A stretch of DNA of 36,290 nucleotides, taken from positions 1-36,290 of the forward strand of contig JAADGS010000065.1 of NCBI GenBank assembly GCA_013152275.1, written 5' to 3'. Position numbers and translations under genes: made by a program. Under the pieces are notes generated by a model. It had not been told where the DNA came from, did not search any database, and was given only the letters and a program-made list of their open reading frames with translations. Shown piece after piece: positions 1-36,290 of this stretch (positions are counted from its first letter, which is position 1; every line of letters begins with the position of its first letter). Source of the DNA: Actinomycetota bacterium (lineage in GTDB: Bacteria; Actinomycetota; Acidimicrobiia; Spongiisociales; UBA4744).

Positions 1-18
1 CCGGCGACTCGGTTCTTC

Positions 19-64
19 TCGTACTTCGTGGCGCGACGCGGCATCGATGCAAGACCGTGGGGCG
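19..64 (+). repeat. Dispersed ~46-bp intergenic repeat, copy A
   Basis: tcgtacttcgtggcgcgacgcggcatcgatgcaagaccgtggggcg matches 17572-17617 at 40/46 positions without gaps. Confidence 0.75.
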
Positions 65-72
65 GTCATTGG

Positions 73-362
73 TCCCCCCAGGGAGCGAAGCGACCGTTGG
101 GGGGAAAGTACCGCAGCGGCTTTGCGCCGGCGTAGGAGAGGTCTTCCCCAGGAAGCGAAGCGACCGGTCTCTCCGCCCAGCGAGCGAAGCGAGCAGTGGG
201 GGAGTACGGCGAGGCCGGGAGGGGGGCCGATACACCGGACCCAAGACCCCCTCCGTCCTTGGCCAAAGCCCCGAGGGCATTGCCTCTGCCCGGAAAGAGG
301 CTCTACCCCATCGACCTCGGCTCGTTCCTCGCCTCGGCCACTTCCCCTGCGAGGGGAAGGAA
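73..362. repeat. Composite REP-like palindromic repeat cluster
   Basis: Three agcgaagcga cores inside GC-rich inverted repeats (tcccccca...tgggggga; ctccgccca...tgggggag), plus ggaggggg/ccccctcc and cttcccct-gcg-aggggaag; overlapping ORFs look non-coding. Confidence 0.6.
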
Positions 363-429
363 AGAGACCTCGCCCAGATCTCCGGGGCCCCCTGCGCCGT
401 CGCTGGGGACCCGTCGGGGCCGCTGGAGA

Positions 430-468
430 ACTCACGGAGGTCTTAAGTTCGTTTCAGGGTGTTCTCAC
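430..468 (+). promoter_or_regulatory. Four TCTCAG-like hexamers at 11-bp period (OmpR/PhoB-family, MprA-like boxes)
   Basis: ACTCAC 430, TCTTAA 441, TTTCAG 452, TCTCAC 463, upstream of the 511 CDS. Confidence 0.55.
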
Positions 469-510
469 GATGGTGGTCCACAGTGATGCCGTCCCACGAA
501 AGGAGACGAC

Positions 511-1140
511 ATGAAGAAGGCGCTCACGGTGCTGGCCGTTGCCGCCGTGGTACTCGGAGGAATCGGCTTCGTGGCCACCTCGCAGAGCGCTTCCGCCCAG
601 GAAGCGGATGCGGCGACCCAGGCTCGACACGTCGGGCCGATCGGTAGCGTGCTCGACCAACTTGTCGAGCAGAACACCATTACCGCCGACCAGGCACAGG
701 CGATTCGCGATGCCTTGGCCGCAAAGGCACCGTTCCGACGGGTTTTCGACCGCCCGGGGTTCAGGCAGGCACATGCCGGTCTGGAAACGGTCGCCGGTGT
801 ACTCGATATGTCCACCGAGGATCTGGTCGCTGCTCTTCAGAACGGGCAGACGATCGCAGACGTCGCCGGTGACAAGCTGCAGGCGGTGACCGGTGCACTC
901 ATCGAAAAGGCGAACGCTCGCATCGATCAGGCTGTCGAAAGTGGCCGCCTCGATGCCGGGCAGGCCGCGGATGCCAAGGTGAAAGCGGCTGAACGCATCG
1001 ACGCGATGGTGAATGGCGAAAGGCCGCGTGGCGATTGCGACGGCTCGCGACTCGGTGGTGGCTTCGGCCCGATGGGTGGCGGTCACGCAGGTGGCGGTCA
1101 CGCAGGTGGCGGCATCGGCCCGATGGCCGGCAACGCCTGA
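511..1140 (+). CDS. Secreted/exported alpha-helical protein with Gly/His-rich tail, function unknown
   Basis: RBS aaggag; signal peptide MKKALTVLAVAAVVLGG...ASA-Q; repeated 'LVEQNTITADQA'/'AVESGRLDAGQA' units; GGHAG x2 tail; downstream hairpin. Confidence 0.85.
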   Translation: MKKALTVLAVAAVVLGGIGFVATSQSASAQEADAATQARHVGPIGSVLDQLVEQNTITADQAQAIRDALAAKAPFRRVFDRPGFRQAHAGLETVAGVLDMSTEDLVAALQNGQTIADVAGDKLQAVTGALIEKANARIDQAVESGRLDAGQAADAKVKAAERIDAMVNGERPRGDCDGSRLGGGFGPMGGGHAGGGHAGGGIGPMAGNA

Positions 1141-1163
1141 TCCGGCACCCTTCCTTTCCTTCC

Positions 1164-1195
1164 ACGGTGACGCCCCCGAAAAGGGGCGTCACCGT
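1164..1195 (+). terminator. Stem-loop after the 511-1140 gene (probable terminator)
   Basis: Perfect 13-bp inverted repeat acggtgacgcccc / ggggcgtcaccgt with a 6-nt loop; no strong U tract. Confidence 0.65.
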
Positions 1196-1255
1196 CATAT
1201 GCACGGGACAAGAAGTGCTGAAGCGGTACCGTGTGTAGGACGGAAGGAGATCGCA

Positions 1256-1402
1256 TTGGCAGCCGATTCTGTCTACAAGATGCAGGTCGAGGAGTCCACG
1301 GCGAGGTGGGCCTCCGAGTACGAGGGCGAGACGTACTGCTTCTGTGCTCCCGGGTGCAGGCACGTCTTCGATGAGAGCCCCGAACAGTACGTGTCGGGCT
1401 GA
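1256..1402 (+). CDS. Small YHS/TRASH-domain metal-binding protein (atypical motif)
   Basis: RBS ggaaggag, TTG start; MAADSVYKMQVEE...SEYEGETYCFCAPGCRHVFDESPEQY follows the YHS pattern. Confidence 0.75.
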   Translation: MAADSVYKMQVEESTARWASEYEGETYCFCAPGCRHVFDESPEQYVSG

Positions 1403-1413
1403 GGCTGGTCGCA

Positions 1414-2406
1414 ATGAGAGTTCTCGTGCTCGGAGGCACCACCTTCTTCGGGCGTGCCGTCGTCGAACAGTTGCTCGACCGCGGTGACGAGGTCACCGTG
1501 TTCTCCCGTGGGAACACACGACCCGAATGGTGGGGGAGCATTGGTCATGTCATCGGTGATCGCACCGACTCCGGGTCGCTGGAACGGCTTCGCGGGCAAG
1601 CGTTCGATGCCGTGATCGACAATATCGCCTACACCGGAGGGGACGTCGACATTCTGCTGGACGTCATCGCGCCAACGGTCGGTCACTACGTGCTGACGAG
1701 CAGCTCGGCCGTCTACAACACCGCTCGCGGCTACCCGCCGTACGACGAAGACGACGTCGATCGAGCATTTCGTCCGCCCGCCGACAAGGTGGAATCGCCC
1801 GGATGGGCATACACGATCGGCAAGCTCACCGCCGAACAGGCCCTCGTCGACCGGACCGACGTTTCGTGGACGATCATTCGACCTCCGATCGTTCTGGGTC
1901 CCAACGATCCCACCCTTCGGGGATGGTTCTACTTCCAGCGCCTTCTCGACGGCGGACCGCTGCTCCTTCGTTGCTGCGGGGAACGCAGCTTCAGAATCGT
2001 CTCTTCGCAGGACCTCGCCCGAGGGTATGTGAGCGTTCTCGACACACCCGACGCGAGAGGGAGGGTGTACAACATCACGCAGCAGGAGGTGGTGCGGATG
2101 CGGGACTTCCTGGCCGCTGCGGCGGAGGGACTGGACGTTCCGCTCGATATCGTCGGCATCACCGAACGGGACCTCTCCCACGTCGCCCTGGAGTACGCCG
2201 ATCCATACGATCGGCTGTCGAACTTCATCCCGTCGGTGGAACGGGCCGAACGCGACCTGGGCTACCGCTCGACACCGTTCAAGGACTGGGTGGGCGAGAC
2301 CGCGCGTTGGTACCGAGACTGTTACGAGGGAGCGAACTCGAGCGGATACGAACGCAGGGGTGACGAGATCCGTCTCGTCCGTGAACTCGCTTCCTATCCC
2401 TGGTGA
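1414..2406 (+). CDS. NAD-dependent epimerase/dehydratase family protein (atypical/extended SDR)
   Basis: N-terminal VLGGTTFFG Rossmann motif, SSSAVY, YxxxK (YTIGK), IIRPPIVLGP. Confidence 0.9.
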   Translation: MRVLVLGGTTFFGRAVVEQLLDRGDEVTVFSRGNTRPEWWGSIGHVIGDRTDSGSLERLRGQAFDAVIDNIAYTGGDVDILLDVIAPTVGHYVLTSSSAVYNTARGYPPYDEDDVDRAFRPPADKVESPGWAYTIGKLTAEQALVDRTDVSWTIIRPPIVLGPNDPTLRGWFYFQRLLDGGPLLLRCCGERSFRIVSSQDLARGYVSVLDTPDARGRVYNITQQEVVRMRDFLAAAAEGLDVPLDIVGITERDLSHVALEYADPYDRLSNFIPSVERAERDLGYRSTPFKDWVGETARWYRDCYEGANSSGYERRGDEIRLVRELASYPW

Positions 2407-2407
2407 G

Positions 2408-3196
2408 TCATCGGTCCACCTGGGCGAGGAAGGAGAGGACGAGCTCATTGAACGTTTCCGCCTGGTCGATCGGCGTCGCGTGATGCGAGTGTTCCACGAC
2501 TGCGAGTCGCGCCGTGGGCATTCGGCTCACGAACTCCTGTTTGGCGGACACCGGCGTGTAGTCCTGGTCGGCCGAGACCACGAGCACAGGGCAGCTGATC
2601 CGGTCGATGCGATCGGCGACGCTCCAGCCGATGAGAGCTCGTGTGGCCGCCTTGTAGCCGGCCTTGTCGTTTTCAAGAAAGCCCTCCTTGAACAGTCGGA
2701 GGAACTCGGCCTGACCCGGCTCCGGGAAGAGCCGATTACCGATCGTGTCGGCGATCTTGCCCATTGGGAGCAGGTTGACGAGGATCCTGCGTTGCCAGAG
2801 GCCGAATCGATCGCGCAAGGTGCTCGGCACGAGGGCCGGTCCCGCGTTGACGGCGACGAGGCTCTTGACCCGGTCCGGGTGGTCGACGGCCAGTTGAAAG
2901 CCGACCATGCCGCCCATCGAGAGACCCACCACGTTGACGGCACGTAGCTCCAGGGCGTCCAGAAGACCCAGCACGTCGCCTGCGAACATGGGGACGCTGT
3001 ATGGACCGGGCGGACGGTCGGTCCGGCCGTGGCCTCGAAGATCGGTGAGGATGACATGATGCCGGGCGGCGAACGGCTCTCGTTGCAGCACCCATCCCTT
3101 GCTGCTCGACCCGAGTCCGTGCAGCAGCAGGACCGGGTCTCCCGATCCGAGCGTCTCGTAGTACATCTCGAGGTCCCCAACGTGGAGCATGGTCAT
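2408..3196 (-). CDS. Alpha/beta hydrolase (3-oxoadipate enol-lactonase-like)
   Basis: LLHGLG, DLRGHG, GLSMGG nucleophile elbow, catalytic Asp (DQD) and His (SHH). Confidence 0.9.
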   Translation of the reverse strand: MTMLHVGDLEMYYETLGSGDPVLLLHGLGSSSKGWVLQREPFAARHHVILTDLRGHGRTDRPPGPYSVPMFAGDVLGLLDALELRAVNVVGLSMGGMVGFQLAVDHPDRVKSLVAVNAGPALVPSTLRDRFGLWQRRILVNLLPMGKIADTIGNRLFPEPGQAEFLRLFKEGFLENDKAGYKAATRALIGWSVADRIDRISCPVLVVSADQDYTPVSAKQEFVSRMPTARLAVVEHSHHATPIDQAETFNELVLSFLAQVDR

Positions 3197-3804
3197 GCCG
3201 GCGTTCCTTTCTCCGAGGCTCCCGTTGCTTCACCGACGAACACGAGGGCCAGTGCAGACAGCAGATGCCAGAGGCCATGGCCCTGGATCGGCGATGCGGG
3301 ATCACACCAGGGTCCGCCGGTCCTACTGAGCACATAGACGACGAGCGCACCCGAGAAGATACCGAGAGCTGTGGCCATCCGCCGGTCTCGCCTCAGCCTC
3401 GGATTCCGAATCGCTCCCACGGCGAAGGCCGCGATCGCCGCCGCCGTCAGACCATGCCGTGTCGCGGGAGCGATCCCGATGACGAGACCGGCTGCGGCCA
3501 CCGTGGCAAGCCAGACCCAAACCGCTCGAACGTCTGGTCGTGAAGACGCCCAGACCGCCAACCAGGCCATCGTGGCGATCACGGCAAGGGACTCTGCAGC
3601 CGAGGCAGGCGCGCCGGCTTCTGCGTGAAACCAGAAACTCGTCGCTCCGAGAACAACGAGTGACAGCCCGAACACCAAAGGACCGGTTGTTCTCCGGCGC
3701 CCGATGGTCCACACCCCGGCCACGACGAACGCAAGCGCGGTAAACGCCGCCACCGGCTGCGCCGGGAACGTGAGACGAATCAGCTCACAGTCGTGGGGTG
3801 ACAT
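3193..3804 (-). CDS. CREST-superfamily (ceramidase-like) membrane protein
   Basis: N-terminal DCE...QP, SFWFH (SxxxH), C-terminal GHGLWH (HxxxH), multiple TM helices; TACGGT -10 box 6 nt before the ATG; stop overlaps the next start. Confidence 0.75.
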   Translation of the reverse strand: MSPHDCELIRLTFPAQPVAAFTALAFVVAGVWTIGRRRTTGPLVFGLSLVVLGATSFWFHAEAGAPASAAESLAVIATMAWLAVWASSRPDVRAVWVWLATVAAAGLVIGIAPATRHGLTAAAIAAFAVGAIRNPRLRRDRRMATALGIFSGALVVYVLSRTGGPWCDPASPIQGHGLWHLLSALALVFVGEATGASEKGTPA

Positions 3805-3886
3805 GACCCCACCGTACCGGAGCGTGCGCCCCGCCATCTCTCGGGCACCGCGGGCCGCAGATCTTGCGCAACCTCCGGAAGACCGG

Positions 3887-4729
3887 CTACGCGACCGTCT
3901 TGCGATACACCCGTACGGCGAGTGGCGCGAAGACCACCAGGATGCCCGCGATCCACAGCAGCGACGTGAGGACTTCGCCGGCCACCGTCTGACCTGCCGG
4001 GAGCACCCCATCGCCGAGGACGAGTCCCCGGATGGCATTGGTGAGCACGGTGATCGGCTGGTTGTTGGCGAACCCTTGGAGCCATGTGGGGAGTGTCTGC
4101 GTCGGAATGAACACCGAGCTCGCGAAGACCAGGGGAAACACCGGCAGGAACACTGCCGATTGTGCGGCCTCCGGGTTCTTGACCAGCAGTCCAAGAACGG
4201 CCATCACCCACGACAGGCTGAACGCGAAGAGCAGCGCCAATCCCAGGCCCAGAGACATGCCGAGGAAGTTGGTCTGGACCCGGAACCCGATGAGGAAGCC
4301 GACGCTGAGCATCAGCGAGATCACGAGCCAGTTCCTCACGAGATCCGAGATCGTGCGTCCGGCCAGCACGGCGGAGCGCGCCATCGGGAGGGAGCGGAAC
4401 CGGTCGATGACCCCTGCGGAAAGATCCTCGGTGAGCCCGAGCGCAGTCTGCCCGGCTCCGAACGCCGCCACCTGGATGAGGAGGCCGGGAACGAGCCAGT
4501 TGATGTAGCTGCCGCCTGCCGCAGGTGGCAGGGCCATGCCGATCGCTCCGCCGAACACATAGTTGAACAGCAGCAGGAACATCACAGGCTGCACGGTTGC
4601 GAACAGCAGCACCTGGGGCACTCTCACGTTGCGCCGCAGGTTTCGCTTGGTGATGACGAGCGTGTCCTTGATCGTGTGAGAGAGCGACATCCTCGTGCGG
4701 ATAGGTGCGGTAGCGGTTGCGGCGGTCAT
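3887..4729 (-). CDS. ABC-2 type exporter permease (DrrB-like)
   Basis: About six TM helices, QPVMFLLLF, GVIDRFRSLPM, NQPIT motifs; translationally coupled to the ATPase. Confidence 0.92.
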   Translation of the reverse strand: MTAATATAPIRTRMSLSHTIKDTLVITKRNLRRNVRVPQVLLFATVQPVMFLLLFNYVFGGAIGMALPPAAGGSYINWLVPGLLIQVAAFGAGQTALGLTEDLSAGVIDRFRSLPMARSAVLAGRTISDLVRNWLVISLMLSVGFLIGFRVQTNFLGMSLGLGLALLFAFSLSWVMAVLGLLVKNPEAAQSAVFLPVFPLVFASSVFIPTQTLPTWLQGFANNQPITVLTNAIRGLVLGDGVLPAGQTVAGEVLTSLLWIAGILVVFAPLAVRVYRKTVA

Positions 4730-5721
4730 CAGTTTCTCCTCGCAGGACGGCGTGTGCGGTCGCCGTTCTTCTCTTCGTGTTGTGCCGTGTGTCCGGTGAG
4801 TTCGAGGAACACGTCGTCGAGGGTTGGTCGTCGCAGTGCGATGTCTTCGGGAACGACGTTGATCTGGTCGAGGATGCGCACCGTGTCGGTCAACGTCGCA
4901 GGCCCGTTCGCGGCCGGCACCACGATCTTGTTCGATTTGGGCTCGAACGTCGGTCGGTGGCCGTTGATGGAGGCCAGCGCCGCCAGCGTTTCCTCACGGC
5001 GATGATCGGCGACCGTGATCTCGACGACTGCTCCGCCCATGCGCTCCTTCAATGCAGCCGGCGTTCCCTCGGTGATCAGCGTGCCATGGTCGAGAACGCC
5101 AACCCGATCCGTGAGTTGGTCTGCTTCGTCGAGGTACTGGGTGGTGAGCAGGATCGTCGTGCCGTCATCGACGAGTTCCTTGATCAGATCCCAGAGATCG
5201 ATGCGACTTCCAGGATCGATCCCGGAGGTGGGTTCGTCCAGGAACAGCACCTGTGGCCTGCCCACCATCGACGCCGCCAGGTCGAGGCGGCGTTTCATCC
5301 CACCCGAGTACGTGCGGACGAGTCGGTCCGCGTCGTCGTCCAGGTGGATTCTCTCCAGAACGTCGGCAGCCCTTCGCTTCGCCTCCGCCTTCGAGAGGTT
5401 GTACAGGCGGCCGACCATCTCGACGTTTTCTCTCCCGGTGAGGTAGGCGTCGACGGCTGCGAACTGGCCGGCGAGTCCCATACGGGTCCGGGCGGTCCTC
5501 GGATCGGCGAGAAGGTCGATGCCGGCGATCTCTGCACTGCCGGAGTCCGGTCTGATGAGCGTGGTCATCACCCTGATGAGCGTCGTCTTGCCTGCGCCGT
5601 TCGGGCCGAGGAGCCCGTAGATGATGCCGGGTTCGACTTCGAGGCTGACGTTGTCGAGGGCGGTCAGGGAACCGTAGGTCTTGACGATGTTCTCTGCGCG
5701 CAAGATCGGTCGTGTTGCCAT
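4729..5721 (-). CDS. ABC exporter ATP-binding subunit (DrrA-like)
   Basis: Walker A GPNGAGKT, signature YSGGM, Walker B LFLDEPT, TTQYLDEAD, C-terminal PTLDDVFL; ATG at 5721 follows RBS aaagga. Confidence 0.95.
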   Translation of the reverse strand: MATRPILRAENIVKTYGSLTALDNVSLEVEPGIIYGLLGPNGAGKTTLIRVMTTLIRPDSGSAEIAGIDLLADPRTARTRMGLAGQFAAVDAYLTGRENVEMVGRLYNLSKAEAKRRAADVLERIHLDDDADRLVRTYSGGMKRRLDLAASMVGRPQVLFLDEPTSGIDPGSRIDLWDLIKELVDDGTTILLTTQYLDEADQLTDRVGVLDHGTLITEGTPAALKERMGGAVVEITVADHRREETLAALASINGHRPTFEPKSNKIVVPAANGPATLTDTVRILDQINVVPEDIALRRPTLDDVFLELTGHTAQHEEKNGDRTRRPARRN

Positions 5722-5809
5722 GGCGTATCTTCCTTTCGGCGCCATAGTATTTGTGGTAAGAAACTATACATAATCGAAACTGTTGTGAAGATGAACTAGT
5801 ATGAGGGTT

Positions 5810-6253
5810 GTGAACAACGAAGACCAGGTAGCCGAGGTGATGAAGCTCCTCAGGGAGCTGTCCAACCGGATGCGACAGCGTGTCTTCACCAGACTCGAGG
5901 AACTCGATGTGACACCGCACATGGCGTGGGCGCTGCACCACCTCGGTGATGGGATACCGATGGGAACGCTTGCCGACCGGCTGTCATGTGACGCGTCGTA
6001 CGTGACCGGGATCGCCGACAGGCTCGAGCGCCGCGGACTCGCCGAGCGCAGATCGGATCCATCCGACCGACGGGTCAAGCAACTGGTCTTGACCGACGAG
6101 GGGAAGCGGGTCAGGGACATGGTTGAAGGCCGGCTCTTCGAGCAGCCGCCATTGCTCAGATTCCTCGACGGCGGGGAACTCGAAATGCTCAAGCGAATCC
6201 TCGAAAAGATGCTCGGGTCAAACGGCCCCGAGGCGCACGAGGTTTCCGGATAG
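5810..6253 (+). CDS. MarR family transcriptional regulator
   Basis: Winged HTH with DRLERRGL and DRRVK...LTDEG; divergent from the ABC operon; GTG start 7 nt after TAGTAT (alternative ATG at 5801). Confidence 0.92.
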   Translation: MNNEDQVAEVMKLLRELSNRMRQRVFTRLEELDVTPHMAWALHHLGDGIPMGTLADRLSCDASYVTGIADRLERRGLAERRSDPSDRRVKQLVLTDEGKRVRDMVEGRLFEQPPLLRFLDGGELEMLKRILEKMLGSNGPEAHEVSG

Positions 6254-6441
6254 GCTCACGGTGCGGTTCACCGGGGATCGCGCAGCCGAGCATCGCTGGT
6301 GTGGACACCACTTTCGGCGCCTCGCTTCCGGCGTCGCCACGGTCCTCGATGTCGACTCCGGGAGTGTGCCCTCTGCAAGAGCGCGGCGACGGCTCGAACG
6401 GTGCTCGACGTTCGTCTGGTCGATGTAGGCCAGGGAATGGT

Positions 6442-7791
6442 TCAACCGGTGGGACGATTCCATACGGACGACATCATGCGGTTTCGGAGACTGTCGTAGA
6501 TGGGCTCGTTACGAAGCAGTGAGGCGGTGAGCACCGCTCCGAATGCCGCAGCCAACATCGGGACGACCAGGGTCGTCGTTGCGGTCATCTCGACAATGAG
6601 GACGATGCCCGTGAGGGGAGCTCGCACGATCACGGCGAAGAGGGTGGACATTCCGACGATGGCGAAGGCTGCCACGGTGGTTCCCGGTCCTGAGAGGAAG
6701 CCTGATGTGAGTCCATGGAACACTGCCCCCCACAGCGCTCCCACGGCAAGGAGGGGCGAGAAGAGGCCACCGGGTGTTTGCGTCGCGTACGACAGCGGCC
6801 CGAGGAAGAAGCGGACCGCGAAGTAGCCGGCCACGGACGCGAGGACGATTCCCCCTCCAAGCACGTGTTCGGTGAGTCGGTCTCCACCTCCGGTCGCGAC
6901 GAGTGGATCGAACCACAGCAGCAGGCCGACGATCGCTCCGATCGCAGCGGACTTGAGAATCGGCGGAACGTTTTTCATCCGGTCGGACAAGTCCAGGAAG
7001 AAGAGAATGAGCCGGTTGTAGAAGACGCCGACGACACCGGTGAGCAGTCCGAAGAGGACGAAGATGCCGATGGTCCAGCCGCTCGGTGTGCCGATGGGGC
7101 CCACCGGGAAATCGGGCTGGTTGCCGAGGATGAATCGGGAAGACACGATGGCGGTCGCCGTACCGATGAGTGTCACGAGCCCAAGGCGGAGTCGGATCGA
7201 CTTTGCCACTTCTTCGAATACGAACAGTGCGGCTCCGAGTGGGGCGTTGAAGGCAACGCCGAGGCCTGCCCCGCCGAGAGCCGTTTGCAGGATGCGGATG
7301 TCACGCTCACCGAGGCGGAGGCGCCGTCCCGCTTCGGAGCCGATTGCTGCGCCCAGGTGCACGGTTGGGCCCTCACGTCCCAGCGCGAGCCCGGCTCCGA
7401 TGGCGAGCAGGCCGCCGACGAACTTGGCGGGGAGGACTTCCCACGAGGTTGCCGGGATATCGCCGCGCCAAACAGCTTCCACGTCCTGGATACCGCTTCC
7501 CGACACTCGAGGAACGAACACCACGATGAGTCTTGCCAGTGCCGTGAAGCCCACGACGACGATGATGGGAAGGATCCAGCCGGGTCCCGACCAGGCGTGC
7601 GCCCACTGCAGAAACGACAACCGGTACTCGTCTGCATCGAACAGGAGCTTGCGGAAGTAGCCTCCTGCGATACCGACCAGTATCCCTGCCAAGGCGGCCA
7701 CCACACTGATCACGATCAAGCCCAGCGTGTCGCGCTGGTCTTCCTGCTCCGTCGGGTCCTCAGGATGTGGGGTTGGAGTTGCTGTGCTCAT
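6442..7791 (-). CDS. clcA: ClC family H+/Cl- exchange transporter
   Basis: GSGIQ, GREGP (gating Glu), FNAPLG...FEE (both Glu), PGGLFSP, VRAPLTG, PIY. Confidence 0.9.
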   Translation of the reverse strand: MSTATPTPHPEDPTEQEDQRDTLGLIVISVVAALAGILVGIAGGYFRKLLFDADEYRLSFLQWAHAWSGPGWILPIIVVVGFTALARLIVVFVPRVSGSGIQDVEAVWRGDIPATSWEVLPAKFVGGLLAIGAGLALGREGPTVHLGAAIGSEAGRRLRLGERDIRILQTALGGAGLGVAFNAPLGAALFVFEEVAKSIRLRLGLVTLIGTATAIVSSRFILGNQPDFPVGPIGTPSGWTIGIFVLFGLLTGVVGVFYNRLILFFLDLSDRMKNVPPILKSAAIGAIVGLLLWFDPLVATGGGDRLTEHVLGGGIVLASVAGYFAVRFFLGPLSYATQTPGGLFSPLLAVGALWGAVFHGLTSGFLSGPGTTVAAFAIVGMSTLFAVIVRAPLTGIVLIVEMTATTTLVVPMLAAAFGAVLTASLLRNEPIYDSLRNRMMSSVWNRPTG

Positions 7792-7986
7792 TCGCTCGCT
7801 GTTCTCTTACACACTGTGGTGTTGCAGCCACCGGTGGAGGCCGTCACCTACGATAGTGGGTGCTCAGACCGCTCCCAGGTCATAATGGAAGTACCCGCGA
7901 AAGGTGGACCCGATGCGATCGCCTGTATCGAGCCCTTGTGTGTACGGTTCACGAGCAGTCGGCTCTCGACCGGTGATGACGTCCGT

Positions 7987-10119
7987 GTGAAGAGGGAACT
8001 GGGGCTCTACTCGGTCATCACGATCAGCCTTGGTGCGATGATCGGCTCCGGCATCTTCGTGTTGCCGGGCCTGGCGGCCAAGATCGCCGGACCTGCCGTC
8101 ATTCTCGCCTACGTCCTTGCAGGAGTCGTCGTGCTCCCTGCAGCACTGTCGAAAGCGGAGATGGCCACGGCCATGCCGGAGGCGGGAGGAACCTACGTGT
8201 TCATCGACAAGGCGATGGGCCCGCTCATGGGCACGGTGGCCGGCCTGGGCGTCTGGTTTTCACTGATCTTCAAAGCTGCCTTCTCCCTTGTCGGGCTGGG
8301 AGCGTATCTCGCGATGTTCTCGGACGCACCGGTGAAACCGGTGGCTCTGGCCTTGGCCGGCGCCCTGATCGTCATCAACATCGCCGGAGTCAAGCAGACT
8401 GCAGGAGTCCAGAAGACGGTTGTGACCGGTGTCCTTCTCATGCTGGGTTTCTTCATCGCCAGGGGTATCCCCCACGTGGACGTCGCCAATCTCCAACCTT
8501 TCCTTGGCGAAGGCTTCGAGGGTCTGATCGTGGCGACCGGAGTGATCTTCGTTTCGTATGCCGGGGTCACCAAGGTGGCGAGCATCGCCGAAGAGATCAA
8601 AGATCCCGGTCGGACGATTCCGCGCGGCATCTTGGGCAGCGTTGCGCTCATGATGCTCATCTACCCGGTGGTCGTCTTGGTGATGGTCGGTGTGGTCGGG
8701 TCCGGCGAACTGGCCGGAACGGTCGTGCCCATGGCCGATGCCGCCCGTGCATTCCTTGGGGAGGTCGGCGTCGACGTCGTGTCGGCGATGGCGGTGCTTG
8801 CACTGATCAGCATGGCCAACGCGGGTCTTCTCGCCTCTTCTCGCTACCCGTTCGCCATGAGCCGGAATGCCCTGGCGCCCAGCGTGCTCCAACGACTGTC
8901 CAGACGCTCGACACCGTTTGTCAGCATTGCGGTGACGGGGTCGGTGATGCTGTTACTCGTTGCCTTCGTTCCCCTCTTGGAACTGGCCAAACTGGCCAGC
9001 GCCTTCCAGCTCCTGGTGTTCTCCTTCGTCAATGTGGCTCTGATCGCGTTTCGCGAGAGCCTCGTGGACTGGTATCGGCCAACATTCAGATCACCCCTGT
9101 ATCCATGGATACAGATCTTCGGAATCGTCGCCTCATTCGGGCTGCTCACACAGCTCGGCCTCGTACCGCTGGTCGGCGCCGCCGGGATCATCGTCGGGGG
9201 ATTCGTCTGGTATCGGGTGTTCGGGCGATCGCGGGTCAGCAAGCAGAGCGCATCGCTCGACGCGCTGCGAGTTCGCACGACCGCAGGTTTGGTCGAGAAG
9301 ACGAGAGAAAGGTTGCACTCGCCGGGGGCCTCGAGCCTGCTCGTCGTCTTCCATCATGGGGCAACTCCCGATCGGGAGCGGGCGGTCATGGGTATCGGAC
9401 TCCGGTTCCTCGAACCGGGTGGGCGGTTGTCGGTTGCCCATATCGAGACGCAGGACGTTGGTCAAACGGTGCCGGTTCCCGATCTGCCGGCCGGTGCAGA
9501 AGAACTGGACGTCGACGAGCACCAGACGCGTCTTCGGCGGGGGGCGCTGATGGACCTCGTTGCACAGCGTTCCCCCGAACTCGTCCTGGTCGAGATACCT
9601 CCTGAAAGCCGCCGGACCCGCCAGTACATTGCAGATGCCAGGTGGCTGCGGGAACACGCCGACGCTTCGGTGCTGTTCTTCCACTACCGGGGGATCCGCG
9701 AAGTGAACACGATCGTGATCATGGGTTCCGGCGGCCCTGCGGATGTCGACAAGATCTCCCTTGCACATCGCCTCGCCGAACATGACGACGCAACGCTGCG
9801 GTTGGTCCACATCCTCGACGAGGCGGCATCCGAAGCGGAAGTTGCGTCGGTTCGCAACTACCACCTCCAGCTGAGCAACCTGACCGAAGTTCGCATAGAG
9901 AGCCGCGTGGAGCGATCTGCAGATCTGTTCGGCAATCTCGACCGTTGGACCGAAGGTGCGGACCTGGTGATTCTCGGGGCTGCGGCACACCCTTCCGCGC
10001 ACTTCGATCTGTCGGATCGCATCGCCGGTTCGATTCGACATCCGGTGCTGACCGTGTCGCCTCGCGTGGCGCACCGCAAGACCATGGGCCGGCGCGTCCT
10101 CGAGCGCATCATCTACTGA
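7987..10119 (+). CDS. APC-family amino acid permease fused to C-terminal universal-stress-protein-like domains
   Basis: KRELGL...GAMIGSGIFVLPG, AEMATAMPEAGG, AEEIKDP, about 12 TM; tail has USP features (LRLVHIL, ADLVILGA, HPVLTV); exact start uncertain, and the 6715 extension is antisense to clcA. Confidence 0.88.
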   Translation: MKRELGLYSVITISLGAMIGSGIFVLPGLAAKIAGPAVILAYVLAGVVVLPAALSKAEMATAMPEAGGTYVFIDKAMGPLMGTVAGLGVWFSLIFKAAFSLVGLGAYLAMFSDAPVKPVALALAGALIVINIAGVKQTAGVQKTVVTGVLLMLGFFIARGIPHVDVANLQPFLGEGFEGLIVATGVIFVSYAGVTKVASIAEEIKDPGRTIPRGILGSVALMMLIYPVVVLVMVGVVGSGELAGTVVPMADAARAFLGEVGVDVVSAMAVLALISMANAGLLASSRYPFAMSRNALAPSVLQRLSRRSTPFVSIAVTGSVMLLLVAFVPLLELAKLASAFQLLVFSFVNVALIAFRESLVDWYRPTFRSPLYPWIQIFGIVASFGLLTQLGLVPLVGAAGIIVGGFVWYRVFGRSRVSKQSASLDALRVRTTAGLVEKTRERLHSPGASSLLVVFHHGATPDRERAVMGIGLRFLEPGGRLSVAHIETQDVGQTVPVPDLPAGAEELDVDEHQTRLRRGALMDLVAQRSPELVLVEIPPESRRTRQYIADARWLREHADASVLFFHYRGIREVNTIVIMGSGGPADVDKISLAHRLAEHDDATLRLVHILDEAASEAEVASVRNYHLQLSNLTEVRIESRVERSADLFGNLDRWTEGADLVILGAAAHPSAHFDLSDRIAGSIRHPVLTVSPRVAHRKTMGRRVLERIIY

Positions 10120-10151
10120 CGGTTCCGCGCCGAAGTTCTTAGGCTGTGGGT

Positions 10152-11163
10152 GTGAACGATGTCTGGAACATCATCCGACCCTTGCCGGCCGTCTCGAGAG
10201 CCGTCCTGCGGCGCGTCGTGCGTCGGCTGTTGTGTGGCCCGGCGGTTGCATCGTGGAGCTGGGGTGTGGAGCTGCGGGTCGTTGCCCTGCGGGCCTTCGT
10301 GGCCGCCGAGGCCGGGCAGGCAAGCGGGCAAGGTCACCGACGGTTTGAAGAGCGGCTCGATCCTGCCCTTCCGCGTAGGCTGCGCGGACTCGTGGAAGTC
10401 GAGCGGGGCGAGGTCGGCGGAGTGCCCGGCGAGTGGGTGCGGAGGACCGGATTCGACGATACGACCACACTGCTGTATCTGCACGGTGGAGCCTATGTCA
10501 AGGGAAACCCGGCGACTCATCGGCGGNNNNNNCCGCCTCACGTGGGCTGCGGCGACCAGGACATTCGTGCTCGACTACCGGCTCGCTCCCGAGCACCGCT
10601 TTCCGGCCGCCCTCGATGACGCGATCGCAGCATATGAAGATCTCGTCTCTTCGGGGATCCGCCCCGAGTCGCTGTTCGTCGCAGGCGACTCGGCCGGCGG
10701 GGGGCTCGCCTGCGCGCTGCTGCTGCGGCTGAGGGATGAGGGACGTTCACTTCCGGCAGGGGCAATCCTGTTCTCGCCCTACACGGACCTGGAGCATACG
10801 GGAGCTTCGATCGTCGCCAATGCCGCCACCGACTACCTTCCCCTCACGATGGGAAACGCACGGTCCGACACCCTCTACCTTGGTGATCACGATCCCCGAG
10901 ATCCGCTGGCGTCACCGATGTACGGTGATTTCACCGGGCTGCCACCGCTGTTGATCTTCGCCGGGAGTTGCGAGATGATCCTCGACGATTCGATTCGTCT
11001 TGCCGAGAAGGCGAGACGAGATGGCGCACGAGTCACGTTGCACATCGAGCCGGACATGATGCACGTCTGGCCGGCGATCGTCCCGAGACATCCTGCGAGT
11101 CTGAGAGCGCTGGCCATCACCGCCGAGTTCGTGAGGCACCCGCAGACGACGCCCTCCGGCTGA
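10152..11163 (+). CDS. HSL-family alpha/beta hydrolase (esterase/lactonase), interrupted by an assembly gap at 10527-10532
   Basis: LYLHGGAY before the gap; DYRLAPEH, GDSAGG, E..LDDS, MMHVW after it in another frame; TAGGCT -10 box 6 nt before GTG 10152. Confidence 0.88.
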
Positions 11164-11304
11164 TGTCTGATGCGTGCCGGGAGCGTCTCACCTCGTCCTG
11201 CCGGCCTGGACCGTAACCGCTCCATATGTGTGCTCATGCTCGATCGGGAGCGAGCCCTCCGCCGAGAGTGCCTCGAGCCGATCGAGGGACCGGCTTCATA
11301 CCGC

Positions 11305-11353
11305 AGTTTCGTCAATGCCGGCAGCAGTATGTGCGGCCGGCATCGACGAAACT
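11305..11353. terminator. Long stem-loop between convergent genes
   Basis: agtttcgtc-a-atgccggc ... gccggcat-c-gacgaaact; a second inverted repeat ctcgatcgg/ccgatcgag at about 11239-11286. Confidence 0.6.
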
Positions 11354-11354
11354 C

Positions 11355-11873
11355 CTAGTTCAAGATCTCCGCTTCGAACCGGTAGAGACGGACCGGTTCG
11401 TTCTCCCCGATGAACGCCTTGCGTTTGGTGACCTCGACCTGCTGCCTGGCGGTCACGATTCCCGGTATGGCGGGGAGGAGAAGGGCCCGGCGTCCGGTGC
11501 GGCTCTCGACGATGATCCCGTACCGTGACGGATCGAGGTCGTCGATGCTATCGACCGGAACGGGAGGATCCAGCAGATAGACGGTTACCTGGAGATCGTC
11601 GACATCTTCGGCGCGAATGGGGGGAAACCGCGGATCGGATGTCGCTGCATTCACTGCCTGATGCACGATCTCGGCGCACAGGCTGGGCTGCGAGGGAACG
11701 ATGCTGCCGACACAGCCCCGTAATCCTCCCTCGTCGGCGCCATGTTCATGGAGGGAGACGAAGACCCCCTGGGCAGGTCTGTCGTCGGGCCGTCCGGAGA
11801 CGTCCAGAAGCTTTCCGGTGGCGAGATAGTGACGAATCGCGTCTCTCGCCAGTGTGACGTACGGATGCTCCAT
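11355..11873 (-). CDS. amrA: AMMECR1 domain protein (AmmeMemoRadiSam system protein A-like)
   Basis: GVFVSL, LRGCVG, AATSDPRF, YGIIV, ALLLP, LYRFEA motifs. Confidence 0.9.
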   Translation of the reverse strand: MEHPYVTLARDAIRHYLATGKLLDVSGRPDDRPAQGVFVSLHEHGADEGGLRGCVGSIVPSQPSLCAEIVHQAVNAATSDPRFPPIRAEDVDDLQVTVYLLDPPVPVDSIDDLDPSRYGIIVESRTGRRALLLPAIPGIVTARQQVEVTKRKAFIGENEPVRLYRFEAEILN

Positions 11874-12216
11874 GTATCGAACGATACACCTCGTCTCCGA
11901 AGGCCTGCCAGAACCGGCTCATGGCTGCGATCGACGATTCTGAAGGTGCTCTCCCCGAACCTTGGGAGGCATACCACCATAAGTATTCGTTCACGGCGGC
12001 CACCACCCCGATTTGGGGCATTGGTACGCGGTGCACCCGTCTGGGCACGGAGTGCTTCTGCCAGGATTCACTCAGGCAGAAGCTGTCGTGTGACGGTTCG
12101 AATCGGCCGAGACGGACCCAGGGACCGAATTGTGGTGCCGACACGAGGTGTACGTGTTTTTTTTGCCTCGTGATATGACGTCGTGTGCAAGGTGTTGTGT
12201 CCTACTCTGAAGGTTC

Positions 12217-14241
12217 GTGGCATACACGCATCGACATCGCCGATTGGTCCGTTCGGGCAACGTAACCGCGATGATGGTGGTGGCCGGTATCGTCGGAGCG
12301 GGATCGGGCCTTGGGGCGGTCATTCTCATCAAGTCGATCGACTACATCACGGCGGCCTTGGCTCGTCTGGGCGAGTTCATCCCGTTGCCGCAACTGTTGC
12401 CCCTTGTGGTGATTCCGGCAGCACTCCTGACATCATGGTGGCTCACCAAGACCTTTGCGCCGGAAGCAGCCGGTCACGGGGTTCCACAGATTCTCGCGGC
12501 GATCACGGCTGCAGGGGGCAATATCCGCTGGATCGTCGGTCCACTCAAGGTCATCGCTTCTGCGATCACGATTGGGGCCGGCGGCACCGCCGGGCGGGAA
12601 GGCCCGATTGCCCAGATCGGCGCGGGGCTTGGATCGTTCGTCGGTCGAAAACTTCGACTCTCCGAAGGGGATCTCATCAGCTTGGTCGCCGCGGGTGCAG
12701 GTGCCGGGATCGCTGCGACGTTCAACGCTCCCATCGCCGGGATGTTCTTCGCGATGGAGGTGATCCTTGGAAGCTTCTCGGTTCGACATTTGCACACGGT
12801 GGTCGTTGCGACGGTCGCCGGTGCGGTCGTGAGCCACAGCATTCTTGGTGAGGGGCTCACGTTCGTCGTGCGTCCGCACTCGCTCGGACATCCGACGGAG
12901 CTGCTCGCCTATGCAGCCCTCGGGGTGCTCACGGTGGCCGGTGGGCTCGTGCTGCTCTGGTCGCTGGACTTCTGGGAGGAAAAGCCGAATCTGCTGATCG
13001 GCTGGCGCCGTCCACTCCTGCTTTCCTTCGCCGTCGCCATCCCCGTGGCAGTCTTCCCCGAGATCGCCGGGACGGGGCAGGCATTCATCTCCAAGATCCT
13101 GAATGGGCAGGTGAGCATTGCATGGTGGCTCCTCGTGATTCTCGCCGTCATCAAGCCCATCGCCACGGGAGCGACCTTCGGTGCACGAGGATCCGGCGGG
13201 ATCTTCATGCCGAGCCTCTTCATCGGTGCCGCACTCGGATCCAGCTTCGCCCACGTAGTCGGCTCGGTCTGGAGCATCTCGACGCTGCAGCCGGAGGCGT
13301 TTGCGCTCGTCGGCATGGCGGCGGCCTTCACCGCGGTGGCGAGAGCACCGTTGACGGCCATCCTGATCGTGTTCGAGGTCACGGGCGACTACGGGCTGGT
13401 GCTGCCGTTGATGGTTGCCGTCGCGGTCGCGATGCTCCTGGCTCCTCGCCTCTACCCCGAGAGTGCCTACACGAAACCGTTGACCAGGATGGGTATCCAG
13501 GTGACACGCGGGGGAGAGATCGATCTTCTGGATTCGGTACGGGTCGGGGAGGCCATGACCAAGAAGAACATGGTGGCACATCAAGACCTCACGCTGGCCG
13601 AGCTGCAGGGCGTCCTGGATCGCGGGAGGCACCACGGCGTTCCGGTCGTCGACGACGAGGGGCACCTGGTGGGTATCGTGACGGTCACCGACATTCTGCG
13701 GGCAGGGGGACCGTCCGATCAGGTCACCGTCCGGGAGGCGATGACTCCCAACCCGGTCACCGTGACTCCCGAGACGCCGGCATCGGAGGCACTCGAACGG
13801 ATGGCTGCACTCGGTGTGGGTCGGATTCCGGTCGTCGACAGTGGGGACCCGCGACACCTCGTGGGCATGTTCCGAAGAGAGGATGCGGTCAACGCCTACC
13901 ATCGGGCGAGGGGGGCCGCCGCCCGACAGGCCGCCGAGCGAGAGCATCTCCGGTTGCGGACGAGGATCGGGGCACACTTCTTCGATTTCGTCATCCCCGC
14001 CAACTCGATGGCGGTTGGACGCCAGGTCAAGGAGATCCCATGGCCCGAGGGGTGCCTCGCCGTGTCGGTCGTTCGGGAGGGAGAAGTCCTCGTCGCCCAA
14101 GGCGCAACGGTTCTCCAGGCGGGCGATCGCGTGACCTGCTTCGGGGACGATCGAATGCGTGAGAGGCTGCTGCAACGACTGCGGCCTGAAGAGCCGGACG
14201 CGAAGCCTCCCGGGGGAGGTTCCACATCCGGCTCCGAGTGA
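12217..14241 (+). CDS. ClC family chloride channel/transporter with CBS pair and TrkA-C (RCK_C) domain
   Basis: GHGVP, GREGP, FNAPIAG, SGGIFMP, ARAPLT; two CBS repeats (VPVVD...LVGIVT; IPVVD...LVGMF); C-terminal AVGRQVKEI...VVREG...TVLQAGDRV. Confidence 0.92.
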   Translation: MAYTHRHRRLVRSGNVTAMMVVAGIVGAGSGLGAVILIKSIDYITAALARLGEFIPLPQLLPLVVIPAALLTSWWLTKTFAPEAAGHGVPQILAAITAAGGNIRWIVGPLKVIASAITIGAGGTAGREGPIAQIGAGLGSFVGRKLRLSEGDLISLVAAGAGAGIAATFNAPIAGMFFAMEVILGSFSVRHLHTVVVATVAGAVVSHSILGEGLTFVVRPHSLGHPTELLAYAALGVLTVAGGLVLLWSLDFWEEKPNLLIGWRRPLLLSFAVAIPVAVFPEIAGTGQAFISKILNGQVSIAWWLLVILAVIKPIATGATFGARGSGGIFMPSLFIGAALGSSFAHVVGSVWSISTLQPEAFALVGMAAAFTAVARAPLTAILIVFEVTGDYGLVLPLMVAVAVAMLLAPRLYPESAYTKPLTRMGIQVTRGGEIDLLDSVRVGEAMTKKNMVAHQDLTLAELQGVLDRGRHHGVPVVDDEGHLVGIVTVTDILRAGGPSDQVTVREAMTPNPVTVTPETPASEALERMAALGVGRIPVVDSGDPRHLVGMFRREDAVNAYHRARGAAARQAAEREHLRLRTRIGAHFFDFVIPANSMAVGRQVKEIPWPEGCLAVSVVREGEVLVAQGATVLQAGDRVTCFGDDRMRERLLQRLRPEEPDAKPPGGGSTSGSE

Positions 14242-14263
14242 AGGCGCTCCTACCGGGCGCGGT

Positions 14264-15340
<1,077 letters not shown>

Positions 15341-15415
15341 GATCGCTTCCCTTATTTCGTTCAGAGGGGCAAAGGCTACGAGCATGCGAGCGCTTCGAGC
15401 CCCGAAAGGCCTGAT

Positions 15416-15443
15416 TCTCAGCCGGTTCTACTGAGATTCTTAG
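15416..15443. promoter_or_regulatory. Three TCTCAG-like hexamers at 11-bp period upstream of htrA (MprA-like boxes)
   Basis: TCTCAG 15416, TCTACT 15427, TCTTAG 15438. Confidence 0.55.
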
Positions 15444-15483
15444 CATGTCTTCACGTTGGCGGCTCGTCTCGTTCACGGACTCA

Positions 15484-15549
15484 CGTATCTCGTATTTCGT
15501 ATTTCGTATTTCGTACTTTGACAGAGGAGCGGTACAGGACCGTGGGGCG
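15484..15549 (+). repeat. Heptamer tandem repeat (cgtattt x5) joined to a divergent copy of the dispersed repeat
   Basis: cgtatct cgtattt cgtattt cgtattt cgtactt (15484-15518), then caggaccgtggggcg as in the copies at 19-64 and 17572-17617. Confidence 0.75.
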
Positions 15550-15688
15550 GGTGTGACGGCTCAGGCGCAGCCCTCCCGTCGCCACTGGTGCGCCGAGGCG
15601 GAGAGGCCCACGAGCGGCGACATGCGGTCGTTGAGCAGCGTGTCAGGTGTTGCTTGGCGGGGTGGGAGTCCCGAGTAGCATCCTGTCG

Positions 15689-16423
15689 GTGTCCGTGCCA
15701 ACCATCCTGCTGCTGCTCGTCACCGGACTGGTTGCCGGCTTCATCAATACGGTTGCCGGAGGCGGGTCGGTCATCGCTCTGCCGGTGCTCGTCGAGGTCG
15801 TAGGTGCGAGCGTGGCCAACGGCACGAACCGTGTTGCCATCCTGATGCAGAACATTGTTGGCGCGGCGTCGTTTCACCGTGGTGGCAAGGTGCCATGGAA
15901 GTTCGTTGGCGTGCTCCTCGGACCGCTCATCGCGGGGGCTGCCGCCGGAGCGTGGGTGGCGACGTTGGTGCCCGCCGAGGTCATGAAGAAGATCTTCGGT
16001 CTGGTCATCATCCTGGTGGCGCTGTCGGTACTCGTCCGACCGTCACGCTGGATGCGCGAAGGTGAGTCCAAGTTGAAGGAGCCGTGGAGAAGCCTCGCTT
16101 TCTTCGGGATCGGCTTGTATGGAGGATTCGTTCAGGCCGGTGTCGGCTTTCTGCTGCTCGCCGGCCTCGTTCTCGGCGGCGGACTCGGTCTGGTTCGCGG
16201 AAACGCGGCGAAGGTGGTGGCAGTCCTCGTCTACACCCCGGTCACGTTGCTCTTGTTCGCGAGAGCCTCGCAGGTCGATCTCGGCGTGGGTCTGGTTCTT
16301 GGTGTGGGCAACATGGGCGGGGCTCTCATCGCTTCGCGCCTGGCGATCAAGAAGGGCGCGGGCTGGATCCGATGGGTGCTGGTGGTCGCCGCCGTCGCGG
16401 CAGCGACCAGGATGTTGTTCTGA
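15689..16423 (+). CDS. Sulfite exporter TauE/SafE (TSUP) family permease
   Basis: AGFINTVAGGGS, ANGTNR, GLYGGFVQAGVG; GTG start 7 nt after TAGCAT. Confidence 0.9.
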   Translation: MSVPTILLLLVTGLVAGFINTVAGGGSVIALPVLVEVVGASVANGTNRVAILMQNIVGAASFHRGGKVPWKFVGVLLGPLIAGAAAGAWVATLVPAEVMKKIFGLVIILVALSVLVRPSRWMREGESKLKEPWRSLAFFGIGLYGGFVQAGVGFLLLAGLVLGGGLGLVRGNAAKVVAVLVYTPVTLLLFARASQVDLGVGLVLGVGNMGGALIASRLAIKKGAGWIRWVLVVAAVAAATRMLF

Positions 16424-16495
16424 ACCATCCGGGCCGTGACACGGATCAGATCCTGATTCTCGTCACCTGGACGATGGCAGGAGGCGATGGTCGGC

Positions 16496-17020
16496 CTACT
16501 TGCGGATCCTCGATGCTCGTCGGGCCCGGATCTTTGGCGTTGTGACGTCTTCGATCGTGACGAACGCGTGCGGGTTGATCGAGCGAACGATCGACAGCAC
16601 CTCCTTGGCCCGCCTGCGAGGGATGACGGTGAATGCGAGGCGAACATCGCCCTTCTTGCCTTCCGCGTTCACCACGGTCACCCCGTATCCGGCGTCTCTG
16701 AGCGCAGGGGCGACCTCCGGGGTCTCGAACGGTGTGATGACGCGCATGACACTCTTGCCCAGGGCGATCTTGCGCTCGATCGTGGAACCGAGGACGGTCC
16801 CTGCTCCGAAACCCGCCGCGAACGCCACCAGCCGCACCGGTGAGTCGAGATTGGAGAAGACGAGTCCTGCGGCGATCGCCCATGTCAGCGATTCGAAGAA
16901 TCCCAAGAGGCCCGCGATCCACCGCTCACCTCGAACCACCATGACGATGCGGACGGCTCCGATGGAAACATCGATCAGGCGCAGCCCGAAGATCAGGAGG
17001 GCACCGAGGAACAAGGACAT
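16496..17020 (-). CDS. UPF0316 / DUF2179-DUF5698 type membrane protein
   Basis: RLIDVSIGAVR, GFFE, AAGFGAGT..G..IE...ALG, LRDAGYGVT, P.AFVTIED. Confidence 0.88.
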   Translation of the reverse strand: MSLFLGALLIFGLRLIDVSIGAVRIVMVVRGERWIAGLLGFFESLTWAIAAGLVFSNLDSPVRLVAFAAGFGAGTVLGSTIERKIALGKSVMRVITPFETPEVAPALRDAGYGVTVVNAEGKKGDVRLAFTVIPRRRAKEVLSIVRSINPHAFVTIEDVTTPKIRARRASRIRK

Positions 17021-17076
17021 GGAGCGCAGTCTATCGCTTGGGCCGTTCTGGCTCCGTCTGCAATCATGGCGGCCTC

Positions 17077-17541
17077 ATGAGATACCGATTCGTGCTCCTG
17101 GCAGTCGTCTTCGCCATGTTTGTCTCCGCGTGCTCGAGCGGGTCGGCGGAGACAGTGGCTGCAACGTTCCCTCCGCCGACCCGAGTGGCAGGCTGCGGCG
17201 ACGTCTCCTTCATCATCCCGGCATCGTCGGACGCGACCGTCATGATGGGAAGGGTGTACATGTTTCTCAAGGAGGAGAAGCCCCAGATCGTGGGCACGCA
17301 GTTCGACGCGACCCTGCTCCAGATCACCAGAAAGGGCGGGTTCGATTTGATCACCGTGCAGTTCAGCGGGGACCTCGGGCTGATGCTCTTCGTTCAGGAG
17401 CCCGGCGGCGTGTTGCACATCGGCTGGGAGGGGCTCGCCCCGAGTCAGGAGGAACTCCGCGCACATCTGGCCGCGACCTATCCGAACCTTCCTCCCGACC
17501 TGATCCAGTGCCATGATCTGAGCTACTTCATCGCCGGGTAA
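17077..17541 (+). CDS. Hypothetical lipoprotein
   Basis: MRYRF + hydrophobic stretch + lipobox VSAC; GC3-rich codons; fills the gap between neighbours. Confidence 0.75.
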   Translation: MRYRFVLLAVVFAMFVSACSSGSAETVAATFPPPTRVAGCGDVSFIIPASSDATVMMGRVYMFLKEEKPQIVGTQFDATLLQITRKGGFDLITVQFSGDLGLMLFVQEPGGVLHIGWEGLAPSQEELRAHLAATYPNLPPDLIQCHDLSYFIAG

Positions 17542-17571
17542 CACCTGGCCGGTATCTGCTTGCTTCGTAGT

Positions 17572-17617
17572 TCGCACTTCGTGGTGCGACGCGGCGGCGA
17601 TGCAGGACCGCGGGGCG
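17572..17617 (+). repeat. Dispersed ~46-bp intergenic repeat, copy B
   Basis: 40/46 identical to 19-64; starts within heptamers ttcgtag ttcgcac ttcgtgg. Confidence 0.75.
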
Positions 17618-17685
17618 CGTGTGGCCCGTCGGGCATCTTCATATCGACCTTCCTGATAGGGTGCGCACCGAAGGAGGGTGCGGAC

Positions 17686-18822
17686 ATGGCGGTCCCCAAG
17701 CCGAGTTTTACCGTCGGGATCGAAGAGGAGTACATGCTCGTCGATCTCGAAAGCCGGGACCTCGTGAAAGACCCGCCACCATCGATGATGGCCGAGTGCA
17801 AAGCGCTCATGCGGGGCCAGGTCTCTCCCGAGTTCCTCAGGGGCCAGATCGAAGTGGGCACCCGTGTCAGTCGTACGGTCGGGGAGGCGCGTCGAGATCT
17901 CGCCCGTCTTCGCAGAGTGGTGTCCGACGTCGCTCTTCGCCACGGCATGGCGCCGATCGCCGCGTCGACGCATCCGTTCGCCAAGTGGGGAGAGCTGCTG
18001 GTCACCGACAAGGCTCGCTACCAGATCCTCCTGAAGGAGCTGGAGACCGTCGGTCGGCGGCTCGTGATCTCCGGCATGCATGTTCACGTTGGAATCGACG
18101 ACGACGACCTGCGAATCGACCTCATGAGCCAGTTCTCGTACTTTCTGTCGCATCTGTTGGCTCTGAGCACGTCGTCGCCGTTCTGGCATGGGAGCGACAC
18201 CGGCCTGAAGAGCTACCGATCTTCGGTGTTCAAGTCGCTGCCCCGAACAGGGATTCCCGTCAACTTCACGAGTTGGGGCGAGTACCAGCGTCATGTCGAC
18301 GTGCTCGTCGGCGCGGGACTCATTACGGATGCCACGAAACTGTGGTGGGACATTCGTCCGAGCGTTCGGTATCCGACGCTCGAGATGCGGGCCACCGACA
18401 TCTGCACCCGTCTGGACGACGGCATGGCGCTGGCAGCTCTGACGGTGTCGCTGATGCACATGCTCTATCGGCTTCGCAGCGGCAACAAGCGGTGGCGCAC
18501 CTATGCGCGCATGCTGCTCGAAGAGAACATGTGGAGAGCACAGCGCTACGGGATCCACGCGCCCCTGATGGACTTCGGCCAGGGCATTCTCGTTCCGATT
18601 CCCGATCTCGTCGACGAAATGATCGAGATGGTCGAGGAGGACGCGCAGTTACTCGGCTGCCGGGACGAGCTGCTCGGCCTGAGAGAGATTCTCGTGCGCG
18701 GGACGAGTGCCGACCGTCAGATCGCCACCTATGAGGCCGCGCTCGCGGGAGGAGCGCAAGAGTCGGAAGCCCTCCAGGCGGTCGTCGATTTCCTCATCAG
18801 AGAGACGGTGACGGGTCTTTAG
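17686..18822 (+). CDS. Carboxylate-amine ligase (glutamate-cysteine ligase 2, YbdK family)
   Basis: RBS aaggagg; FTVGIEEE, ASTHPF, GMHVHVG, LALSTSSPFW, WWDIRP, TLEMR..D. Confidence 0.93.
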   Translation: MAVPKPSFTVGIEEEYMLVDLESRDLVKDPPPSMMAECKALMRGQVSPEFLRGQIEVGTRVSRTVGEARRDLARLRRVVSDVALRHGMAPIAASTHPFAKWGELLVTDKARYQILLKELETVGRRLVISGMHVHVGIDDDDLRIDLMSQFSYFLSHLLALSTSSPFWHGSDTGLKSYRSSVFKSLPRTGIPVNFTSWGEYQRHVDVLVGAGLITDATKLWWDIRPSVRYPTLEMRATDICTRLDDGMALAALTVSLMHMLYRLRSGNKRWRTYARMLLEENMWRAQRYGIHAPLMDFGQGILVPIPDLVDEMIEMVEEDAQLLGCRDELLGLREILVRGTSADRQIATYEAALAGGAQESEALQAVVDFLIRETVTGL

Positions 18823-18850
18823 GCGAGCTGGGCTCGCAAGCTCGCCATCT

Positions 18851-18906
18851 TCGGTATCCGATATTCGGTACCGGGGCGCTGCATCGCCAGGAGATCGCGG
18901 GGCGCG
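18851..18906 (+). repeat. Degenerate copy of the dispersed intergenic repeat
   Basis: Heptamer-like tcggtat ccgatat tcggtac, then gctgcatcgccaggagatcgcggggcg resembling gcggcatcgatgcaagaccgtggggcg. Confidence 0.4.
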
Positions 18907-19036
18907 ATGTGGGCTCGCGGGCTCGCTGTAGTCGGCCATCGACGTCCGGCCGCCGGGGTCGCGATCACACTCCTGTCGAAAACACAGAAGCTTGCGACTG
19001 GCGCTCACACCCGCCGACCTACGCTACGCACCAGGC

Positions 19037-21340
19037 CTACTCGGCAGCCGCCCGGCCGGTCGCTGCGCGCTGCTTCTCCTTGCTTACCGCATCCAACACT
19101 GCGATTGCCGTGAGGTTCACGATATCGCCGACCTCTGCATCACGCTGCAGCACATGCACCGACTTCGAGAGCCCGGTGAGGATCGGTCCGATCACCTGGG
19201 CACCACCCAGTGTCGAGAGCAGCTGGTAGGTGGCGTTGCCCGCCGCCAAGTTCGGGAACACCAGCACGTTCGCTCTCACGCCGAGACGGTTGAACGAGTG
19301 CTGGCGGGCGAGCAACGCCGCATCCACGGCAGTGCGCGCGTGCATCTCCCCATCGACCGGCAGCTCTGGTCGGCGGTTCCAGCAGATCTGGACTGCCTCG
19401 CGAACCCTTTCCGGTTCCTCCCCGGAAGCAGAGCCGAAGTTGCTGTACGAGAGCAGAGCGACCCGAGGATCGGTGTCGAACGTCTCGCTGACGAAATCGG
19501 CGGTTGAGATCGCGATCTCCGCCAGCTGATCGGCAGTCGGCAGGATATTCACCGCGCAATCGGCGAGGAAGTACGGCTGACCCTTGACGAGCACCGCATA
19601 GATGGCCGAGACGATCGACCGCCCCTCCTGGAGCGGCAGCACCTGCAGGGCCGGACGAACGGTCGTGGGGTAGTACGTCGTGAGCCCGCCCAGCTCTGCA
19701 TCGGCGTCGCCTTGCTGCAGCATCATGGCGGCATACACATTGGGATCGAGGATCGCCCTGTGGGCGTCTGCAGGAGCCATCCCCTTGCGGCCGCGCAGTC
19801 GGTACAGCTCCTCTGCATAGCGGGCGCACGTTTCCGGCTCTTCTTGCGGATCGAAGATCTGGATGCCGTCCAGCGATATGTCCTTGGCGGCGGCGGCCGA
19901 CCTGATCTCCTCGACGTTCCCAAGGAGCACGGGAGTGGCGATTTCCTCGTCGAGGACGCGTCTCGCGGCCCTGATGATTCGAATGTCGGCACCGAGGGGG
20001 TAAACGACTCGTTTCGGGTGGGCCTGCGCCTTTGTCGTGACCGTGTGTGTCAACCCGTACGACGCCTGGAACCGGGACCGTAGCTGTTCCCGGTATTTGT
20101 CGATGTCCGCGAAGGGTTTGCGCGCCAGCCCTTCCTCGATCGCTGCCTGGGCGACGGTAGGCGCGACATGCCACAGCACCCTGGGGTCGAACGGCTTCGG
20201 GATGATGTAGTCCTCTCCGAAGGCCAGGTGGTCGATGTTGTAGGCCTTGAGTACCGATTCTGCGACCGGCTCCCTGGCCAGGTCGGCGAGGGCGTGAGAG
20301 GCGGCGACTTTCATCTTCTCGCTGATGCCGGTTGCCCTCACGTCGAGAGCTCCGCGGAAGATGAACGGAAAGCCGAGGACATTGTTCACCTGGTTCGGGT
20401 AGTCACTGCGACCTGTCGCGACGATCGCGTCCGGTCTCGCTTCGCGCGCGTCCTCATAGCGGATCTCCGGGTCGGGATTGGCAAGCGCAAAGATGATCGG
20501 GCGGTCCGCCATCGTCATCACCATCTCTTTGGTGACCACGTCTGCAACCGAGACGCCGACGAAGCAGTCGGCCCCGTCGAGCGCGTCGGCGAGCGTTCGT
20601 CTGTCGGTCGGACGGCTGAACTCGGCTTTGTGACCGGTCATACCTTCGGTTCGTCCCTCGTAGATGACACCTCGAGAGTCGCACATGAGGATGTTCTCCG
20701 GTCGAACACCGAGCCGTTCGAAGAATCTCGCAACGGCGATACCGGCAGCTCCCGCGCCGTTGAAGACGACCTTCGTCTCCTCGATCTTGCGCCCGGTGAG
20801 GTCCAGAGCGTTGAGGAACCCTGCCCCGGCGATGATCGCCGTCCCGTGCTGGTCATCGTGGAACACGGGGATGTCGAGCCGTTCTTTGAGGGTGTCTTCG
20901 ATCAGGAAGCACTCGGGAGCCTTGATGTCCTCGAGGTTGATTCCGCCGACGGTCGGTTCCAGGAGCTCACAGAAGCGGATGATGTCCTGCGGGTCCAGGC
21001 TGTTGACCTCCAAGTCGAACACATCGATGTCGGCGAACCGTTTGAAGAGAACAGCTTTGCCTTCCATGACGGGTTTGCCTGCCAGGGGACCGATGTTCCC
21101 GAGACCGAGGACGGCAGTTCCGTTGCTGACGACGGCCACGAGATTGCCTTTGTTCGTGTACTCGAAAACGTCATCGGGCTTCTTGGCAATCTCGAGACAT
21201 GGCTCGGCAACCCCGGGCGTATAGGCCAGGCCCAAGTCGCTTTGTGTGGCCGTCGGCTTGGTCGGGCGTACTTCGATCTTTCCCGGACGACCTTTCGAGT
21301 GGTACTCGAGCGCTTCGCTGAAGTGCTTACCTTCCGCCAT
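19037..21340 (-). CDS. maeB: NADP-dependent malic enzyme with C-terminal phosphotransacetylase-like domain
   Basis: AYTPGVA, GKPVMEGK, INLEDI, FHDDQHGT, GAGAAG, TGRSDYPNQVNNVL; PTA-like ALLSYSNFGS, DGEM, NVLVFPNL; RBS gaggagg. Confidence 0.96.
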   Translation of the reverse strand: MAEGKHFSEALEYHSKGRPGKIEVRPTKPTATQSDLGLAYTPGVAEPCLEIAKKPDDVFEYTNKGNLVAVVSNGTAVLGLGNIGPLAGKPVMEGKAVLFKRFADIDVFDLEVNSLDPQDIIRFCELLEPTVGGINLEDIKAPECFLIEDTLKERLDIPVFHDDQHGTAIIAGAGFLNALDLTGRKIEETKVVFNGAGAAGIAVARFFERLGVRPENILMCDSRGVIYEGRTEGMTGHKAEFSRPTDRRTLADALDGADCFVGVSVADVVTKEMVMTMADRPIIFALANPDPEIRYEDAREARPDAIVATGRSDYPNQVNNVLGFPFIFRGALDVRATGISEKMKVAASHALADLAREPVAESVLKAYNIDHLAFGEDYIIPKPFDPRVLWHVAPTVAQAAIEEGLARKPFADIDKYREQLRSRFQASYGLTHTVTTKAQAHPKRVVYPLGADIRIIRAARRVLDEEIATPVLLGNVEEIRSAAAAKDISLDGIQIFDPQEEPETCARYAEELYRLRGRKGMAPADAHRAILDPNVYAAMMLQQGDADAELGGLTTYYPTTVRPALQVLPLQEGRSIVSAIYAVLVKGQPYFLADCAVNILPTADQLAEIAISTADFVSETFDTDPRVALLSYSNFGSASGEEPERVREAVQICWNRRPELPVDGEMHARTAVDAALLARQHSFNRLGVRANVLVFPNLAAGNATYQLLSTLGGAQVIGPILTGLSKSVHVLQRDAEVGDIVNLTAIAVLDAVSKEKQRAATGRAAAE

Positions 21341-21522
21341 GACAGGGCCTCCTCGCGCTTATGGCTGGAAGCCTACTGCGGACCGGAGGCGGTCCGCTTC
21401 AACGGGCAACACGCAGCGAACAGACGACAGCCGGCGGCCGGCGGCACCGCGCCCGGCCCGCGAGAGAACGGCACGCGTACGATATCCGGGCAGGAGGGTC
21501 GTTCCTCGGATAGCCTGACGGG

Positions 21523-22695
21523 ATGAGCAGCATCGACTTCCGACAAGGGTTCCTCTGGGGGACGGCAACTGCGGCGCACCAAGTCGAAGGTGGCAACTGG
21601 AACAACGACTGGTGGGCGTGGGAGCACGATCCGGCCTCGCCGTGTGTTGAGCCGTCCGGTGACGCCGTCGATCACTATCACCGGTACCGCGAAGATCTGG
21701 GCCTCCTGGCAGACCTCGGATTCAACACCTACCGGTTCTCTCTCGAATGGAGCCGGCTGGAACCCGAAGACGGCGAGTTCTCACTCGCCGCACTCAACCA
21801 CTACCGGAGGGTCATCGAGGCGTGCCGTGACGTCGGCCTGTTGCCGGTGGTCACGTTCCATCACTTCACGACGCCCCGGTGGGTCGCGACGCGAGGGGGC
21901 TGGGGCGCCCCCGACACGGCCGACCTGTTCGCCCGCTTCGCGGGTTGGTCGGCGGAGGGCCTCTCCGACCTGCTGTCGATCGCCTGCACCATCAATGAGC
22001 CGAACATCGTTGCGACGATGGGCTTCCTCACGGGGGTGTTCCCTCCGGGTCTTCAAGATCCCGGTGCCCGTGAGCGTGCGAACGGTGTGCTCATCGATGC
22101 CCACCACAAGGCGGCGGCTGCGATCCGTCGGGCTGCGCCCGCCTGCCGCGTCGGGCTTACCCTCGCGATGTCGGAGTGGACACCGGTCGACGGTGGCGAG
22201 GAGACCCTCGACGAGCTGAGGCGTCCGATGGAGGACGTGTTCCTCGAAGCAACGCGCGCCGACGATTTCGTCGGAGTGCAGACGTATTCCCGCCACCGGG
22301 TTTCACCGGCAGGCTACCTTGGGCCAGACCCGGACGCGGAGCTGACGCTCATGGGATACGAGTTCCGTCCTCAGGCACTGGAGGCAACGATTCGAAGAGC
22401 GGCGGGAATGACCGGGCTCGACGTGTTCGTCACCGAGAACGGCATCGCGACAACCGACGACCGGCGTCGAATCGAGTTCGTTCGACGGGCCCTCGAGGGT
22501 GTTCACCGGTGCATCGAAGACGGGATCGAAGTGCTCGGATACACGTATTGGAGCGCCCTCGACAACTTCGAATGGGTGCTGGGGTACGGACCGACGTTCG
22601 GGCTCATCGCGGTCGATCGTGAAACCCAGCAACGGTCCGTCAAACCGAGCGCGCGATGGCTCGGGAGGATCGCGCAGGCAAACGCGCTCGACTGA
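21523..22695 (+). CDS. Glycoside hydrolase family 1 (beta-glucosidase-like)
   Basis: FLWGTATAAHQVEG, YRFSLEWSR, TINEP (acid/base), VTENG (nucleophile), DNFEW. Confidence 0.95.
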   Translation: MSSIDFRQGFLWGTATAAHQVEGGNWNNDWWAWEHDPASPCVEPSGDAVDHYHRYREDLGLLADLGFNTYRFSLEWSRLEPEDGEFSLAALNHYRRVIEACRDVGLLPVVTFHHFTTPRWVATRGGWGAPDTADLFARFAGWSAEGLSDLLSIACTINEPNIVATMGFLTGVFPPGLQDPGARERANGVLIDAHHKAAAAIRRAAPACRVGLTLAMSEWTPVDGGEETLDELRRPMEDVFLEATRADDFVGVQTYSRHRVSPAGYLGPDPDAELTLMGYEFRPQALEATIRRAAGMTGLDVFVTENGIATTDDRRRIEFVRRALEGVHRCIEDGIEVLGYTYWSALDNFEWVLGYGPTFGLIAVDRETQQRSVKPSARWLGRIAQANALD

Positions 22696-22733
22696 ATACC
22701 GATAGCGCCGCCTCGGCCCGTACCATCACGGGC

Positions 22734-24575
22734 ATGGATGCCTGTACCCTCGGCGACGAGTTGCTCGACGAACTTCTCGAACTGTCCCCGATTGCCTGTA
22801 CATACGCCGGTATCGGCGGAAGAGACCATTTGTGGGACGACTTGAGTCCGGGTGGCATGGCCTGTCGTAGGGAACTGTTCGAACGTTACCGGGACGCCTT
22901 CTCCGCGTTGCCGCAGAGCGAAGACCGATGGCAGCGGCTCGCAGCGCGAGTCGCGGCGGCGTTCATCGCCGAGCAGATCGACCGACTCGCCGCCGAAGAG
23001 CACCTTCGAGACCTCAACAACATCGCTTCGCCGTTTCAGGATCTGCGGCAGGTCTTCGACATCATGGACAAGAGCACCGGCGAAGGCTGGGACAACATCG
23101 CTGCGAGACTTCGGACGATCGGTGTTCCACTCTCCGGATACCGGGCCTGCCTCGAGGAAGGGATGGAGAGGGGTATGCCGGTGGCGAGGCGCCAGGTCGA
23201 CGCGGTGCTCATCCAGGCCAGGGCGTTGGCCGGAGAGGAATCCCCGTTCAGACGGCTCACCGACGATCTCGCCGAATCACCCGCGGCGACACCCGAACGG
23301 ATCGCAGCGCTCCGTGAGGCGGTTGACGAGGCGACGGGAGCGGTTTCAGACTTCGCCGCGTACCTCGCAGCGACCTACATGCCGGCCTCCGCGACTATCG
23401 ACGCCGTGGGCGAAGACCGCTACGTGCGAGCCGCGCGCCGGTACCTCGGCACGACCATCGATCCCCGCGACACGTACGCGTGGGGTTGGAGCGAGGTCCA
23501 CAGACTCCGAAAGGAAATGATCGAGACGGCCGCGAAGATCGACGCCGACGGAACGCTCGATGGCGTCATCGAGACGCTGAGGACCGACCCGGGCCACTGC
23601 GCCCAGAGCCCCGACGAGTTCATCTCGTTCATCGAAGACCGGTTGGGTAAGGCTGTCGCCGACCTCGACGGGCGTGTCTTCGATATTCCTGATCCTGTCA
23701 AGCGAGTCGATGTCAAGATTGCGCCTCCCGGCGGTGCGCTCGGCGCCTACTACCTGGAGCCGAGCGAGGACTTCTCACGGCCGGGCAGCGTCTGGTGGTC
23801 GACGGGAGGCAAGCAGGTGCTTCCCCTGTGGGATGAGGTCAGCACCGCCTATCACGAAGGATTCCCGGGTCACCATCTCCAGGTTGGTGTGACGCTCTCC
23901 CTCGCAGATCACCTGAGTCGTCTGCACCGGCTACTGATCTGGTATCCGGGTTACGGAGAAGGCTGGGCTCTCTACGCAGAGTTGCTCATGCACGAACTCG
24001 GGTACCTGGACGAGCCCGAGTACGTGCTCGGGATGCTGGCGGCGCAGATGCTGCGTGCCTGCCGGGTGGTGATCGACATCGGTTCGCATCTCGATCTGAC
24101 CATTCCCGACGAAGCCGTCTTCCACCCCGGCGAGCGGTGGACGTTCGAGTTGGCGGTGGAGATGCTCACCGATTTCGCCTACCTGGCTCGTGACTACGCG
24201 GAGTCCGAAGTAACGAGGTATCTCGGATGGCCGGGACAGGCCATCGCCTACAAGGTGGGGGAGCGGCTGATTCTCGATCTCCGGGAGCGACTCAGGCGCA
24301 GGATGGGCGACGCGTTCGACATCAAGGACTTTCACAATCGAGTGCTGGGCTCAGGTCCGGTCGGGCTCGATTTGCTACGCGAGATCGTCCTGGAGGAGGA
24401 CGGCAGCCCCGTGAGCGGGGTTCGCCCGGGGACTCCTATCGGCACGCTTTCGACAGCACCGGGTACGGGTTCACGGCATCCCCGTTGTCGGGATGGATCT
24501 CGAAATGGACATGCGGCCGTGAGCCGATTGCGTTGCCGCTGTCGCCCACGTAGCCGATGGTCTGGCCTGCAGTGA
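22734..24575 (+). CDS. DUF885 family protein (putative metallopeptidase); 3' end reads about 50 codons into the convergent gene
   Basis: GAYY, YHEGFPGHHLQ, EGWALYAE, RACRVVIDIG.H, RYLGWPGQAIAYKVG, FH..VL..G; ATG 7 nt after TACCAT. Confidence 0.9.
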   Translation: MDACTLGDELLDELLELSPIACTYAGIGGRDHLWDDLSPGGMACRRELFERYRDAFSALPQSEDRWQRLAARVAAAFIAEQIDRLAAEEHLRDLNNIASPFQDLRQVFDIMDKSTGEGWDNIAARLRTIGVPLSGYRACLEEGMERGMPVARRQVDAVLIQARALAGEESPFRRLTDDLAESPAATPERIAALREAVDEATGAVSDFAAYLAATYMPASATIDAVGEDRYVRAARRYLGTTIDPRDTYAWGWSEVHRLRKEMIETAAKIDADGTLDGVIETLRTDPGHCAQSPDEFISFIEDRLGKAVADLDGRVFDIPDPVKRVDVKIAPPGGALGAYYLEPSEDFSRPGSVWWSTGGKQVLPLWDEVSTAYHEGFPGHHLQVGVTLSLADHLSRLHRLLIWYPGYGEGWALYAELLMHELGYLDEPEYVLGMLAAQMLRACRVVIDIGSHLDLTIPDEAVFHPGERWTFELAVEMLTDFAYLARDYAESEVTRYLGWPGQAIAYKVGERLILDLRERLRRRMGDAFDIKDFHNRVLGSGPVGLDLLREIVLEEDGSPVSGVRPGTPIGTLSTAPGTGSRHPRCRDGSRNGHAAVSRLRCRCRPRSRWSGLQ

Positions 24576-25350
24576 CGGCGCCCTTGGCCCCGAAGCGGTC
24601 GAGATGGCTCGCGATGTACAGGGTGCCGTCGTTCCCCATGAGGTTGACCTGGAATCCACCGATCGATCCGGTCACCTGCCGGACGACGCCACCGACAGGG
24701 GCCCGCACGGGCGTTCCCCGGGAAGCAAACATGTCGTTCCCCGTGTGGAAACGGCCTCCGGACCTCGGGAAACCCCAGTCGTTGAAGAACGTTGCTTCCG
24801 GGACCGGGCAGAGCCAAGCACCTTCGGTCACCATGAGCACCGTGCCGGCCGTGATCAGATTCGGGTCCTTGATCCCGTTCGCGTCCGCGAGCCGATTCAC
24901 CGACGTCGCGAAACGTGCGGCGATCGCGCTCAGGGTGTCTCCGCGCCGAACCGTGTAGGTCTGCGGCTGCTGGATCTCGGGATCGAACACGGCCGTGTCG
25001 GATCCGACCTGGAGTCTGGTTCCGACGTAGATGATGTTCGGGTCGGTGATGCCGTTGGCTTTGGCCAGCTGTCCGACCGTGATGCCAAGCCGTTTCGCGA
25101 TGCCTTCCAGCGTGTCTCCCGCCTGCACGATGTAGCTTTTCTTGTTCGGGATGATCAGCACCTGGCCGACAGAGATCAGGTTCGGATTCTTGATGTGGTT
25201 GGCTTTGACGAGTGCCTGCACGGTCGTGTCGTTCTTCGCGGCGATTCTCGACAGCGAGTCTCCTGAACGCACGACATAGGTCGCCGCGGTAGCGGCCACG
25301 GCAAGCACCATGATCGCGAGTGCCCCGATGACTCGTAGGTTCTTTCTCAT
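24436..25350 (-). CDS. Secreted LysM (x3) + M23 peptidoglycan endopeptidase
   Basis: Signal peptide; three Y.V..GD(S/T)L..IA LysM repeats; M23 motifs HTGND and PHVHFE. Confidence 0.93.
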   Translation of the reverse strand: MRKNLRVIGALAIMVLAVAATAATYVVRSGDSLSRIAAKNDTTVQALVKANHIKNPNLISVGQVLIIPNKKSYIVQAGDTLEGIAKRLGITVGQLAKANGITDPNIIYVGTRLQVGSDTAVFDPEIQQPQTYTVRRGDTLSAIAARFATSVNRLADANGIKDPNLITAGTVLMVTEGAWLCPVPEATFFNDWGFPRSGGRFHTGNDMFASRGTPVRAPVGGVVRQVTGSIGGFQVNLMGNDGTLYIASHLDRFGAKGAVTAGQTIGYVGDSGNAIGSRPHVHFEIHPDNGDAVNPYPVLSKACR

Positions 25351-25354
25351 TGTT

Positions 25355-26395
25355 TCAGGCTTCGGCGGTTCCCTGGGCTCTCTTGAGGCTTACGCCGCTT
25401 CTGAGTTGTCCACACGCTGCATCGATACTCTTGCCACGGTTCTTGCGTTTTGTGGTGTTGACACCTGCTGCCGTCAAGCGGGTGACGAACTCGTCGATGC
25501 GGGAGGAAGGGAGCATCGGTGACAGGGGCGTGGGGTTGAGCGAGATCACGTTGACGTGGGCTCGCAGCCTTCGAGCGATGGCGGCAAGCCCGGCGGCCTG
25601 TTCATCGCTGTCGTTGACTCCTTCGATGAGCGTCCACTCGATCGAGATGCGGCGATGTTTCTTCGCGAAGTACGCCAACGCGGCGGCTTCGACGGCCGCG
25701 AGCGGGTACCGGGAGTTGATGGGGACCAGTGAGGTACGGAGTTCGTCGTCGGCGGCGTGGAGACTGATTGCGAGGTTGATGGGCCAAGGCTCTTCGGTGA
25801 GCCGGGCCATTCCCGGAACGATGCCCACGGTGGATACGGTGAGCGACCGGGCCGACATCTCCATCTCCTCGATGATCCGGCGGATCGCCTCGCGAACCTG
25901 CTCGTAGTTGGCGAGGGGCTCTCCCATTCCCATGAAGACGACGTTCGTGAGCCGGTTGGGGACGTCCGGCATGCCGGAGCTTCGAAGGTGGGCTCGGGCA
26001 AACGCCACCTGGGCAACGATCTCGCCGGCTTCGAGATGGCGTTCGAAGCCGAACTGGCCGGTGGCACAGAAGGTGCAGCCGAGCGCGCAGCCTGCCTGAG
26101 AGGAGATACAGACCGTCGCCCTGTCTTCGTAGCCGATCAGTACCGTCTCTATCGCCGCACCGTCCGGCGCCCTGAACAGCCACTTGACCGTTCGTCCGCC
26201 GTCGGCCGATTGTGCCACCTCCACGGTGAACGGCCACAACTCGAGGGTCGTCCTGACGTCGGTGGGCAGATTGGTCATGTCCTGTACGTCGAGAACCGGC
26301 GTCTTGTACAGCCAACGTCGGAGTTGATCGATCCGGTACGAAGGCTGGCCTGGGAGCAGGTCGGCGAGGTCGTCGGGATGGGTCAGATACGGCAC
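25355..26395 (-). CDS. rlmN: 23S rRNA m2A2503 / tRNA m2A37 radical-SAM methyltransferase
   Basis: CISSQAGCALGCTFC, VFMGMGEP, AISLH, AACGQL; GTG start 6 nt after TACCAT. Confidence 0.96.
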   Translation of the reverse strand: MPYLTHPDDLADLLPGQPSYRIDQLRRWLYKTPVLDVQDMTNLPTDVRTTLELWPFTVEVAQSADGGRTVKWLFRAPDGAAIETVLIGYEDRATVCISSQAGCALGCTFCATGQFGFERHLEAGEIVAQVAFARAHLRSSGMPDVPNRLTNVVFMGMGEPLANYEQVREAIRRIIEEMEMSARSLTVSTVGIVPGMARLTEEPWPINLAISLHAADDELRTSLVPINSRYPLAAVEAAALAYFAKKHRRISIEWTLIEGVNDSDEQAAGLAAIARRLRAHVNVISLNPTPLSPMLPSSRIDEFVTRLTAAGVNTTKRKNRGKSIDAACGQLRSGVSLKRAQGTAEA

Positions 26396-26434
26396 CGATT
26401 CATGGTAGGGGTTTGGGAACCTAGACTCGCCGCC
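26396..26434. promoter_or_regulatory. Compact divergent promoter pair, leaderless type
   Basis: TACCAT (minus strand, 26402-26407) 6 nt from the rlmN GTG and TAGACT (plus strand, 26422-26427) 7 nt from the permease ATG, in a 39-bp gap with no SD. Confidence 0.65.
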
Positions 26435-27829
26435 ATGCACCGGCTTCCATCATTGCGCGGGTTGTCCTGGGGGAGGGACGACGATCCGATGAGCGCCGTG
26501 GACCTGACCAGCATGTGGGTCGCCATCACGCTCGGAGTCCCTGTCGCCGTGGTTGGGTTCGAACTGATGGTCGGCCCGGGACTGGGTGGGCTTGGCATGT
26601 CGGCCACACAGCTCCTGTTGGCGGTCCCGCTCGGCGTCGTGGCTGCCGTCGGTTTGCTGTGGGCGTCCGCCCGGCCGGGCGCTGCCTATGGTGAGGGTGC
26701 GGTCCTCATGCTCAAGCCCGCGCTCGGTACGTTTGGGAGTTGGGCGTATCTCCCCTTCCATGCGGCACTGATGATCGTGCTGGCCGCGCTCGAACTGCGA
26801 GTGGTTGGCGTTGTGCTCGGTGCCGGCTTTACCGCGTTGGGTCTCCCGATGGGGGTCAACGTCGGAATCGTGATCTCGGCAGTTTTCGTGTTCGGGCTTG
26901 GAGCGCTCGGAACCCGAGCGCTGCGATGGTGGGTTCGCAGGGTTGCCTTTTGGGGTGGGCTCGGCTCGGCACTGTGGGTGGTGTGGAGGCTCGCCTCGGA
27001 TGTGGACATGACCAGTATCCGGCTACAGACGCCGTCTCCTTGGTTCTGGCTCGGTGTGGACATGATCCTCGGGCTTGCGGTGCTGTTCTTCCCTCTCGTC
27101 GTCGACACGGTACGCAACATGCCCGATGAGAGCACCGCATCCGCGAGCGTGGGAGCGGGGTTTGGAGTTGCAGCATTGCTCATTCTGATGGCAGGAGGAC
27201 TCGCAGCCGCCGCGGTGCCAGGGGTGGTCGATCCCGGTCTGGTGATCGTCAGGTTCGGAGGACCCGCTCTGGGTGTGGTCGGAGGACTCGTCCTGCTGGT
27301 CTGGACGGTCGGGGGTGAAGCTGATCAACCGGCCTTGTTTCTCGTGATGCCGACGCAGGCATTGCAATCGCTCGGTCTTCGCATTCCTCGATGGGTCGGG
27401 GTGACCTTGGGCTCCGTCGTTGCAGCAATCGTGGCCATCCTGGCAGACACACGAGACCTGTTCGGTGTGATCAGTTTCTTCATCAGTATCCTCACTCCGA
27501 TTCTCGGCGTGTTTCTGGCCGACTACTTCGTGGTCCGGCGACGCGCGTACCTCTCCCGCGATCTGTATGGGACTCGTGGGGCCTATCGCGGTGTCAACGT
27601 TGTTGCAGTGACGGCGATCTTTCTCGGATTCCTCGTCTTCCAGTGGGTGAGTCCGGTTGGTGCGCTCTGGTGGATCGACGATGTCCTCTCGGTGCTTCCG
27701 GGAGCACCACTGGCCCAGATCGGTATTCCGGCGGTGACGGCTTCCCTCCTGACCGCCTTTCTCACGTACGGGGTTCTCGGTCGCTTGACCATCAGGCAGT
27801 CCGCGTACGTCTCCAAGATGCGGATCTAG
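26435..27829 (+). CDS. Cytosine/purine permease-like (NCS1 family) transporter
   Basis: About 12 TM; PGAAYG...LKPALG..GS, PILGVFLADYFVVRR, YRGVN motifs; the 25757 extension is antisense to rlmN. Confidence 0.82.
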   Translation: MHRLPSLRGLSWGRDDDPMSAVDLTSMWVAITLGVPVAVVGFELMVGPGLGGLGMSATQLLLAVPLGVVAAVGLLWASARPGAAYGEGAVLMLKPALGTFGSWAYLPFHAALMIVLAALELRVVGVVLGAGFTALGLPMGVNVGIVISAVFVFGLGALGTRALRWWVRRVAFWGGLGSALWVVWRLASDVDMTSIRLQTPSPWFWLGVDMILGLAVLFFPLVVDTVRNMPDESTASASVGAGFGVAALLILMAGGLAAAAVPGVVDPGLVIVRFGGPALGVVGGLVLLVWTVGGEADQPALFLVMPTQALQSLGLRIPRWVGVTLGSVVAAIVAILADTRDLFGVISFFISILTPILGVFLADYFVVRRRAYLSRDLYGTRGAYRGVNVVAVTAIFLGFLVFQWVSPVGALWWIDDVLSVLPGAPLAQIGIPAVTASLLTAFLTYGVLGRLTIRQSAYVSKMRI

Positions 27830-27852
27830 CGCCTGCCGGCCCCGCTGTTCTG

Positions 27853-27903
27853 CGAACCCTGGGCTCAGGGGGGTCGCCACGATCCCCCTGAGCCCAGGGT
27901 TCG
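27853..27903. repeat. 24-bp-arm palindrome between convergent genes (bidirectional terminator or REP-like element)
   Basis: cgaaccctgggctcaggggggtcg-cca-cgatccccctgagcccagggttcg, with one G-T pair. Confidence 0.75.
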
Positions 27904-27959
27904 GGGGAACGGGGAGGTCGCGCCACGAGATGTGTGCCGCTCTCGCCGGCGAGGACCTC

Positions 27960-28286
27960 TCAGGTTGCAGTCGAGTGTTGTCCCGCTTCCGCAATCCAAC
28001 CTTCGACACGTGATTGCGGTGTGTCGAGCTGCTCCGCCAGCACGGCAGGGTCGGCTTTCGCAAGAGCTTGCAGTGTCGTGATCCCCTGTTGCTGGAGCCG
28101 GGATGCGAAAACGTCGCCGATTCCTTTGATGGCGGTGAGATCATCGGCCTCGGGGGCAGGATCGACGCGGAACGTCGGGGGTTCGGGTTCGCGAGGGAGC
28201 GCGAGTGAAATCAGACGGTCCCGCATGAGCCAAACGGCTGCCCCCAGACCGGCGAGGAAACCGGTCAGCTTCATCAGTCGCTTCAT
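27960..28286 (-). CDS. Small membrane-anchored helix-hairpin-helix domain protein
   Basis: N-terminal hydrophobic anchor; DDLTAIKGIG...LQQQGITTL..LA...WI..A HhH pattern; TAAGCT -10 box 7 nt upstream. Confidence 0.85.
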   Translation of the reverse strand: MKRLMKLTGFLAGLGAAVWLMRDRLISLALPREPEPPTFRVDPAPEADDLTAIKGIGDVFASRLQQQGITTLQALAKADPAVLAEQLDTPQSRVEGWIAEAGQHSTAT

Positions 28287-28403
28287 GCGGTAGAGCTTAC
28301 CCGGTTCTTGGGATCTGATACGGGGACACGGAAGGGCCGTTGGCTTCCGGCCAGTTGGAGCGCTCCTCGCGATGGGAAGGTCTGACGGCCGGCCGGTTGT
28401 CGG

Positions 28404-29057
28404 TTACTTGTCACCTTTGTAACAGGTCCAGTGGGACCATCCGCCTGCGTAGTACTTGAGCCACGCGGCAACGGCGGTGTTGGCGTACGGATCGAAGATG
28501 TCGGCCCCGTCCCAGCCGGCCGCCGTGGCGCGTTCGGTCCAGTAGCGAGGGAGCTGCTGAAACAAGCCGGACGCCTTGGAGGAACCGTTCACGGCGGTCG
28601 GATCCAGTGACGATTCGCACTTCGCAATGGCGAAGGCCGTATCGACGTCTTGCGGCTTGAAGAACAAAGCGATGATGCTCCGGGCCTCCTCGGACGACAG
28701 GGGCTTTCTGGTCTCGACGGAGGCGGCACGTGCCGGCGGTGACGTCGCCGCGACGGGAGGCACGGTGGTCGGCGTCGGTGGCGGAGGGGTCACGTACCGC
28801 TGGGCTCTAAGCGAGTCCAGCAGCTCGTTTTCTTGCGAATCCGGCGGGGGGACCTCTTGAGCAGCCGTCGATCGCATCCCGGCGGCAAGGGCGCGCGCCA
28901 GCACCTGGCCTGTTGCCGATCCGCGGACGGGCAAGGTCGTGGTAGTCGTGGTGGTTGACTCGGGCGCCTGCTGCGGGGAGAAAGCAGCAAAGCCGGCCAC
29001 TGCCAGCGTTGCCACCATCATCCACAACACGACCGCCACGAGACGTGGCACACGCAT
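28404..29057 (-). CDS. Secreted lytic transglycosylase-like (SLT/lysozyme fold) protein
   Basis: Signal/anchor, Thr/Pro-rich linker, IAKCESS...A.N..S.ASGLFQ, DP.AN..A, GWSHW.C. Confidence 0.85.
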   Translation of the reverse strand: MRVPRLVAVVLWMMVATLAVAGFAAFSPQQAPESTTTTTTTLPVRGSATGQVLARALAAGMRSTAAQEVPPPDSQENELLDSLRAQRYVTPPPPTPTTVPPVAATSPPARAASVETRKPLSSEEARSIIALFFKPQDVDTAFAIAKCESSLDPTAVNGSSKASGLFQQLPRYWTERATAAGWDGADIFDPYANTAVAAWLKYYAGGWSHWTCYKGDK

Positions 29058-29204
29058 CGGTAATACTCTGCCTCTCAGCGCTAGGGGCCCAACGCAGGCC
29101 CGGAGAGAAAGGCTAGGAGGATCGGGTGCGTACGTGCAACCCGGATCCGACCATAAACTGGCAGGGCTGTGTCCGTCGGGGGAGAGGCGGTACGATCGTC
29201 GTTC

Positions 29205-30209
29205 GTGAAGGTCGACTTCTATGCGCCCCCCTGTGGAGCTCGCGAGACGGCACGTCTCGCAGAGTCGGCCGCCTCCGTCGGCTTCGATGGCTTCTTCGTG
29301 TCGGAGACGAGCCACGATCCGTTCGTGTTGCTCGCAGCGGCGTCACAGACGGCCACGGGATCCCTCGACTTCGGGACCGCCGTCGCCGTGGCGTTTCCCC
29401 GATCCCCGATGGTGATGGCGATGGCGTCGTGGGATCTGGCGAGAGAATCGAAGTTCATGCTCGGGCTTGGAACCCAGGTCTCCGCGCACATCAGGGGACG
29501 CTTCTCGATGGAGTGGGGTGCTCCCGTGGAGCGGATGCGGGACTATGTGGCAGCCCTTCGGGCGATCTGGGCCGTGTGGCAGGGCGGGGGAAAGCTCAAC
29601 TACCGAGGTGAGTTCTACCGGTTCACGTTGATGACCCCTTTCTTCGACCCCGGCCCGATCACCGATCCGATCATTCCGGTGTGGCTGGCCGGAGTAGGGC
29701 CTCGGTCGACGAGGCTTGCCGGCGAGATTGCCGATGGATTCCACGCACATCCATTTCACACGGTCCGCTATCTCGATGAGGTCGTGGCTCCGGAACTGGC
29801 CGGCGGACAGGAGGCCGCGATGCGGGATCCGGGCACCGTGGCCGTGAGCGCGAGTGTGCTGGTCGCAACGGGGCGCACCGCGGAGGAGGTAACCGAGGCG
29901 GCGAAGAAGACGAAAGCGCAGATCGCCTTCTACGCGTCGACGCCTGCCTATCGCAGGGTGCTCGAACTGCACGGGTGGGACGTCGGGCCCGAGCTCTCGG
30001 CGATGAGCCGCCGCGGGCAATGGGATACGATGGGGGACCTCGTGAGCGATGCGATGCTGGATGAGGTGGCCGTCGTAGCTCCGGTGCCGGAACTCGGGTG
30101 TCGTCTTCGCGAACGGTACGGAGGGAGGCTCGACCGTATCGGCGTCTACCCGTCCGTTTCTTTGCGTGACGCCGAGTGGCGACTCGTGATCGCCGGGATC
30201 CGCGGATAG
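29205..30209 (+). CDS. LLM-class (probably F420-dependent) oxidoreductase, TIGR03617-like
   Basis: ETSHDPF, VAFPRSP, LGLGTQV..HI..RF, FTLMTPFF, IAFYASTPAY; GTG start after TACGAT. Confidence 0.9.
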   Translation: MKVDFYAPPCGARETARLAESAASVGFDGFFVSETSHDPFVLLAAASQTATGSLDFGTAVAVAFPRSPMVMAMASWDLARESKFMLGLGTQVSAHIRGRFSMEWGAPVERMRDYVAALRAIWAVWQGGGKLNYRGEFYRFTLMTPFFDPGPITDPIIPVWLAGVGPRSTRLAGEIADGFHAHPFHTVRYLDEVVAPELAGGQEAAMRDPGTVAVSASVLVATGRTAEEVTEAAKKTKAQIAFYASTPAYRRVLELHGWDVGPELSAMSRRGQWDTMGDLVSDAMLDEVAVVAPVPELGCRLRERYGGRLDRIGVYPSVSLRDAEWRLVIAGIRG

Positions 30210-30320
30210 CGTTTCCGGGTCCGGGTGAGCCCGACAGAATCGGGCACTTCGAGCGGGCGAGGCCGACGACGGAGTTTGGAGAAGTGTGCCGGGCCGCGGT
30301 GGGGTGTCGGCGAGCCTGCC

Positions 30321-32231
30321 TCAGATCTCGACCTGCATCCCGATCTCGAGGCACTGGTCGGTCGGCAGATGGAAGAAGCGGGCGGCGCTGGTGGCATTGC
30401 GGGACATGAGGGCAAAGAGCCGCTCACGCCACATGGCCATCCCTTCGCGCTCGGTCGCCAGGATGGTTTCGCGGCCGAGCACGTAGGTGGTGTGTTCAGG
30501 TCGGATACCGAACCCGGGGTGCACGATATTGGCGAGATCCCTCGGCACGTTCGGCTCTTCCATGAACCCGTACGAGAGAGTTACCTGGAAGAAGCCGTCG
30601 CCCAGGTCCCACACGTTCGCTCGCCGGGCGGGGGTGACGCGAGGCACGTCGCTCGTCGTAATGGACAGGATCACCACCGTCTCGTGGAGCACTTCGTTGT
30701 GACGGAAATTGAGCAGCATTGCCGGTGGGGTGGCTCCGGGTCTCGAGGAGAGGTAGACGGCAGTACCGGGAACCCGGGTGGGTGGGTGCGTTGCGATCGA
30801 AGCGATGAAACGTTCGATCGGCAGTTCTCCGTGACGGAGACGGGCCGCGAGGATCTCCCGTCCCCGTTTCCACGTCGTCATGATCGCGAACACGGCGACT
30901 CCGATCACGAGCGGGAACCAACCGCCGTCCGGGACTTTGAAGAGGTTGGCGCCGAAGTAGGAGAGGTCGATGATCAAGAAGGCGGCAGAGAGGGACACGG
31001 CCACCGGCTTCGACCATTTCCAGCGCTCCCTGGTGACGACGAAGAAGAGCATGGTCGTGATGACCATGGTGGTGGCGACTGCGACACCGTACGCGGCAGC
31101 GAGCCCGCTCGACGATCGAAACCCGAGCACGAGGCCGACACAGGCGACCATCAGCGTCCAGTTGATGGCGGGGATGTAGATCTGTCCGGCTTCCGTCTCC
31201 GAGGTGTGCAGGATGCGGACCCGGGAGAGGTAGCCGAGCTGGACCGCCTGCATCGTCAGCGAGAACGCTCCCGAGATCAACGCCTGCGAGGCGATGATCG
31301 TCGCAGCCGTCGCGAGGACCAGGAGCGGCCACAGCGCCCACGCGGGTGCCATACGGTAGAAGGGGCTGTCTATCGCCGTGGGATCTGCGATGAGTAGGGC
31401 GCCTTGGCCGAAGTAGTTGAGCACCAGCGAGGGGAGGACGAGCCCGAACCACGCGAGCTGGATCGGTCGTTTTCCGAAGTGCCCCATATCCGCGTAGAGC
31501 GCTTCGCTTCCCGTGACGACGAGAAAGATCGACCCGAGGGCGAGAAACCCTTCCAGCTTGTTGTTGAGGAAGAACCTGGCTGCGTGCACGGGGCTGAGGG
31601 CGGCGAGCACGCTGGGATTCTGGGCGATGTGCACGATCCCGAGGAGCGCGAGTGTGGAGAACCAGAGGATCATGACCGGCCCGAACACCGAGCCGACGGT
31701 TCCTGTCCCGTGCCGCTGGATCATGAACAGCGCGATGAGAATGCCGATGGCGATCGGGATGACGTACGGCTTGAGCTGTGGAGTTGCCACTCCGAGGCCT
31801 TCGACGGCGCTGAGCACGGAGATGGCCGGTGTGATCATGCCGTCCCCGTAGAGCAGCGCGGTTCCAAACAGCCCGATGAGGATCAGCACCCGGCGACTGT
31901 GTCGCAGATTCCGCTGATGCCGGGGAACGATCAGTGCGGTGAGGGCGAGGATGCCTCCCTCACCGTTGTTCTCGGCGCGCATGACGAACGCAAGGTACTT
32001 GAGGGAGATCACGATCATCAGCGACCAGAAGATCAGTGAGAGGACACCAAGGATGTTCTCCCTGCCGACCGAGATTCCCGCGTGTGCCACGAAGGATTCA
32101 CGCATCGCGTAGAGGGGGCTGGTTCCGATGTCGCCGTAGACGACTCCGAGTGCCGCGAGCGAGAGCATCGCCACATAGCGGGGCGTCTGCGGCTTGTCGT
32201 GCTCGTTCGTGGACGTGGTCTTGCCGCTCAT
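30321..32231 (-). CDS. kup: KUP/HAK/KT potassium uptake transporter
   Basis: GVVYGDIGTSPLY, GEGG, DGMITPAISVLSAVEG, EALYADMGHFG, GQIYIP, AAAYG. Confidence 0.97.
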   Translation of the reverse strand: MSGKTTSTNEHDKPQTPRYVAMLSLAALGVVYGDIGTSPLYAMRESFVAHAGISVGRENILGVLSLIFWSLMIVISLKYLAFVMRAENNGEGGILALTALIVPRHQRNLRHSRRVLILIGLFGTALLYGDGMITPAISVLSAVEGLGVATPQLKPYVIPIAIGILIALFMIQRHGTGTVGSVFGPVMILWFSTLALLGIVHIAQNPSVLAALSPVHAARFFLNNKLEGFLALGSIFLVVTGSEALYADMGHFGKRPIQLAWFGLVLPSLVLNYFGQGALLIADPTAIDSPFYRMAPAWALWPLLVLATAATIIASQALISGAFSLTMQAVQLGYLSRVRILHTSETEAGQIYIPAINWTLMVACVGLVLGFRSSSGLAAAYGVAVATTMVITTMLFFVVTRERWKWSKPVAVSLSAAFLIIDLSYFGANLFKVPDGGWFPLVIGVAVFAIMTTWKRGREILAARLRHGELPIERFIASIATHPPTRVPGTAVYLSSRPGATPPAMLLNFRHNEVLHETVVILSITTSDVPRVTPARRANVWDLGDGFFQVTLSYGFMEEPNVPRDLANIVHPGFGIRPEHTTYVLGRETILATEREGMAMWRERLFALMSRNATSAARFFHLPTDQCLEIGMQVEI

Positions 32232-32363
32232 CGGCTGCGGATGCTACCTGCAGGCGCCGGCCGGCTCTTCCACACGCGACCTGCGGCGGCGCGAAGGACA
32301 TACGGGACGATGCAGAGAAGACTGCTCCGTACCGACTGCCGAGCACCGTGAGCCCGGGAGAGC

Positions 32364-33017
32364 TCAGTTCCGAAAGATTCCCAGATCTGCCGAACGTTGC
32401 AGATCGAGTGGAAGGTGGCCGACGTCGTTGAAGGCGATGAGGTGCGGCCTTGGTGCCCGGATGACGGTGATCGAACCGTTCCATGGCAGCACCAGCGGGA
32501 CCTGATACAGGTTGCCTCTCGGACGCAGGCCGCATGCCCACGATGCCAGCGCCAGAGTGGGACCTCCGTGAGCTGCGAGTACAACGAGACTCCGGTCCGA
32601 GGACTCTGCGGCAATGGAGCGCAGCGCATCCACGACTCTGCGGCGCACGTCGGCCCAGGTTTCGCCGTTTGGCCGGGGCACGTCTTCGCCGCTCGTGTAG
32701 CGAGCCCACAGCTCCGGCCATCGTTCTGCAATCTCGGAGGCGAGGAGCCCTCTCCAGTCTCCATTGTCGATCTCGCGAAACCGTGGATCCTGGTCGATCG
32801 TCAGGCCGAGTTTGGTCGCCGCGGGCAGAACCGTGTCGACGGCGCGGCACAGATCGCTGGAGACGATCCTGTCGATGGGCATGTGTGCCAGACGCGCCGA
32901 GACGGCCTCGGCCTGGCGTCGTCCGACGGCCGAGAGCGGGACGTCTGACTGGCCGATGAATCGATGGTCACGATTGCCCTCCGCCTCTCCATGCCGGACG
33001 ATGAGAAAGGTGGCCAC
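32364..33017 (-). CDS. Histidine phosphatase (phosphoglycerate mutase-like) family protein
   Basis: VRHGE, SSDL.RA..T, RE...G.W.G, GET, AHGG, FNDVGHL. Confidence 0.92.
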   Translation of the reverse strand: MATFLIVRHGEAEGNRDHRFIGQSDVPLSAVGRRQAEAVSARLAHMPIDRIVSSDLCRAVDTVLPAATKLGLTIDQDPRFREIDNGDWRGLLASEIAERWPELWARYTSGEDVPRPNGETWADVRRRVVDALRSIAAESSDRSLVVLAAHGGPTLALASWACGLRPRGNLYQVPLVLPWNGSITVIRAPRPHLIAFNDVGHLPLDLQRSADLGIFRN

Positions 33018-33020
33018 TGT

Positions 33021-34583
33021 TCAGCGCACCGCAGCCCGCGCCGTGGCAGCCCTCGGATCTGCAGCCGCGCTGCGCAGACCGTCTTCCGCGACCTGGATGA
33101 TCGACACCGGCCCCCAGCCGCGTTCGTAATCCGCCACCCGGCCGACCGTGTGTCCGCGTCGCTCCAGTTCGTCGATCAAGGCATCCGGCGTTCGCCCCTC
33201 GACGTGGAGCCGGGATGACGTCCCCGGGCTCGCGTCGTCGAGTACCCACCGCGGGCTTTCCTGCGCCTGTCGGGGATTCATCTGCGTGTGGAAGAGTGCG
33301 GTCGCCATCTGGAGGAGGAGTTGGGGCTGGTAGTGGCCTCCTCGAGTGCCGAGTACCGTGTCGAGCCGGCCGTTGCGGGTCCAGAGGGTCGGAGAAAGCG
33401 TGTGGAGCGGCCGTCGGCCGGGGGTGAGCTCGTTGGAATGTCCGGGAATCAGATTGAAACCGGCACCACGGTTGTGGAGGAAGAAACCCGCTCCCGACGC
33501 CACGATGCCCGATCCGATCCCCGTGTAATTGGACTGGATGAGCGAGACGGCCATGTCGTCGCGATCGACGAAGCCCAGGTACGCGGTCCCGCCCTGCGCC
33601 GGCCCTGGTTGTGGCCAGGCACCCGCTCGGTTTCGGTCGATGGCGCGGACGCGTTCTCGAAGTCGATCCGGCGCCACGAGGCGATCGGGGGCGAGAGGTA
33701 TCCGGTACGGGTCGGCAACCAGATCGTCACGTTCCCATGCGACCGAGCGGTATGCCTCGACCTGGAGGTGAACGTACTCGCCGTCGATTCGGTCGGTCGG
33801 TGCGTCCAACTGGGAGAAGATCCAGGCCGATGCGAGGGTGAGGTAGCCCTGTGAATTCGGAGGCGTCGTCCAACCGATTCTTCCGAAGACTTCGATAGAG
33901 ACGGGGTCGACCCACTCGGCCTGCTTTGCGGCGAGGTCCTCTGCAGTGATCTGGCCGTGCACCGCGTCGCTGATGGCTTTGCCGGCGGAGCCCTCGTAGA
34001 AGGCCTCCCTTCCCCCGTCGGCGATCTCTCGAAGCGTGTGTGCCAGATCCCGGCGAACCAGGCGGATTCCGGGTGTCGGTGGGTTTGTCGTGAACAACTC
34101 CGGAGCAGCAGGTTCGAGTTGTGCGCTGCGCCTCGTCAGGGCGCCTGCAAGCTCGGCCGACATGGCAAAACCGTCTTGCGCGTACCGGATGGCGGGAGAG
34201 AGCACCTCTGCGAGCGGCATCGATCCGAAGCGGGCGAGAAGAGCGATCCAGCCGTCCACGCATCCCGGAACGGTCACGGATGCGGGGTGATCGAAGGGGA
34301 TGGAGGTGAGACCGGAGCGGCGCAGCGCAGCAGGGTCGACACCCGACCCTGCCCGCCCCGACGCGTTCAGCGTTGCCGGGGTAGCGTCGTCGGGCCGGTG
34401 GACGAGGGCAAACAGGTCCCCCCCGATCCCGCAGGTCTCGGGCGCAACGACGCCCTGGACGGCATTGGCTGCGACGGACGCGTCCACGGCATTGCCGCCG
34501 AGCACGTAGATTTCCATCGCCGCGAGCGTGGCGAGTTCATGCGGTGTGACGGCCACATCGCCGAAGCCCGAAGACGTGGCCAT
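33021..34583 (-). CDS. ggt: Gamma-glutamyltransferase family (Ntn hydrolase)
   Basis: GGNAVDA, GIGGDLF, VPG.VDGW, PPNSQG, autocleavage Thr (GG-TAY), SLIQSNY, NRG, RPLHTLSP, ADPR. Confidence 0.92.
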   Translation of the reverse strand: MATSSGFGDVAVTPHELATLAAMEIYVLGGNAVDASVAANAVQGVVAPETCGIGGDLFALVHRPDDATPATLNASGRAGSGVDPAALRRSGLTSIPFDHPASVTVPGCVDGWIALLARFGSMPLAEVLSPAIRYAQDGFAMSAELAGALTRRSAQLEPAAPELFTTNPPTPGIRLVRRDLAHTLREIADGGREAFYEGSAGKAISDAVHGQITAEDLAAKQAEWVDPVSIEVFGRIGWTTPPNSQGYLTLASAWIFSQLDAPTDRIDGEYVHLQVEAYRSVAWERDDLVADPYRIPLAPDRLVAPDRLRERVRAIDRNRAGAWPQPGPAQGGTAYLGFVDRDDMAVSLIQSNYTGIGSGIVASGAGFFLHNRGAGFNLIPGHSNELTPGRRPLHTLSPTLWTRNGRLDTVLGTRGGHYQPQLLLQMATALFHTQMNPRQAQESPRWVLDDASPGTSSRLHVEGRTPDALIDELERRGHTVGRVADYERGWGPVSIIQVAEDGLRSAAADPRAATARAAVR

Positions 34584-34588
34584 CCGGC

Positions 34589-35197
34589 TCAGCGGCGAAG
34601 CTGTGGCACGTACCGGTTCAAGGCGTCCAGGACCGCCCGCACCGCAGCTTGCGGCAGATCTTGACCGGCAAGCGCCGAGCCGACCATGGCGCGTTCCTCG
34701 CCGCCGGAAACCACGACGACTTGCGCGATGGCGACCGGACGGTTCCCGACGGTCGCTATTTCGAGTGCGGCGAGGGCAAGTCCGATGTCACCACCGATCG
34801 CCTGTTCCAGGGCGTGCAGCGTCGCGTCGCCGACGAGACGCAGGCGAGTCGCCGAGGCGGCAGGCCCGTCCGCCTCTCCGACGAACACTTCGCCCTGCCA
34901 TCCGAGGGAGACCGACGCGGTGATCCTCGTGCCCTGGGGAACTTCCTTGATGTCGAGCACCGCAGGACGTTCACCGGGGGTGCGTTCNNNNNNNNNNNNN
35001 NNNNNNNNNNNNNNNNNNNNNNNNNNNNNNNNNNNNGCCATGGCAAGGGACTGCACGTCACGGACGACCTGCTTGGGCGGTTTCGCCGGTGCAGCCAGAA
35101 CGTGGACTTCGGCCACTCGCCCGTTGTCCCCGACGATGCGCACGGCATCGACCGTGGGGAGGAGACAGAGTGCTTCTTCGAGCTCGCGATACTTCAC
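34589..35197 (-). CDS. Hypothetical protein; C-terminal region resembles the LeuA allosteric domain; spans the N gap 34988-35036
   Basis: GTG 6 nt after TACCCT; EVHVLA...PKQVVRDVQS; duplicated strands+helix units ending ATLHALEQ and AVLDALNR; 5 nt from the ggt start. Confidence 0.8.
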   Translation of the reverse strand: MKYRELEEALCLLPTVDAVRIVGDNGRVAEVHVLAAPAKPPKQVVRDVQSLAMXXXXXXXXXXXXXXXXXERTPGERPAVLDIKEVPQGTRITASVSLGWQGEVFVGEADGPAASATRLRLVGDATLHALEQAIGGDIGLALAALEIATVGNRPVAIAQVVVVSGGEERAMVGSALAGQDLPQAAVRAVLDALNRYVPQLRR

Positions 35198-35276
35198 GGT
35201 GCAAGGGTAGCCTCCGCCGGCAGGCGGGACGGCGTTTTTGTCATACCCTTGAGTAATGGGGGTCTTGACTGCTAAC

Positions 35277-35285
35277 TTATCCACA
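35277..35285 (+). promoter_or_regulatory. Single consensus DnaA box
   Basis: TTATCCACA, 6 nt downstream of a -35-like TTGACT in the divergent intergenic region. Confidence 0.35.
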
Positions 35286-35490
35286 GTCGCCACCTTTGTG
35301 GCGGGTTGGTGCGCTGCCGACCGGTGAGGCTGGAAGAGGGATGCCTCAGCACATGACAACTGAGGTTCCCGGGTAAACCGGGGATATGTGGCGCCCGGGC
35401 TTGCACGATTTACCCCTGAGCTACCAAGCGAAGCGGATTACTCGCCGGCCGAGAGGCTGGTGATTCCAAAGCTAAATTGGAGGACTCAGT

Positions 35491-35580
35491 TTGAAGGGCA
35501 AGATCGTCAAGTTGATCGCAATTGCCAGCAGTCTTGCGGCGTTGATCGTTGCAGGAAGTGCCACCATCAAGATCGGGTGA
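35491..35580 (+). CDS. 29-aa small hydrophobic peptide MKGKIVKLIAIASSLAALIVAGSATIKIG (not in the ORF track)
   Basis: SD ggagg at 35479-35483, TTG start 7 nt later, basic N-terminus, hydrophobic helix, short tail, TGA; the next gene starts 34 nt later. Confidence 0.7.
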   Translation: MKGKIVKLIAIASSLAALIVAGSATIKIG

Positions 35581-35614
35581 GCGGGCAGGTCCGGGACGCC
35601 AATGAGGAGGCCGG

Positions 35615-36290
35615 GTGGCCAGGCGCACAAGTGATACTCGACATGAACGGCGGGCAAAGGCCGTGTTGGCAGCGGTCTACGCGACCCTCGGCGTTGGCGT
35701 GCTTGTCGTGCTGATTATACGTGAGTCCTTTCCGCCTATCGGTCTCTGGCTGGCGTTCGCCGCCGCGTTCGCGTTCCTCGACTGGCGCTCGGTCGAGGTC
35801 AACGATCGCATGCTGATGAGCCCCACGATCATGGTGGCGCTGACAGCAGGGGTGGCGTTCGGTCGGGGGAGTGCGGCGCTCGGCGTGGCAACCATGGCCG
35901 TACTCGGGGCGGTCAGTGCACGTGACGTCAAGAAACGACGCATCTTCCAACCGGTCGCCAACTTCGGACAGATGGTGGTTACGGCCGGGGGTTCGCTCTT
36001 GGTGCTAGAGGCGTTTCTCGCGAAGGCGACCATTGGCAGCGCGTCGTATTGGACGTGGATCGCGATCGGGAGCGCTGCCGCCGCAGTGCTCTACGCGTCG
36101 ATCAACTATGTGCTCGTGGCGTTCGCGGTGCGTACCGTGTTTCGCCAGAACCTCAAGGTCTGGTCGCACCTTGGTGAGCTCTTGCCTTCCTATGTCGCGA
36201 TGGGCTTCGTCGGGGGCCTGCTCGGCGCCACGATCACGCGCACCGAGGTCGTGCTCCCACTCGTGTTCGTCGTGTTCATCATCGGCTATC
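35615..36290 (+). CDS. Polytopic membrane sensor-like protein, N-terminal part (truncated by the window end; possibly an HD-GYP/GGDEF/kinase receptor)
   Basis: SD gaggagg then GTG; open for 225 codons to the end: MARRTSDTRHERRAKAVLAAVY...DWRSVEVNDRMLMSPT...VANFGQ...YASINYVLV...; about 7-8 hydrophobic segments. Confidence 0.8.
   Translation, partial: MARRTSDTRHERRAKAVLAAVYATLGVGVLVVLIIRESFPPIGLWLAFAAAFAFLDWRSVEVNDRMLMSPTIMVALTAGVAFGRGSAALGVATMAVLGAVSARDVKKRRIFQPVANFGQMVVTAGGSLLVLEAFLAKATIGSASYWTWIAIGSAAAAVLYASINYVLVAFAVRTVFRQNLKVWSHLGELLPSYVAMGFVGGLLGATITRTEVVLPLVFVVFIIGY

Follow-up and report, generated by a model that had tools for sequence, protein, structure and literature searches.

The window analysed here (36,290 nucleotides) is the whole of contig C91 of genome G000. 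It contains a gene of 29 codons with a TTG start and a TGA stop (35491..35580, +), recognised by reading the ORF and by comparison at order level, which lies between a divergent partner gene (34589..35197, -) and the 5' part of a receptor gene encoding a MASE9 membrane sensor domain (35615..36290, +) that runs off the contig and continues on contig C52. Translation of 35491-35580 (+) gives MKGKIVKLIAIASSLAALIVAGSATIKIG. The Shine-Dalgarno sequence GGAGG (35479..35483, +), which is partly paired in the predicted RNA fold, is separated from the TTG by 7 nt. A first-pass annotation had placed the peptide at 35479..35580; the end at 35580 is correct, whereas the Shine-Dalgarno sequence begins at 35479 and the real start is the TTG at 35491. 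The basic N-terminus, hydrophobic core, AGSA, TIKIG and six isoleucines that it described in a 29-residue peptide are all present in MKGKIVKLIAIASSLAALIVAGSATIKIG. Codons 21-24 (A-G-S-A; 35551..35562, +) form a predicted processing site, judged by invariance among order-level peptides, and codons 25-29 (T-I-K-I-G; 35563..35577, +) a predicted mature peptide, judged by the tails of relatives. A gamma-glutamyltranspeptidase gene (33021-34583, -) stands directly behind the partner gene, as it does in L007.

The order-level comparison of helix and tail drew on 151 loci, reduced to 125 by removal of duplicates and to 119 by setting aside 6 that were cut too short. Unpublished genomes contribute L015 (G034) and L018 (G023) to the order-level counts (starts, tails, dN/dS, motif, arms and tree), L018 to alignment A1, and L246 (G864) to the cross-phylum, partner and co-occurrence counts; all three loci were excluded from the own-locus duplex test, and no claim hinges on them alone.

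Selection on the peptide reading frame

Among the order-level relatives listed, 62 have ATG, GTG, TTG or CTG at the matching start codon, and the length is exactly 29 codons in 58 of these 62, a count favoured by our script, which took the start nearest to 29. The stop codon is interchangeable between relatives (TGA, TAG or TAA). From 64 distinct order-level peptides of the helix type we formed 27 disjoint pairs, for which dN/dS was 0.21 in frame. The two remaining sense frames gave 1.38 and 2.56, and the antisense frames 1.46, 0.36 and 3.14; the value of 0.36 probably belongs to the frame that shares third positions. Differences at codon positions 1, 2 and 3 numbered 87, 45 and 195. The conservation in related genomes on which the first-pass annotation had made the ORF depend is therefore present: order-level relatives keep the frame, at a dN/dS of 0.21 and with a synonymous bias.

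When dN/dS was calculated by region, the N-terminal end gave 0.21, the hydrophobic helix 0.20, AGxA 0 and the tail 0.60. The AGxA codons have undergone 42 synonymous and 0 non-synonymous changes, and Ala21 and Ala24 are invariant in 64/64 order-level peptides. The tail follows a pattern of two variable residues, then K/R, I/V and G, with its variation concentrated in residues 25-26. The earlier suggestion to look for a conserved or hypervariable C-terminus thus has an answer, i.e. a tail that varies more than the helix (0.60 vs 0.20), as would be expected of specificity variants.

Across the 3.07 Mb genome no more than 11 ORFs, the peptide gene among them, passed a lenient small-ORF rule of the same type as the cross-phylum peptide rule described below, with an added small-residue motif. 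The 29-codon ORF is a real gene, beyond chance, with its translation inferred from selection. Pfam and NCBIfam held no family for the 64 peptides, giving just 1-3 weak scattered matches, and in the ESM Atlas a relative of the peptide and the partner protein fall only in clusters named 'hypothetical protein'. No second copy of the peptide was found in G000.

The tail is kept where the helix is lost

In all 119 untruncated order-level loci the upstream ORF ends [KRS][IVL][GDNST]-stop, with the hydrophobic helix present in 73 and missing in 46. Mapped on a 114-row receptor tree (quick IQ-TREE), the helix/no-helix label changes at least 7 times, compared to a mean of 35 for shuffled labels; all 7 changes are forced by well-supported branches, and part of them could be reversals. 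Of the 46 helix-less loci, 45 have an in-frame start at a distance of 5-15 codons upstream of the stop, vs 8/46 and 7/46 for the other frames. Family f9, whose loci are kin and not independent draws in any of the counts that follow, lacks the helix in 29/29 members and has an in-frame start in 29/29, vs 7 and 3 in the other frames, with a Shine-Dalgarno-like sequence before the mini-ORF in 0/29. The 17 helix-less loci outside f9 have such a start in 16 cases (other frames 1 and 4), and a Shine-Dalgarno-like sequence precedes the mini-ORF in 10 of them. A start-type codon near the stop is also found in 59/73 helix-bearing ORFs, as Leu/Val codons, and the start test is therefore weaker outside f9.

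In 25/25 of the f9 loci compared (4 others, with starts 7 or 15 codons before the stop, were set aside), the codon matching Ala24, sixth before the stop, is ATG (16) or GTG (9). It is followed by S/T/G/N, Trp (25/25), K/R, I/V, Gly and any of the three stops, and the reading frame upstream of it is not maintained. GTG makes up 45% of the Val codons in f9 receptor genes, and a need to pair with U could also account for the alternation of ATG and GTG. Part of the conservation of the tail may be at the nucleotide level, as the Gly29 codon and stop pair in the predicted RNA helix and the Ile/Val codon of the tail ends in C in 25/25 f9 loci.

The leaderless relatives are ORFs of 6-15 codons, e.g. 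MSWRVG, whose start stands where the last Ala of AGxA stood. Removal of Met from MSWRVG would give SWRVG, in register with TIKIG as it would be produced by cleavage after Ala24. The release of a pentapeptide after AGSA, proposed in the first-pass annotation, has gained comparative support from the AGxA codons (0 non-synonymous changes against 42) and from leaderless starts at the last Ala; the cleavage itself is a prediction. Duplications also involve the tail: L028 (NTKIG), L302 (STKIG) and L271/L272 (GWKIG) have two tandem copies of the five-residue unit, and in the sister loci L294 and L298 a full precursor that ends in SARIG is followed by MSARIG as a gene of its own. From these comparisons the tail looks like the working part of the peptide. 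That a leaderless hexapeptide would need some way out of the cell counts against reading it as a ligand. Full-length ORFs of 28-29 codons with charged residues in the former helix and the tail kept occur in L026, L044 and L056, which are possible intermediates of helix loss; the charged frames of L026 and L056 likewise weigh against the ligand reading.

The receptor

The receptor ribosome-binding site (35604-35610, +) adjoins the 3' arm of a long-range RNA helix described below. Contig C52, to which the last ~90 bases of the receptor fragment in the window are identical, encodes the HD-GYP-type domain of the receptor, followed by a gene for a second, degenerate membrane HD protein. At the start of C52 (G000:C52 21831-22465, -), the first ~540 bases are an 80% identical variant of the receptor 5' part, joined out of frame; the assembly has probably fused sequence from a related strain here.

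The receptor fragment has matches in 31/41 relatives and 86/301 class genomes. Pfam gave no match on the window's own fragment; among 14 receptor orthologues it identified MASE9 (PF20972) in 7 and HD_5 in all 14, and L003, which is 72% identical to the window fragment, scored 26.8 for MASE9 against a cut-off of 24.3. The HD metal-binding core, as read on C52, is present (IHD, HH, ADAFD). As the receptor has GYG instead of GYP and RSYR instead of the RxxK specificity motif, we class it as HD-GYP-like; its substrate is not certain because of these replacements, and its hydrolysis of c-di-GMP is a prediction. HdgA, despite its RxxS, still hydrolysed c-di-GMP (10.1101/2021.11.05.467447).

We used an AlphaFold model of the membrane part of the receptor (pLDDT 93.5) for structure comparison. 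In a wide VIA structure search, ranks 1-14 were all ECF transporter structures with the S-component fold, the best match having a Z of 13.2 (borderline for helical bundles, as is any Z near 13) and an rmsd of 3.3 over 158 residues. Foldseek also ranked the ECF S-component family first, yet gave no match at E<0.001. MASE9 is therefore predicted from the model to have the ligand-pocket fold of ECF S-components, which hold small ligands within a lidded pocket. Complex prediction for peptide and MASE9 scored 0.13 and 0.10, against a mark of 0.32, and was counted neither for nor against binding. The preprint defining MASE9 inferred intramembrane ligand binding; in the portion of it available no ligand is named, and the word 'peptide' has 0 occurrences in its main text (10.1101/2021.11.05.467447).

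Occurrence of the peptide with MASE9 across phyla

MASE9 matches were found in 102/301 Bacillota and 118/301 Actinomycetota genomes sampled. We took the best-scoring 30 MASE9 loci of each sample and applied a rule for a basic-hydrophobic-AG(G)A-tail ORF that required a ribosome-binding site. Such an ORF lies directly upstream of MASE9 at 27/30 Bacillota and 19/30 Actinomycetota loci, the rule failing at the other 11/30 of the latter; at class level, 12/13 weaker loci also have such an upstream peptide. Trp is present within the last five residues of 41/48 of these peptides and an AG(G)A-like site in 39/48, and the tails of the Bacillota peptides end 0-4 residues apart relative to the stop. Three of the peptides precede MASE9 histidine kinases, and the link is therefore to the sensor domain and not to the output.

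The whole peptide gene is present in 2-3 copies at L228, L231 and L238, a copy number that points to a product active in trans. The peptides of these three loci and of L230 end GIC(S/G)TVRW, with Cys six residues from the end, and their loci are without the RNA motif and partner gene; from its sequence, this type is a possible cyclic variant. At L235, L236 and L237, which are MASE9-HD loci with the AGCG motif, the rule found no peptide, and short or divergent ORFs may be missed.

The RNA element and the partner gene

The RNA element and the divergent partner gene were absent from the first-pass annotation. A fold of window 35385-35620 has a z of -5.29 and pairs 35389-35415 with 35575-35601. 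The 5' arm of this predicted long-range helix (35389..35415, +), which is supported by the fold and by duplex tests, and its 3' arm (35575..35601, +), which takes in the Gly29 codon, the stop and the spacer to the receptor ribosome-binding site, enclose the peptide gene. The motif AGCGAAGCG (35427..35435, +) lies ~60-75 nt before the peptide start and is conserved across phyla, making it a candidate protein-binding site. Between the motif and the peptide ribosome-binding site there is a predicted hairpin (35442..35463, +), whose loop is GAGA in the window vs a UAGCG type in many relatives.

AGCG(A/G)AGCG is invariant in 41/41 aligned order-level loci, and a relaxed pattern matches 70/71 order, 10/11 class, 25/28 Bacillota-type and 10/19 other Actinomycetota loci; the strict motif has a chance expectation of 0.003 per 130 nt in G000. 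A hairpin is usually found 3' of the motif, with a median z of -1.7 in the order and weaker values outside it.

In each of the five groups, cognate arms of the long-range helix pair ~7-11 kcal/mol better than arms combined from different loci of that group (e.g. -41.5 vs -31.0 kcal/mol). The cognate duplex beats all 7 own-locus controls at 83/145 loci, where 1 in 8 would be expected. The case for the helix rests on these duplex tests because the stems align badly and formal covariation is thin: MAFFT, applied to 41 loci, brought the variable stems out of register, and the long-range core of 8 pairs that RNAalifold recovered from 18 close loci has changed on both sides at no more than 2 of them. 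A pairing of the AGCG motif with Ala codons, also given by RNAalifold, was set aside, as loci that have lost the Ala helix still have the motif. The covariance models of Rfam 15 gave no credible match in the window at E<=10. In 8 related loci at E<=0.1 they matched only tRNAs, apart from one miRNA model that stayed below threshold; for want of an Rfam match we discarded resemblances to SAM-IV, TPP and ykkC riboswitches.

Upstream of these elements, TGCTAACTT (35270..35278, +) is a possible extended -10 promoter, suggested by its conservation in the family; a consensus scan for promoters and terminators returned 0 of either and did not call it. The sequence TTATCCACA at 35277-35285 (+), which we take to be a DnaA-box-like 9-mer, overlaps this possible -10, and relatives have TTATCCACA or TTGTCCACA, a few of them degenerate. 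TGACAAC-TGA(A)GG with a hairpin (35356-35370, +), upstream of the long RNA helix, is conserved in the order; TGACAAC was rejected by eye as a -35 box, there being no matching -10 at the right spacing. At L188 and L250, where the partner gene is co-directional, the similar TTGACAAC/TTGATAAC is the end of the partner gene.

In the partner protein, a small alpha/beta domain at the N-terminus is followed by a C-terminal domain like the regulatory domain of LeuA/citramalate synthase. In a model of an orthologue (pLDDT 90.4), the C-terminal domain resembles this regulatory domain with a Foldseek E of 1.9e-5 and a Z of 9.0, and the N-terminal domain matches common folds only; a PDB sequence search with the partner gave one weak match (E 0.041). 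Homologues stand beside 130 loci, and the module has this neighbour in both Actinomycetota and Bacillota; most Actinomycetota have it in divergent orientation, whereas in a few of them, as in Bacillota, it is co-directional and upstream. Outside the class, the 45 peptide loci compared, which are kin and not independent, have both motif and partner gene in 33 cases, neither in 8 and only one in 4. The partner protein may bind the AGCG-repeat RNA.

Interpretation of the module

On balance we lean, if only slightly, towards a processed pentapeptide (TIKIG) as the ligand of MASE9, with output set post-transcriptionally. The basic and hydrophobic part would carry the peptide into the membrane, where signal peptidase or an intramembrane protease would cut after Ala24 (or Ser23). 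The tail would then enter the S-component-like pocket of MASE9, from the outer face or from the bilayer, and its binding would alter c-di-GMP breakdown by the HdgA/HdgB-like pair. The long-range RNA helix and the AGCG repeat, probably bound by the partner, would set the level of translation of peptide and receptor.

If the 29-residue peptide instead stayed intact, it would be a small membrane protein packing on MASE9, with A-G-x-A as a helix-packing motif and the tail as a contact loop. Small-residue motifs suit helix packing, a precursor that releases five residues would be an unusually short signal-peptidase substrate, and the helix is under purifying selection (dN/dS 0.20); ligand binding by MASE9 has also been proposed to be intramembrane (10.1101/2021.11.05.467447). 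However, the helix is missing in 46/119 loci, including all 29 of f9, through 7 changes on the tree with the tail kept, and the duplications copy the five-residue tail and not the helix. An uncleaved helix bound to the receptor in the membrane, which the first-pass annotation had offered as an option, fits poorly with such repeated loss, and we consider it improbable that the intact peptide is the active form. The same annotation had suggested a regulatory uORF, on the strength of its Ile, Leu and Val codons. The peptide has 6 Ile as well as Leu and Val codons, and domains of the type found in the partner bind Leu or Ile in solved structures; nevertheless, there is no run of cognate codons, the Ile columns are freely replaced, mini-ORF relatives have one Ile or none, the scan found no terminator, and the downstream gene encodes a signalling protein. 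We therefore give hardly any credence to an attenuator leader peptide sensing Ile/Leu/Val.

What survives of the uORF suggestion is a role in cis through RNA structure, a live rival to the pentapeptide ligand even though we judge it unlikely. In that case a ribosome ending at the stop would open, or be gated by, the long-range helix that abuts the receptor ribosome-binding site, the partner on the AGCG repeat would exert control, receptor synthesis would be switched, and the peptide itself would matter little. The fold that encloses the ORF (z = -5.29) and partly pairs its ribosome-binding site, the better pairing of cognate arms (83/145 beating all controls), the joint occurrence of motif and partner gene (33 both, 8 neither, 4 discordant) and the free shrinkage of the ORF are all consistent with this. 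Such coupling, though, does not need selection at the amino acid level on the helix and AGxA, and 8 loci keep the peptide without motif or partner, some in 2-3 copies. The tail-stop distance also differs by 0-4 residues in Bacillota, unlike a fixed termination stall, and the hydrophobic, basic and Trp chemistry recurs (Trp in the last five residues of 41/48). A ligand and control in cis are compatible, and each reading may hold in part.

More broadly, and with a somewhat less than even chance of being right, the loci may represent a cross-phylum system in which a sensor derived from the S-component fold of ECF vitamin transporters reads peptides of 4-6 residues and is coupled to cyclic-dinucleotide enzymes or kinases. 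A long RNA helix would enclose the peptide mRNA, which would be gated by a new protein that binds the AGCG repeat and has an amino-acid-regulatory domain. Starting as a secreted precursor, the signal would have been reduced repeatedly to a gene of six codons, which would rank with the shortest functional genes known. If this is true, peptide signalling is tied to c-di-GMP turnover via one membrane protein, the S-component fold gains a peptide-reading role, and six-codon genes have been born repeatedly from a signal-peptide precursor. MASE9 is a widespread sensor for which a ligand is now proposed, and the candidates TIKIG, SWRVG and SFRWG are cheap to test.

Comparison with known systems

We found no description of the peptide or the RNA in the literature covered, outside which lie most subscription papers and the supplements of the MASE9 preprint (Figure S5). 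The module behaves like a pro-peptide/receptor pair, yet falls outside the RRNPP, Agr and LCP systems when tested for membership. As described in the part of the source available, the RRNPP pro-peptides (Phr, PapR, SHP and the enterococcal pheromones) share with it a short precursor with a secretion-signal-like start beside a likely receptor, and an active C-terminal part of 5-8 residues, predicted likewise here (PMC10518010). The likeness to Phr and enterococcal pheromones drawn in the first-pass annotation therefore holds for the architecture but not for the receptor type: the window has no adjacent TPR-fold receptor, its neighbours being a LeuA-regulatory-like protein and the MASE9 protein i.e. 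a membrane sensor of S-component fold with an enzyme or kinase output in place of a cytoplasmic TPR regulator. The SIP/LCP-RopB leaderless peptides of streptococci provide, in the same partial source, a precedent for a signal from an ultrasmall ORF without a leader; LCPs mostly consist of 8-10 hydrophobic residues and act on cytosolic RopB (PMC10518010). Unlike these, the relatives described here have 6-15 codons with a basic residue, and forms with and without a leader are intermingled on a single tree. A leader is present in the window peptide, whose leaderless relatives stand beside MASE9 and not RopB.

In AgrD-AgrC and ComC-ComD, a small peptide gene is next to that of a polytopic membrane receptor. 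In contrast, the window peptide has no Cys and no acidic double-glycine leader, and the receptor has another fold and a second-messenger output; AgrB was not found in G000 (100% complete), and none of the 64 peptides has an AgrD-type match in NCBIfam. MgrB-PhoQ likewise ties a tiny hydrophobic ORF to a membrane sensor, whereas the hydrophobic part here is dispensable in many relatives. Compared to attenuators, the locus has no conserved run of cognate codons, no terminator/antiterminator and no biosynthetic operon downstream.

The receptor has the same order of domains (MASE9, then an HD-GYP-type domain) as T. maritima TM1467 and S. venezuelae HdgA, for which the accessible portions of the literature make no mention of a peptide, RNA element or partner gene (10.1101/2021.11.05.467447; PMC6205966). 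In S. venezuelae, HdgA is accompanied by the degenerate HdgB, as a degenerate membrane HD protein follows the receptor here; the receptor differs from TM1467 and HdgA in its GYG and RSYR. HdgA and HdgB are membrane-bound, and according to the available text their mutants had no developmental phenotype, for which the want of an activating signal is perhaps the reason (PMC6205966). Inspection by eye of 10 Streptomyces hdgA loci revealed no such peptide or RNA motif, which speaks against a general association of the peptide with MASE9. Upstream of Streptomyces hdgA (L146-L183) there is a conserved CACTCG(A/T)ACGTGCTAATC, ~90 nt before the gene, which has TGCTAA in common with the possible promoter of the window.
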